From Terriglobia bacterium (GTDB lineage: Bacteria > Acidobacteriota > Terriglobia > 20CM-2-55-15): a DNA stretch of 64,000 bases. The notes beneath the pieces are model-generated. The model saw nothing but the letters and a program-made list of their open reading frames with translations. It searched no databases and was not told the DNA's origin. A program made the translations under genes and the position numbers. Positions 1-64,000 of the stretch are shown in pieces. Where the stretch lies: contig CBDCLE010000007.1 of the NCBI GenBank assembly GCA_965218585.1, forward strand, positions 1 through 64,000. The letters are read 5' to 3'. Position 1 is the stretch's first letter; each line of letters starts with the position of its first letter.

Positions 1-2
1 GC

Positions 3-923
3 GATCGGACGTTTTCGATCGCCCGGCTGTTTTTTACGTATGGGTTGGGTGTAAACCTGTTCTCCCCGTGGCATGTGGGTGCGAGTACCGTGCTGTGTTC
101 CCAGCCACCGCGCAAGGCCGCCAACGTTCTGGAAACCATCGGACGGTTCAAGCCTACATTCCTTTTCAATGTGCCGACGGGTTACGCGAGCATGCTGGCT
201 ATTGAGGACTTCAGCACCAAGTACGATCTGTCTTCGTTGCGACTGTGTGCAGCCGCAGGGGAAGCCTTGCCGGCGGCGCTCTGGGAATCCTGGAAGGAAA
301 AAACCGGAATGGAAATTGCCGAGGGTATGGGAACGACCGAGGCCTTCGCTCTTTTTCTGTCAAACAGCCCGGACGACATCAAACCTGGAACTATCGGGAA
401 AGTGGTCGAGGGGTTCGAAGCCAGGGTTGTGGATGAAGAGGGGAACGACGTTCCCCAGGGTGAGATTGGTGACCTGATCGTGAAGGGCGAGACGTTCGCT
501 CTCCTCTACCTGCACCAGTACCACAAGACACAGAATTCCTTCCGTGGGGAATGGCTTTTTACCGGCGACAAATTCTATGTCGATGAGGGCGGTTACTATC
601 ATTACGCCGGGCGGGTTGACGATATGCTCAAGGCGGGCGGCATATGGGTGTCACCGGTCGAGATCGAGCACACCTTGCGTGCTCACGAGGCCGTGTATGA
701 GTGTTGTGTAATGGGGCGGGCCGATGGCGACGGCTTGGTCAAGCCGAAGGCTTTCGTGTCGCTTCGCGATGGCTTTGCTGCCTCGGACGAACTCTCCGGC
801 GAGTTGATCGACCATTGTAAGACGAATATGGCGCCGTATAAGCGTCCGCGCTGGATCGAATTCATGGAAGAGCTGCCCAAGACCGCGACGGGTAAGATTC
901 AGCGTGCTGCCTTGCGAGAGTAG
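3..923 (+). CDS. Benzoate-CoA ligase family acyl-CoA synthetase (5'-partial, runs in from before the window)
   Basis: Frame open from base 3 (SIARLFFTYGLG); AMP-binding motifs AGEALP, GTTE, TGD, GRVDDMLK, PKTATGKIQR. Confidence 0.85.
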   Translation, partial: DRTFSIARLFFTYGLGVNLFSPWHVGASTVLCSQPPRKAANVLETIGRFKPTFLFNVPTGYASMLAIEDFSTKYDLSSLRLCAAAGEALPAALWESWKEKTGMEIAEGMGTTEAFALFLSNSPDDIKPGTIGKVVEGFEARVVDEEGNDVPQGEIGDLIVKGETFALLYLHQYHKTQNSFRGEWLFTGDKFYVDEGGYYHYAGRVDDMLKAGGIWVSPVEIEHTLRAHEAVYECCVMGRADGDGLVKPKAFVSLRDGFAASDELSGELIDHCKTNMAPYKRPRWIEFMEELPKTATGKIQRAALRE

Positions 924-949
924 TGCGCGGCACGAGAGCGTCGGACCGA

Positions 950-1372
950 CTAAAGAGCGCCCCAGCTGCTGACCTCTGTCGGTGTGACAACGATCAGGGG
1001 GCACTCCCCCAAGGGCATGTCTTCATATTGAGGATACTTGGCTTCCAATAGACGCACGCCTTCTCGGTGTGCCTCGCCGCTTTCAACAAACTTCCCGAGT
1101 CCTTTCACTAGAACCCAGGCCAGACGAGTCCAGTCCTCGTCGTAGCTGTCCACAACGATAGCGACCTGATCGTTGTCGAGCAGATTCCGGACGCGCTTTA
1201 ACCGGTTGGGCCGAACGCGTTTGGGTTTTTTGTCAAGGGGTGTATAGAGGCGTCGCCCGTCGGACGCAAAGACGATCGGGATGACGTGCGGTTTACCCGA
1301 AATATCGGCTGTTGCCAGTCTGGCTACGCGCATTCGCGCCAGGAATCGAGTCTGGACCTGGGTGAAGGTCAC
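950..1372 (-). CDS. PPOX-class probable F420-dependent oxidoreductase (Rv0121-like)
   Basis: RVARLATAD..GKPHVIPIVF, D.KPK, LKRVRNL, VD.YDEDW.RL.WV motifs; GTG start overlaps the cofD stop. Confidence 0.8.
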   Translation of the reverse strand: MTFTQVQTRFLARMRVARLATADISGKPHVIPIVFASDGRRLYTPLDKKPKRVRPNRLKRVRNLLDNDQVAIVVDSYDEDWTRLAWVLVKGLGKFVESGEAHREGVRLLEAKYPQYEDMPLGECPLIVVTPTEVSSWGAL

Positions 1373-2331
1373 CGGGTTGCCCCGCTCAAACGGTTCGCGA
1401 AGGCAAGAACGTCCCGTGCCAATTGAGTTCGATCGTCCATTGTCTTCATGACGGTGTTCGTTATTGAACACGCGACTCCCGCCTCCTCAATCGATTCGGC
1501 CAGTTCAGCGTCTGCCTTGTCTATGACGAATCCGTCAATAAGATCCCCGTAATGGCTGGCAACTGCCAGGGCAGAGACAGTGACTCCGAGTTCGGCCATG
1601 AGTTTGGCTGTTGGGCCTTTGAGTGCAGCGCCAGCCACGATCGGCGAAACTGCAATCGTGGGAGCAGGGGACCGTGCAATCGCATTCCGGACCCCGGGCA
1701 CGGCGAGAATCGGGTCAATGCTCAGATATGGATTTGACGGGCAGATGATAATCGAATCGAGCGTGTCCCGGGCAAGTAATTCGGAAAAGCGTGGCGTCAT
1801 CTCTGCAACATCGGCACCGGCGAAGCGCAGGGACTTGACTGCGGGCTCGCAGCGCGCACGTACGAAGTAATGCTGAAACTGCATGAGCCCCTGATCGGTT
1901 TCGACTTCCGTCCGGACGGGCTCCTCGCTCATGGGCAGGACTTCTGGACCGATACCCAGTTTTTCCGCGAGGGTACGCGTCGCCTCGCTGAGTGTAGCGC
2001 CCGCTTCGAGCAGTTCCCTTCGAACCAGATGTAGAGCAATATCCTTGTCGCCGAGCCGAAACCATGTTTCCCCTCCCAGCCTCCTCAGCAGCGACATGCA
2101 GGCCCAGGTTTCGGAGGCCCTCCCCCAGCCCGTTTTGGGGTTGTTGACGCCGGCCAGCGTATAGAGCAACGTGTCGACATCAGGGGAAATGTGCAACCCA
2201 AGGTGTTCGAAGTCGTCACCGGTGTTGGCTACGATCGTCAGTTTTTCAGGGGGTAGGACACGGGACAGACCGAGGGCAAGCTTGGCACCACCTACGCCGC
2301 CGGAAAGGGCGAGAGTGACACCCTCAGTCAT
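1369..2331 (-). CDS. cofD: 2-phospho-L-lactate transferase (F420 biosynthesis)
   Basis: LSGGVGGAKL, NTGDD, ISPDVDT, WFRLGDKD, FQHYFV, PSNPYLSIDPIL, KGPTAK motifs. Confidence 0.95.
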   Translation of the reverse strand: MTEGVTLALSGGVGGAKLALGLSRVLPPEKLTIVANTGDDFEHLGLHISPDVDTLLYTLAGVNNPKTGWGRASETWACMSLLRRLGGETWFRLGDKDIALHLVRRELLEAGATLSEATRTLAEKLGIGPEVLPMSEEPVRTEVETDQGLMQFQHYFVRARCEPAVKSLRFAGADVAEMTPRFSELLARDTLDSIIICPSNPYLSIDPILAVPGVRNAIARSPAPTIAVSPIVAGAALKGPTAKLMAELGVTVSALAVASHYGDLIDGFVIDKADAELAESIEEAGVACSITNTVMKTMDDRTQLARDVLAFANRLSGATR

Positions 2332-2410
2332 CGTAAACAGCTCCAGAGTCTGATCGCAAGGACACCAACTCTCATGCGGAACTTAGCTTCCTGTTAGGAA
2401 TAGAACTCTT

Positions 2411-2486
2411 AACACGAAGGCACGAAGGTCCACGAAGAATCCTTTGTCCGAACATTCAAACTTCGTTAGCTTCGTGTCTTCGCGTT
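2411..2486. repeat. REP-like palindrome with tandem CACGAAG / CTTCGTG arms
   Basis: aacacgaaggcacgaaggtccacgaag ... cttcgttagcttcgtgtcttcgcgtt in the intergenic space. Confidence 0.6.
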
Positions 2487-2517
2487 GAATTCTTCGATTG
2501 TTCGGCACGAGATAGGG

Positions 2518-4233
2518 TTAATCGACGGGAACCATTTCGGGATAGTCCGGTGTCCAGGTGGCTGCGGTGACTGCCTTTCGAGCTTCATCGGAGGACAGGG
2601 AGTTGCCGACTCCCTCTGCCCCGGCGGCATCGACGACTGCGACCGCAACCGCATTCGCTGCTTCCCCCATACGTGCTGTGCGCGGGAACAACATGCCACC
2701 CTGGCGCTCCTCTTCATTAACCGTGTCCACCAGTGCTCGAGCTGCGGCGGCAAGGATCTTTGGGGTCACTCGCTTGATTTCGCCGACCATCAGGCCGAGA
2801 CCCAGTCCCGGAAAGATAAACGCGTTATTGCCCTGGGCGATGTTCACTTTCTGACCTTTGAAGTTGACCGGATCAAACGGGCTTCCGGTCGCTACGAGGC
2901 AGCGACCGTCGGTCCAGGCCAGGAGGTCCTCGGGTATAGCTTCACAATTAGCGGTCGGGTTGGAAAGAGGCAGAATAACAGGGCGCTCGAAGTTTTTCGC
3001 CATCTCGCGAACTATTTCCTCGGTAAAGGACCCTGCGACTCCGGAAGTTCCGATCAGAACGCTTGGCTTGAAGTTGCGGACGACACCAGCCAGATCTCGC
3101 TGGGACACATCACCCAGACCGTTCGCTTCAGCGGTCGCGAGAGGCAAGGCCAGTTTTTCCTTGTAGGCTTCTCTCTGTTCAACGTCGTCCACGAGAAGAC
3201 CACGGCTGTCAAGAACCGCGATCGCTTGCCGGGCGGCTTCGGGAGTCGCGCCATCAGCGACCATCGCTGCACGGAGTTGCTCGGTAATTCCCAGTCCCGC
3301 TGCCCCTGCTCCATAAATAACGATCCGTTGATCCGATATACGTTGTTTCAGGGTTGTCGCTGCAGACATTGCGGCCGCCACCGTGATAGCGCCTGTGCCC
3401 TGGATGTCGTCGTTAAACGATGCGACACGGCCGTCATACCGGTTGAGGACTGCAAGAGCGTTGTCCTTCCGGAAATCTTCCCACTGTAGGACCGCTCCCG
3501 GAAAAACTTCGCTGACAGCCTCGACAAACTCGTCGAGTAATTCAAAGTACGCCTCACCGCCCAGACGCGGATGGCGATAACCCAGGTACGCATCATCGTT
3601 CAGAAGCTCTTCGTTGTTCGTGCCCACATCGAGACTGACCGGAAGTGTTTGAGCCGGATGAATCCCTGCCGCTGCACAGTAGATCGAAAGCTTGCCGATG
3701 CAGATTGCGATCCCGCCCGCGCCCTGATCGCCGATCCCCAGGATCGCTTCGTTGTCTGTGGCGACGATCAATCGCACATTGCTGAACTTAGCAGCCTGGC
3801 GCAACACGGACGCGATCCGGCCGCTATGTTGCGGGGTGATGAAGATTCCCCGTTGCCGCCGGAAGATATGACTGTAACGCTGGGTGGCCTTCCCCACCGT
3901 GGGGGTGTAAACGATCGGTAGAAATTCTTCCAGGTTGTCACTCAGCACGCGAAAGAACAGGTGTTCGTTTCTATCCTGAAGGGCTGCCAATTCCAGATAC
4001 TTGTCCAGGGGGTCTGTGCGGGCGTCCAGAATGCTGCGGATCCGTTTGACCTGTTCCGCCATTGTCTTCTGTGTGGCTGGCAGGACGCCGTCCAGACCGA
4101 ACTGTTCCCGCTCCCGGGCTGTGAACGCAGATCCTTTGTTAAGCAACGGCTCGGTATAGAGCGCGAGTCCCCTTAAGGGGACTTCAACAACGTGGTGACC
4201 GTCAGTTTCTCTTTTAAATCTAAGAAAATGCAT
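2518..4233 (-). CDS. maeA: NAD-dependent malic enzyme (SfcA/MaeA type)
   Basis: LNKGSAFT, PIVYTPTVG, ILGIGDQG, FNDDIQGTG, GAGAAG, PLSNPT, QGNNAFIFPG. Confidence 0.9.
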   Translation of the reverse strand: MHFLRFKRETDGHHVVEVPLRGLALYTEPLLNKGSAFTAREREQFGLDGVLPATQKTMAEQVKRIRSILDARTDPLDKYLELAALQDRNEHLFFRVLSDNLEEFLPIVYTPTVGKATQRYSHIFRRQRGIFITPQHSGRIASVLRQAAKFSNVRLIVATDNEAILGIGDQGAGGIAICIGKLSIYCAAAGIHPAQTLPVSLDVGTNNEELLNDDAYLGYRHPRLGGEAYFELLDEFVEAVSEVFPGAVLQWEDFRKDNALAVLNRYDGRVASFNDDIQGTGAITVAAAMSAATTLKQRISDQRIVIYGAGAAGLGITEQLRAAMVADGATPEAARQAIAVLDSRGLLVDDVEQREAYKEKLALPLATAEANGLGDVSQRDLAGVVRNFKPSVLIGTSGVAGSFTEEIVREMAKNFERPVILPLSNPTANCEAIPEDLLAWTDGRCLVATGSPFDPVNFKGQKVNIAQGNNAFIFPGLGLGLMVGEIKRVTPKILAAAARALVDTVNEEERQGGMLFPRTARMGEAANAVAVAVVDAAGAEGVGNSLSSDEARKAVTAATWTPDYPEMVPVD

Positions 4234-4615
4234 AATCTCTCACAATCTGACTCCCTGAGTCGCGCGCAGGTTCGACACTGCCGTTTTATGTTACCCGAGG
4301 GTTGCCGCGTGGGACCGAGGGACAGGGATAGAGTTCCCTGTCAAGGGTGAATATCTCGCGTGGATCGTAGTCAAAAAGCAGTATAGCCGAATCCAATCCT
4401 GCAAACAAATTCCCCCGATGTCTCGTGTCGCCGACTGGATTGCCGGCACTCACGGAAATCGGATGGAGGGCTATGGATACGTCTCCAACTGGTAGTACAA
4501 TGGGTGCCGATAAGCCACATCAAGAGTGTGACAGGCGGATACTGCCGGCGGCAGGACGACTCGACCCGTCGGTTCCCAGACAGGATTTGAAAGGGAATAC
4601 CGAGGCGAACATCGC

Positions 4616-5980
4616 ATGTTCTATTTTCTGTTCATATTGATTCTGGGCTACACGATCTTTACGTACATGTTTACATGGGCCTGCTACGTGGAGAACGTGC
4701 ACAGGGCCTGGAAGCTGGGCCTGGTCCAGGCCATCGCGATGACGATCGGCCTGGGAGCCTATGCGTGGGCATGGAACGCGGGTTTTCTTTCAAGCGGCAT
4801 AGCCGAATCTGCCCAGATGATCGTCTTCGTAGGCGGGAGCGTCTTTACTGTGGCGCTGTTCCTCCCCATCGGCCGCCGGCCCCACGTCCTGGCTGGAACG
4901 GCTGGGATGAAGCGGGGCGAAGGGGAGCAGTTCAATCAGAAAGACACGGCGTTCAACGTGGCCCATGTCGGGGGCTACGGGGCCGAGGCTGGAAGGCGCC
5001 GGTGGAATTTATTGAAGCGCGATCCGTTTGGTGGTCAATTCTGGGGAATGACCATGAGTTTGAGACCCCAGGTCGACGGGAAGATGAATCCGGAGAAAAA
5101 AGCGTATCGGGGCCTGAAGGAGGCTACGAAGGACATAAAAGCTCAGGTCAAGTACCTCGGCGCCGACATCGTCGGTATAACCACCGTAAAGCAGGACTTC
5201 GTCTACAGCGAAGCTTTTTCCTACGAGGAGTCCAAGGTGGAGACGGGACCGGCCGTAACCACTCCTATCGATCTGAAACACAAGTACATCATTGTGTTCG
5301 GCAAGGAAATGGATTTCCACAAGATCGACACGACCGTTACGCCTCGCAACGAAGACAGTGTGGGTGAAATCGGAAAAACGTACTATGAGCTTGCCCAGAT
5401 ATCCGTTACGTTGGCGGCCTATATCAGGCAGTTGGGATATCCGGCACAGGCGCACCACCTGCGTAACGAACAGATCGCGCTTGTGCCCCACGCCGTGGAC
5501 GCCGGCCTCGGTGAAGAGGGCAGGCACACCTACCTGATCACGCCCAAATTTGGGCCGCGTGTCCGGCTGGCAGCTGTGACGACAGACCTTGAGCTTCTCG
5601 AAGACAAGCCCGTGGACATTGGTGTCGAGCACTTCTGCGAAATCTGCCGCCTCTGTGAAACCAACTGTCCGCCGCAGGCGTTGTCCCCTGAGAAGAAGGT
5701 GATTCGCGGTTATCGAAAATGGCCCCAGGACATGGCGTCATGCTTCAAGTTCTGGGTGTCGGGGTTCAACACATGGTCCTGTACGCTGTGCCTGAAGGTC
5801 TGCCCGTGGAACAAGCCGAACAGCCTCGTTCATAAGGTGAGTTTTTACGCCGCCACCAAGTCATGGTTGTCCCGATGGATGCTCTATCTGATGACCGTCA
5901 TTTTCTGGGGACCGAAAACTCCGTGGCAGAGAATTGCTGAGAAAGGCGTGAAGATCGAATCGGCCATCAAGGTGAAGTAA
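4616..5980 (+). CDS. Reductive dehalogenase-like (RdhA/QueG superfamily) protein with N-terminal transmembrane helices
   Basis: Three hydrophobic N-terminal segments; YLGADIVGI, LAAYIRQLGYPAQAH, AVDAGLGE.GR, P.FGPRVRLAAVTTDL; Fe-S motifs CEICRLCETNCP and C..FW...SCTLCLKVCPWNKP. Confidence 0.8.
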   Translation: MFYFLFILILGYTIFTYMFTWACYVENVHRAWKLGLVQAIAMTIGLGAYAWAWNAGFLSSGIAESAQMIVFVGGSVFTVALFLPIGRRPHVLAGTAGMKRGEGEQFNQKDTAFNVAHVGGYGAEAGRRRWNLLKRDPFGGQFWGMTMSLRPQVDGKMNPEKKAYRGLKEATKDIKAQVKYLGADIVGITTVKQDFVYSEAFSYEESKVETGPAVTTPIDLKHKYIIVFGKEMDFHKIDTTVTPRNEDSVGEIGKTYYELAQISVTLAAYIRQLGYPAQAHHLRNEQIALVPHAVDAGLGEEGRHTYLITPKFGPRVRLAAVTTDLELLEDKPVDIGVEHFCEICRLCETNCPPQALSPEKKVIRGYRKWPQDMASCFKFWVSGFNTWSCTLCLKVCPWNKPNSLVHKVSFYAATKSWLSRWMLYLMTVIFWGPKTPWQRIAEKGVKIESAIKVK

Positions 5981-6014
5981 GGCCTGGTGGCCGGTTAACC
6001 GAGCGTCTTCTTTC

Positions 6015-6683
6015 TTATTCACCCAATACCCGCTGGAACCATCGGCCGATGTCGTCTACTTCTTCGGGAGAGACCGAGTGGGGCATGGGGTACTCATGCC
6101 ACTCGACGGGGTACCCCATTTTCCCCAAGAGTTCGCTGGACTTGCGTGCATACGCAATCGGCACGGTGGGATCGTAGGTCCCATGCCCCATGAAGATGGG
6201 TACATCCCGATTCGCCTCGCTCGCCTCTGCGGCGAGCGAGGGCGCTATGGGGAGATAAGCTGAAAGTACGAGGATCCCTCCCAGTCGCTTCCCATGGCGC
6301 AGGCCGGTCTGAAGCGAGATCGCACCACCCTGAGAGAAGCCGGCGAGAACGATGTGGTCGGCCTGTATTCCCCTTTCTTCCTCGCGTCCGATAAGGTTTT
6401 CAACCAACTGCTGGGATCCACGCAGTCCGTCCTCGTCCTCCTGGCCTCCGAACTCGAGGCCCAGAATGTCGTACCACGCGCGCATGACATAGCCACCGTT
6501 GATTGTGACCGGTCGTGTCGGTGCATGGGGGAAGACGAATCGAATCGGTACTGGAGGCAGTTCCAGCGTCTCTACGATTGGCGGGAAATCGTGACCGTCG
6601 GCTCCAAGGCCGTGCATCCAGATCACGCTGGTTGTGGGATTCGGTGCAATTTCCAGTTCAACAGCTTCAAGAATCTCTTTCAT
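6015..6683 (-). CDS. Phospholipase/carboxylesterase (alpha/beta hydrolase)
   Basis: HGLGADG, MRAWYDI, GFSQG nucleophile, HG..D, HSV. Confidence 0.9.
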   Translation of the reverse strand: MKEILEAVELEIAPNPTTSVIWMHGLGADGHDFPPIVETLELPPVPIRFVFPHAPTRPVTINGGYVMRAWYDILGLEFGGQEDEDGLRGSQQLVENLIGREEERGIQADHIVLAGFSQGGAISLQTGLRHGKRLGGILVLSAYLPIAPSLAAEASEANRDVPIFMGHGTYDPTVPIAYARKSSELLGKMGYPVEWHEYPMPHSVSPEEVDDIGRWFQRVLGE

Positions 6684-6774
6684 GTTGCTCTGGGCAATCG
6701 GTCATCAACTATCGGCTGTCAGCCGAAGGACGTCCTGCTTTTTGGAGCCGAAAGCCGAAAGCTGACGGCTTATC

Positions 6775-7845
6775 TTATGCGTCGATTCGGAGCAACCTGA
6801 TTAGATTGCCGCCAAGAATGGCTCTCTTGTCGGCGTTACTGAGGGATGGAGATTCGGCGATCACGTCGATCATGTCGGGCCAGTTGTAAGGGATATCCGA
6901 TCCATACACCACCTGACTCGATCCCGTCTCGGCAACGAGATGACGTAGGCCTTCTTCGTCAAAAACCACGGAGTCGACAATAATCTGATCCCTCAGATAT
7001 TCGCTGGGATCCTTCTGGTTCGCACAATTTGCATTGGATCTTATAGCGCAGGCGACGTCCGATCGGCCGATGTATGACGGCAGGTATCCTCCGCCATGCG
7101 CACCGCAAATCTTCAACCCGGGAAACCGGTCCAAGACTCCATCGAAGATCATGTGAGAAAGGAATACGGTCGTCTCCAGGGGATTCCCGATGATGTTGCC
7201 TAGGTCGCCACGCCCGGCGAGCGCATCCTCGCGAACGATGTTCAATGCGTTGTTGGGATGCATGAACACGGGCACGTCGAGTTCCTCGGCCATGGCCCAG
7301 AACGGATCGTATTTTTCTGACGTCGGTTGTTCGCCCGCTGCGTGGCCCCCGATCGATGCACCTCGAAGTCCGAGCTCGTTTACCGCGTATTCCAACTGTT
7401 CGGCGGCCAGGTCCGGATACTGAAGCGCAACCGAAGTCAAGCCAACGAATCGGTCCGGATACCTGTTGCACCATTCCGAGAGACCCTCGTCGTGAATCCT
7501 CACGATCTGGGTGGCGAGCCCGCGCTCCGCTGTGTACCACCAGAACTGATTTACGCTGAGAACCTGAATATCGATTCCGCGCTCGTCCATCAGCTCAAAA
7601 CGATGCGGCCCCAGTGGTAACAGATCAGGTAAACCGACACCCGCAGGCGTTGCGTCAGGGAGCCTTTCCTCGAGTTCTTCGAGAAAGACGCAGTGCGCAT
7701 GAATGTCCACGACGATCGCATCCTGGCCATCGACCCTCACGTCGCGAGAGGACTGGCCCCGAGCATCAATCCCGCGGCCGAAAAACAGCGCTCCCGCCCC
7801 TACGCTACCCAGAATTCTCAGAAAGTCTCTACGATTGGCTGGCAT
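6775..7845 (-). CDS. Tat-exported amidohydrolase family protein (Amidohydro_2, ACMSD-like)
   Basis: NRRDFLR twin-arginine signal; DIHAH, FMHP, HGGG, GSD.PY metal motifs. Confidence 0.85.
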   Translation of the reverse strand: MPANRRDFLRILGSVGAGALFFGRGIDARGQSSRDVRVDGQDAIVVDIHAHCVFLEELEERLPDATPAGVGLPDLLPLGPHRFELMDERGIDIQVLSVNQFWWYTAERGLATQIVRIHDEGLSEWCNRYPDRFVGLTSVALQYPDLAAEQLEYAVNELGLRGASIGGHAAGEQPTSEKYDPFWAMAEELDVPVFMHPNNALNIVREDALAGRGDLGNIIGNPLETTVFLSHMIFDGVLDRFPGLKICGAHGGGYLPSYIGRSDVACAIRSNANCANQKDPSEYLRDQIIVDSVVFDEEGLRHLVAETGSSQVVYGSDIPYNWPDMIDVIAESPSLSNADKRAILGGNLIRLLRIDA

Positions 7846-8631
7846 CTTGTCCCCTTTGCTTTGCGGTTTTCCCGTGCGCAGCAATTGTGTTCGAGGAATG
7901 CTGCTACGAGGGTCCCTATTCTACATTCGGCGAGTATCTCTTCTGAAGGATTTTGAAAGTAAGCCGGTTGGACACCTTGATAAAGAACTGTCGCATCTAA
8001 GTAGGGTGGGATATGGCTGACTGGTCACGGAGGCAGGATTGCTGACAACGTTAAAAAGCCTCGGCGGATCGCTATGCGGCGGATGGGGTGGACAGTGTTG
8101 GCTTGTACCGGCACTTCATCGACGTTGTGTGGGTCTTTCTCTTCGCGTTTTTCTGTCTGCTTTAGCCCGTGCGCAGACGCTCGTTCCGGGCCGCCTCCAA
8201 TTCTTCGAGCGATGCCGGCCAATCTGATTTGAGAAGACGGGAGAGGGCCCGGTCCCTCAGCATCTTGCCTCCAGTCTGGCAAGTGGGGCAGTAGTTTGTT
8301 TCGTTGTCCTTGTAGACAATCCGTTGCACGGGGGATCCACAGGCCGGACAAGGTTCGCGATATTTGCCGTGCACAGCCATTTCAGGGCGAAACGCCGTAA
8401 CCTTATCCGGAAATCCGGATCCAGTTTGATCGCGTAGCCGTTCGATCCATTGCTCGAGCGTTTTTCGTGTGGCCGTGAAGAGCCGTTGGATTTCGTCGGA
8501 CTCGAGGCTTTGAGTCAGTTTGAAGGGTGAGAGCCGGGCACCATGGAGGATCTCATCCGAGTATGCATTGCCGATCCCGCTGAAGCTTGCCGGATCGCAT
8601 AACGCGCGCTTGACGGTGTGGTTGCCGCGTG

Positions 8632-9996
8632 GAGGTCATTACAAAAGGTGTGTAAAAGTCATCAGGCGGCGGCCTTCGATTTCATCACGACCCTGATGCC
8701 GTCAGCGAATTGCTGACCATCATAGACCTCTTGTAAGAGTTCGGATCCTTTTAAGTGTCGCCAAGCCTTCTCAGCGACACGTAGTAGCTTCCAGATTATT
8801 GCCGTTGCATTCTCGACACGCTTGAATCGGCGAGCGGCGTTGGTGCGGAGGCGAACCATGTCGAAGGGCGATTCGACGATGTTGGTTGTTCTCAGATGCA
8901 CCCAGTGTTGTTTCGGGAACTCATAGAAAGTAATCATCCGGTCCCAGTCCCGCAACAGCGTCTCACCCGCTTTGGGATAGTTCTTCTCATATCGGCGGAC
9001 GAACTGATCCCGCTTTCGTTCGCAGGCCGCGCGGGAGTTCGCGAAGGCCATCCCATGAAGCAGCTGTCTGGCCGCGGGCTGCTCGGTCTTCGGCAGATGA
9101 TCGACCACGTTGATCGACTTGTGGTTCCAGCAGCGTTGTTCCTGGCCCTGGGGCTGTTGCTCGGCCAGCGCGGACCAGATGCCCAGGTGACCGTCCGCGA
9201 CAGTCAGCCGTCCCAGCTTCAGGCCCCGTCTCTGGAGATTGCGCAGAATGCGGCTCCAGGACTCCTTGCTTTCCCGCTGCCCGCTCTCACAGGCCAACAG
9301 CACTTTGCGCCCGTCTGACAAGGCTCCGATGATCACCAGCAATGCCGCTCGCTCTTTCGCGATCCCCGCTTTCACGTACAAGCCGTCTGCCCACTGGTAC
9401 ACGACCTCGAGGCCGGACAGGTCCTGCTGGACCCACTCGTCATACTCCAACTGCCAGGTCGATTTCAGTCGTTGGATCGATGCTCGCGACAACGGAGCGC
9501 CAGCGCCAAGCAGTCCGCGCATGGCCTGCTCGAAGTCCCCTGTGGCCAGACCGTGGAGGTAGAGATCGGGAAGTAGCTCGCCCAGCTGTTTCGATTTCCG
9601 TCGAAAATACGGCAGGATCTGACTCTCGAACCGCTCGGCGGTGTTTCGAACCCGAGGTCGTCGAACCTCCATCGTACCGTTCATCATTGCGAAGCGTCGC
9701 GGTTTCCCGTGACCGTTCCGGTATCCTCGTCGATTCGGACTCCGCTCCGACTTTTCCCGACCCAGAAATTGAGTGACTTCGTCCTCGAGCAGCTCCTGTA
9801 GCCAGACTTGGACCCGGGATCGCGCCCAGTCCTCCAAACCTTCATACGCGTTCGTTGACGCCACTGATGCCGGTATGTTCTTCTTCTTCATGGGTGGTGT
9901 ACCTTTCTCCCGATTGCTGCCGGGATTGCTTACGGTTTCGAATTCACCGAAAGCGTACACCGCCTTCTCTTTTTACACACCGATTGGAACGACCTC
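8632..9996 (-). mobile_element. IS256-family insertion sequence
   Basis: Imperfect ~27-bp IRs gaggtcattacaaaaggtgtgtaaaag / gaggtcgttccaatcggtgtgtaaaaa; 8-bp flanks gccgcgtg / ggcgcgtg. Confidence 0.9.
8662..9891 (-). CDS. IS256-family (mutator-type) transposase
   Basis: GYRNGH, RPRVR, W.DG, ADG.LG, QRCWNHK, LRTTNIVES motifs. Confidence 0.92.
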   Translation of the reverse strand: MKKKNIPASVASTNAYEGLEDWARSRVQVWLQELLEDEVTQFLGREKSERSPNRRGYRNGHGKPRRFAMMNGTMEVRRPRVRNTAERFESQILPYFRRKSKQLGELLPDLYLHGLATGDFEQAMRGLLGAGAPLSRASIQRLKSTWQLEYDEWVQQDLSGLEVVYQWADGLYVKAGIAKERAALLVIIGALSDGRKVLLACESGQRESKESWSRILRNLQRRGLKLGRLTVADGHLGIWSALAEQQPQGQEQRCWNHKSINVVDHLPKTEQPAARQLLHGMAFANSRAACERKRDQFVRRYEKNYPKAGETLLRDWDRMITFYEFPKQHWVHLRTTNIVESPFDMVRLRTNAARRFKRVENATAIIWKLLRVAEKAWRHLKGSELLQEVYDGQQFADGIRVVMKSKAAA

Positions 9997-10245
9997 GGCG
10001 CGTGTGAGTCGTTCGCTAAAGTCTTCGAGCGAACACCGGAACACTTCGAGTCCACCACGGTCGTGAAGCTCGAGTTCTGAGATTCCGTGGACTGCATGGA
10101 GCGACGCCCGTCGCTTGCTGCCGGCCTCGGTCAGAAGAAGAGAGCCGCTCTCAAAATCGAAAGCCGCCAGGCCGATCTTACCGGTCAATCCGGCACCCTT
10201 CTTCTTCCAACGCAATCGTCCCGCGATCATCAGATGGAGGACTAG

Positions 10246-11982
10246 CCCGCATGTTTCACCAGTCCGGCGATCAGGGGGATTTGGGCAGTAAGAATCGGAT
10301 TCGGGAGGATCTGGGTTCGAATTGGGCATGTGTGGCGTGACTCGGCGGTGTCGACAAGCGGGAGTTGCTGCGTTTTCGGGTTCAGAAGAGGGTGACGAAA
10401 CGCACTGAGACAAACCTCGGCGGAGCCGAAAAGAGCGAGTCGATTTTGGCGCAGGGGATCGGGTCGGTTCTCAGCAGCGCAGAGGAAGCGCCTGCAGGTT
10501 TCGATGGACGAGGGCAAAGACCTCGGCGTAGGGATAGGCTTCCGACATGGAGATCCAGATGTTGCGAACCGTCAGACGGACTTGAGCTCCGATCTTGAGG
10601 AGCTTCAAGCGGATCGTCTGGCACTGAGCGCGGGCCAGATCGGTATTCTTCAGTCCCAGACGGCGTAACGCGTGCAGGAGCATGTAGGCGGCCGAGGACA
10701 GATAGAGCCGGAGTTGATTGGCGCGCATGGTTGCCGCGCTGGTCCGGTCGGCGAATAGATCCAACTGCTGTTCCTTGATGCGATTTTCCATGTCGCCCCG
10801 CGCACAGTAAAAGTCTTCATAGAGGGCGCGGGCGTCCAGGCGTTCCGGCGACAGTGAGGTCACAACGAATCGAGGATTGGCGCCTTTCTCCAGGAACTCG
10901 GCCTTGCCGATGACGCGTCGGGTGCAGGTCCAGCTCTTCCGAGTGCGATACCGGAAATCGTTAAACACCCGCGCCGGTTTCCCGGTGTCGTTAAACTCGG
11001 CTTCGGCCTGACTCATCGATTCAGCGATCTCGCGCTTGAGCCGATCGTTCTTGGCCAGACCCACCACGTAATCGACCTGGTGGGCCTCGCACCAACTCAG
11101 CAATTCATCCCGGCAAAAGCCCGAGTCGGCCCGGATGATAATCGACACCTCCGGCCAGCTCTGCCGGATCTGGCCGATGATGCGGTTCAATTCCTCGACG
11201 GCGCCGTCCGCACCGTCGACATTGGAGCACCGCAACCGGGCGCATAGCAGATGCTCTCCCGAAAAGATGTAGAGCGGCAGATAACAGTAGTTGCCGTAGT
11301 AGCCGTGAAAGAACCGTCCTTCCTGATGGCCATGGATCGGATCATCGGTCGCATCCAGGTCCAGAACAATCTCCTCGGGCGCCGATCCGTGAGCCGCCAC
11401 AAATGCATCCACCATCCAGCGGTCGATCTTGTCCGGGTCCATGGCCATCTTCTTGTACCGCTCCTTCCCATCGACTTGCTCCCCGGTCAGTTCCAACCGG
11501 TTCAGCGTACACTTGCCCGCCAACGCTTTTCCCCGGTCTCGGGCCTGCCGCCGCTTCTCCCCCAGTGGATCGGCCTTATCCACCGCCACGGCCAGCATCG
11601 GATCGGTCCGCAGTTGGTCATGATCGTTCAGATCCTCGTAGCCCAGACAGAGTCCGTAGACGCGCTGCCCCAATAACTCGCTCACCGTGTGTTCGATCAA
11701 CCTCGCGTCCCGGTAATCCCTGAAACACTCGGCCAGTCCGGCGATCAGACCCGTTCGCTTTTCCACTTCCCTCAACAGCAGAACCCCAGCGTCGGAGGTG
11801 ATCTTTCCGCCGTCAAAACGCGCCTTCACTTTTCGTTGAAGAAGTCCGTGAAATTCGAACGTCGTTTGGTTACACTCTGTTCTCATAAGGGCCGTCTCCG
11901 TTTGGCTTGTTAAACGTTTATTTCAAAACGCTTTATGCCAGACAGGGCGGCCTTTTCTGGTCCTATCGGTGAAATATGCGGG
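10246..11982 (-). mobile_element. IS1380-family insertion sequence
   Basis: IRs cccgcatgtttcacc / ggtgaaatatgcggg; CTAG duplicated at 10242-10245 and 11983-11986. Confidence 0.92.
10471..11886 (-). CDS. IS1380-family transposase
   Basis: FDGG.ITSDAG, GYEDLND, LDLDATDD, RADSGF, Y..RG.MENRIKE. Confidence 0.95.
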   Translation of the reverse strand: MRTECNQTTFEFHGLLQRKVKARFDGGKITSDAGVLLLREVEKRTGLIAGLAECFRDYRDARLIEHTVSELLGQRVYGLCLGYEDLNDHDQLRTDPMLAVAVDKADPLGEKRRQARDRGKALAGKCTLNRLELTGEQVDGKERYKKMAMDPDKIDRWMVDAFVAAHGSAPEEIVLDLDATDDPIHGHQEGRFFHGYYGNYCYLPLYIFSGEHLLCARLRCSNVDGADGAVEELNRIIGQIRQSWPEVSIIIRADSGFCRDELLSWCEAHQVDYVVGLAKNDRLKREIAESMSQAEAEFNDTGKPARVFNDFRYRTRKSWTCTRRVIGKAEFLEKGANPRFVVTSLSPERLDARALYEDFYCARGDMENRIKEQQLDLFADRTSAATMRANQLRLYLSSAAYMLLHALRRLGLKNTDLARAQCQTIRLKLLKIGAQVRLTVRNIWISMSEAYPYAEVFALVHRNLQALPLRC

Positions 11983-12215
11983 CTAGAAAGTCATCGCCAT
12001 CAAACTCGAAGACGATCCGTTTACCGAGGCGGCGGAGCCCGGTGACTTGACGTTGCTCGAAACTTCCAATTGGAGGATCGATGCTTCGTACAAGGAACGG
12101 GTGATCAGCGACAATCAAAACTCCCGGCCGCATTGACTCATTGAAAATGTTACCGAACTGAGGGTTGTTGCCTCATTAGAAATGTTACCCAACTCTATGA
12201 GAACGGAGGTGGGAA

Positions 12216-13889
12216 GTGAGGACACACATGACTGTTGCGGCAAGGCGAGAATTAGCTCTACGAACGGCGGTTCGCTACAAGAATGCGGCGCGACCGGAGA
12301 AGAAGCGAATCCTGGATGAGTTCCTTGAATCGACCGGGTTCCATCGGAAGCACGCGACACGGCTTCTGAACGACATTCTGAGGGGCGAACGGCCCCGACG
12401 GCAACCGCGCGGCCGGGTCCGTCGATACGGCCCCGCGGTGCAGGCCGCCCTGATCGCGGCCTGGCGCACAGTCAATGATGTCTGTGGCAAACGGCTCGTT
12501 CCGTTTCTGCCGGAGCTGATCCCGACCATGGAGCGTCACGGGCATCTGTCATTGTCTGATAAAACGCGGGCGGATCTGCTTGAGCTGAGCGCCGCCACGG
12601 CTGATCGGATCTTCCGTCAATTCCGATTCGATCATCGACCGCACGGCAAGACCACCACCAAGTCCGGACAGTTACTCAAACACCGCGTTCCGATTCGCAC
12701 ATTCGCCGACTGGGCGGACACGCGGCCGGGATTCATGGAAGCGGACTTGGTTGCACACTGCGGCGGGAACTCGGAAGGCCCTTTCCTCCACACCCTGGTA
12801 CTGACCGACGTGGCGACCGGCTGGACCGAATGTCTGGCGTTGCTACGGCGTACGGAGGCGGACATTCTGCAGGCGCTCACGACGGCACGGCAGATCCTTC
12901 CGTTTCAGCTTGTCGGCCTGGACACGGATAACGGTTCCGAGTTCATGAACTACGGACTCCTCGCCTACTGCGAGCGTGAAACGATTCAATTCACCCGAGG
13001 CCGGGCGCGCCGGAAGAACGACCAGTGCTTCGTCGAACAGAAGAACGGCTCGATCGTCCGCCAATTGGTCGGCTACGACCGCTACGAAGGCTCACTGGCA
13101 TACAGGCAGCTTGCCGAGCTCTACCGAGTGGTCCGGCTCTACGTGAACTTCTTCCAGCCGTCCATGAAGCTCACGACGAAGACTCGCGATGGATCCCGGG
13201 TGACGAAACGCTACGATATCGCGCAAACACCCTATCAACGGCTCTCGAATTCGGATGCGCTCGACCCGGAGGTTCGCGTTCGCCTTGCTGCGATTTATGA
13301 ACGTTCGGATCCGGTCGATCTCCTACGACAGCTTGAGAAACTCCAGGATGCATTCTGGAGACATGCGAAGGAACTGGCCTCTCCCACGCTAACGGACGAC
13401 ATCGTGCGCGCCGCCCTTGTGTCCCCGAACTGCGACGCAGATGCAGACCGAGCCCCGATTGAGGCGGAACTCCCCGATCCCGGCTTCGAGCAACGAATCA
13501 CGCGTCGGTATCGCAAAACACGGAAACAACCTGTGCCCCACACCTGGCGTACTCGCCCGGACCCGTTCGACGGCGTCTGGGAGGAGATGCGGTCATGGCT
13601 TGAATCCGATCCCGGGCGAACATCAAAGTCGCTGTTGCTTGAGCTTCAGCAGCGGCGCCCGGGACGTTACCCCAACGGTCAGTTACGGACCCTGCAGCGG
13701 CGCGTGCGCGAATGGCGGCGTCAGATTCTGGAGACTTTCGATGGCGAGTGGCTCGAACTGGATCGGGTCCGCCCGGCTTCAGCATCTGCGGGCGACGGGG
13801 GCTGTGGAAAAGGCGGTCGCCCCGCGACCTTGGGAAACTCGAAGAGTTTCCCACTTTCCCACAGCCTCGACGGCGGGAAGAACTGGTAG
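12216..13889 (+). CDS. DDE (rve) integrase-type transposase with C-terminal IstA-like domain
   Basis: CGKRL, EADLVAHCG, DTDNGSEF, KNDQCFVEQKN; tail RTRPDPF..W..LRTLQRRVREWR; last codons altered by the nested insertion. Confidence 0.85.
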   Translation: MRTHMTVAARRELALRTAVRYKNAARPEKKRILDEFLESTGFHRKHATRLLNDILRGERPRRQPRGRVRRYGPAVQAALIAAWRTVNDVCGKRLVPFLPELIPTMERHGHLSLSDKTRADLLELSAATADRIFRQFRFDHRPHGKTTTKSGQLLKHRVPIRTFADWADTRPGFMEADLVAHCGGNSEGPFLHTLVLTDVATGWTECLALLRRTEADILQALTTARQILPFQLVGLDTDNGSEFMNYGLLAYCERETIQFTRGRARRKNDQCFVEQKNGSIVRQLVGYDRYEGSLAYRQLAELYRVVRLYVNFFQPSMKLTTKTRDGSRVTKRYDIAQTPYQRLSNSDALDPEVRVRLAAIYERSDPVDLLRQLEKLQDAFWRHAKELASPTLTDDIVRAALVSPNCDADADRAPIEAELPDPGFEQRITRRYRKTRKQPVPHTWRTRPDPFDGVWEEMRSWLESDPGRTSKSLLLELQQRRPGRYPNGQLRTLQRRVREWRRQILETFDGEWLELDRVRPASASAGDGGCGKGGRPATLGNSKSFPLSHSLDGGKNW

Positions 13890-14060
13890 TGGTCTGCTAG
13901 ATTGTTGCTCCGATCCGATTAACTCGGAAAGGGTTCTTTTGGATGGAGCGAACAGACGAAAATATTGGTGAAGGTCTGTCAAATTGTTGAATTCATCCCG
14001 TTCAGGTCAGCTCTCTGGTAATCCAGTAGATTTCATCTGTGGATTGGCTAACCACTATGG

Positions 14061-14300
14061 CTAAGAGGCGGGAGAAAGTAATCTCAAAGCGGAGAACACT
14101 ATCATCACCATGCTCACTATCGCAGCAATGACTCCACCAAGAATCCAGGCTTTAGTTGCCACGTGTTTTATGTTTTCGTCAATGCGCGTCATATTTGTTT
14201 CAACGACGCGCAACCGGCCCTCAAGATCACCTATCAGAGAATAAGCCGACGGCGGACCCTCCGAAGGCGGGCGCTCGGATTCATTGGGGTATCCGTTCAC
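14061..14300 (-). CDS. Small passenger protein, coiled coil plus C-terminal transmembrane helix
   Basis: 79-aa ORF, LEGRLRVVETNMTRID heptads then WILGGVIAAIVSMVMIVF; overlaps the upstream ORF. Confidence 0.6.
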   Translation of the reverse strand: MNGYPNESERPPSEGPPSAYSLIGDLEGRLRVVETNMTRIDENIKHVATKAWILGGVIAAIVSMVMIVFSALRLLSPAS

Positions 14301-14607
14301 TGTTTTTATCTTGCATTCCTTGCATCCAATCCCACAGATCGACGCTGGCGTAGCCGTTATATCCGGATATGGAAATGACGACCACCGACCCGATGTCTAG
14401 GTTATCGTCTTTGGAAAGTTGGCGATATATTTCCGTGGCAGTCCCCTCTCCAGCGACAAACCATTGGCCATCATCGAAATCGAAATAATGCTTCGGAAAA
14501 TCTCTCTCCAATGCCTTCTTCAGGTTTTCGTTTTCGGGGTCGGTAAGGATTGTATACAGTCTCATTTCGTCAGGCCTGGCAACGGAGCATATCAGACCAA
14601 GACGCAT
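14281..14607 (-). CDS. Hypothetical passenger protein
   Basis: 108-aa ORF (real start may be MRLYTILT) directly after the transposase; globular alpha/beta composition. Confidence 0.6.
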   Translation of the reverse strand: MRLGLICSVARPDEMRLYTILTDPENENLKKALERDFPKHYFDFDDGQWFVAGEGTATEIYRQLSKDDNLDIGSVVVISISGYNGYASVDLWDWMQGMQDKNSERIPQ

Positions 14608-14631
14608 TAGATCTACTCCAAGTATGGTGAA

Positions 14632-15579
14632 TCAGGCCGTCCCGATCAACTCCTCCAGGCTCCAGACATGGTTCGTGATACCGGCTTCCATCGCCGGAGT
14701 GACTTTAAGGCTCCCATGAATCCTCACGAAGTTGTACCAGGCGAAGTAGAGCGCGACTGCAGCCTTCAGGTTGTCGAGCTTCTTTGAGAACCCCAGACAG
14801 AGGCGGGTCATCCGGCGAATGAAGGTCCGCATGGTCAGGTTCGCGCGTTCGACATGCGACGTGCATATCATTTCAGGATCGGGGTTTCCGGTGACGCTGG
14901 TTGGGACCGCCCCGACGCACTCTGAAGGCGAATAGCGTACCCTCCGTTCTTCGGTCGGATTGGCGTAGATTTTGATCAACTGGGCGAAGTCGATATCCGC
15001 TCCAAACACATCCTCAACAGCCCCGACGTAAGGCGCGAAACCGTCCGTGGTAAGTTGCATTCTATTCGCCAGCCGTCCGCACAGGTCCGTCATCAGAGCG
15101 AGCGCGTTTAGTCCGGATCGCTTTCCGACGATATAAGAAATGACGAGCTTGGATTTTGGGTCGAGAGCCACCCATGTGTACTGATCGCCGATGGCGCGAT
15201 CATCTTGGCCTCTCCGAACATTCTTCTGTTTGCAGTGGACGAAGGACCAAATCTCGTCAGCCTGGACCTGTTCGACCGTGACGTTTCGGATCTTCTCGTC
15301 AAGGATTCGCTCACACCGCTCCCCGGCCAATGCAAGGACTCGGAGTACGGTTTCCTTGTGAACTCCAGTCAGACGCGAAGCAGCGTTGATCCCGACGCCT
15401 TCCACGAGCAGGTTGAGGATCTGAACGGCATTTTCTTCGGAGATCCGCATGTCACCGAGCGCTCCTTCGGCCTTGAACGTCTTACCGCAGGACAGACAGC
15501 GGTAGCGCTGGACGGGACCGTTAGCGGTTTTGAACTTGCCGGATTTCTTCGCGTGGGCTTTGCAGTGGCAGCATGTCAT
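14632..15579 (-). CDS. IS1-family DDE transposase (zinc ribbon + HTH + DDE in one ORF)
   Basis: C..C/QRYRCLSCGKTF, DEIWSFV, TTDG, TSHVERANLTMR, FSKK, TPAMEAG. Confidence 0.9.
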   Translation of the reverse strand: MTCCHCKAHAKKSGKFKTANGPVQRYRCLSCGKTFKAEGALGDMRISEENAVQILNLLVEGVGINAASRLTGVHKETVLRVLALAGERCERILDEKIRNVTVEQVQADEIWSFVHCKQKNVRRGQDDRAIGDQYTWVALDPKSKLVISYIVGKRSGLNALALMTDLCGRLANRMQLTTDGFAPYVGAVEDVFGADIDFAQLIKIYANPTEERRVRYSPSECVGAVPTSVTGNPDPEMICTSHVERANLTMRTFIRRMTRLCLGFSKKLDNLKAAVALYFAWYNFVRIHGSLKVTPAMEAGITNHVWSLEELIGTA

Positions 15580-15713
15580 TGTGGCCCTTGCCTTTTGATG
15601 GCGACTGGCTCACAATGAAGCTGTATCGGCTATCTCGTGAGCAATCGCGGGTTAGTAAAATGGCCCCATCTGGTGTTACTAGCACTGGGTGGGGCCTTCG
15701 TTTCATGTGCTCT

Positions 15714-15742
15714 ATTAAACAACAAGCCTTGCTGTTTGTCAA
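15714..15742 (-). promoter_or_regulatory. sigma70-like promoter of the IS1-like transposase with an overlapping palindrome
   Basis: TTGACA-17 bp-TTTAAT on the minus strand; near-perfect palindrome aaacaacaag-c-cttgctgttt across the spacer. Confidence 0.55.
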
Positions 15743-16233
15743 GAAATATTCGACAAACCTGACAGGGTATGGCGCCGCTTTTCTCTGGCGTCCATATCGT
15801 CTTCAATTTTTCCTTCGCTTTCTCCTTCAATAGCCCAAAACCCAGGGGCATATGTGCTCTTTCCAAGGGCCTTGACTCCGGGCTTATTTGCCTTGATATG
15901 ACGTAGGATCGAGGATTCGAGCGATGGTCTGGCAATCTCCCTTCCGCGCTCCTCCTGCATTACTTTACGGATTTTGTCGACGTGCAGTGGACGGCCAGTG
16001 GATGCAAGAATCCTCAGAACGTCCTCGATGTATGTAGACGGTTCGGAAGCGCGCTTTCCAGTTTCTGAAGCTTTGCCGCCGTTGAGTGCGTGAAGGACAT
16101 TCGTGAGCTGCGCAATGGCTTCGTTTAGAATGTCTCGCTTTTCGATTAGATCCTCCAAGGCGACACGCTGTTTCGTCAGGTCCATTTTGACTGAACTCCT
16201 ATTAAAAATATCTTTGACTTCATAGATTGCCAT
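15739..16233 (-). CDS. Passenger protein, probable winged-helix DNA-binding protein
   Basis: N-terminal coiled coil, then IEDVLRILASTGRPLHVDKI..SLESSI..ALGKSTY pattern typical of wHTH domains. Confidence 0.55.
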   Translation of the reverse strand: MAIYEVKDIFNRSSVKMDLTKQRVALEDLIEKRDILNEAIAQLTNVLHALNGGKASETGKRASEPSTYIEDVLRILASTGRPLHVDKIRKVMQEERGREIARPSLESSILRHIKANKPGVKALGKSTYAPGFWAIEGESEGKIEDDMDAREKRRHTLSGLSNIS

Positions 16234-16496
16234 AGAGTAGCGTTACCCTCGGAGGGTCGAACTCCAGCCCTCCGGGGGTACGCAAATCGAGCTATAGGAT
16301 TATTGGCTTGATGGCGATCTCTAGTGTGCCGTCTGACCGACACGTAAAGAACGCCTTCCATCCCCGCGGAATTTGCACGCAGATCTGCATAGTAGCATCA
16401 CCACCTTTGCGGGTCTGATTCTTGGGGTCGGATTTCTACGATCCGACCCCAGTTTCCCCAACAATAAAATGCAAAGGGGACAAATCAGGTCCACCT

Positions 16497-16661
16497 TTAT
16501 GTCTTTTTTGGCGGCCTCCCGCCAGATTTGACTTTTCTTTTTGCCTGAAGCTGCCTGAAGTATTCAGGTCCGCGTTTGGCTGTTGTCTTTCCGCCGATCC
16601 TTCCGGACTCCGCGACGATGAGTTTCTTGGGGATGGTTTTTCCGCAGTGTGGACATTTCAT
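16497..16661 (-). CDS. Small basic protein (54 aa), CPHC plus KGG-like motif; below the ORF-track cutoff
   Basis: Hand translation MKCPHCGKTIPKKLIVAESGRIGGKTTAKRGPEYFRQLQAKRKVKSGGRPPKKT. Confidence 0.55.
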   Translation of the reverse strand: MKCPHCGKTIPKKLIVAESGRIGGKTTAKRGPEYFRQLQAKRKVKSGGRPPKKT

Positions 16662-16945
16662 GCAGCACAGGATACTGCAAGGCTTGTTGAATGTCTAACG
16701 GCAGGCACAATCTAACAGACCATTACCGAAGAACTCTCCCGTTTGACCGGTCGTTCGGTAACATTTCTAATGAGGCAACAACCCTCAGTTCGGTAACATT
16801 TTTAAATGAGGCAATACGAGAAGGAATTCTGATTGACGTTGGACAACGGGCTCCGTATGCGGATCTGTTCGAGGCTCTGGCCGACGACTAGCGGGTCAAG
16901 TGCTTCCAGATAGATTTGTATATCGGGAAGTTCGGGCACGACCCT

Positions 16946-17452
16946 TTAGGATTCGAATGGGTTTTCGTCTGCCGATGGACCGTAAACCGAAGGAACGGGG
17001 ATGTCCTTCAGCCGCAGATACACGCCCAGCTGCGCCCGGTGGTGGATCATGTGATGCAGCATCATTCTTCGGATCACGCCCGCTTTGGGTGCCGAGAAGA
17101 GCGCTTCTCCCCCACGGACCAGCGACCAGGTTTTCCCGAATTCTTCATCCGCTGTGCCTTCAATCACCGACTGCGCCTCGGAAACGTTCTTGTTAAACAG
17201 TTCCAGCAGGCCCTTCGTATCGGAGGGGGGTGGGGGTGGCGCTTCGCCTCCGCCGGCATCGAATTCGTCGTGAGCGACGATCAAGGGAACCCAGCTCGGG
17301 AGGCCCGCCACGTGGCTGGCCAGTGCGCCTATAGACATTGATTTATCGTGTGGCTGCCAATCGAACTGATCCATGGGAACGCGTTCGAGGGTTGTCCGCG
17401 TGCTGGGCACTTCCTGACCAAACTCCCGTAGAAATGATTCACTAAACGACAT
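16946..17452 (-). CDS. DinB family protein
   Basis: W.PH.KSMS.G.LA.H, HH.IHHRAQLGVYLR..DIPVP.VYGPSADE; GGAGG RBS. Confidence 0.9.
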   Translation of the reverse strand: MSFSESFLREFGQEVPSTRTTLERVPMDQFDWQPHDKSMSIGALASHVAGLPSWVPLIVAHDEFDAGGGEAPPPPPSDTKGLLELFNKNVSEAQSVIEGTADEEFGKTWSLVRGGEALFSAPKAGVIRRMMLHHMIHHRAQLGVYLRLKDIPVPSVYGPSADENPFES

Positions 17453-17486
17453 ATTGAGACCTCCTGAAATGATTGCAGCTGTTTGC

Positions 17487-18638
17487 TTAGTTGGAGGGTC
17501 TTGCCCAGCCCCCCTCGAAAAACCTTTCCCAAGCCTGAGCCCATGGCCGGCCGAAGTAATCGACATAACCTGGTTCGTTGGGTAGGACCTGGGTCGGTCT
17601 GCCGTCGGGACCGTTAACGACCGTGCCCTGGACCTGGCACTCATGCCATGTATATCTTGCATCCGCATCGTCGAGGCCCGTCCGCCAATTCCAGGGAGTT
17701 ACCGTATGAAGAGGTTCGGTGAAAGCTTCCGGATCGTAGAATGTCGCTTCGACGATGAGCCCGTTTCCATCCGGGTTTGGCCTTAAAACCTCCACTATCT
17801 CGAGCGAGTTGCTGTATTCGAACATCGAGTGCGACATTGCCCATCCCAATGCATTGGCGGTCCAGGCGATGAGCGTGTCACCGTTCCAGAATCCGACAGT
17901 TTCGCCAAACCATTGCGGGACCTGTTGTACGTGTTCCCGGCCGATGAGAACCCTGCGGAGATAGTTGTGACTGGCGCCACTCAGAAACTGGACCTGGTGC
18001 GGTGTGACCATGACTTCGATATCTCTGAGTGTGAATTCCCCCCACCACCGCACTAATCCTTCGGGGTAGCAGAACTGGGAATTCCACTGGGGAGAATTGG
18101 TCACGGCCTCGTGGTAGTTCACCTGAGCCATCCGTTCCTGATACTCGGACGTCAGCAGCGACAGCATCGTAGACGTTTGGACGTTGCGACCGTAAATCCA
18201 CTGCTCGCCCAATGCTCCTCTGGCATACCACCCATCCCATTCAGGCATCGTCTCGCGGGTGTGAACGGTGGGTCCCCCAGCCGCGTCCGCCTGGACCATC
18301 AACGCTCTGTAATGTTCCTCAGCTGTTTGATAGTCGTAAGGGCTCACGATACCGGAGACCTCACGGTCGAGATCGCAGTCGCCCCATTGGCCCATTCTGT
18401 TGTTCCTCCAGATATCGGTCAGCTGCCGGGGTGTATTGCACCTGGCGTAGCGCGGATCCGTCCAGGACTCCTGGTCGAAATAGAAATTCTCCGTCGAGAA
18501 CAGGTCGACCGGAAGCGGCTCTATCCCTTCCGGCGGCGAGTTTTCCTGACCATTTGCAGGTGTTGCCATCAAGATTCCGCTTGCCAAAAGCAGTGCGATC
18601 GAAACCACCGTTATTCCTGTTGAGCGCATAAAGTTCAC
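17487..18638 (-). CDS. Secreted hypothetical protein, paralog 1 of 3
   Basis: Signal peptide; PVD..TENFY.D...[17 protein letters not shown] shared with 21358 and 22667. Confidence 0.85.
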
Positions 18639-18672
18639 CTCTGTCCAAACTGAGCGTTATTGCTAAAGCGCG

Positions 18673-18701
18673 ATGCTATTACGCCGCGACGGAGGGGTCA
18701 A
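18673..18701 (-). promoter_or_regulatory. sigma70-like promoter, copy 1
   Basis: TTGACC-17 bp-TAGCAT; the 20-bp stretch aagcgcgatgctattacgcc is identical to that at 22551. Confidence 0.65.
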
Positions 18702-18794
18702 GGGGAGGGCGGGGAAGGATCCACATCGTCCGCTGTCGGGCAAGAAAGATGTCCCGATGGACGGGCGTTCTCCATCCCCTCCTTTTAGTGCTGG

Positions 18795-19880
18795 CTACGC
18801 TGGCGGGCTCAGTTGAAACAGCGCCTGAGCGTTTCTGTCCTGAATCGCTTCCGCCTGTTGTGCCGGGAGCGCCTCGCTGATGTAGTTGACGGCGTCCTGG
18901 AATACGTCGCCGATCAGGTAAGGGAAGTCCGTTCCCAGGACCATCCGGTCGGCTCCGAACGCATCGACGGCCATTTCCAGGGCGGGCGCGTAACCGTGAG
19001 AGACAGTGTCGTACCAGAGCCGTCGGGCTGTCACGCTGGGCTGTTCTGCCTCGTCTGGAAGAAACATGAACTTCTGATTGTTCAGTCGCCGGATCAGCAT
19101 CGAGGTTTCGCCACCGAGGTGGGGAACGATGATTCGCACACGTGGATATCGGACGGGAATGGCCTGTTCCATCAAGTGCGCGACCACCATTGTGTCCTCA
19201 ATCGTCGCCCCGATCGGCCAGGTCAATCCACCTTCGATAAGAGGGGAACAGGCGCCAAGCCCGGAAGGATGGAGGAAGAGGATGGCGCCCCGTCGGTCGA
19301 GTTCTTCCCAGAACGGATCGAACGCGGGATCCGCGACTGACCGATCCATCACAGAGGTGCCCATTGTGACTCCAACCATGCCCAGCGTGTCGAGCGCGCG
19401 GCCCATCTCTTCGATCGAGGCGTCGACATGGGGCAGGGGTGTCACCGCGTAAGCCGCGAAGCGGTCCGGATGTTGCTCTACCATCTCTGCATAGGCGTCA
19501 TTGACGAATCGCGCCGACGAGACGGCTTGGTCTCTGTTTTCGAAATACGGAAGTTGGGGGGCCGCCGAGAGCACCTGGACGTGCATCCCCGCCCGGTCCA
19601 TCATTCCGAAACGTGATTCCAGTTCGCCCGGGCTTCCGTCGGCCGGTACTGCGCGCGCACTGCCGGTCCCTGTTCCAGGACCGCCGAATCGGTCGAGCAT
19701 GTCGAGATAATCGGTAGGGAAGTAGTGTCCGTGGACGTCGATCCGCAACCGGTCGGGAATCGCTCGAGAGCCCGCCTGCTGGGCGCTTGAAGCCTTTGCC
19801 CTGACAGCCAGCGTAGCCAGACCACCGCTTGCGGTCTTCAAGAATTCCCGTCGTCCTACCCTGGGGATATGTACTTTCAC
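18795..19880 (-). CDS. Tat-exported amidohydrolase family protein (Amidohydro_2)
   Basis: GRREFLK signal; DVHGH, LFLHP, PHLGG, GTDFPY; GTG start after GGAGG. Confidence 0.85.
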   Translation of the reverse strand: MKVHIPRVGRREFLKTASGGLATLAVRAKASSAQQAGSRAIPDRLRIDVHGHYFPTDYLDMLDRFGGPGTGTGSARAVPADGSPGELESRFGMMDRAGMHVQVLSAAPQLPYFENRDQAVSSARFVNDAYAEMVEQHPDRFAAYAVTPLPHVDASIEEMGRALDTLGMVGVTMGTSVMDRSVADPAFDPFWEELDRRGAILFLHPSGLGACSPLIEGGLTWPIGATIEDTMVVAHLMEQAIPVRYPRVRIIVPHLGGETSMLIRRLNNQKFMFLPDEAEQPSVTARRLWYDTVSHGYAPALEMAVDAFGADRMVLGTDFPYLIGDVFQDAVNYISEALPAQQAEAIQDRNAQALFQLSPPA

Positions 19881-19941
19881 GATGCCCTCCTGATCTGTAC
19901 CTGCGTTTTCAGCATGACTTCTCGTTTTTTTCAACCGGACG

Positions 19942-20835
19942 TCATCCGGAGCGAACATTTTCATTGAAATCGATTTCGTCTGCCGGCACGCACCGTTCGT
20001 CGAAGAGTTCCCACCAGCCGTTGACACTGGATTCATCTCGGGCAAGTTTTCGAAATACTTTGCACTGGCTCACCCACGGTTCGGTATAGATCTCTGGATC
20101 CGTGATGGTCATCACGAGCTCCAACAGGTCGGGAGCGATCCTCCGGTAACGTTCTTCCAGCCGCATCTCGCCACTGTGAGGATATCCGTATCGATCGATC
20201 CATGAGCTTTCCTCAAAACCGTAAGAGTCGACGATGAAGGTGTCTCCCTCCCATCTTCCGATCGAGTATCCGTTCCAATTCGGAATGTCTATTTCGGTGG
20301 GGAGCCGACGTCCGTCCATCCAGATATTGCGGTAGTCCTTCATCCACGCGAAGTTTTGGATGATCCTGTCATCTGCGTGGACGAACTCTATCGTGGAGAA
20401 ATAACTGGTCAGGATGAGGCGCGTTACACCGTAGGGCGAGCAGAGAGAGGCCGGATCGTTCTGCTGGGCGGGTGGAACGGCTCGACGACGTCCGATATGT
20501 TCGTCGGGATTAGCCGCCGCGGCTTCGCTGCCCAGCGGACGGCCGTAGCCTGGTTTGTAGCTGTCGAACTTGGCCTGTCCTTCAGCGGTGAAAGCAGGGA
20601 CATCGTTGCCGAAGCCGTCGTCTCCCTTTTCGGGGAAGGGAGCGCCGCCCTGACGATTCCCTCTGCCCTCACGGTTTCCAAAGCGTCCCCAGACACCCGA
20701 GAGGTCTTTCGGATCAAATACGTCGGAATCGGGCGAATCGAGACTCTGAGTGGTAGCGTTCTGACCTCTTGCCACGGGCGTTGCGGACAAGGCGATCGCG
20801 AACAGACATACTGAAACGGTGAAAAGAACTCTCAT
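19942..20835 (-). CDS. Secreted hypothetical protein (IWMDGR..GYSIGRWEGDT family)
   Basis: Signal peptide, DLSGVW, DP...C.P.G, ERY, DP..YTEPW motifs. Confidence 0.8.
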   Translation of the reverse strand: MRVLFTVSVCLFAIALSATPVARGQNATTQSLDSPDSDVFDPKDLSGVWGRFGNREGRGNRQGGAPFPEKGDDGFGNDVPAFTAEGQAKFDSYKPGYGRPLGSEAAAANPDEHIGRRRAVPPAQQNDPASLCSPYGVTRLILTSYFSTIEFVHADDRIIQNFAWMKDYRNIWMDGRRLPTEIDIPNWNGYSIGRWEGDTFIVDSYGFEESSWIDRYGYPHSGEMRLEERYRRIAPDLLELVMTITDPEIYTEPWVSQCKVFRKLARDESSVNGWWELFDERCVPADEIDFNENVRSG

Positions 20836-20883
20836 CGTACAACCCCTCGTCGTCAAAATTTAGATCCTGCGGCCCCCAGCGTC

Positions 20884-21324
20884 TTACGGGACCAGCGCTT
20901 CTGCCAGGTTGCCTCGGACCAGACCCACGACCGCGCCGCCTCCGTTGATCATCCTCATAACGATCGAGTCGCGCGTGTCGCCGGAGGAAACCGCGACCGT
21001 GGACGGCACGTATGTAAAAGTCAGTACGGTTCCCGGTTCCAGTTGTTCTTCCATGCGCCGTTTGGTCCAGCCGGCTCTCACGAATTGAGACACGTTTGCC
21101 ATTTCGCCGCTCCACTGCGTGGCATCACCGTTTTCGTCCGTCGTTTCGAAATAGATGCGCACGTGGGGATTTCTGTAGTCGAAACGCAGGACAGTTCCTA
21201 CCGAGGTCACGATTTCCGCGCCGGCATATGTGCCCGCTCTTCCGTGGTGTGAGAACAACGGTGTGGAAGCCACAACAAAAGCCACGATCAGTGACAGAGT
21301 CGTCAGCGTTTTCTTTTTCGCCAT
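20884..21324 (-). CDS. DUF6152-like secreted protein
   Basis: Signal peptide followed by HH; GTV..F.YRNPH, W..E motifs. Confidence 0.75.
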   Translation of the reverse strand: MAKKKTLTTLSLIVAFVVASTPLFSHHGRAGTYAGAEIVTSVGTVLRFDYRNPHVRIYFETTDENGDATQWSGEMANVSQFVRAGWTKRRMEEQLEPGTVLTFTYVPSTVAVSSGDTRDSIVMRMINGGGAVVGLVRGNLAEALVP

Positions 21325-21357
21325 AGCCCGCGCCCTCCTTGCTATCTTCCTGCCACG

Positions 21358-22524
21358 TTAATTAGCCGGCTTCTCCCAACCCTGCTCGAAGTGTTCTTCC
21401 CAGTTTTGGGCCCAGGGCCGTCCGAAGTAGTCGATCCAGCCTTCCTCTCCAGGAAGCAGTTGTGTTGGCCTCCCGTCCGGTCCGTTCACGATCGTGCTCT
21501 GAACCCGGCACTGCTTGAGGGTGAATCGCGTTTCGGGATCGTCGGATGGCGCGCTGAGGATCCATGGAGTCACCGTTTGCAGGGGCTGGGAGAAGGCTTC
21601 TGGATCGTAGAAGGTTGCTTCCGAGATCACGCCGGTCCCATCCGGACTGGGTGTGAAGACTTCAATGACTTCCAGGTCGCTGCTGAATTCGGGCATCGAG
21701 TGTGACAGTGTCCAACCCTGGACGTTGGCCGTCCATGCGACCAGCGTGTCGCCGTTCCAGAATCCCACGGTCTCGCCCATCCATTGCGGGACCCCGTCCT
21801 GGACGTGCTCGCGGCCGACCAGGACCTTGCGCAGTAAATTGTCGGCAACGCCCGCCAGAAATTGGACTTGCGTAGGTGTGACGATGACCTCGATGGGACC
21901 ACCCAGACCCGCCTGCGACCACCAGCGCATAAGTCCGTCCGGATAGCAGAATGCGGCCATCCATTGAGGCGAATTACTGACGCCTTCGTGGTAGTTCTGC
22001 TGGACTAATCGTTTCTGATATTCAGGCGTCAACACCGATGCCATCGTGGCACTCTGAAGATTCCGGCCGTAAACCCACTGCTCCTCCGTCGCTCCTCGGA
22101 GGTAGAAACCGTCCCAATACGGCAGTGTTTCCCGTGTATGAACCGTGGGACCTCCTGCGGCCTCGGCGTCGGCCAGCAGATTATTGTAGTGTTCCTCCGC
22201 AGATTGATAGTCGTACGGGCTCACGATTCCCGAGACGTCGCGGTCCAGGTCGCAGTCGCCCCAACCGCCGAATCGTCCGAACCGCCACATATCGGTCAAC
22301 TGACGTGGCGTGTTACACCTGGCGTATCGGGGGTCGGTCCAGTATTCGCTGTCCAGGTAGAAGTTCTCGGTTGTCCACATGTCGACCGGCAGTGCTTCGA
22401 CACCCGGAGGTGGGGTCGTGTCCTTGGACCCATCCTGAAAAATTTGTGCGTTGGCTACGGGCGTGAGTGACATCCCGACAGCCAGTAAAGTGATCGAGGC
22501 TACGAAGGTGCGCATTATAACCAT
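21358..22524 (-). CDS. Secreted hypothetical protein, paralog 2 of 3
   Basis: Signal peptide; aligns by eye end to end with 17487 and 22667. Confidence 0.85.
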
Positions 22525-22557
22525 TCGATTTTCCCCTGGTTGTGTGATTTAAGCGCG

Positions 22558-22586
22558 ATGCTATTACGCCACAGCGAAGTGGTCAA
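22558..22586 (-). promoter_or_regulatory. sigma70-like promoter, copy 2
   Basis: TTGACC-17 bp-TAGCAT, conserved with the copy at 18673. Confidence 0.65.
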
Positions 22587-22666
22587 GGCAGGAACGACGG
22601 GTCGAATCCGTCACCGTTTTCTTTCTCGCGATAGCCCCGGCCCTTCTCGCTATCTTCTTCCAACAT

Positions 22667-23887
22667 TCAATTGGCAGGCTTTTCCCAACCCTGCTCGAAA
22701 TGCTCTTCCCAGTTCTCGGCCCAGGGGCGGCCGAAATAATCCACGTATCCTTCCTCTCCAAAGAGGAGTTGCGTTGGCCTGCCGTCCGGACCGTTTACGA
22801 TCGAACTCTGCGTCCGGCACTGCTTGAGGACGTATCGCGTTTCGCGATCGTCGGGCGGTCTGCTGCGAACAAAGGGAGTGACGGTGTGCAGGGGCTGGGA
22901 GAAAGCTTCGCTGTCGTAGAAGGTGGCTTCCGAGATGATGCCGCTCCCGTCCGGGTTGGGTCGAAACACTTCGATGACCTCAAACTCACTGCTGAACTCC
23001 GGCATCGAGTGCGACAGAGTCCAGCCCTGAACATTGGCTGTCCAGGCGATGAGCGTGTCACCGTTCCAGAATCCGATCGTTTCACCCATCCACTGGGGAA
23101 CACCGTTCTGTACGTGCTCGCGCCCAATCAGCACCTTGCGGAGCAAGTTGTCGGCCACGCCGGCCAGTAACTGTACCTGGTGTGGTGTGACCAGAAATTC
23201 GATCGGTCCATGGCCTGAGTCCGCACCCTCCTCCCAACTCCCCAGGGCGAACTCTCCCCACCAGCGCCACAGTCCATCGGGATAACAGAATGCAGCCATC
23301 CACTGGGGGGCGTTGCTGACGGCTTCGTGGTAATTGTGCTGGACCATCCGTTTCTGATATTCGGGAGTCAGAACAGATACCATTGTTGATGTCTGTAGAT
23401 TTCGACCATAAACCCACTGTTCCAAGTCACCGCCGCGGTCGTACCATCCGTCCCAGTCGGGCAATGATTCTCGTGTGTGTGTGGTCGGCCCTCCAGCGGC
23501 TTGAGCCTGGGCCAGCAACGCGTTGTAGTGGTCTTGGGCCGTGTTGTATGGGTGCGGGCTCACGACGTTTCGAACGTCTCGATCCAGACTGCAGTCACCC
23601 CAACCTCCGACCCGGTTCCGTGCAAACATGTCGGTAAGTTGACGAGGGGTGTTGCACCTCGCGTATCGGGGGTCGGTCCAGTACTCGCTATCGAAATAAA
23701 AATTTTCAGTGCTCCACATGTCGACAGGCAGTGCTTCGATTCCCGGAGGGGGAGTGGTGTCCGCCGAGCCTATCTCGAACAGGTCATTCTCTGGTACGCC
23801 TTGCGGGGTTGCCGTCGGCGTGCTGGATAAGGTCGCGACGATTACGAATAGTGCAGTCGAGAGGGCGCTCATGCGTGACGTAAGCAT
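22667..23887 (-). CDS. Secreted hypothetical protein, paralog 3 of 3
   Basis: Signal peptide; same motifs and same C-terminus [15 protein letters not shown] as 21358. Confidence 0.85.
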   Translation of the reverse strand: MLTSRMSALSTALFVIVATLSSTPTATPQGVPENDLFEIGSADTTPPPGIEALPVDMWSTENFYFDSEYWTDPRYARCNTPRQLTDMFARNRVGGWGDCSLDRDVRNVVSPHPYNTAQDHYNALLAQAQAAGGPTTHTRESLPDWDGWYDRGGDLEQWVYGRNLQTSTMVSVLTPEYQKRMVQHNYHEAVSNAPQWMAAFCYPDGLWRWWGEFALGSWEEGADSGHGPIEFLVTPHQVQLLAGVADNLLRKVLIGREHVQNGVPQWMGETIGFWNGDTLIAWTANVQGWTLSHSMPEFSSEFEVIEVFRPNPDGSGIISEATFYDSEAFSQPLHTVTPFVRSRPPDDRETRYVLKQCRTQSSIVNGPDGRPTQLLFGEEGYVDYFGRPWAENWEEHFEQGWEKPAN

Positions 23888-23971
23888 TGGGAAACTCCTG
23901 TTCGTTCCTGAAATCTATCTAACCCTGGCCCGAAAAGATGAGTCTCCAACAAGATCCTCCGCAAAACAACA

Positions 23972-24020
23972 GAAAAGCCCCGCCAACTTCGTCTGTAAAG
24001 ACGCGGATGACGGGGCTTTA
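23972..24020 (-). terminator. Probable rRNA operon terminator
   Basis: aaagccccg...cggggcttt stem followed by a U-run on the minus strand just after 5S. Confidence 0.6.
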
Positions 24021-24027
24021 ATTAAAT

Positions 24028-24145
<118 letters not shown>

Positions 24146-24153
24146 AACCGTAT

Positions 24154-24223
24154 TTCTGTAGGTGCTTTGTCTATGACCGCACGCTTTCAAATATTTGTGC
24201 GCTCATAGAGCGCACCTACAGAA
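24154..24223. repeat. GTAG-type REP doublet in the 23S-5S spacer
   Basis: ttctgtaggtgc..tctatgaccgcac ... gtgcgctcatagagcgcacctacagaa; single arm also at 27731-27753. Confidence 0.65.
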
Positions 24224-24317
24224 GAATCTAGATCAAAGACCTTCGGTCCTTGACGACTGAATATTGATGGGCAATGAGCGCCGATAGGGCGAATTTGATG
24301 TAGTGATTAGATCGTAA

Positions 24318-27314
<2,997 letters not shown>

Positions 27315-27613
27315 ACTACCAAAGTTTGCCTAAGGCGCTCGTTCTACTCAGCTGGATCCGCAGGTACAACAGAGCTACCTCACCGCATGCGCCCTAAATA
27401 ACCACACATACTGCGAGAGCAACCCTCCCACGAAACCATTTCGTAGAATTTGCCCATCAATATTCAATTGTCAAAGACCAGATAAGTCATCTGCGAGCGC
27501 AACTCGCAGATTAACGTTTGTGGGTGCTCCCGACTTGGGGGTACCGGCCGTCTTCGGACGGTGGGCCCCAAGCTAATGGATGACACCCATTTGTCGGCCA
27601 TTAGGCCGACAAA

Positions 27614-27686
27614 TGGAGATGATCGGGATCGAACCGACGACCTCCGCCTTGCAAGGGCGGCGCTCTCCCAACTGAGCTACATCCCC
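27614..27686 (-). tRNA. tRNA-Ala(TGC), CCA not encoded
   Basis: ggggatgtagctcagttgggagagcgccgcccttgcaagg...ggttcgatccc cloverleaf. Confidence 0.97.
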
Positions 27687-27766
27687 TGGACAACTCGCTG
27701 CCATAGCTTTCAAGGAGCTTTCAAGTCTCGGCGGTGATAGACCGCACCTACAGGCCCTGATTTTAA

Positions 27767-27840
<74 letters not shown>

Positions 27841-27968
27841 GTATTACGAGGCATTGTCGAGTGCCAGAGTTTATTTTCCTCAACTGATCGTTTGAGGCGG
27901 AAAGCGTACCGTCAATCGGATTCGAACCGAATCCTAAAACCGACTAAAAAAGCGCGTGAGATTACTCT

Positions 27969-29492
<1,524 letters not shown>

Positions 29493-29815
29493 AAAAAGAT
29501 CGTTGAAAGTTGATACATGTTTTGGCTTTGCTAGCCGAAGACTCAGTTATAAATCGACATTAGGCACGCTTTCCGTTGTCAAAGAGCAAGGACTCTTCTT
29601 TTGGAAGAGCCATGGGGCTCTAGGGCCTCAAACTGTGCTCGAAAACACCTGTCCAGCCAGAAGCTATTAAGGGTTTTGAGGGGCAAAAAAAGGCCGCCGG
29701 ATATTACCTGGCGGTTCCTTCGCCACCCTGCGCACGATGAAACTCAAATACACAGGCACAGCAAATGATAGTAGGTGTCACTGCTGCCTTGTGTCAAGCG
29801 TAGACTTCCTGTTTT

Positions 29816-31174
29816 CTAGGGTTTTGGAAGAATTTCCCGGACCACACGGCTCAATTCGTCTGCGTAGGCGTCATTTGTATCGTCGGAGTCGCTTTCAATC
29901 ATGATCCTGAGCAGTTGTTCGGTGCCCGAATAGCGCACCACAATGCGGCCCCTTCCCTCGAGGCGGGTCGCAATTTCTCCGATTTTCTCGGTCACGGCTG
30001 GCAGGGAATCGAGCGGTGGCTTTTCGGCAACCGACAGATTCTTAAGCAGTTGTGGCGATGACTGCCACCCCCGGGCTAATTCATCGAGTGAGGCGTTCTG
30101 GCTCACCATGGCCTCGCATACCTTAAGTGTCGTCAGCAGCCCGTCGCCGGAGAGGCCGTAGTCCGAGAAGATAATGTGACCGGAGGGCTCCCCTCCCAAC
30201 CGCGCTCCCCCGTTCGACATCTCCTTGAACACGTATCGGTCTCCAACGTCGGTTCGAACCAGGGCGATCCCCTCCCCCGCCAGAGCCTTTTCCAGGCCAT
30301 AGTTGGTCATCGACGTTCCCACGACCGTCGCCGGTTCCAGACGCCCTTTGCTCTTCAGCAGTCTGGCGACGATGAACAGAACCGCGTCGCCATCCACCAG
30401 CTCACCGGCGGAAGACACGAAGATGGATCGGTCTCCGTCCCCGTCGAAGGCCACACCCAGATCGGCGCTGTGGTTTCGGACATACTCGATCAGGCTTTCC
30501 GGGTGAACTGCGCCGCAATCCGCGTTTATGTTTTCTCCCGATGGTTTGGCGTGAATCGCTGAAACTTTCCCGCCGAGAGATTCAAGCAGAGCGGGTGCGA
30601 CTTTGCTCATCGCTCCGTTGGCGCAGTCTGTGACTATTCGAAGTCCATCCATCCAGCGGCCCGACCCGAACCGTTCGCCTAGCAAGGCCATGTACTGGTC
30701 CGCAAAACGGGATCCCCGATCGACATCAATCTTGTTCGAACTCGTGTCTGAGTTCAATTCCCCCGCAGCGTCCTGGTCAGCCTCGAGGAGTTCATTCACC
30801 CTCGCTTCGATACTTGCCTCATCGCTATCCCCCAGCTTTCTCCCATCGGGCCCGAAGATCTTTATTCCGTTGTCTTCGAATGAATTGTGAGACGCTGAAA
30901 TCATCACGCCTCCCCGCACAGCAGTCTCCTTCGTGAGCAGCGCGACCGCCGGTGTGGGCAGAACGCCTGCATCCTCGACCTTCACCCCGATGCGGTCCAG
31001 TCCGGTTTTAAGCGAACTCATAATCCATGGGCCGGACGCTCTTGGATCCTGACCCACAAGGACCGGTCCGCCCCGTTCTCCTATCGCCTGTCCGATCGCC
31101 GGAATCGTACTTCGATCCAGAGGGAACTTGCCCGCTTGCGAGCGAATGCCGTCGGTGCCAAAGAGTTTCTGCAT
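29816..31174 (-). CDS. glmM: Phosphoglucosamine mutase
   Basis: LFGTDGIR, ISASHN, DGDGDR, GGEPSGH, RYSGTE. Confidence 0.93.
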   Translation of the reverse strand: MQKLFGTDGIRSQAGKFPLDRSTIPAIGQAIGERGGPVLVGQDPRASGPWIMSSLKTGLDRIGVKVEDAGVLPTPAVALLTKETAVRGGVMISASHNSFEDNGIKIFGPDGRKLGDSDEASIEARVNELLEADQDAAGELNSDTSSNKIDVDRGSRFADQYMALLGERFGSGRWMDGLRIVTDCANGAMSKVAPALLESLGGKVSAIHAKPSGENINADCGAVHPESLIEYVRNHSADLGVAFDGDGDRSIFVSSAGELVDGDAVLFIVARLLKSKGRLEPATVVGTSMTNYGLEKALAGEGIALVRTDVGDRYVFKEMSNGGARLGGEPSGHIIFSDYGLSGDGLLTTLKVCEAMVSQNASLDELARGWQSSPQLLKNLSVAEKPPLDSLPAVTEKIGEIATRLEGRGRIVVRYSGTEQLLRIMIESDSDDTNDAYADELSRVVREILPKP

Positions 31175-31187
31175 CGTTAAGTGCTGG

Positions 31188-32108
31188 TTATTGCCGGACC
31201 ATAATCTCGACGGTTTCGGGTTCTACCAGAGCGACCGAAAAAGGATCGCTGATGCCGAGAATTTCCGGGAGGACCTGGTGGCTGCCGGGGGAAAGAACCG
31301 ACGTGTCGATGGTGAAGTAGAGATTGTCGGGGTCGAATTCAGCCATGAGGCTCTTGGGACCCTGGACGGTCACATCGATCAACGACGGTTCCACGAGCCA
31401 AAGCGACGGATCATCGAGGGAGGGGTCCATAGCGGCGACGTAGGCGCTATCGACTCGAACCTCACGGATCTCCACATGCACTTCATGTGGGGAAAGAGAT
31501 TCCAGTCGAACCAGAGGATCCACGATGTTCAAATCCGCGAACGTCTGGACCGTAAATTCCTGACCGTCGATGCGGATCGATGTTGTGGGCAGCGACTCCA
31601 GCGGACGTATGCTGGATTCGGGACCGACAACGTTGACCGTACTGGGCGTCACGAAGTAGGTGATAACTTCGAAGTCTTCTGCCGGCTCTCCCTCTACAAC
31701 CGCTCGAACTGGAAGTGTTCGTGTCAACGTGCGTTCCAGGTCAAACTGGATTCGGATCGGATCGATTCGGAGGACTTCAACGCCGAACGGCATCTGGATG
31801 TTCGCCGATGAAAGATTGATGATTTTGCTGCCGGGGGTTTCCCCGACCAGCGAGAGCACGGCCGCAACGTCGGCCGGGGAGATTTCGTTAAGCAGGCTGG
31901 ACGACCCACGCAGTTGTAGATCGACCTCGGTTGCCGTTTCCCGAGTGATCTCCATGTTTGGCGGGATGCCCTGAAACTCAAGAGCCACGGTTCGGTTTAT
32001 CACCGAGTTGGTCTCGCTTGCGATCGTCAGCCAAAGCAGACTTGCCACCAGGACCGAGAACAGCTTTAGAAACCAGTTGTGGGTTAGGAAACGCTTGAAG
32101 GGAAACAT
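31188..32108 (-). CDS. cdaR: CdaR/YbbR-like diadenylate cyclase regulator
   Basis: NW.LKL.S...A..LW membrane anchor, YbbR-type repeats, position between cdaA and glmM. Confidence 0.85.
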   Translation of the reverse strand: MFPFKRFLTHNWFLKLFSVLVASLLWLTIASETNSVINRTVALEFQGIPPNMEITRETATEVDLQLRGSSSLLNEISPADVAAVLSLVGETPGSKIINLSSANIQMPFGVEVLRIDPIRIQFDLERTLTRTLPVRAVVEGEPAEDFEVITYFVTPSTVNVVGPESSIRPLESLPTTSIRIDGQEFTVQTFADLNIVDPLVRLESLSPHEVHVEIREVRVDSAYVAAMDPSLDDPSLWLVEPSLIDVTVQGPKSLMAEFDPDNLYFTIDTSVLSPGSHQVLPEILGISDPFSVALVEPETVEIMVRQ

Positions 32109-32112
32109 CTTC

Positions 32113-32919
32113 TTACAATTCCGCTGGAGAAGTGACCGGCTCCGGCATCTCTTCAGCAGTCTTCTTTTCGAATGCTTCCCGCAGCTTCGACCGCAGGCCG
32201 TCTGCATCCAGATAGCGCTCGATCTTCCCGCCAGAGGCAAGCGAGATGGACCCAGTCTCTTCGGAGACAACGATCGCTACAGCGTCGGTTTCTTCAGTAA
32301 CACCAATGGCTGCACGATGCCGTGTTCCGAGTTCCTTACTCAGAATCGGATTGACAGTTAGAGGAAGGAAGCACGCGGCCGCTGCAATCCGATTGTTCCG
32401 TATGATTGCCGCCCCATCGTGGAGGGGAACTGACGGGTCAAATACGGTGACCAGTAGATCGTATGAGACCAGTGAATCCAGGGCGATGCCGCTCTCGATG
32501 TAATTCTTCAGGCCGATGTCACGTTCGATCACGATTAAGGCACCGGTTCTTCGCCCCGCCAGAGTTGTCGACGCCAGAACGATCTCTTCGTAGAACTCGG
32601 TACGGTTTATCGAAGAAAATCCGCTGAAGAAAGGCGTCTTTCCGAAATGTGCCAGGGCGCGTCGAATCTCCGACTGGAAGATCACGATGACGGCGATGAA
32701 CAGATAAGCAAGGATGTTCGTCAGCAGCCACGAAAGAGTAGCCAGCTGGCTATACCGTGACAGATAAAAGAAAGCGATGACCAGCGTGAGACCGAGGGCC
32801 ATCTGGACGGCGCGCGTTCCACGCATCAGGATGAGGGCCTGATAGATGATGAACGCAACGACCGCAATGTCGAGAATCGCGTACACGTCGAGCGCGGGTA
32901 ATGAGAAATTTTCGAGCAT
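32113..32919 (-). CDS. cdaA: Diadenylate cyclase
   Basis: Three N-terminal TM helices; GALIVIER, PLHDGA, GTRHRAA, VSEETG. Confidence 0.95.
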   Translation of the reverse strand: MLENFSLPALDVYAILDIAVVAFIIYQALILMRGTRAVQMALGLTLVIAFFYLSRYSQLATLSWLLTNILAYLFIAVIVIFQSEIRRALAHFGKTPFFSGFSSINRTEFYEEIVLASTTLAGRRTGALIVIERDIGLKNYIESGIALDSLVSYDLLVTVFDPSVPLHDGAAIIRNNRIAAAACFLPLTVNPILSKELGTRHRAAIGVTEETDAVAIVVSEETGSISLASGGKIERYLDADGLRSKLREAFEKKTAEEMPEPVTSPAEL

Positions 32920-32972
32920 CTTAGACGTTAGTTGTTACGCTTGAGGCTTAGTGGTTGCAGCTCGCGCCCGGG

Positions 32973-33812
32973 CTAAGCGCGAAGCATCGAATCTGCGACC
33001 TCAACGACGACCCGCATGCGGGCTACGTCGTGGACCCGAACGATCTGTGCACCCCCTGCGACAGCCAGGGCGACCGAAGCCGCTGTGCTCCAGTCAGAAG
33101 CCTCAGGTACAGGTATATCTACTCTAATAAACGATTTACGGGACGTGCCCACCAGCAACGGATAGCCTAGTGTACTAAAAAGGTCGAGCCTTTTTAAAAC
33201 TTTTAGGCTCGTTCGACGGCCCTTCGAGAAGCCGATACCCGGATCTACCACAATCGATTCAGGGGATATTCCGTTCCGGACGGCAGCAGCGGCCGTCCGG
33301 AACAATTCGTCTCGAATCGTTTCGGGTCCCTCCCCTTTCTTGTGCTCATGGATAGCCTCCCGCTCGCCGCGGCTGTGCATCAACACCACGCCTGCTCCGG
33401 TGTCGCGTGCGACCTCCACTATCTTGGGATCCAACCGGAAACCGCTGATGTCGTTAATGACCTGAGCGCCGGCGTCCATAGCCTGCTCGGCTACTTCGGC
33501 ATGGTAGGTGTCGATGGAAATCGGGATCTTGATGGTGGCCGCGACCCGCTTCAGTGTCGGGATGACACGGTGGGCTTCTTCAACTACGTCCACCAGGCCG
33601 CTCTTGGGACGGGTGGACTGTCCACCGATATCCAGAATGTCGGCACCTTCTGTCTCGATTTCCAATGCTCTGTCCACCGCACGCTCGGTGTCGTTATAGA
33701 GGCCACCATCGGAAAAAGAATCGGGCGTCAGGTTGATGATCCCCATGATCGCTGTCCGTGGGCCGAGTTCGATCGAAGCTCGTGACAACTTCCACGTGTA
33801 GTTCTTACGCAT
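32973..33812 (-). CDS. folP: Dihydropteroate synthase
   Basis: MGIINLTPDSFSDGG, STRP, SIDT, DPGIGF, SRKSF, RVHDV. Confidence 0.96.
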   Translation of the reverse strand: MRKNYTWKLSRASIELGPRTAIMGIINLTPDSFSDGGLYNDTERAVDRALEIETEGADILDIGGQSTRPKSGLVDVVEEAHRVIPTLKRVAATIKIPISIDTYHAEVAEQAMDAGAQVINDISGFRLDPKIVEVARDTGAGVVLMHSRGEREAIHEHKKGEGPETIRDELFRTAAAAVRNGISPESIVVDPGIGFSKGRRTSLKVLKRLDLFSTLGYPLLVGTSRKSFIRVDIPVPEASDWSTAASVALAVAGGAQIVRVHDVARMRVVVEVADSMLRA

Positions 33813-33860
33813 AAAGAAAAAGCGCGGCATAGCAGCCGCGCAATGGGTTTCCGAGGAAAG

Positions 33861-33940
33861 TGGGGTCAGAGCCCTATTTCCCTAATTCCTGCCTACATTT
33901 ATTCCAGCTGACAAAGTAGGAAAATAGGGCTCTGATCCCA
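33861..33940. repeat. REP-like inverted repeat
   Basis: tggggtcagagccctattt ... aaatagggctctgatccca; single arm repeated at 37378-37393. Confidence 0.65.
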
Positions 33941-33961
33941 TTTTCCCCTAAGCCCCTATTT

Positions 33962-35881
33962 TTACGCTGGCGACGGGTTTTCGTGCGGCGGAATGGGAGG
34001 AACGACCTTATCCTTGTCGGTTTCTTCAGCCGGGCTTTCTTCGCCCTTTTCGTCCTCATCTTTCCGCGGCGTGGGAGCCGGTTTGTCCTTCAACGGTTCC
34101 CCGTCAAGCAACATCTGAATCTCGATGCCGTCCAGAGATTCTCGCTCGAGCAAGGCTTCGGCAATGCGGCCCAACGCGTCTTTGTTGTCGGTCAAAATTC
34201 CTTTAGCGCGTTCGTAGCCCTGCATCACGAAATTATGCACCTGTATGTCGATCGATTCAGCTGTTCCCTCACTGTAATCCCGATGCTGACTGATCTCACG
34301 TCCGAGGAAGATCTGTTCTTCCTGACGACCAAACGTCAGCGGACCGAGCTTAGACATGCCGTACTGGCAGACCATCTTGCGCGCCAGTTCGGTTGCCTGC
34401 TCGATGTCGTTTCCGGCACCGGTTGTTACCGTGTCGAGGAAAAGCTCCTCGGCCAAACGGCCGCCCATCATGATCGCGAGTTGTCCCTCCAGATACGTTC
34501 GAGGATAGGTGTGCCGATCGTCCACCGGTAGCTGTTGCGTCACTCCCAGGGCCATGCCACGGGGAATGATCGTTACCTTGTGCAGCGGGTCGGCGCCGGG
34601 AACCAGAACAGCGACCAGCGCATGTCCCGCTTCGTGATATGCCGTAACCTTTTTTTCTTGCTCGCTGATGATCAACGACCTTCGAGCCACGCCCATCAAC
34701 ACCTTGTCCTTGGAAGTCTCGAAATCTTCCTGGGCGACTGCCTTGTGGTTCATCCGCGCAGCGTTCAATGCCGCCTCGTTGACAAGATTCGCCAGATCAG
34801 CGCCCGAGAAGCCCGGTGTGCCGCGGGCGACGACACCGATATCCACGTCATCGGTCAGAGGGATCTTTCTGATGTGAACGGCCAGGATACCTTCGCGCCC
34901 TTTGACGTCGGGCCGTGGCACAACCACCCGCCGGTCGAAACGGCCGGGTCTCAGCAAAGCCGGATCCAGGACGTCGGGCCGGTTTGTGGCCGCCACCAGG
35001 ATGACGCCCTCGTTGGATTCAAACCCGTCCATCTCGACGAGCAACTGGTTCAGAGTCTGCTCGCGTTCGTCGTGACCCCCGCCCAGGCCTGCCCCCCGGT
35101 GGCGGCCAACGGCGTCGATCTCATCAATAAAGATGATGCAGGGTGCGTTCTTCTTGCCCTGTTCAAAGAGGTCGCGGACGCGCGAGGCTCCCACACCGAC
35201 GAACATTTCGACAAAATCAGATCCGCTGATGGAGAAAAAGGGAACATTGGCCTCTCCTGCGATCGCGCGTGCCAGGAGCGTTTTGCCCGTTCCCGGAGGG
35301 CCGACCAGCAGAACGCCCTTTGGGATGCGCCCGCCCAGTTTCTGGAATTTCTGGGGTTCTTTCAGAAAGTCGATGATTTCGTGAAGCTCGTCTTTCGCTT
35401 CATCCACTCCGGCGACGTCCTTGAACGTGATCTTCTTCTGATGTGCCGTCAGCAGGCGAGCCCGGCTCTTGCCAAACGAGAGAGCTTTGTTTCCGCCGCT
35501 CTGCATCTGGCGCATGAAAAAGATCCAGAATCCGATGATGAAGAGGAACGGTGCCCAGGAGAGCAGTGCCGTCAGCCAAGGACTCTGGTTCGACGGTTCG
35601 CCTTCGATAACGACATTTCTTTCCCTGAGCAGGCTCAGCAATTCCGGATAGTCCATGGGGATGTATGTTCTGAAGGCCTCGCCCGATGTGAGTTCTCCAG
35701 TGACCTCGGATTCGGCGATCGTAACTTCTCTGACCGCTCCGCGCTCCACTTCCTCCATGAACCGGGTGAAGTTGAACTCGGCTTCCGTACCGGTTGTCGT
35801 TCGCTGAACGACTTGGTACAGAAGGACCGCGGTCAGCAGGAGCGCGACCCAGAAGAGAATGGTCTTGGCTGTCGAATTCAA
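33962..35881 (-). CDS. ftsH: ATP-dependent zinc metalloprotease FtsH
   Basis: Two TM helices, [26 protein letters not shown]. Confidence 0.98.
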
Positions 35882-35963
35882 AAGAAACCCCCTAGGCGCC
35901 TCGATTCGTCCGGGCTCATGTACTTAGACAGTTCTCGAGCCCAAAACGTTTCGTCTGCCGGCG

Positions 35964-37334
35964 CTATCTCACCTCTGCCGATGGCACAGCCTCAAACTCG
36001 ACGATTCTTCGGGAAGCTCCCGTCGGGACGAAATCACGGGAGACGGGAAACGAGGCTACCCAGACAATAGATGATTGGGCGACAAAAACCGGCCACTGAA
36101 GTCTCTTCCGCTGGGGAATTCGCTCCCGTTGGAACAACTCCTTCAGCTTGGCCGCCCCGAGACCGTTCGGATTGTAGAAGTCGCCGTTTTTCCAGTTCCT
36201 GATCTTAACACACGGTCCCAGAGATTCACCATCGACAAAGGTCCCTTCCTGCTTAGGTTTAAGGGCTTCCGGCGAACGCAGGTGCGCCTGGAAAACGGTG
36301 TCGATTTCCGGGACATGGACCCGGCCCGGAATGGGCAGTTCGTATTCGTAGTCGGCGGGCGTGGCAGCCGCCGGGCGGAACACCAACTGACCGAAATTCC
36401 GTTCCACGGTGATCGAACCCGGCAACTCAATGATTCGACCGCTCTTACCTGCTTTGAGCAGGCCACGAATGCTTTCGACGTGGTCGAACCCGATATCCCT
36501 CATCTCCGAGCCCGCCAGCTCCAGCGACGCTCTTAGGACCCTTCGGACGAGCGCGACCGGCTGGGCGGGGAGGTCCTCGAGGTCAACGACCAGGCTCCCA
36601 CGCTCTTCCGATGTTCTTGATTCGAGCCAGGTCCGGGACTCTGCCTCCATCCAGGCGTCCTCGGCCTCGAGAATATCGATGGTTCGCGCCAGGGACTCCC
36701 TAAGACGCGGATTGAATTCCGAAGCCAGCTCGGGAAGGACCACGTGGCGGATTCTGTTTCTGCTGAACCGGGTGTCCGTGTTGGTCAGGTCTTCCCGCCA
36801 CGGCTGATTCATTTCCTTCAGGTGGGCTTCGATTTCGCTGCGGCTGGTTTCGATCAGGGGCCGGACGATGTCGCCCGAGATGGGGCGCATCGAGGCCAGA
36901 CCCCGTGGTCCCGAACCCCGGAGCAGGTGGAACAGGAAGGTTTCGATCCGGTCGTCCACCGAATGTGCCAGCGCGAGCTTAGAAAAGCCCTCGCGATCCA
37001 TAGTTTCCCGGAAGAATGCGTGGCGGGCCCGGCGGGCTTTGGCTTCAGCGTTGCCGGATCCAGAATCTGCCAGGGCCTCGTGAACAAAGAACCTCAGATC
37101 GAGCCTTTTCGCCAGATCCTCAACGAATCGGGCGTCGCCGTCAGATTCGGTGCCGCGCCAGCCGTGGTTGACGTGAGCCAGGCCCGGCGTGAAACCCAGT
37201 TCTTTCAGAACATGCGCAAGACACACGGAGTCGGCTCCACCGGAGACTCCGACCAGCACGGAGTCTGGGCCCGATAGCATCCGCCGTTTTTCAATCGTCG
37301 CCGCGACCCTGGCGACCAGGGATCCATTTTTCAT
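35964..37334 (-). CDS. tilS: tRNA(Ile)-lysidine synthetase
   Basis: VSGGADS PP-loop, HVNHG.R, AH..DD..ET, RGSG, RPL, RNRIR; upstream of ftsH. Confidence 0.95.
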   Translation of the reverse strand: MKNGSLVARVAATIEKRRMLSGPDSVLVGVSGGADSVCLAHVLKELGFTPGLAHVNHGWRGTESDGDARFVEDLAKRLDLRFFVHEALADSGSGNAEAKARRARHAFFRETMDREGFSKLALAHSVDDRIETFLFHLLRGSGPRGLASMRPISGDIVRPLIETSRSEIEAHLKEMNQPWREDLTNTDTRFSRNRIRHVVLPELASEFNPRLRESLARTIDILEAEDAWMEAESRTWLESRTSEERGSLVVDLEDLPAQPVALVRRVLRASLELAGSEMRDIGFDHVESIRGLLKAGKSGRIIELPGSITVERNFGQLVFRPAAATPADYEYELPIPGRVHVPEIDTVFQAHLRSPEALKPKQEGTFVDGESLGPCVKIRNWKNGDFYNPNGLGAAKLKELFQRERIPQRKRLQWPVFVAQSSIVWVASFPVSRDFVPTGASRRIVEFEAVPSAEVR

Positions 37335-37406
37335 GATTGGTTCAAACGATTATGATGGAACTTTGCGGCAGGAAAAAGGGGTCAGAGCCCTATGTCTCCA
37401 TTTTCC

Positions 37407-37592
37407 CTACTCGCGAGCAGTAACCCGGTCGCATTTGATCTCGGCGAGCCGCTGGGCGCGCCGATCGTCGGATTCCACCAGAATTGCCCGTTTCGTGCGA
37501 CCGTCGTCGGTCGTGCACTTGAACGTGTACTCGTACACGTCGGGCTTTCCGGCAAGTGGGACTTTGCTGACTTGAATGCACTTGCAGGGCAT
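37407..37592 (-). CDS. Small hypothetical protein (61 aa, 4 Cys)
   Basis: Fills the gap between tilS and the HAD gene; protein-like composition; no strong RBS. Confidence 0.4.
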   Translation of the reverse strand: MPCKCIQVSKVPLAGKPDVYEYTFKCTTDDGRTKRAILVESDDRRAQRLAEIKCDRVTARE

Positions 37593-37621
37593 ATCAAAAG
37601 ATTATAAGGACACATTATCGG

Positions 37622-38272
37622 ATGACACATTCTTCAATCACAACAGTTCTCTTCGACCTCGATGGCACCCTTATTAACACCTACGACTTAATTGTTGAAA
37701 GCTTTCGTTACACCGCCCAGGCGCATGACGTGGAGCCCGCGATTGAGCAATATTGGCGCGACAATGTTGGCATTCCGCTTCGGATACAGTTCCGGGCGTT
37801 TACTGAAGACCCGGACGGGATCCAGGAATTGATAGCTACCTACCTGGAGCACAACAGGGAACATCACGACGCTCTCGTCAAGGAGTATCCCGGAGTCCGC
37901 GACACTGTGAAGGCATTGCACAAAGCCGGGTATCGGCTGGGAGTGGTGACCAGCAAGATGCACGGAATGCTGGAACGTGGCTTGTCTCTGGGCGGATACG
38001 ATGGGCTGTTTGAGGTTGTGATTGGGGCTGACGACGTGGAAAATCCGAAGCCCCACGCCGAACCTGTACTGAAGGCACTAGAGGGCCTCGAAGTGGTCCC
38101 AGAAGTCGCCGCCTTCATTGGTGATTCTCCACACGACATAGCGTCCGGACACGCAGCGGGTGTCCGGACTGGTGCGGCACTCTGGGGCCCGTTTGCGCGC
38201 GAAGTTTTTGAAGCCCATCAACCCGACCACTGGTTCGAAGCCCCCTCTGACATCGAGCGACTATTGCTGTAA
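37622..38272 (+). CDS. HAD-superfamily hydrolase (PpaX/phosphoglycolate phosphatase-like)
   Basis: FDLDGTL, VTSK, KPHAEP, GDSPHD. Confidence 0.9.
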   Translation: MTHSSITTVLFDLDGTLINTYDLIVESFRYTAQAHDVEPAIEQYWRDNVGIPLRIQFRAFTEDPDGIQELIATYLEHNREHHDALVKEYPGVRDTVKALHKAGYRLGVVTSKMHGMLERGLSLGGYDGLFEVVIGADDVENPKPHAEPVLKALEGLEVVPEVAAFIGDSPHDIASGHAAGVRTGAALWGPFAREVFEAHQPDHWFEAPSDIERLLL

Positions 38273-38527
38273 CAGCAGAAAACTTTTGCCATGGACCTGT
38301 TCTGTCTGAGAGTCGGTTGATACTGGCCTCACCTCAGATCTCCCACAGGGCGGGCGATCAGCACGGAAACGAGTTGATCGCCTGCCTCGTGTCTTGGTTC
38401 TCAGTTTAAATTTTTCAGGTAAAGTCGCGCAGATCGATGTTGGCGATCACCAGTTCCAACCGATCGCCTCAAAAAGAAAGGGCACTGCCTTTCCGGTCTG
38501 CGCCCCTTTCCCTTCGTTTTGCTCGAA

Positions 38528-38600
38528 TGCCGGCGGGTGGACTCGAACCACCGACCTAAGGATTATGAGACCTTCGCTCTAACCTCTGAGCTACGCCGGC
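38528..38600 (-). tRNA. tRNA with CAT anticodon (elongator Met or Ile2)
   Basis: gccggcgtagctcagaggttagagcgaaggtctcataatcctt...ggttcgagtcc; G1-C72 paired, so not initiator. Confidence 0.92.
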
Positions 38601-38636
38601 TTGGCGTCTTCGACTCGGGAGACCAAAACATCCATT

Positions 38637-40790
38637 CTAACCGGAGCGATTACCCTTGGCCAGTACCGGCAGGAAATAGGCGCGCCCCAACAGCTTATCC
38701 ACTCGCGCCACCTGAACCCGGAGCCGCTGTCCGAGCTTGTACTTTCTCCGCGTTCCCCGTCCGGTAAGGGTGTGGGAACGGGGATCCAGTTCGTAGTAGT
38801 CGTCGGCCATGTCTTCGACAGACACGAGGCCTTCGATAAAGTAGTCGACCAACTCCACTCGGATTCCCTTTCCCCAGACGCTGATGATGACGGCATCGAG
38901 CGTCTCACCCAGATGTTCTTCAAGCAGCATCATTCGCTTCCAATCGAAGAGGTCGCGCTCGGCCTGGTCGGCGACCCGTTCGGTTGAGCTCGAGGTGGCG
39001 GCTATCGCCTCAAGTTCGACGAGTGAATAGCCCGAACGCCGACGGCCGGACAGGTAGGCCTTGAGCAGGCGATGCACTACCAGATCGGGATACCTTCGAA
39101 TCGGAGACGTGAAATGGGTGTAGCTCCCAGAGGCCAGTCCAAAATGGCCCCGGTTTTGTGTGGAATAGACAGCCTGTTTGAACGAGCGAAGGACAATAAA
39201 CGAGATCATCCGTTCGTCTGGCCGGCCTTCTATTGAATCGAGGAACTTCTGGAATGTTGCGGGAGTCAGCTTACGCGGCCGAAAGCGCACGCCTAACGAT
39301 GCGAGTGTGTCGCTGAGTTCTCCCACCTTCTCCGGGTCCGGACGCTCGTGGACGCGGAACATCGTCGCCGGCATTTCGGTCTCGAGCAATCGCGCAACGG
39401 CTTCGTTGGCCGAGATCATGAACTCTTCGATCATGCGATGGGAAAAATAGCGCTCGGCCTTGACGATGCCTTCGACCAGCCCTTCTTCGTCATAGGTCAG
39501 CTCGGGTTCGGGAAGATCGAAGTCGATGGTTCCTCGCTTGATCCGATGTTGTCGCAGCAGATAAGCCGCGCGTTCGAGTAACTCGATGGCTCCTACCATC
39601 CGCCGGTGCCGCTTTCTGGAGGGACCATCGCCGTCCAGAATCTTCTGGACGGTTTCGTAGTCCATACGTTCTTCGGAACGGATCACGCTTTCATGAAACG
39701 TCTGTCCGAGGATCGATCCGTCAGCTCCGATTTCGAGGACAACGCTCATCGTGAGCCGGTCCGTACGTGGATTGAGCGAGCAGATATCGTTGGAGAGTCT
39801 TTCGGGCAACATCGGCACAACGCTATCGGGGAAATACACGGAACAGCCGCGTTCTCGAGCGTCCTTGTCAGTGGCAGAACCGGGCGCTACGAAGTGGGAG
39901 ACGTCTGCGATATGGACACCCAGGCGGAATCCACCGTCTTCGAGTTCTTCGACGTCGACTGCATCGTCGAAGTCACGGGCTGTGGCCGGATCGATTGTCA
40001 GGGTTCCCCTGTCCCTGAAGTCATCTCGCGCGAGGATGGCCTCTTCGCTGAGAGCCACTGGAAGTTTGGAGACTTCTTCCTCGACTGCTTGAGGAAAATC
40101 GACACTCAATCCGTACTTCTTAATGATGACGTTCGTCTCGACATCGGGATCGTCGATGAAGCCCAGGACCGAGACAAGCTCTCCAGCGGGCCAGGTTGAT
40201 TCGGAACCGAAACGGGTCAACTCGATCTCGACGATCTTGTCCTTGTGTTCGGACACCTCCCCTTTGATCAGGATCTTTTCCGACAGCTTCTCGTCGGCCG
40301 GAGACAGGAAGTAGGTTCGCCCGTCGTATCGAACCTGTCCCACGACTTTTGTTCGAGCTCGTTCCTCTACACGGATGACCCTGCCCTCGACATTCTTCAA
40401 GGAGACGATCGCTATGGCGACGCGGTCGCCGTCCATCGATGAACCAACTTTTGGGGGCGGGATGAAGATGTCGCCGGTTATACCTGGAATACTTTCTTCG
40501 AGAGTGACGAAACCGTAGCTGTCGGCGTGGAGCGAGATGCGTCCCGTATAGAGTGCCACTGAGGGCGGCGCCTCATAACGGTTTCCCTTGTGGCGGACGA
40601 GCTTTTCCTCTTTGACCAGCTGGTCGAGGATGTCCTTGATCTGCTTGCGATCCGTCTTGTCGGCTCCGAAGTCGTCTAGGATATGGCGAAAGCCGGCAGA
40701 CCGTTCGGGTTGGTTACGAATGTAGGCGAGAAGGCTTTCCTTGGAGAAATCTCCGCCCTCGATTCTCTTTCGTGGTTTGCTCCCTGCCAC
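38637..40790 (-). CDS. rnr: Ribonuclease R
   Basis: TIDP.TARDFDDA, HIADVS, SVYFP, IEEFM, GHFGLA, YTHFTSPIRRYPDL, S1 domain. Confidence 0.95.
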   Translation of the reverse strand: MAGSKPRKRIEGGDFSKESLLAYIRNQPERSAGFRHILDDFGADKTDRKQIKDILDQLVKEEKLVRHKGNRYEAPPSVALYTGRISLHADSYGFVTLEESIPGITGDIFIPPPKVGSSMDGDRVAIAIVSLKNVEGRVIRVEERARTKVVGQVRYDGRTYFLSPADEKLSEKILIKGEVSEHKDKIVEIELTRFGSESTWPAGELVSVLGFIDDPDVETNVIIKKYGLSVDFPQAVEEEVSKLPVALSEEAILARDDFRDRGTLTIDPATARDFDDAVDVEELEDGGFRLGVHIADVSHFVAPGSATDKDARERGCSVYFPDSVVPMLPERLSNDICSLNPRTDRLTMSVVLEIGADGSILGQTFHESVIRSEERMDYETVQKILDGDGPSRKRHRRMVGAIELLERAAYLLRQHRIKRGTIDFDLPEPELTYDEEGLVEGIVKAERYFSHRMIEEFMISANEAVARLLETEMPATMFRVHERPDPEKVGELSDTLASLGVRFRPRKLTPATFQKFLDSIEGRPDERMISFIVLRSFKQAVYSTQNRGHFGLASGSYTHFTSPIRRYPDLVVHRLLKAYLSGRRRSGYSLVELEAIAATSSSTERVADQAERDLFDWKRMMLLEEHLGETLDAVIISVWGKGIRVELVDYFIEGLVSVEDMADDYYELDPRSHTLTGRGTRRKYKLGQRLRVQVARVDKLLGRAYFLPVLAKGNRSG

Positions 40791-40878
40791 CTCACCACTT
40801 GTGTCACATCCAGCGGCTGTTTACAAACGGCCGGCTCGGTTGACTTCGCTGACTGGTCGCTTTACATTGAAAGTCCAG

Positions 40879-40962
40879 GCCGAAATGGCGGAATTGGTAG
40901 ACGCGCTAGATTCAGGATCTAGTGGGGGCAACCCCGTGGAGGTTCGAGTCCTCTTTTCGGCA
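40879..40962 (+). tRNA. tRNA-Leu(CAG), CCA not encoded
   Basis: gccgaaatggcggaattggtagacgcgctagattcaggatctag, long variable arm, ggttcgagtcc. Confidence 0.96.
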
Positions 40963-41191
40963 TTATTCGAATCAACCACTTAATGCCCCTAAATCCGTCA
41001 TCCCCGCTCCGCATGCGCGGGTGTCGTCCAGTTTTTCTCCAGTCCCCTTTGACCGGAGTGTTCGACTGACCTCGACAACGCGGTCATCGAGGATCACGTC
41101 GCTAACGAACTCCGTGCTAGCAAGACTAGCCCCGGAGATCTGACTGTTTTGTTGACCTGAAATCTCGCCTGTAGTCTTATTCATCCGATGG

Positions 41192-41260
41192 ATGAAACTC
41201 GGCCACTACGAAATTCTCTCAGCCCTCGGCAAGGGTGGAATGAGAGAAGTGTCGCGTACT
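41192..41260 (+). pseudogene. N-terminal remnant of a Ser/Thr protein kinase
   Basis: KLGHYEILSALGKGGMREV matches the kinase Gly-loop start (LG.GGMGEV); similarity ends immediately after. Confidence 0.6.
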
Positions 41261-41379
41261 TCGAGCCCTTGGGAGACACGCCATTTCGGGCGCTGCAGGC
41301 GGATAAGGCACTCAAGGACTAGCGGCCTGTTTCCGGCTACAAAATCTAACACCACACCGACACCTCAGGAGAACTAGCG

Positions 41380-41895
41380 ATGAAGTACCGTTTCCCAGCC
41401 CGCATGTTGCCCGGCACCATAGTCGTTTTATTACTCGCAGGCTGCAGCAGCTCGGGATCGAGTTTCGAATACATTCACCTGCCAGGCACGGAGCCGGCGG
41501 CTGGAGCGAATATGCCGTTTACGTCCGCCATTCGAGTGGCCTCAGGAAACATCGTGTTCCTGTCGGGGATTACGGCCGCGCCGGTTCCGCACAGTCATCC
41601 CCACATACCCTCGGAGTTCGATCACCTGGACTTCAGCGCTACAGCTCAAGCCGAGGCCGTTATGGAGGGGTTGCAGAGTACGATAGAGGCTGCGGGCGGC
41701 GAGCTCACCGACATCATTCAGGTGACACGTTTCACCGTCGACATCGACGCGAATCAGGATGCAATCAACGCCGTCATGAACCGCCACTGGGGCGAGGACC
41801 ATCGGCCCGCGAGCACTACCGTGGAGATCGTCCGGCTTGCGACCGATCCTCGCTTCGTCCTGGAGGTTGAGGCCGTCGCCGTCTTGTCCAAATGA
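41380..41895 (+). CDS. Rid (YjgF/YER057c/UK114) family lipoprotein
   Basis: Lipobox LLAGC; FLSG, PASTTVEI..L, LEVEAVA. Confidence 0.85.
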   Translation: MKYRFPARMLPGTIVVLLLAGCSSSGSSFEYIHLPGTEPAAGANMPFTSAIRVASGNIVFLSGITAAPVPHSHPHIPSEFDHLDFSATAQAEAVMEGLQSTIEAAGGELTDIIQVTRFTVDIDANQDAINAVMNRHWGEDHRPASTTVEIVRLATDPRFVLEVEAVAVLSK

Positions 41896-42016
41896 TGTCT
41901 AGCCCGGTTTGAACGCGAAGCCAGACCTGCCCGCGCCCTGCGGAATCTCAGCGCCGTTTCGATGGATTCGTTCCGGTCGAATCCGTGTAGATCAGCAGGC
42001 ACATCACGGTCTAGTC

Positions 42017-42685
42017 TTACTCTAACTCCGCAGCAGTCTTCTGGACTAATATGTCCTTGATTGCCGCCTCCCAGTCGCCGGGTAAGAATCCGAACGGCCC
42101 TTGTTCCGAGTGGTAGGTGATCCTGCCTTCCGCGTCCAGCAGAAACAGCCGATCGGGGAACGCTCGGTAAGCGTCTTCCACTTGGTTGCTCATATCATCA
42201 AGCGCCATAGGCATTTTCAAATTGAGCCGGAGAACGCACGTTGCTGCCTCCTCGGCACGGTCCTCGATCTCAATGTGTTGGTTGATAACGATGCCTTCTG
42301 CGGCATTGTTGCTGGAGCGGTAGCCGCCGACGCTGTCCTCGGGATGGGCTTCCTTGATGTATAGGCACAGGAACTGAACATCATCTCGGTAGGTTTCGAA
42401 AATCTCGTTCAGGCGCACGGCCTGCTCACGAAAAGGCGGTCACGTATATGATCCCATGAGGAGCGCCATCGGTTTTCCCCTGGACGAGGATAAGCTGAAC
42501 ATCTCCCCGGTCCGCGCGCCCTCCGGTGTCAGCATTTCCACCTCGAAGTCGGGCGCCGCCGTGCCGACCTTGGGCACACCTTTGTCTCGCTCCTTCTTGT
42601 AAGTTAGATACTTGGTAAATTCCTCTTGTGAAATGCCGAATTCGATCGCCAGGTCGCGTGCCATATTGTTATCGATTTTTGCCAT
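42017..42685 (-). CDS. Iodothyronine deiodinase-like thioredoxin-fold selenoprotein (UGA at 42440-42442 read as Sec)
   Basis: APDF..KP.AL.MGSYT-TGA-PPF..YIKEAHP..Y.AFPDRL..GPFGF in one frame; hairpin downstream of the UGA. Confidence 0.88.
42405..42431 (-). promoter_or_regulatory. Candidate bacterial SECIS element
   Basis: ucgugag-caggc-CGUGC-gccug-aacga hairpin; loop starts 20 nt after the UGA, with G at loop position 2. Confidence 0.65.
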
Positions 42686-42929
42686 CTCGGTTTCTCCCTG
42701 AACAAGGATACGTCGAATTTCAGTATTGGTCGAGTCGGCAACTCCCTCCGACCTCTCCCGCTCTTCGCGCTCTCCTCGACTCAATTAAACTCAATTTTTC
42801 ACGCCTTTCACCTCAGTATTGGAATGAGAAAGCCGACTGGTGACGTTCTCCCCGATCCGCTGCGCTACAATGTTCCACCAGGATCGATTTACGACACGGA
42901 AGACTCATCCGCCGATTGGAGGGCATGTC

Positions 42930-43517
42930 ATGTTACGAACGTCAGCCTTACTCTGTTCGCTGCCTCTATTGCTCGTTGCTTGCGGAGGTGGCGAACCGGC
43001 ATCGTCCGGGGTCGAGGCGGCAGCACCAGCCCAGGAAGTGAACGACGGTTGGAGGGAACCGAGTCCGGATGGACTGCCCACCACCACCGCAGGTTCGCCC
43101 GAAGAGGTCGGACGGTATATTGCGGTCGTCGCGCTTTGTAATGACTGCCACACGCCGAACTGGCTGCCAGCAGGTGACGTCCCCGAGGATCAATGGCTCA
43201 CAGGTAGCCCGGTCGGCTATGAGGGGCCCTGGGGTGTAACGTTCCCGTCGAATCTGCGCCTGTCCGCCCAGGACCGTACGGAGGACGAATGGGTCGAAAT
43301 GTTACAAACGCGGTCGGCCCGCGATCCGATGCCCTGGATCGCTGTCAATCAAATGTCCGAGAGTGATTCGCGGGCCTTCTATCGCTTCCTGCGCAGTCTG
43401 GGCCCGGCGGGCGAACGTATGCCGAACGCGATCATGGCCGGCCAGACGATCACGGAGCCCTATGTATCGCTTCGAGCCTGGGATCCGAACACCACGCTCC
43501 AGGCCGTACCAAACTAG
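42930..43517 (+). CDS. Monoheme c-type cytochrome lipoprotein
   Basis: Lipobox LLVAC; CNDCH; GPWG...PSNLR; PMPW distal Met. Confidence 0.85.
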   Translation: MLRTSALLCSLPLLLVACGGGEPASSGVEAAAPAQEVNDGWREPSPDGLPTTTAGSPEEVGRYIAVVALCNDCHTPNWLPAGDVPEDQWLTGSPVGYEGPWGVTFPSNLRLSAQDRTEDEWVEMLQTRSARDPMPWIAVNQMSESDSRAFYRFLRSLGPAGERMPNAIMAGQTITEPYVSLRAWDPNTTLQAVPN

Positions 43518-43662
43518 TAACGGCCGGTAGCTGCTTATCGTACAAAGAAGAAGTCTTCTGTTTGCAACAGCACCCTGCGACTCGCTGAGGCTGGAACCTT
43601 CGACGAGCTGGCTGAGGGGGAAGGTGTCTTTGGTTCCTTGATGGCCAAACAGCGGACCTAGT

Positions 43663-44685
43663 TTGGAATCCGCAGGGCAGCTGGACCAAGGGAAGTTGGA
43701 AATCGCCGTTAAGCACGAAATCCAGAGCCTTCCTCGTTTTTGCAGGCTCTACCGATCCGCTTTCAGTAGCGGCCACGGTGGAAGTGTCGGGCGGCTTGGG
43801 CAAGCCTTCAGCCGCCTCGCGTACTACGCCATGGATCTGTTCGACATTGGTGATTCGACTATCCGGGCCAGGATCAATGTTCGCGGTGAGATGAAGACGG
43901 TCCAGCTGAACGGGAGGAACCGACAGTTCAACCCTCTCTATTTTGCAAAGTACGCCCTGGCTTACGAACCGGAAGTCGCGCTGGCGATCAAAGACTTTTA
44001 CAGTGATGACATGGTATTCCTCGATGTCGGCAGTAACTGGGGATACTTCTCCATTCACGTAGCCTCCCAAACCGATTTCAAAGGGATCGTTCACGCGTTT
44101 GAACCCTTTCCGGCCTCGTTCGCGGATCTGGACCGGCTCGTCTCCGACCTCGGTCTGGCCGGGTCCGTTTCCTGCCATCCGATTGCGCTTGGCGCTGAAG
44201 AGACGGAGCTTTCGATGACAAATCCAAGGCACAGCGGGTTGGCGATGCTGGACAGGGATGCCAAAGGCCCCCGGGTTCCGGTACGAACTCTGGACTCTCT
44301 GAGTTTTGGGAGAGTCGATCTGATCAAGATGGACCTTGAAGGTTTTGAATATGATTTTCTAAGAGGGGGTGATGCAACCATCGCCAGCCACCGCCCTGTC
44401 ATCGTATTCGAGAGCGACACCAAGCACGAAAACTCGGCGAGGACTCTATCCGTGTTCGACGACCTGTCTTACCGGTTGTTCATTCCACGTATCGGAATTG
44501 AGACCGAGAGGGGGCGTATTGAGACGTTCCAGCTTTACGAATTGGATGCGACCAGGCTCGATGAATACCGGAACTACTACGATCCGATCACTCCCGAGTC
44601 GCGGAACGAACATGCCGGATACCTGAATCTGGTGGCGATACCAGCAGAAAGAGAAGGTACGATAGATCGGATGTTTAAGAGGTAA
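43663..44685 (+). CDS. FkbM-family methyltransferase
   Basis: DVGSNWGYFS, AFEP, TLDS, IKMDLEG.E; start uncertain. Confidence 0.85.
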   Translation: MESAGQLDQGKLEIAVKHEIQSLPRFCRLYRSAFSSGHGGSVGRLGQAFSRLAYYAMDLFDIGDSTIRARINVRGEMKTVQLNGRNRQFNPLYFAKYALAYEPEVALAIKDFYSDDMVFLDVGSNWGYFSIHVASQTDFKGIVHAFEPFPASFADLDRLVSDLGLAGSVSCHPIALGAEETELSMTNPRHSGLAMLDRDAKGPRVPVRTLDSLSFGRVDLIKMDLEGFEYDFLRGGDATIASHRPVIVFESDTKHENSARTLSVFDDLSYRLFIPRIGIETERGRIETFQLYELDATRLDEYRNYYDPITPESRNEHAGYLNLVAIPAEREGTIDRMFKR

Positions 44686-44764
44686 CGGCTATCGAGCCTC
44701 CTTCATTCGACGTGTGTTAGCCGAACTCGGGAGTCGTCGATAGCCATAGATCAGAGGGAGAATC

Positions 44765-45304
44765 ATGACGACACGCATTGCAAGATCGGCCGTTTTTTGC
44801 ATGGCCCTGGTTGCGGCATTCCTTCTGGGATTCGCTCTCGACACGCCCGGGCGAGCCCAGACCCTGACCGACGCCGAACAACTGGAGGCCAATAAGCAAC
44901 TCCTGCTGGATTTCTTCGCCTTCCAGGGCGGGACCCGGGAAGAACGATCAGAGCTTTTCATGGTCGAGGATTACATCCAGCACAACCCGAGATTTCTCCG
45001 GATGGACGAAATCACGGGTGCCACTGGCCGGGAGGCCTGGCTGAGAGCTGGAGAAGAAGGACGCAATCGCGGTATTCGATTGGTGGACCTCGGTGGCATC
45101 CCCTTGCGCGATCCTGTGATCGTGATGGCAGAGGGAGATCTGGTCACCGCGATCTACAAAGGTGTGCTACCGGACCCCGATGACGCGAGCCGAACGTATG
45201 AAGCTTTCGCCTTCGAGACCGTTAGAGTCCGCGACGGCAAGTTTGCCGAACACTGGGATCAGGTTGCGCTGGCCGAGGGTTGGATGGAACCGCGCCAGGA
45301 ATAG
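44765..45304 (+). CDS. Secreted SnoaL/NTF2-like protein
   Basis: Signal peptide; ANKQL, DYIQHNP, AEGDLV, R..DGK..EHWD. Confidence 0.8.
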   Translation: MTTRIARSAVFCMALVAAFLLGFALDTPGRAQTLTDAEQLEANKQLLLDFFAFQGGTREERSELFMVEDYIQHNPRFLRMDEITGATGREAWLRAGEEGRNRGIRLVDLGGIPLRDPVIVMAEGDLVTAIYKGVLPDPDDASRTYEAFAFETVRVRDGKFAEHWDQVALAEGWMEPRQE

Positions 45305-45321
45305 GAAAGACGAGTTGATTC

Positions 45322-47392
45322 CTATCGGATTGAGAACGGTATCACGAAGTAGTCGGTATCCAGTCCGGCATCGACCGGTTCGAGCGCGCTGATTTCGAAC
45401 GGCGCGCCTATCCGGTTACCGGCAAGGTCTTCCAGAAACGAGAACACGAGGATCGAATGTTCCCCCCCGGCCCATTCTTCGTGAGGAAGAAAGGTCCACT
45501 CGGTCTCACCTTCGCTGATCTCAATCTCTCCTTCGATCGGATCACCCGATCGGGTTGTTACTTTTAGCGCACGCGACAGGAGGCCATGGTCCAGCGGCTC
45601 GGGAAACGACACTACCAGGCCTTCACGCGTACCCTTCCCGGGGAGCTCGGACAAATCCCAGCGCACCAGGTCGATCGGTTCCATGTCGGGTGGACCCACG
45701 CGGAACTCCTTCTGAAATCCCGCTATGAGCGGATTACCCTCCGCGTCGGGCCAGGCGCTGTCGACCAGGAGCGTATAACGTTGCGCCCTCGGCCACGGAT
45801 CGGCCCAGTTCATCGCTGAGCACCAGGCCCTGCTTGATGCGGCCGGGATCGAAAAAGACCGTGTAGCGTTGCCGCGCAGGATCCCACAATCCCGTTCCCA
45901 GAACATCGCCCAGGGGAAGGAATGCCGACCGGACTTCGTGGCCAGTCTCATCGAGTAGTTTGACGTAGGGTAGACCGCTGCTGGCGCGCATGGGTTCCGA
46001 GAAGTAGATGTATACCTTGAGCTGATTTTCGGGCAGGACGCTTGCGGTCGGATAGACACGCGCCACTCGCGCAGTGGGCGTTGTTGCCCGAGCCGGCAGA
46101 GCCACGACCGAAACCCCTGGCAAGCGCGTCTTCGCGTCGACATAAGGAGAGGGATCGAAAGTTACGACGTAGGCGCGCCCCGGGTCGAGAGGAAACATCG
46201 GGGTGAAGCGAACGAGGCCCTCTTCGATGGAGTAGGATCCGAGTACCGGCGGAATACCCGCGGTGGCCTCGAGCGTGTCTTGCTGGACGGCGATTCGTAG
46301 GACCTGTTCCCATTGCCCGCGATTCAGCTTCAAGCCGTCCAGAGCAGCGAGGGTTCCTGAATCGAGGCCTTGCACTTCGATCGAACTAGGGTGTGTTAAC
46401 ACTAACGTAGTGCCTCGACGATGAGTGCGAAGTGAAGGAAGGCGAGGAACATGACGTCGAGTTTATCGAAACGGGAGAAGATACGCCGAAAACCCTTGAG
46501 TCGGCGGAAGAGCCTCTCGACTTCGTTCCTGCGGCGGTAGAGCACGCGGTCGTATTCCCACGGCTCCAGGCGGTTGCGCTTGGGCGGCACGACGGGAATC
46601 CACCCAAAATCCAGAGCCAATTGGCGGGTCTGGTCGTCCTGGTAGGCACGGTCCATCAGCAGCGGCAGCGGCGCGGGCAACGGCCCCAGGCCGGCGAGCA
46701 GATCGCGGCCCTGCGGGGCGTCGTGCGCTTGGCCGGGCGAGAGCGCAAACGTTATCGCCGTTCGAGCATTCGCGGCAACCAGATGAATCTTGGTGGTCCA
46801 TCCACCGCGGGATTTGCCGATCGCTTGCGGACCGTTTTTTTTAACGCTCCCGTGCCGTCGGGATGCACCTTCACAATGGTCGAGTCCATCGAAACGGCTT
46901 CCACCCGGATGCGCACCAGTTGCTCGCGCTGGAGTTTTTCGAAGACGGCGTCGAGCACCCCGTTCTTGGACCAGCGGTTCATCCGGGTGTAGATGGTGTG
47001 CCAGTTGCCAAAGCGCTTGGGCAGACCGCGCCACTTGCAGCCCTGCTCAGCCACATACAAAATGGCGTTCAAGACCGTCAGGTTCGAAAGACTGACGTTG
47101 CCCCGCTGACGCGGCAGTTCCGGCTCGATGCGACAATACTGCTCCTGTGTGATCTCCATGCCTGATTATAAAACATTCATGCTCATTAGTGTTAACACGC
47201 TCTAGATTCGCCGTTTGGAGAAACTGCCAGACGAATCTCAGGAACGGGGCCCGCGATCGAACCCGAATCCGCAGTGCCGTCCCTCTGGCCACACCCCGAT
47301 GCCAGGACCGAAATCAGCAGGAGGCCAAGCCACACGCAAGTGTGGCGCGGGTCTTGGGAGACTCGCGCCACATTAAGCCAACTGAGGTACAT
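45322..47392 (-). pseudogene. Hypothetical lipoprotein interrupted by IS5 and carrying a +1 frameshift near 45785
   Basis: Lipobox ASGC; removing the IS joins NGES|SSIEVQ in frame; frames switch at GRSVAEG/QRYTLLVD. Confidence 0.75.
46389..47202 (-). mobile_element. IS5-family (IS427-like) element with a two-ORF frameshifted transposase (47159-46752 and to 46402)
   Basis: IRs gggtgtgttaacacta / tagtgttaacacgctc; TA duplicated in a cTAg target; A8 slippery run; GKSRGG.TTKIH, DRAY, RNEVER.F..LK.FRRI. Confidence 0.92.
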
Positions 47393-47410
47393 CGTTCTTT
47401 GACGTAGACG

Positions 47411-48559
47411 TCAGGGAAGCGCTATCACGTCGAGATCGGTTGCACCCGAGCCGTTGCGTATCGCAATCACTCCTGAAGTTTCGTCCAGCATGGCGAGTTG
47501 CAACGTTCCTTCCATATGGTCGATGGATTCAAACGGCACTCCAGCGATGTCTTCCGCTTCGGCCACTCTTTCGGTGATTGCTTCCTGATGTGCCACGTCA
47601 TCCATCGTCATTTTCATCACGCCCTTGCTGACAGTCGTGATCAGCAGAATATCCTCACCGCCCTGCTCGTACACGATCATGTCCAGCGGGCGGTTGAACG
47701 CGCCCATCTCGGCGATCGTCGTGCCTCTGACTTTTCCGGTGAGGGCGTTCCCGGCAGCGAGAGCGGCGGTCGAGAATCGAACCAGCGGTGTACAGAAATA
47801 CCCGGCGATCAGGTTCTGCTCGCCGTCCATGTCATAGGGTACGAACGTATAGACGGGAGCCCGCGTTTCGAACGCGCCGTGCGAGGCGTGCCAGATTTCG
47901 ACGCTGCTTCCCGTTCCAGCTCCCGAAAACGGGTAGGCCACCGAGCGCAGCTTGGACACGAATTCCTCATTCGAGAGCCCCGACACAAGAAGTTGGCCGT
48001 CAAGGTACACCATGTCCGTGACCGTCTCCATCCGCCGGTTCTCGGCGCCTGAGTATACCGGCCGCGGTCTGGACCGTCGACTGGGCGACACGAAGTCGTC
48101 CGCAGGGTTGGGCAACTCCACCTGCGTGTATGCGATCTGATCGAGCGCAATGACGTCGATCGTTCCCGCGCCGTCTACCCGCAGCAACACAGGAGCACCG
48201 CGCTCACCCGTTCCGCGTGAGACTGAGAGAAACGTATTCCTCGAGTCGGGACTCACGGCGATGTCGTTGATCAGAATCTCATCCGCGTCTGTGCCCAACA
48301 TGGCGGCAATTTTCTGGTCGAGGCCGTCAACGGATGCTGTCCCTTGAGCAGAGCCCAATTCTTCATCCCCCAGCCGGAGGGCGAAGATCCTCGCTGCCAT
48401 GTTGTCGGCTATGAAGAGCGTGTTTTCTGGACCGAACGCGAGCGGCCCGGCCGACGTCAGGTTCGGGTTTACGGTCGGTTGACGCTGAGCCGACGACCAG
48501 GACGTTGCAAGGATTAGAATGACGATAATCCCGCTGATGGTAAATAACCACTTTCTCAT
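47411..48559 (-). CDS. Secreted hypothetical protein (beta-propeller-like)
   Basis: Signal peptide; SAGPLAFGP..LF.AD, GLSNEEF.SKLR, H.SHG.FET.AP, CTPLV. Confidence 0.75.
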   Translation of the reverse strand: MRKWLFTISGIIVILILATSWSSAQRQPTVNPNLTSAGPLAFGPENTLFIADNMAARIFALRLGDEELGSAQGTASVDGLDQKIAAMLGTDADEILINDIAVSPDSRNTFLSVSRGTGERGAPVLLRVDGAGTIDVIALDQIAYTQVELPNPADDFVSPSRRSRPRPVYSGAENRRMETVTDMVYLDGQLLVSGLSNEEFVSKLRSVAYPFSGAGTGSSVEIWHASHGAFETRAPVYTFVPYDMDGEQNLIAGYFCTPLVRFSTAALAAGNALTGKVRGTTIAEMGAFNRPLDMIVYEQGGEDILLITTVSKGVMKMTMDDVAHQEAITERVAEAEDIAGVPFESIDHMEGTLQLAMLDETSGVIAIRNGSGATDLDVIALP

Positions 48560-48631
48560 TGTGTTTCTCCCTCTCGAAACGATTAATCGATTGTAGTTGC
48601 CAGAAACCGAATGTGAGCGACCATTCCAGTC

Positions 48632-49570
48632 TCAGCGAACCTCGTTAACGCGCTCTAAAAAATCCTGCACAGCAATGGTGGCCGCCTCGCCGGGCTGTCC
48701 AACGGCCTGGTTAATGCTGTTATGATTCTTGTCCCACAGCGGCACCATTTCTGTCTGAAAACCGGCTGAACGCAGGGGTTCGGCCATCATTTCGTTCTGT
48801 TCCTGGCTATTCACACCGCCGATCCGGGTTCCACCGCCGACGAAAATCATGAAGAACGGAGGGATGGCCTTGTCGGCAGAGACCTGGGTGACGGGCGAAG
48901 CCTTCGCCCATACGGCAGGATCGGTGCCGAACATTCCTGCCAGTCCCTGGGGGCTTCTCTGCCGGAGTTCGTAACCTGCGGCATCGATCGGGATGACGCC
49001 CTTGAGGAGCGACAGGTCCTTGCCGGCGTTTTCCAGAAAGTCGGCGTCAGTCGCCACCTGGGCGGCCATAACGCCGCCGACGTCCCACCCCATGAGGACG
49101 ATTGTTTCAGGATCGCCCCCGTAGTCATCGACGTTGTCATCGAGCCAGGCCAGTGCGTTGGCGATGTCCTGCGTGTTGTCCGGATACCGCGCTTCCGGTG
49201 TCAGGCGGTAATTGACGCTGACGAAGACATAGCCCATTTCGTGCGTGAAGTACCCGGGCTTGGAATCCAGCTCCGCCAGGTCGGCCTTGTCGCCGCTGCC
49301 AAACCCTCCACCGTGCGCGTAGACCAGGACCGGCGCTCCGTCCGGCATCGGTTCCGGAACGTAGATGTCCAGACTCGTGAGTGATGTGTCGGCAGTAGAG
49401 TCGTCGTACACGATGTCCTGATACCACGTCAACTGAATGTTGTAGAAGGGAGGTACGCCTCCATCCATATGGAGGTGACGCGTCCCGGATTCGTGCGCCA
49501 GGAGCGTGGACCCCGTGGCTGCGATTCCGAGCAACATAACTGCTGAGGCTGCCAAAATTTTGATCCGCAT
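48632..49570 (-). CDS. Secreted alpha/beta hydrolase-like protein
   Basis: LDIY.P, HGGGF, VNYRL.P; nucleophile elbow reads GWDVG rather than GxSxG. Confidence 0.8.
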   Translation of the reverse strand: MRIKILAASAVMLLGIAATGSTLLAHESGTRHLHMDGGVPPFYNIQLTWYQDIVYDDSTADTSLTSLDIYVPEPMPDGAPVLVYAHGGGFGSGDKADLAELDSKPGYFTHEMGYVFVSVNYRLTPEARYPDNTQDIANALAWLDDNVDDYGGDPETIVLMGWDVGGVMAAQVATDADFLENAGKDLSLLKGVIPIDAAGYELRQRSPQGLAGMFGTDPAVWAKASPVTQVSADKAIPPFFMIFVGGGTRIGGVNSQEQNEMMAEPLRSAGFQTEMVPLWDKNHNSINQAVGQPGEAATIAVQDFLERVNEVR

Positions 49571-49663
49571 AAACTTCCTCCCCTTTTGCCGAATGACCCA
49601 GTGAAGCGGAGTATAAAATGATGGCAGTTTTACTTCAACTTATCGAGGAAGGAAATTCGGCTC

Positions 49664-50443
49664 ATGAATAAAAAGCGCGTTCTCATAGCCCTCGCGGCTG
49701 TGGTCGGAGTTCTGGTAATAACGGTTGGGGCTTTGGTGGCCTCCACGTTTATGGGGCTTCAGGGTATTCCGGAAAATTTTGAATTAAACGAAGTCCATCT
49801 CGTTGTGGATGATTTTGTGGGACTCGGCCTGGTCGAGGCCGGAGGAGGAGAGGTTGCCCTGATAGACGCGGGCATCGATCCCGAGGGAACAGCTATTCTG
49901 GAAGCGCTGTCCGGATTGGGTATGGGTCCCGAGGCGGTCACGGCGATCTTCCTGACACACGGACATCCGGATCACACGGCTGCCTCCCGGTTGTTTCCCA
50001 ACGCCGAGGTCATGGCGATGGCCGAAGATGTCGATCTTGTAGCCGGACGGGTGAGGCCAGGGAGTCCTCTGGGGAGGGTCATGCCGTCCTCCCCGACGGG
50101 AATCGAAGTGACGCGGCCTTTGCGTGACCTGGAAACTTTTCAGGTAGGTGAGACCGAAGTGCGTGCCTATCACATGCCCGGACATTCTTCTGGAAGTGCC
50201 GCCTATCTCGTCAATGGCCTGCTCTTCCTTGGCGACGAAGCCAATGCTTCGAGCGATGGTGAACTGGAAGGGACGCGATGGTTCGTGAGTGAAGATGTAG
50301 ATCAGGCCGACGCCTCGCTGGTTCGCCTGGAGCAGCAGCTTCGACAGGAGAACGCCGATGTCGATGCGATCGTATTTGCGCATTCCGGAGTTCTCACCGA
50401 AGGCATCGAACCGCTGACCGCTTTTGCCGAAGACAATCAATAG
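49664..50443 (+). CDS. MBL-fold metallo-hydrolase, membrane-anchored
   Basis: LIDAG, THGHPDH, PGHS, GD, AH. Confidence 0.88.
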   Translation: MNKKRVLIALAAVVGVLVITVGALVASTFMGLQGIPENFELNEVHLVVDDFVGLGLVEAGGGEVALIDAGIDPEGTAILEALSGLGMGPEAVTAIFLTHGHPDHTAASRLFPNAEVMAMAEDVDLVAGRVRPGSPLGRVMPSSPTGIEVTRPLRDLETFQVGETEVRAYHMPGHSSGSAAYLVNGLLFLGDEANASSDGELEGTRWFVSEDVDQADASLVRLEQQLRQENADVDAIVFAHSGVLTEGIEPLTAFAEDNQ

Positions 50444-50467
50444 GTTTCCTTGCAGAGTTAAGGACAC

Positions 50468-50498
50468 AAAAAAAGCGCCCCATCGCGGGGCGCTTTTG
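50468..50498. terminator. Bidirectional rho-independent terminator
   Basis: aaaagcgcccc-atcgc-ggggcgctttt between convergent genes. Confidence 0.8.
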
Positions 50499-50519
50499 CG
50501 TTGTATCCAGTATGCGTTA

Positions 50520-51620
50520 CTAATTGCTGGTGAGATCCGTGTAAACCGCTTCGACGAAGTCTTCCGTCGTCCAGAAGGCGTTGGAGCCGCCGCCCCACCG
50601 CACGTCGTAATCGGAGGTCAACCCTTCACTCTGAGTTTGTTCCAGCGTTAAGCCACGGTTGATCGCATCTGCGATGCGGTCTCGCAGGATCGTCGTCATG
50701 TCCCGGTAGTAACCCACGTCGCCGAGGTCGGACATACGCCCATGTCCGGGGATGATGATCGTGCCGCCTTCAAGGCGGAACTCGGCGAACCCGAGATCCA
50801 GGATGTAGTTCAAGGAGTCGATGATTCCCTGGATGCTCCCGCCACTGTCGAGGTCGACGATCGGATACGACGTCTGAGTGAAGATGTCTCCGGTCGAAAT
50901 CACATCCGATCTCCGGAACCAGACCATCGAGTCGCCGTCGGTATGGGCGTTGGGTTGATGGATCATCTGGACGCCTTCACCGTTGAAATAAGGCAGCTTG
51001 TAGTACTCACCGATGTAGGTTTCGGTGGGCCACAGCTCCAAATCCACCTCGGTTTCAGGACTGTCACCAAACCCGTTGCTCATCCGCAAGAGCACGTTTT
51101 CGTGCGCCACGATTGACGCGGTTTCGATGACATCCCGGACACTGCCGAGAATATTGCCGGCGGAGATCGTCGCTCCGGCTCGCGCCAATGCCCCGTTGCC
51201 TCCGGTGTGGTCGCCATGCCGGTGTGTGTTCAGAACCCAGCGAATCGGCTTGGGCGGCGCGTTGGTCTCCATGATCAGTTCCAGTGAAGAACGCGAATCG
51301 GCTCCGAAGCGACCGTAGCTGGCGCGCTCTGCCGGCTGGATTGAAAGCAGGTTCGCGAGGCTCTGGATCACTTCCAGAATGTCATCGCTTCTGCCGGCGA
51401 GACCGGTATCCACCAGCAGCGTTCCGTCCAGTCCGACCGAGGCGGTGGTGTTGCCGCCCGCACCCGCGATCATGTAAATCGGGCCCCTCACGTGGAGCAC
51501 GTCCAGTTCGGCTGCCTGCGCGTCGGCGCGCTCGGTCAGGCCGGTCGTGAAGACAACGCCGAGGGCCAAGGCCGTCAGAGCGCCGAGTCCGACCCAATGA
51601 GTGAGAATCTTTAGCTTCAT
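50520..51620 (-). CDS. Secreted MBL-fold metallo-hydrolase (cyclase-like)
   Basis: GAGGN, VDTG, NTHRHGDHTGGN, AHTDGD, TGD, PGHG. Confidence 0.88.
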   Translation of the reverse strand: MKLKILTHWVGLGALTALALGVVFTTGLTERADAQAAELDVLHVRGPIYMIAGAGGNTTASVGLDGTLLVDTGLAGRSDDILEVIQSLANLLSIQPAERASYGRFGADSRSSLELIMETNAPPKPIRWVLNTHRHGDHTGGNGALARAGATISAGNILGSVRDVIETASIVAHENVLLRMSNGFGDSPETEVDLELWPTETYIGEYYKLPYFNGEGVQMIHQPNAHTDGDSMVWFRRSDVISTGDIFTQTSYPIVDLDSGGSIQGIIDSLNYILDLGFAEFRLEGGTIIIPGHGRMSDLGDVGYYRDMTTILRDRIADAINRGLTLEQTQSEGLTSDYDVRWGGGSNAFWTTEDFVEAVYTDLTSN

Positions 51621-51719
51621 GTTTCGGAATTTCCTAGTTTAAGGTCTTGGCGCAAAGCCTCCACCGTGCGATAATCGTTTTGTTAATAAGCGATTCCACA
51701 CGATGAAAGGCAAAGCGTC

Positions 51720-52280
51720 ATGAACATTGTACAGGTTTTCGAGCGGTTCCCCACCCAACAATCCTGCATCAACCATCTTGAGAAAGCCCGCTGGGGCGGA
51801 AAGCCCCGCTGCCCATACTGCGGGTCCGGGAATACGGCCCGGTCGCAGCACCGCCACCGCTGCTACACCTGCAAGACTTCGTTCAGTGTAACGGTCGGCA
51901 CGATCTTCCACCATACGCACCTTCCCCTTCAGAAGTGGTTCCTGGCCGTTACGCTGATGCTGAACGCGAAGAAGGGACTCTCCGCACTCCAACTCTCCCG
52001 CGATATCGAAGCCAACAAGAACACGGCTTGGCGGATCTCAATGCAGATTCGCAAAGCCATGAGGCAATCCGCCCAGCGTAGCCTTCTGACCGGCATTGTC
52101 GAGATGGATGAAACCTACATCGGCGGAAAGCCGAGGAAGGGCGGGCCACCCTCCAAGCCGGGACGCGGCACGAAGAAAACTCCTGTTGTCGGGGCAGCCG
52201 AGCGCGGCGGGCGAGTCACGGCGAAAGTGACGAAGAAATCCTGGTTTCGACTGAAATCAAGCGTGTTTCTATTCCGGTAA
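51720..52280 (+). pseudogene. IS1595 transposase, N-terminal part; the C-terminal piece lies inverted at about 54012-54125
   Basis: CPYCG, C..C..SFSVTVGTIF, L.KWF, EMDETYIGG; minus-strand HLQKYVDEFCYRYN near 54100. Confidence 0.85.
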
Positions 52281-52461
52281 GTCTGCCCTCGACGCCAGCC
52301 ATCCGGGTCTCCAATGCGATCATGCGATTCTCGACCCCTGTCATCCTGCCCTGAATATCTCTCAAGAGCGCATAGATATTGTTCGCGGTTTCATTCAGGG
52401 TCGCATTCAATGTCTGAATCGATGCTTCCAATGCGGTGAGCTTTTCTTCCGTTGTTGCCAT
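52216..52461 (-). CDS. Coiled-coil passenger protein with heptad repeats, probably truncated by the inversion
   Basis: R(M/L)xx(V/L/I)ExR repeats. Confidence 0.6.
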   Translation of the reverse strand: MATTEEKLTALEASIQTLNATLNETANNIYALLRDIQGRMTGVENRMIALETRMAGVEGRLTGIETRLISVETRISSSLSP

Positions 52462-52491
52462 TGCTTTCTCCTTTCAAGAGAAGAAGCAATC

Positions 52492-52920
52492 TTACCTCAA
52501 GGACCCACCGCTTGCCCCCTGGAGAAGACAGTGAACGGCAGAACCCCGATATATGTAGACTGTCATGCCAAGTGAAATCTCTTCATAATACACACAGGCT
52601 TGGCTCCCGATTTTTTCCACCTCGATATATCCAGCACCGCTAGGTTCGATGGAATAGTGATAGATCGCCTGAGGGTTTCTTGGAGGAATATATATCAGTG
52701 GCCGTCCGCCTCGACTTTCCCAAAAATAGTTGTCGCCATTCTTGACAATCCGAGTGCGGAATTCCAGTGTTTCATCGGCAGTCAGCAGAGCACGATTGGC
52801 GCTGTCCACATCTGTAATGACTCTGACATAGGGATGGCCATCAAAAATCGTATCGGACTGACCGAGCATCGGCAAGGCGCACGCCAGCACCAAAAGCGCG
52901 ATCAAAAACAGTCTGTGCAT
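52492..52920 (-). CDS. Secreted hypothetical passenger protein
   Basis: GGAGG RBS, signal peptide MHRLFLIALLVLACALP. Confidence 0.6.
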   Translation of the reverse strand: MHRLFLIALLVLACALPMLGQSDTIFDGHPYVRVITDVDSANRALLTADETLEFRTRIVKNGDNYFWESRGGRPLIYIPPRNPQAIYHYSIEPSGAGYIEVEKIGSQACVYYEEISLGMTVYIYRGSAVHCLLQGASGGSLR

Positions 52921-53112
52921 TTGGAACCTCCTGGACGGATCGCCAACCGGCCTACACAGGAGGATGAACAGAGAGAGGCTTGTGAAGTAGAATACTTTGT
53001 AGGCCGACTCTTCCTCCTGCATAGGACGAGTTGGCTTAGAGGCCGCTAAGTGCTTGAACACTTGGCGGCTTCGACCCACTTCCGCAAGTCTAGCAGATTT
53101 CCTTTAGAGCGG

Positions 53113-54015
53113 TTACTCAAAAGGCAGCTCAATGTTGGTATTGATCTTCGGGAATACGCGCTGAAGCCGTCTCCTGAACTCGTTCCACCCACCTTTCGCT
53201 TGTACTACGGACTTCATCAGAGCAATAACGCCGTTGAGGTGTTTTTGAAGTGCCGGATGCCCAATGTCATAGGTGAGCCACTGATGGTGTCGCGCCTTGC
53301 GGGCTCCGCGCTCTGTCTTCGGGTTCAGTTGCTCAAGCTCCTCACGGACGCCAGGGGCCAGCCGGTCCCACACTATATCGTTTGTGTAGATTCCCACTAC
53401 CTGTGGCCGATTGATTTTCATGCCTTGCCATTCCCAACCGCGAAGTCTGAAAATCTCCTTGTAGAACACGTCAGGGAATCGCTTGGCCCATTTTGCCTGC
53501 TCAGCCAAAAGATACTTATCGAGGATCTCTTGCAGGGCCCGACGGTCCCTGATCTCTTGGTAGCCAGTCGCTTCATCAATAAGGGCGGCAATTCCGACAT
53601 GAGCAAGACCACGAATCAAAAGGTGCGCCTGGACCGCAACATGGAGTTGGTTCTTTGTAAGAACCCCGGCTTCTTCGGCGTCTATGAAGACGTTGCATAC
53701 TGCGGGCAATAATTTGTCGGCGTACCCATAGGCCGAACCACCTTTTAACCTGTTGAATTCTATCTGACTCGACGTCACGCTTAACTTGCCTGGAATGAAC
53801 GGGCTTAGGTTCTTTGCCGTCAGGAATGCGGGCATGTTGACGTCAGCGTCATAATACTTTCGCCCCTTAGCCTGTCTCGCCCTCCCCAGGGCCCTCATAA
53901 ATCCGCTCTGAGTTATCAATCTCCGGCCGTCTTCCAGCACAGCGCATGGAATCTCAACCCGGCCGTTCGCGAGAACGATAACTCCCTCATGTGTCGCCTT
54001 TGGCAAGCTCTTCAT
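53113..54015 (-). CDS. P63C domain-containing protein (phage antirepressor-like)
   Basis: IPC.VLEDGRR, GI.ALIDEATGYQ..R, W.KRFP..FY.EI.RL.GW, HHQWLT...GHP.L. Confidence 0.85.
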   Translation of the reverse strand: MKSLPKATHEGVIVLANGRVEIPCAVLEDGRRLITQSGFMRALGRARQAKGRKYYDADVNMPAFLTAKNLSPFIPGKLSVTSSQIEFNRLKGGSAYGYADKLLPAVCNVFIDAEEAGVLTKNQLHVAVQAHLLIRGLAHVGIAALIDEATGYQEIRDRRALQEILDKYLLAEQAKWAKRFPDVFYKEIFRLRGWEWQGMKINRPQVVGIYTNDIVWDRLAPGVREELEQLNPKTERGARKARHHQWLTYDIGHPALQKHLNGVIALMKSVVQAKGGWNEFRRRLQRVFPKINTNIELPFE

Positions 54016-54359
54016 ATTCGCAGCCCTCTGTCGATGGTGCGGTCGAAGGCTTCCCACGGGGCCGCGTCGCGCAGGTTGTAGCGGTAGCAGAACTCATCCA
54101 CATACTTCTGCAGGTGCCGACGCCAGACCCCGATACACTCTACCTGATCCCCTGAGACAGGGGACCTTAAACTAGGAAATTCCGTCATGTTTTACTCCGA
54201 CAGTTGTTTCGATACAGATGCTCTGAACCGGGCGTTCCCGGTAGAGACCGGGTGAGGGACATCCTCGGCCCGGCGTGTTTGAGGGGCCGGAAGCAAGGGC
54301 AAACTGTATGCTTCCGGCCCCTCAGGGTTGCCATGCCACCGAGCGAAACGCAGTGGATC

Positions 54360-55226
54360 CTACTCTTCTTCCTCTTCCTGAAACTGGCTCAGACTTTCCG
54401 CGATCTCTCCCACGCGGATCTGCTGTTGGAATTCAGGGTATATCGTCTCGACGCCACCGCGCGCGGCATGCAGCGGTACCTGGAACCGCCAGGAATACTC
54501 GTTCCCTTGCGGATGATCGCCCTGCAGGTAATGCGGTACTTCGCCCTTTTCCCGAATGATTTCAGTCGTTGCGTAGCAGGGGTAGGGCGACATCGTCGTT
54601 GTCGGTGCGTTCCGGTATTCGGTGGTCCGAACGAGAGGCTCGGTCAGGTACAGTGGATCGTAGACGATGGTCGTTAAGCTCATGATGTTGTCGCGCCGAC
54701 GGACATAGCGGATCACTTCGGCTTCGTCGCTTGCGGGAAGGCCGTTGCGACGGATGATGTTTTCTTTCACGTGCGTCGTCCGAATCCGCAGCGCATTGCC
54801 CACCCACTGGCCGGTCGAAAAGCCGTTCCATGTGTGAGGCGCATTTTCGGATGGATGCGGACGGCCATCCATGTAGATCCAGGTTTCGGTCCCACGAACA
54901 GTGTTCCAGCGCCACGCCGTGGTGTCGCGTGTTACCGGATCAATCACGCGCTCCAGCTGGATCCGTGATGGGTCGCGGTTGACGTAGGCGATTCCGTGTG
55001 GCCGGCACTGCCATTCGGGCAGCGTGATCCAGGACGCGCTCCAGGTGTCACCCTTCATGCGGGCCGCGTCGTTGACCGGAAGGCCCATGTATTCGCCGGC
55101 AAACGGGTGGCCTTCGAAATTGTCTTCCGAACGAAAGGGCGTCCAGTCGCCCGAGAGATCAATCTGAGCAAAGGCCGGCGCGGAAAGCAGCAAGACGGCC
55201 CCTGCGATCGTAAGGATCGATTTCAT
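54360..55226 (-). CDS. Secreted hypothetical protein (IYMDGRPHP..GFSTGQW family)
   Basis: Signal peptide, DLSGDW, QC.PH, DPLYLTEP, VPHYL.G. Confidence 0.8.
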   Translation of the reverse strand: MKSILTIAGAVLLLSAPAFAQIDLSGDWTPFRSEDNFEGHPFAGEYMGLPVNDAARMKGDTWSASWITLPEWQCRPHGIAYVNRDPSRIQLERVIDPVTRDTTAWRWNTVRGTETWIYMDGRPHPSENAPHTWNGFSTGQWVGNALRIRTTHVKENIIRRNGLPASDEAEVIRYVRRRDNIMSLTTIVYDPLYLTEPLVRTTEYRNAPTTTMSPYPCYATTEIIREKGEVPHYLQGDHPQGNEYSWRFQVPLHAARGGVETIYPEFQQQIRVGEIAESLSQFQEEEEE

Positions 55227-55275
55227 AGCTTCTCCTCTATGGATAACGTGGCAACGTTCACGTCAGTCAAGTTTA

Positions 55276-56130
55276 TCAGAAACCCTGTCTGCCTGGGATA
55301 AGTCGTCCACCCTCCTGGGGGATGTAGACCTCGCAGGGCCGTGGGTCGAATTTGGAATCGACCGCTTCCTTCTTGAAACCGTAGCTGCGGACATACGTGC
55401 CCGTCAGGTAGACCGGGTCATCCACCATGAGCGTCACCAGCAGATAGGTGTTGCCGTCCGGTTCATCAACGACGTTCCAGTACTCTCTCATCGTCGCCTG
55501 ATCGCTGTAGGGTACTCCGTCGAGTGTGAAGTAATACCCCGGAATAACGTTGGAGGTGTTGATCGACAACTCACCACCGGGATTTCGCGCAGCGACAGGG
55601 GCGCCAAAGCCGCCCCGGCCCTGGGGCCGCCCTGCGAAGACCCATTGGGCCACTGAGTGTCCCTGTCGGCTGGGCGCTCCCGGTTCGCGTGCACTGGGTC
55701 CAAAGTGGAGCATCCGCGTCTGCATCCCGTTGTCGGTGTCGACCTGCAGCGTGTTCGGATCGGCCCAGGTGATGTTCAACCGGGTCGGAACGCGCATGAT
55801 CCCCATGGCTCCATAGGATTTACACAGGTCCCCCGCGGCGATATCCCCCTCGGGATCCCAGCTATCGGCCATGTTTCGGCCCTCGATATTGAGTGTGACG
55901 CCGGTTCGGCCGTACTCACCCTTCACGCCCACGCCCATTCGAAAACGCCAGTCCTCGGTCACCATCGAGACCCAGTAGCCGGTCGCGTCGATCGGGGCAA
56001 CGGTCTGGGCGGGGGGTGGGGGACCGCCCTGCCCTCTGCCTCGTTGAGCTTCCAGGCTGCTTGATGCAACCAGAATCATCCCTACAGCAGCAAAAACTGC
56101 CACGGTTTTGCGTCGAATCACATGCTTCAT
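55276..56130 (-). CDS. Secreted hypothetical protein (same superfamily)
   Basis: Signal peptide, D.TGYWVS.VTEDWRFRM, CKSYGA, GHSVAQW, DPVYL. Confidence 0.8.
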   Translation of the reverse strand: MKHVIRRKTVAVFAAVGMILVASSSLEAQRGRGQGGPPPPAQTVAPIDATGYWVSMVTEDWRFRMGVGVKGEYGRTGVTLNIEGRNMADSWDPEGDIAAGDLCKSYGAMGIMRVPTRLNITWADPNTLQVDTDNGMQTRMLHFGPSAREPGAPSRQGHSVAQWVFAGRPQGRGGFGAPVAARNPGGELSINTSNVIPGYYFTLDGVPYSDQATMREYWNVVDEPDGNTYLLVTLMVDDPVYLTGTYVRSYGFKKEAVDSKFDPRPCEVYIPQEGGRLIPGRQGF

Positions 56131-56882
56131 TCGCTTTCCCTAACTCTTAGTATAGATTTCCAGATTTCCCGGATTTTGCGGCCTGCAGCCGCCAAATCAG
56201 TTGGTGGTTGATGTGCTGAAGTTACCGGGCGTGTGGCCTGCGTGTCAATCACTTTATTCTCTTACGTCTCAAAGGTTTGGTCGGTTACTTCACTACCACA
56301 GAAAAAAAGATTTCGGTCGGTCGGGGAATTCGCCTGACATCTCGTTTTAAAGGTCGCGACGTCCCAGAAAAAAAGTCTGCCCTGTGGGGGTAGAGTATAT
56401 GTTGTAACAAGAAACATTATCAATCCGCTCTCGATCTTTTCGCCGAATCAAGGCACCCAACTTCCTCTCCCATCTTTTCCATCCAGACCGGCTACTTTTG
56501 ACACATGACAACCGACCCGACCAAGGCATTCGATCACATCACGCCGCATCTACCGACTAAACAAGGGGCCGCAGGAGAAATTCTGGGGTTTTTTGTTCCG
56601 GCTGATCTGCCCTGCCGATCGATTTCCTCTTGAAAATTTTCGTCTTTGGCGATATACCCCCCCTAGGTACCCTGAATCGCAGGTCTTCGAAGAATTTCGT
56701 AGGGAGGCCTGTGTGTGACCGCCCACGGCTGCGGGCGGGGGCAAGTCGCCTTGCGCGGGTGCCAGCACCGTGAGGTGTTGTGGTATCAGGATTGAAGGGA
56801 TTAGGTGGAGGCTGTAGCTCTTATCGCTTTTTTTAAGAAGCCCAGCTAGGGTCTCTGTGCATCAAGTCAATTAGGAGGAAAG

Positions 56883-59800
56883 ATGAAGCGAGTATTCACT
56901 ACTCTGTTTTTCGCGACGTTCATTCTGGCGTTGACGTGCAATCCAGCCTGGTCGCAGGCTACTGCACAGATCAACGGCACGGTGAGCGATGCGACCGGTG
57001 CTGTGTTGCCCGGTGTGGACATCACGGCCACCCAGACGGACACAGGCATCGTTCGCTCGGCCGTCACTAACGAGACCGGATCCTACGTGTTGCCGAATCT
57101 GGCATTGGGTCCGTATCAGCTCGAGGTGTCGTTGCCGGGCTTTCAGACCTTTGTCCAAACCGGAATCGTATTGACGGTCAACGACAATCCGGTGATCAAC
57201 GCGGCCCTGCAAGTGGGCCAGGTGGCGCAGACGATCGAAGTTCAGGCCACCGCGGCGCTGGTCGAGACCCGCTCGGTCGGGATCGGCACTTTAATAGAAA
57301 ATGAGCGCATTCTGGAGCTTCCGCTCAACGGCCGCAACGTGGCTGAGTTGATCGAGCTGTCCGGAGGCGCCGTCGAAACCAGGGACCAGGACAGCAGCCG
57401 TTATTTCGGCGGGACGCCCATCGTCGTCGTCGGCGGGGGTCTGGGCGTCAGCACGGATGTCACGCTGGACGGCGCGGTCCATACCGATCGATTTACCCAG
57501 GGCGGCTTTCCACTGCCGTTTCCGGATGCGCTGCAGGAGTTCCGCGTGGAGACCAGCGGCCTCTCTGCAGAGAACCGGACCTCGGCGTCGGTCGGAGCCG
57601 TGACCAAGTCGGGGACCAACGAGGTCCACGGCAACGCGTTCTGGTTCGTACGGAACGACCTGTTTAACGCGCGGCCCTATTTTTCTCCGACAGAAAGCAC
57701 GCTCAAGCGCAACCAGTTCGGGGGCACCGTCGGCGGGCCGATCGTGCAAAACAAAGTGTTTTTCTTTGCTGGTTATCAGCGGACGACATTGCGCTCGGAC
57801 CCGGGTACCCGGCGCGCGTTCACGCCGACCGCCGCCATGCGGAGCGGGGACTTCACAGCTTTTGCTTCACCGGCCTGTGGTCGTAATAATTTGAGCTGGG
57901 CACCCAATGGCGTCGAGCTCTTCAACAACAACGTCATCGATCCGGCGAACTTCTCTTCCATCTCGAATGCCATCCTGGCCGACGTTCCGGTCTCGGCCGA
58001 TCCATGTGGGGAGGTTTTCTTTGGCATCATCAACGCTCGGGATGACGCCCAGGCCATCGGGCGGGTCGATTGGCAGGCCAGTGACAACCACTCCATCTTC
58101 GGGCGGTTGATGTGGGCCACCACCGACATCGCGCCAGGTTACATACAGGGCAACCTGCTGACCGCGAACCAGGCGTCGCGAGACAACTTCTTCCAGGCCT
58201 ATACGCTGGGTTCGACGTATCTGATCGGGGCCAACACGGTCCAGTCGGCCCGGTTGGTGGTCAATCGAGTCTCGGTCAAGCGCCTGGGCCAGGACACGGG
58301 TTTTGACCCGACACGGCTTGGAATTAATGTCAACCATTACATTCCCTACCTTCAGATGAGCATCTCGGACGGCTTCACTTCGGCCGGTCCTGTGGCCCTG
58401 GATGGCCAGACCCATACGACCGAGTTCCAGTTGACCGAGGATCTGAGCATGATCCGGGGCGACCACCAGATATCGGTTGGCGGGACCGTCGTCCACGGCC
58501 GGTCGAACACGTATTCGAACGTCCGTTCCTCCTCCGACTACAATTTTGATGGCGGGAACACCGGCGAGGGTTTGGCTGACTTCATGGTCGGAGCCCTAGG
58601 TCGTCTCCGTGTGAGTGCCCCGAACCGGTTCTTCCGGAAGAAAACGCTTCTCGGAATCTACGGGACCGATTCGTGGAGAGTGACGCCGAATGTGACTCTC
58701 AACTATGGTCTGCGCTGGGAGCCGGACATGCCCATGACCGATGTTCAGGACATCGGTATTTTCAATTTCGATATCGACCGGTTCCGTCAGGGCATCGGGT
58801 CCAACACCTACCCCCTGGCCCCGGCCGGCTATGCGGCGCCCGGGGATCCGGGTTTCCCCGGTAACACGGGACGGCACGCACAGTGGGGGCAGCTCTCACC
58901 CCGCTTCGGACTGGCATGGGACGTGAGGGGAGACGGGCGCACCTCGATCCGGGTGTCCGGCTCGATGACCAAGGAATCCATGCCGCTGCAGTTTGCGGCC
59001 GGGATTGCCGCCACGGCGCCTCCCTGGGCGGCGGGTGTGGCGATCACGGATCCGGTCGGCGGGTTCGCCGATCCCTACCTGGGCTTCCCCGGGGGCGATC
59101 CGTTCCCGATCGGCGACTTGACGACGGTCGCCTTTCCGCGAGGCACCGAGATTGTCAGCGTTCCCTACGATTTCCCCAACCCGACCGTCTACGGATGGAA
59201 CGCCGCCGTCCAGCAGCAGATCGGGCAGGACTGGATGGTGTCGGGAAGCTACATCGGCACGCAGCTGATCCACCTGTGGATCCAGGGACCGGGCAATCGC
59301 GGCATTTACTTCCCCGGCACGGCGAACGCCAGCGGGGAGTGCACGGCCCAGGGCTTTACCCTGACCGGCCTCAGCGCGGGCGCCACCTGCTCCACATCGC
59401 GCAACACCTTCGACCGCCGCGTCTTGAGCCTGATTGATTCCTCGAAAGCAGTTTTCGGAGCCGTCGGGGCTATGGACGCCGGGGGCACACAGTCCTATCA
59501 CGGACTGGTCCTCTCCCTCCAGCGTCGGGCCGCCACGGGCGTGACGGTCAACATGAACTACACCTGGTCGCATTGCATCACGGACGATATTCGGGGCGGT
59601 GACGGGGTTGGAAATCCGTTCCCGGGCACCACCTATACTCATTTCAACGACCGGAACGCCGACCGCGGCAATTGCCTGGCGGACCGCCGGCACATTGTCA
59701 ATCTGACTTCAGTGGCCCGGACTCCCGAATTTGAAAACCCCACGACGCGCAAGGTCCTATCGGGCTGGCAGTTGTCGGGGATCTTCAGAATATCCTCCGG

Positions 59801-60212
59801 GCAACCCCTGGACATCCAGAATAACTCGGGGCCTTCGGGCGACAGGGCGCTGGCCGACCAAGATAGTCAGCGGCCGAACCAGATCCTCAGCAACGTGTAC
59901 GGGTCCGATGGCGGCCCGGGCACAAACTTCCTCAATCAGGCTGCGTTCGCTCCCCAGGCGATCGGTACACTCGGTGACGTGGGCAAAAACAGTGTCCGGG
60001 GGCTCAAGAACTGGGCCTTGGACCTGTCGCTTTCGAGAACGTTCGACTTCGCCGAGTCTCAGTCGCTGGAGTTCCGGGCCGAGGCCTATAACATCACCAA
60101 CAGCTTCCGGGCGAACAATCCCGAGAGACGCATTCTCAGGAGCACTTTCGGCCGGATCCGCAGTGCTCAGGATTCGCGGATCCTGCAGTTCGCGCTCAAG
60201 TACGCCTTCTAG
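56883..60212 (+). CDS. TonB-dependent receptor with carboxypeptidase-regulatory-like N-domain (Acidobacteria type)
   Basis: G.V.D.TGAVLPGV, LPLNGRN, KSGTN..HG, RNQFGG.VGGPI, R.LQFALKYAF C-terminus. Confidence 0.93.
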   Translation: MKRVFTTLFFATFILALTCNPAWSQATAQINGTVSDATGAVLPGVDITATQTDTGIVRSAVTNETGSYVLPNLALGPYQLEVSLPGFQTFVQTGIVLTVNDNPVINAALQVGQVAQTIEVQATAALVETRSVGIGTLIENERILELPLNGRNVAELIELSGGAVETRDQDSSRYFGGTPIVVVGGGLGVSTDVTLDGAVHTDRFTQGGFPLPFPDALQEFRVETSGLSAENRTSASVGAVTKSGTNEVHGNAFWFVRNDLFNARPYFSPTESTLKRNQFGGTVGGPIVQNKVFFFAGYQRTTLRSDPGTRRAFTPTAAMRSGDFTAFASPACGRNNLSWAPNGVELFNNNVIDPANFSSISNAILADVPVSADPCGEVFFGIINARDDAQAIGRVDWQASDNHSIFGRLMWATTDIAPGYIQGNLLTANQASRDNFFQAYTLGSTYLIGANTVQSARLVVNRVSVKRLGQDTGFDPTRLGINVNHYIPYLQMSISDGFTSAGPVALDGQTHTTEFQLTEDLSMIRGDHQISVGGTVVHGRSNTYSNVRSSSDYNFDGGNTGEGLADFMVGALGRLRVSAPNRFFRKKTLLGIYGTDSWRVTPNVTLNYGLRWEPDMPMTDVQDIGIFNFDIDRFRQGIGSNTYPLAPAGYAAPGDPGFPGNTGRHAQWGQLSPRFGLAWDVRGDGRTSIRVSGSMTKESMPLQFAAGIAATAPPWAAGVAITDPVGGFADPYLGFPGGDPFPIGDLTTVAFPRGTEIVSVPYDFPNPTVYGWNAAVQQQIGQDWMVSGSYIGTQLIHLWIQGPGNRGIYFPGTANASGECTAQGFTLTGLSAGATCSTSRNTFDRRVLSLIDSSKAVFGAVGAMDAGGTQSYHGLVLSLQRRAATGVTVNMNYTWSHCITDDIRGGDGVGNPFPGTTYTHFNDRNADRGNCLADRRHIVNLTSVARTPEFENPTTRKVLSGWQLSGIFRISSGQPLDIQNNSGPSGDRALADQDSQRPNQILSNVYGSDGGPGTNFLNQAAFAPQAIGTLGDVGKNSVRGLKNWALDLSLSRTFDFAESQSLEFRAEAYNITNSFRANNPERRILRSTFGRIRSAQDSRILQFALKYAF

Positions 60213-60232
60213 GCGGACGTTTCTTTCAGTCT

Positions 60233-60262
60233 CGGCGGGTGGGGTTTCCCTCACCCGCCGAA
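60233..60262 (+). terminator. Hairpin after the TonB receptor, probable terminator
   Basis: cggcgggtgggg-tttc-cctcacccgccg. Confidence 0.55.
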
Positions 60263-60324
60263 TACGGCTTTACTTTTCAAGGTTGAGGAAACTCCCAGTC
60301 TCCTCAACCTTGAAAACGTTCTAG

Positions 60325-60486
60325 CCCGCTTTTTTCGCGGTTGTCGTCACGAAGTGTCGGAGACGCCGTCAGGACAAGGTGCGCGAGGGAGGCGTACTTT
60401 ACAGTACGTCGAAGAGCCCGACCACCAAACGCAGTAATGAGCGGATGTATACCCCACTGCAGCAGACCATTGGTGAGAAATGCGGG
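60325..60486. mobile_element. 162-bp MITE with IS1380-like ends
   Basis: ctag|cccgcttttttcgc ... ggtgagaaatgcggg|ccag, matching the ends and CTAG target of the IS1380 at 10246-11982. Confidence 0.6.
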
Positions 60487-60584
60487 CCAGTGTTTTACAG
60501 TGACAGCCAGAAACGGTCTGAAATCCCAAGACCGGAGTCCGGACCCAACCTACGATATGACAGCCGCGTGTAATCCGTGAGGTT

Positions 60585-61410
60585 ATGGATATGGTATTGC
60601 GTCAAGCAGTGACGATTGCATCGGGCCGTACAACGTTTAAAGTGGCCATCACGAGTTCTCTCGTGATGGTTGTTTTGATGGTTGGCGCCCCGAACCTGGC
60701 GGCCCAGTCGCCGGCCGAACTGGGTGAGCTGCCAGATGTCAGTGGGACCTGGCGGATCGTAAGCCGGAGCAAGCCGCCCGCGTGTGCTCCCGGGTTCGTA
60801 ATCGAAGAAGACGAGCGGCAGCTGCCGCGCTACGGCTGCAGGTTGGACTGGTCCGACCACATCAACGCCAGGACCCGGGCGTGGTTCCGATTCCATGACG
60901 AACCGGTAGAAGGCAAGTTCTACTGTGTGCCCGAATCCATCCCCAGCACTCTGGCGCGTGTCCAGCCAGTACGAATAACCCGGCGAGGCGACAGAGTGGT
61001 TATAGAGTCTGAGGGGAGCATGGCATACAACGTTATTCGCACTGTCTGGACAGACGGCCGTCCCCATCCGCCGCCGGGCGACGTCGCCTACTACGGACAT
61101 TCGATCGGCCGTTATGAAGGCGATGCATTGATCGTCGAGACGCAAAACTTCACGTTTGATCCCAACGGAATGGGACTATCAGGGGCAGGTTCCCTCGTCT
61201 TGGGCAAAGCGCCTCACCGAGCGTTATTCCCTCGTCGGGCCGGACCACCTGCGGATGGAGCTGACTGTAGAAGACCCCGTGTTTCTGACGCGGCCCTATA
61301 CCGAAACCTTTGAATACGAACGGACGGACCAGGAGGTCCGGCGGATTAACGACTGCGATCCCGGTAGCCGCCGCCGCTCCGCTCGGGATGCTTCCGCCCA
61401 AGTATCGTGA
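60585..61410 (+). pseudogene. Secreted hypothetical protein (GHSIGRYEGD family) with a +1 frameshift at about 61172
   Basis: DVSGTW, VWTDGRPHP, GHSIGRYEGDALIVET; continues in another frame as DYQGQVPSS..ERY..EDPVFL. Confidence 0.75.
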
Positions 61411-61506
61411 TGATTAGTCTACGGTAGTTGGAGTGGGAGCGAACGTAGATCACGATAGGAATGGGGGAGAGACGAATAGGGTTCACACCGACCAGAGGAG
61501 GCTCTT

Positions 61507-62706
61507 ATGCTAGGTTCACGCGTACTGGGTTGTGCGGTTATTTTAGGCTCACTGTGTTTGTTTGCGGCCGGCCAGAGTGAAGACCCGATCGTGTTGGAGC
61601 GCTCGGGTGCAAGCTGCTTCGATGATCCGAATTGTATCAATCGTCTGCATCCGGCGATTCCCATGGCCGCCAGCGCCGAATCCGGTCAGCAGATCGTCTT
61701 CAAGACACGCAACCCAGGCATAACTGGGGGTCCACCGCGCAGCATCTTCCACGCACTGTCCGGGCCGGTGGAAATCATCGGTGCCGAAGCGGGGGATACG
61801 ATTGCGATTACGATCGTCAGTGTGGTGCCCTTTGGCGACGGTGGGACGTCCATTACCACCGGTGGTCTCCTCGCGGATCAGTTTCCGGACGGAGGGAGTG
61901 TACGCTGGAACCTCGGGACGGACTATGCGACCTCGGACGACATCCCCAACGTACGCATTCCCAACAGGGGATTTCCCGGCGTCATCACTGTCTTGCCCGG
62001 ACTGGATCAGATCGAGGAATATCTTGATCGTGAGTTCGCGGGTGCAGCCCTCGGGGGACGCAGCCATTTGCCGGAACCCATCAATGCCGTACCTGCTGAT
62101 ATCTGCGGTCCCGACAGCCCCGTCAGAGACGAATGCATACGGACCGGACCCCCCCGTGAACACGGTGGCAATATGGATATCCAGTACCACAGTGCCGGTA
62201 CAACCGTATATCTTCCTTGCTACATAGATGGATGTGGCCTTGCCATCGGTGACGTGCACTATGCCCAGGGTGACGGCGAAGTTGCGGGGACAGCCGTCGA
62301 GATGAACGCGGATGTGACTGTGGAAGTCGAGGTGTTGGCCGATAGCAAGGCGATGACACACGGCCCTCATTTTGAAGGGTCGGTCGAGGTCTTGGCTCCG
62401 GCGACCGGACGTTTTTATGCGACCATCGGTCTGCCCTTTAAGGAAGAGGGTGAGGTCCCGTTGCACTTGGAGTACTTACAGTCACCGGTGGCCGCGGACC
62501 TGGCCTATTTGTCTGATGACCTGTTCCTGGCGGCGCGGAACGCACTGATGGAAATGATCGAATATATGACCGAGAATCACGGCTTGACGCGTGAACAGGC
62601 TTATATTGTGGCGAGCGCTGCCGTGGATCTGAGGATCGGTCAGATTGTGGATGCCGGGCACATCAATGTAACCGCGATCCTGCCCCTCGACATTTTTATC
62701 GAATAG
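61507..62706 (+). CDS. Acetamidase/formamidase family protein, with signal peptide
   Basis: H.LSGPV, GAE.GD, PPREHGGNMD, GD.HYAQGDGEV.GTAVE, AY...S.AVD. Confidence 0.9.
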   Translation: MLGSRVLGCAVILGSLCLFAAGQSEDPIVLERSGASCFDDPNCINRLHPAIPMAASAESGQQIVFKTRNPGITGGPPRSIFHALSGPVEIIGAEAGDTIAITIVSVVPFGDGGTSITTGGLLADQFPDGGSVRWNLGTDYATSDDIPNVRIPNRGFPGVITVLPGLDQIEEYLDREFAGAALGGRSHLPEPINAVPADICGPDSPVRDECIRTGPPREHGGNMDIQYHSAGTTVYLPCYIDGCGLAIGDVHYAQGDGEVAGTAVEMNADVTVEVEVLADSKAMTHGPHFEGSVEVLAPATGRFYATIGLPFKEEGEVPLHLEYLQSPVAADLAYLSDDLFLAARNALMEMIEYMTENHGLTREQAYIVASAAVDLRIGQIVDAGHINVTAILPLDIFIE

Positions 62707-62721
62707 ACGTTTTTCCCGGAA

Positions 62722-64000
62722 CTAGTGCAGTCGGTCTGGGAAAGGCAGACCGACTGCACGTTTCACTTCCGCCAGCTCCTGGGCTGCACCTTCCGGTGGG
62801 TTCGTCAAGAGGCTGACGACTACAGTAGCTGCGAACCCGGCCAGAAATCCTGGGATCATTTCATAGAGGTCGTACGTCATCGACTTCAGCGACACCACCC
62901 ACACCATTGCGGCGACAAATCCGGCAACCATTCCGGCAACGGCCCCTGCCTTCGTCGTCCGCTTCCAGAACAGAGCACACAATATGACCGGCGTGAACGC
63001 CGACGCCAGGCCCGCCCAGGCGAAGAGAACAAAATAGAAAATGACCCGGACTTCGCCCAGAGCGAAACCGACGGCCAGAAGACCGATCACGACAGTTGTG
63101 ACCTTGCCGATCGTCGATATCTGGACGGGGGTCAGCCGGGGTCTGTAGATCCTTCTGGATGATGTCCCGGGCGATTACTGATGAAGCAAGCAGGACCAGC
63201 GAATCAACAGTGGACATCGAGGCCGCCAGGACGATGACGAGGAAGATGCCGGTGAAAACGGCAGGGAAGAGCTCCGTCGTCATGACGGGCAGAATCGTCT
63301 CGGGGTCGGCGAGTCCGGGGAAAACAGCCCGGCCCGCCATTCCAGCGAAAACCGCACCGAGGTCGAAGACAATCACCGCGATCACGGCGATCAGCCCCCC
63401 ATCGACGATGTCTCGCTGGCTCCGGGCAGACATGAAACGCACCAGGAGTTGGGGCGCTCCCAGGAAAGCAAAGCCGATTGCGACGAAACTGATCACGCTG
63501 ATGACGCCCGGGAGAGTCAGACCGAACGTGCCCATCGGTGCAAGAAGCGCGGGATCCTCGGCGCGAAGTACGGTCATCGTCTCGCTCCACCCGCCGGCTG
63601 CCCCCAGACCCACGAACGGGAGGACCAGCAGACCCAGAAACATCAGGACGCCCTGCAGAAGGTCGCTATAAGCGACCGCCTGGAGGCCGCCCACAGCGGT
63701 ATAGAACAAGATAATCGCGGCTGCGATGAGAATTCCGGTGACTCTCTCGAAGTTCAGAAAAGAGTTGAACGCAGTACCCAGGGCGTTGAATTGAGCGGCC
63801 GTGTAGGCCGTCACCATACTGAAGATGATGATCAGGCTGACCCATCTGAAAATGTGGGTTGTATCTTTGAATCTGGATTCAAGGAAATCGGGGACCGTGA
63901 CCGAGTCATACCGGTCTGTGTATTCCTTGAAACGGGATGCCACCCACACCCACCCGAGTGTCACTCCCAGGACTTCTCCAAAGACGATCCACAGTGCATG
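62722..64000 (-). CDS. Sodium:solute (proline-like) symporter, 5'-partial, +1 frameshift at about 63151
   Basis: YT.VGG..AV.YSD..QG, G.PQ...RFM, AASMSTVDS, AWAGL..AF.P, LFWKRTT..GA.AGM, LYE..PGF. Confidence 0.85.

Follow-up and report, generated by a model that had tools for sequence, protein, structure and literature searches.

The sequence from position 42685 to 42017 of the window (the whole 64,000-nt stretch of DNA analysed here) is with high probability one intact gene of the deiodinase family (PF00837), in which the catalytic residue is a selenocysteine (Sec) encoded by UGA and read by means of a hairpin in the coding sequence (Table 1). Two ORFs on the minus strand, 42440..42784 and 42017..42418, lie in the same frame, and the initial annotation correctly joined them into one gene: the 222-aa reading from the ATG contains a single TGA, which falls inside the motif GSYT-U-PPFREQAVRLN, and YIKEAHP is found 27 residues downstream of this motif. 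The start codon is backed by the closest relatives (L065-L068), which could be aligned from residue 1. The "GTG start" (42418-42416) of the 133-aa C-terminal ORF is the GUG in the loop of the hairpin, and this piece is a wrong gene call. Hydropathy analysis of the 222-aa protein (19-residue window, maximum 0.62) revealed no transmembrane segment and no N-terminal anchor of the DIO1-3 type, and the protein is predicted to be a soluble, cytoplasmic short form. The promoter and terminator scan around the gene gave nothing useful, with no sigma-70-like promoter detected upstream in the promoter scan, and the base composition of the region was unremarkable. In an RNA library, one 158-nt contig was identical to positions 42016-42173; this is a minimal hint of transcription and may instead reflect DNA carry-over.

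Table 1. Coordinates of the predicted deiodinase-like selenoprotein gene and its signals in the window.
Feature	Position	Strand	Description
Predicted deiodinase-like selenoprotein CDS	42685..42017	minus	222 aa, complete; ATG 42685-42683, TAA 42019-42017
UGA predicted to be read as Sec	42440..42442	minus	codon 82, motif G-S-Y-T-U-P-P-F; aligned with the Sec-to-Cys position of mouse Dio3/Dio2
Shine-Dalgarno-like GGGAG	42694..42698	minus	8 nt upstream of the ATG
Putative SECIS core	42410..42424	minus	5-bp helix CAGGC (42424-42420)/GCCUG (42414-42410), loop CGUGC (42419-42415); covariation
Possible lower helix	42403..42433	minus	UUUCGU (42433-42428)/ACGAGA (42408-42403); weakly supported, MFE fold

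Membership of the deiodinase family, as proposed, was supported by both sequence and fold comparisons. The protein matched Pfam PF00837 (T4_deiodinase) with 89.7 bits against a cut-off of 27 (E 2.3e-25), residues 38-202 aligning with model positions 73-226 of 237, and it also scored above the cut-off of the AhpC-TSA model (PF00578; 31.3 bits, cut-off 26), a match overlain by the far stronger deiodinase one. For the NCBIfam model NF038285 ("deiodinase family protein"), the score of 155.5 bits was under the cut-off of 250; the match was confined to model positions 176-340 of 347, such that the catalytic domain was matched but the N-terminal half of the model is missing here. This model was passed by a secreted EF-hand form from a relative (L035, 253.9 bits). 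When solved structures were searched with the single sequence, mouse Dio3 (E 1.5e-18) and Dio2 (E 7.2e-12) were the best matches, the next best being at 0.0066. With a profile of 37 relatives, Dio3 scored 113.9 bits (E 6.2e-32) and Dio2 98.7 bits (E 2.7e-27), with the next family, ResA, at 29.6 bits, ~84 bits below the deiodinases. An AlphaFold model built on the alignment of the same 37 relatives (pLDDT 93.7, pTM 0.89) gave Dio2 (9h48, E 1.7e-12, TM 0.80 on the target) and Dio3 (4tr3, E 4.0e-12) as the top Foldseek matches, with E-values four orders of magnitude better than those of the ResA-like and peroxiredoxin chains that came next (~1e-8 to 1e-7).

The alignments with the crystallised mouse enzymes (PDB 4TR3 and 9H48) place U82 on the position at which Sec was changed to Cys, with GSYT-U-PPF opposite GSCT-C-PPF in Dio3 and GSAT-C-PPF in Dio2, and the shared site can be written S-x-T-U-P-P-F. 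The alignments with Dio3 also span the deiodinase-specific insertion, consisting of YIKEAHP (Y-I-x-E-A-H in common with the mouse proteins) and a loop of ~28 residues, and they pair R179 with Arg275 and H137 with His219 of Dio3. In contrast to these likenesses, identity to the mouse proteins is only 26-28%, and the bacterial protein has no N-terminal membrane anchor, its model instead showing two extra amphipathic helices at the N-terminus. The putative SECIS element is likewise of the bacterial kind and lies within the coding region, whereas the elements of animal deiodinases lie in the 3´ UTR. To our knowledge, thyroid hormones are not expected in bacteria. AhpC/TSA peroxiredoxins and ResA/TlpA oxidoreductases share the same fold and carry their reactive residue in the same place, where helix 1 begins, but they are without the deiodinase E-A-H insertion, and the present protein has no CxxC.

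Since the TGA sits precisely where a strong family match has its catalytic residue, its location is far beyond chance, and Sec decoding of this codon (42442-42440) is very likely on the evidence of the sequence comparisons. A check on homologues, named in the initial annotation, found the site to alternate between Cys and Sec. Among metagenome loci fetched with a profile of close relatives, TGA was present at the site in 80/80 (76 recovered by the first motif pattern and four more that carry U-T-P-F or U-P-P-Y). Within 61 related genomes there were 30 matches at E<=1.9e-18, 29 of them with exactly one TGA; the sole exception among these strong matches, in genome G046, has Cys. Of 28 loci read individually, 27 carried the TGA within the motif. 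Of 301 genomes sampled from the phylum, 33 had PF00837 matches, and 33 of the 35 matches contained one TGA; leaving aside three genomes flagged as unpublished, the counts were 30/298 genomes and 30/32 matches. No PF00837 match was detected in 14 control genomes.

Protein collections gave a different picture, to be read with the knowledge that the protein library is biased against Sec forms. In a word-indexed collection, 93 of 103 matches were pieces of 122-150 aa that cover only the part after the TGA, and the nine that span the site have Cys in eight cases and Trp in one (P0003), the latter taken to be a TGA probably read as Trp by the gene caller. An exhaustive protein search returned 3534 cluster representatives at E<=1e-10, and among the best 149 new representatives of these the residue at the site was Cys in 132, Ser in seven, Trp in two, and Ala and Leu in one each, with the residue missing in six. 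The text of the GOS survey likewise gives both forms, with 22 Sec and 21 Cys deiodinase-like sequences (PMC2398784). In a tree of 82 sequences, a quick tree being our only guide to the placement of the two forms, Cys forms appear in at least two and at most five separate places among the Sec forms. The argument that selenium is chemically required by the family is weak: although Sec is the prevailing form in this phylum and subfamily, most entries of the protein library, biased as it is, have Cys.

In E. coli fdhF-type SECIS elements, a hairpin with a G in its apical loop lies directly 3´ of the UGA within the coding sequence. Both the placement of the hairpin and the apical-loop G recur in the gene described here; the helix supported here, however, is only 5 bp long, begins 15 nt downstream of the UGA and is a predicted SelB site. 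The initial annotation had put a CAGGC/GCCUG stem with a CGUGC loop 20 nt after the UGA. Stem and loop are present as described, but it is only the loop that begins at 20 nt, the stem beginning at 15 nt. Folding of the single sequence gave -15.5 kcal/mol (z -1.09), and 30 of 200 shuffled sequences were as stable; by itself, the hairpin is thermodynamically no better than chance, and its significance therefore comes from the comparison with relatives.

When 89 sequences were aligned without gaps from the TGA onwards, 96.5% of cells in the helix columns (19-23/29-33) were paired and three of the five pairs showed compensatory changes, such that the SECIS-like character first ascribed to the hairpin now has covariation of its core helix behind it. 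Pair 19-33, for example, was CG in 34 sequences, GC in 25, AU in nine, GU in four, UG in two and another combination in six. The covariation score was 0.247, compared with 0.140 for shuffled alignments (none of 500 reached the observed value) and no more than 0.127 with the partners slid; in coding terms, the first base of a Gln/Glu/Lys codon varies together with the silent third position of a Leu codon that follows four codons later. Loop position 2 (G25) was G in 89/89 sequences. RNAalifold predicted exactly the 5-bp core helix and no lower helix; across relatives, 73.3% of the cells of the lower helix were paired, without convincing covariation. A second subfamily (U-G-P-F) has its own 7-bp hairpin at an equal distance from the UGA, with 99.1% of cells paired and two compensatory pairs. 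When the own genome was searched with a SECIS covariance model, only the two sites used in training were recovered (71 and 54 bits; next 19.6 bits), and this search adds nothing to the case. An Rfam scan of 41800-42900 at E<=10 returned only a chance snoRNA match.

The genome (4.55 Mb, 95.5% complete) holds the Sec machinery that the initial annotation proposed to look for. selA (484 bits), selB (376 bits) and selD (356 bits) were all above their cut-offs, a tRNA-Sec was found (73.2 bits; anticodon TCA by ARAGORN), and selD itself has an in-frame TGA at the canonical active-site position. selA, however, is apparently frameshifted: in this gene (L001, contig 2, about 238,246-239,591), the frame that encodes residues 1 to ~415 is left at about 238,390-238,420, and the ~48 conserved residues at the C-terminus are read in another. 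The change of frame resembles a 1-nt indel and could be either an assembly error or a real defect of the Sec pathway. In our proposed scheme, the hairpin would recruit SelB carrying Sec-tRNA(Sec), with the result that the UGA would be decoded as Sec and not as a stop.

Two readings of the TGA would do away with Sec altogether. It could be a true stop, leaving a pseudogene or two small genes (81-114 aa and 133 aa), as the two ORFs from standard gene calling and the apparent frameshift in selA would suggest. Against this, the break falls in the middle of the thioredoxin fold and exactly on the catalytic residue, both halves are conserved in the relatives that keep the TGA (80/80 and 29/30), the hairpin downstream covaries, and the "GTG start" of the second piece has no separate support; we consider a true stop very improbable. 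Alternatively, the TGA could be a sequencing error, or the host could use another genetic code and read TGA as Trp or Gly, for which the single database homologue with W at the site can be cited. The check for a misread codon was again informative, the TGA being kept in independent assemblies: contigs assembled from runs of three studies, one of which may be the source of this DNA and one of which includes a ~90% identical strain, cover the codon, and none of the listed differences falls on it, nine differences lying outside the list (the uncovered gene parts in runs X4 and X8 are uninformative). Moreover, TGA is the stop codon of four of 16 family-supported genes in the window and occurs internally in none of the other 15, and the genome has tRNA-Sec, selB and a Sec-containing selD. 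An error or a recoded TGA is thus scarcely credible, and we retain the reading of the TGA as a Sec codon.

Residues G78, S79, T81, U82, Y109, E112, A113, H114 and R179 were invariant in the 37 close relatives, and among the best 149 representatives Y109 was kept in 148, E112 in 148, H114 in 145 and R179 in 143. Proton relay and substrate-clamp residues of the Dio enzymes are named in PMC11592359 and PMC9141512, and S79, T81, Y109, E112, H114, R179 and H137 match residues named there; all of these except H137 are near-invariant in the 149 representatives. The distal relay His is present here as H137 but is Pro in 118 of the 149 representatives. The proximal, recycling Cys of DIO1 and DIO3 corresponds to Tyr80, unlike in those enzymes; Dio2, with Ala at this position, also has a residue other than Cys there. 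Cys150, which at least 90% of close relatives and 108 of the 149 representatives retain, is a candidate resolving thiol as judged from conservation, and it lies at a different place from the distal Cys of animal deiodinases.

We infer that catalysis follows a selenol redox cycle like that of peroxiredoxins or deiodinases. In such a cycle, the Sec82 selenolate would attack an electrophile, assisted by the conserved Ser79, Thr81, Tyr109, Glu112, His114 and Arg179, and would be oxidised to Se-OH or a Se-halide; the selenolate would then be regenerated by a thiol, be it that of the nearly invariant Cys150 or one from outside the protein. A hydroperoxide or similar redox substrate is a realistic candidate for the electrophile, albeit short of a probable one. 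An iodinated or brominated phenolic compound, which would make the reaction a true dehalogenation, is possible but rather unlikely, and it is also unlikely, though conceivable, that the electrophile is something else.

The case for a peroxiredoxin-like peroxidase, or another thiol-dependent redox enzyme sharing ancestry with the deiodinases, in which Sec82 would be peroxidatic and Cys150 resolving, draws on several observations. The AhpC-TSA model scored above its cut-off too, peroxiredoxin and ResA folds were the next structural matches after the deiodinases, the Ser at -3 and the invariant Arg suit a site of the peroxiredoxin type, and Cys150 is widely kept. In the wider family there are periplasmic-type fusions with TPR of the CcmH type. 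Thiol-redox genes were also present near the gene in relatives (two for GST and one each for glutaredoxin, AhpC and glutathione synthetase), but these are just five of 100 flanking ORFs and come without a control. Weighing further against a peroxidase are the near-invariant Y-x-x-E-A-H insertion, which is not a peroxiredoxin feature, and the margin of ~84 bits by which the deiodinase matches exceed the next family. On balance, we regard this reading as plausible without being probable.

The insertion and the closeness to deiodinases speak instead for the kind of enzyme considered in the initial annotation, a Se-dependent reductive dehalogenase of natural iodo- or bromophenolics, which by analogy with the animal enzymes would form a halogen bond to Se, pass through a Se-halide intermediate and be recycled by a thiol. 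The Y-x-x-E-A-H insertion, S-x-T-U and the Arg are found together in 143-148 of the 149 representatives and in each of the 37 close relatives; among solved structures, no others come nearly as close as the deiodinases; and the Sec form is predominant both in the phylum (33/35) and among close relatives (80/80). Three contig names indicate marine metagenomes and one RNA-library contig comes from a sponge metagenome; according to the text of a review, PBDEs are debrominated by animal deiodinases (PMC7144113). However, no neighbour, fusion or co-occurrence tied to halogen or aromatic metabolism was found, the Cys in 132 of the 149 representatives implies that the family in general can do without selenium, neither the proximal Cys nor, as a conserved residue, the distal His of the animal enzymes is found, and the discoverers of the family expected a different, redox function (text of PMC1088965). 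Dehalogenation is, in our assessment, a tentative reading that is less likely to be true than false. The broader proposal, that these soluble bacterial proteins are true Se-dependent aryl dehalogenases of marine iodinated and brominated phenolics and that dehalogenation is the ancestral chemistry of the deiodinase family, is similarly doubtful. If true, reductive dehalogenation would be older than thyroid hormone signalling, and aerobic bacteria would have a cobalamin-free route to it.

The family to which this mis-annotated gene belongs has already been described, and the gene adds a new member to it. Zhang, Fomenko & Gladyshev (2005, Genome Biol 6:R37, PMC1088965) reported Sec and Cys forms of bacterial deiodinase-like proteins (Pfam00837) from the Sargasso Sea, found bacterial SECIS elements in their genes and proposed a redox role distinct from the deiodination of thyroid hormones, as the article text states. 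The family is listed again, in the text of each source, in the GOS survey (PMC2398784) and in reviews of 2022 and 2026 (PMC9312934, PMC13188914), the latter of which notes that nearly all such proteins are known from bioinformatics alone. Compared by text descriptions, the present gene is like the "deiodinase-like protein" family of 2005 in its PF00837 domain, its Sec and Cys forms, a SECIS with a small loop and a G just after the UGA, and its occurrence in marine metagenomes. It differs in that this protein and all 89 relatives have U-P-P-F (or U-T-P-F, U-P-P-Y), with no Cys at +3, whereas the family motif is given as UxxC in the text of the two reviews. Full-text literature searches, which covered running text, found no experimental study or assay of a bacterial deiodinase-like protein.

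"Hidden", as the gene was initially called, is accurate for annotation, given that what public sets contain is mostly the 122-150 aa piece downstream of the TGA, but not for the biology, the family having been published in 2005. The present gene, both paralogues in its genome and the majority of relatives are stored as 122-150 aa fragments or as "hypothetical protein", and this fragmentary annotation conceals a large Sec-using family (3534 representatives at E<=1e-10). The original function of the family bears on the origin of thyroid-hormone metabolism. The 222-aa form, soluble, free of an anchor and with a confident model, is convenient for testing whether dehalogenation or peroxide/thiol redox chemistry was the original job.

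The gene is solitary; one neighbour, RidA-like, is convergent with it and the other, a lipoprotein gene, is divergent. The latter (42840-43517, plus strand) encodes a predicted lipoprotein of 225 aa with one CXXCH haem-binding motif and has no Pfam or NCBIfam match. No conserved partner was detected among the flanking ORFs of relatives (100 of 110 scanned, 10 near-duplicates being omitted), the commonest families among the 100 being PhyH (four), Asn synthase (four) and EamA (three). The initial annotation had suggested that the gene complements an RdhA-like gene in the window, and this did not hold up. The RdhA-like gene (4616-5980, plus strand), with a 4Fe-4S dicluster domain and a TIGR02486 score of 156.2 bits, just under the cut-off of 160.35, is 36 kb away; among the 61 relatives, six have RdhA-like genes, and deiodinase-like genes are present in four of those six and in 20 of the other 55, with no real association beyond what kinship explains.

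Forty-five long forms of the wider, mostly Cys-type family carry additional domains or extensions: EF-hands in 27, TPR (including the CcmH type) in nine, tandem catalytic domains in three and nothing recognisable in six, with no catabolic-enzyme fusion among the 45. EF-hand and TPR architectures (including P0148-P0259) are not mentioned in the portions of the family literature available to us. In related genomes, L032, L035 and L039 are secreted deiodinase-like selenoproteins with EF-hand arrays and RGG-rich linkers. The own genome has two paralogues: L050 (contig 2, 181454-181978), a short form with a TGA that is 46% identical and adjoins a Mutator-family transposase gene, and L145 (contig 3, 63374-63859), also with a TGA, which has an N-terminal extension and resembles the architecture of lipoprotein, DUF4440-like and deiodinase domains seen in relatives L041, L045 and L051. 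Four metagenome contigs (L101, L106, L109 and L119) have two copies of the Sec gene each, every copy with its own TGA and hairpin.

At the DNA level, 42017-42685 had no match in the four other genomes of the genus. The neighbouring RidA-like gene matched genomes of the same genus at 90-93%, with different surroundings in G003, and the nearest relatives of the deiodinase-like protein are metagenome sequences at 65% identity. Transposase genes are located at 46402-47034 and 51720-52280 of the window. The locus may have been gained recently or lie in a rearranged region. Elsewhere in the window, a 61-codon ORF (41192-41377, plus strand) resembles a Ser/Thr protein kinase at its beginning, with a glycine-rich loop, but is cut short after that. 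Across all five genomes of the genus, dozens of places match its first ~125 nt with 71-93% identity; they probably represent the conserved 5´ ends of numerous kinase paralogues, in which case the ORF would be a gene remnant. At 27614-27840 on the minus strand, a tRNA-Ala(TGC) gene lies beside one for tRNA-Ile(GAT), the usual spacer pair of rRNA operons.
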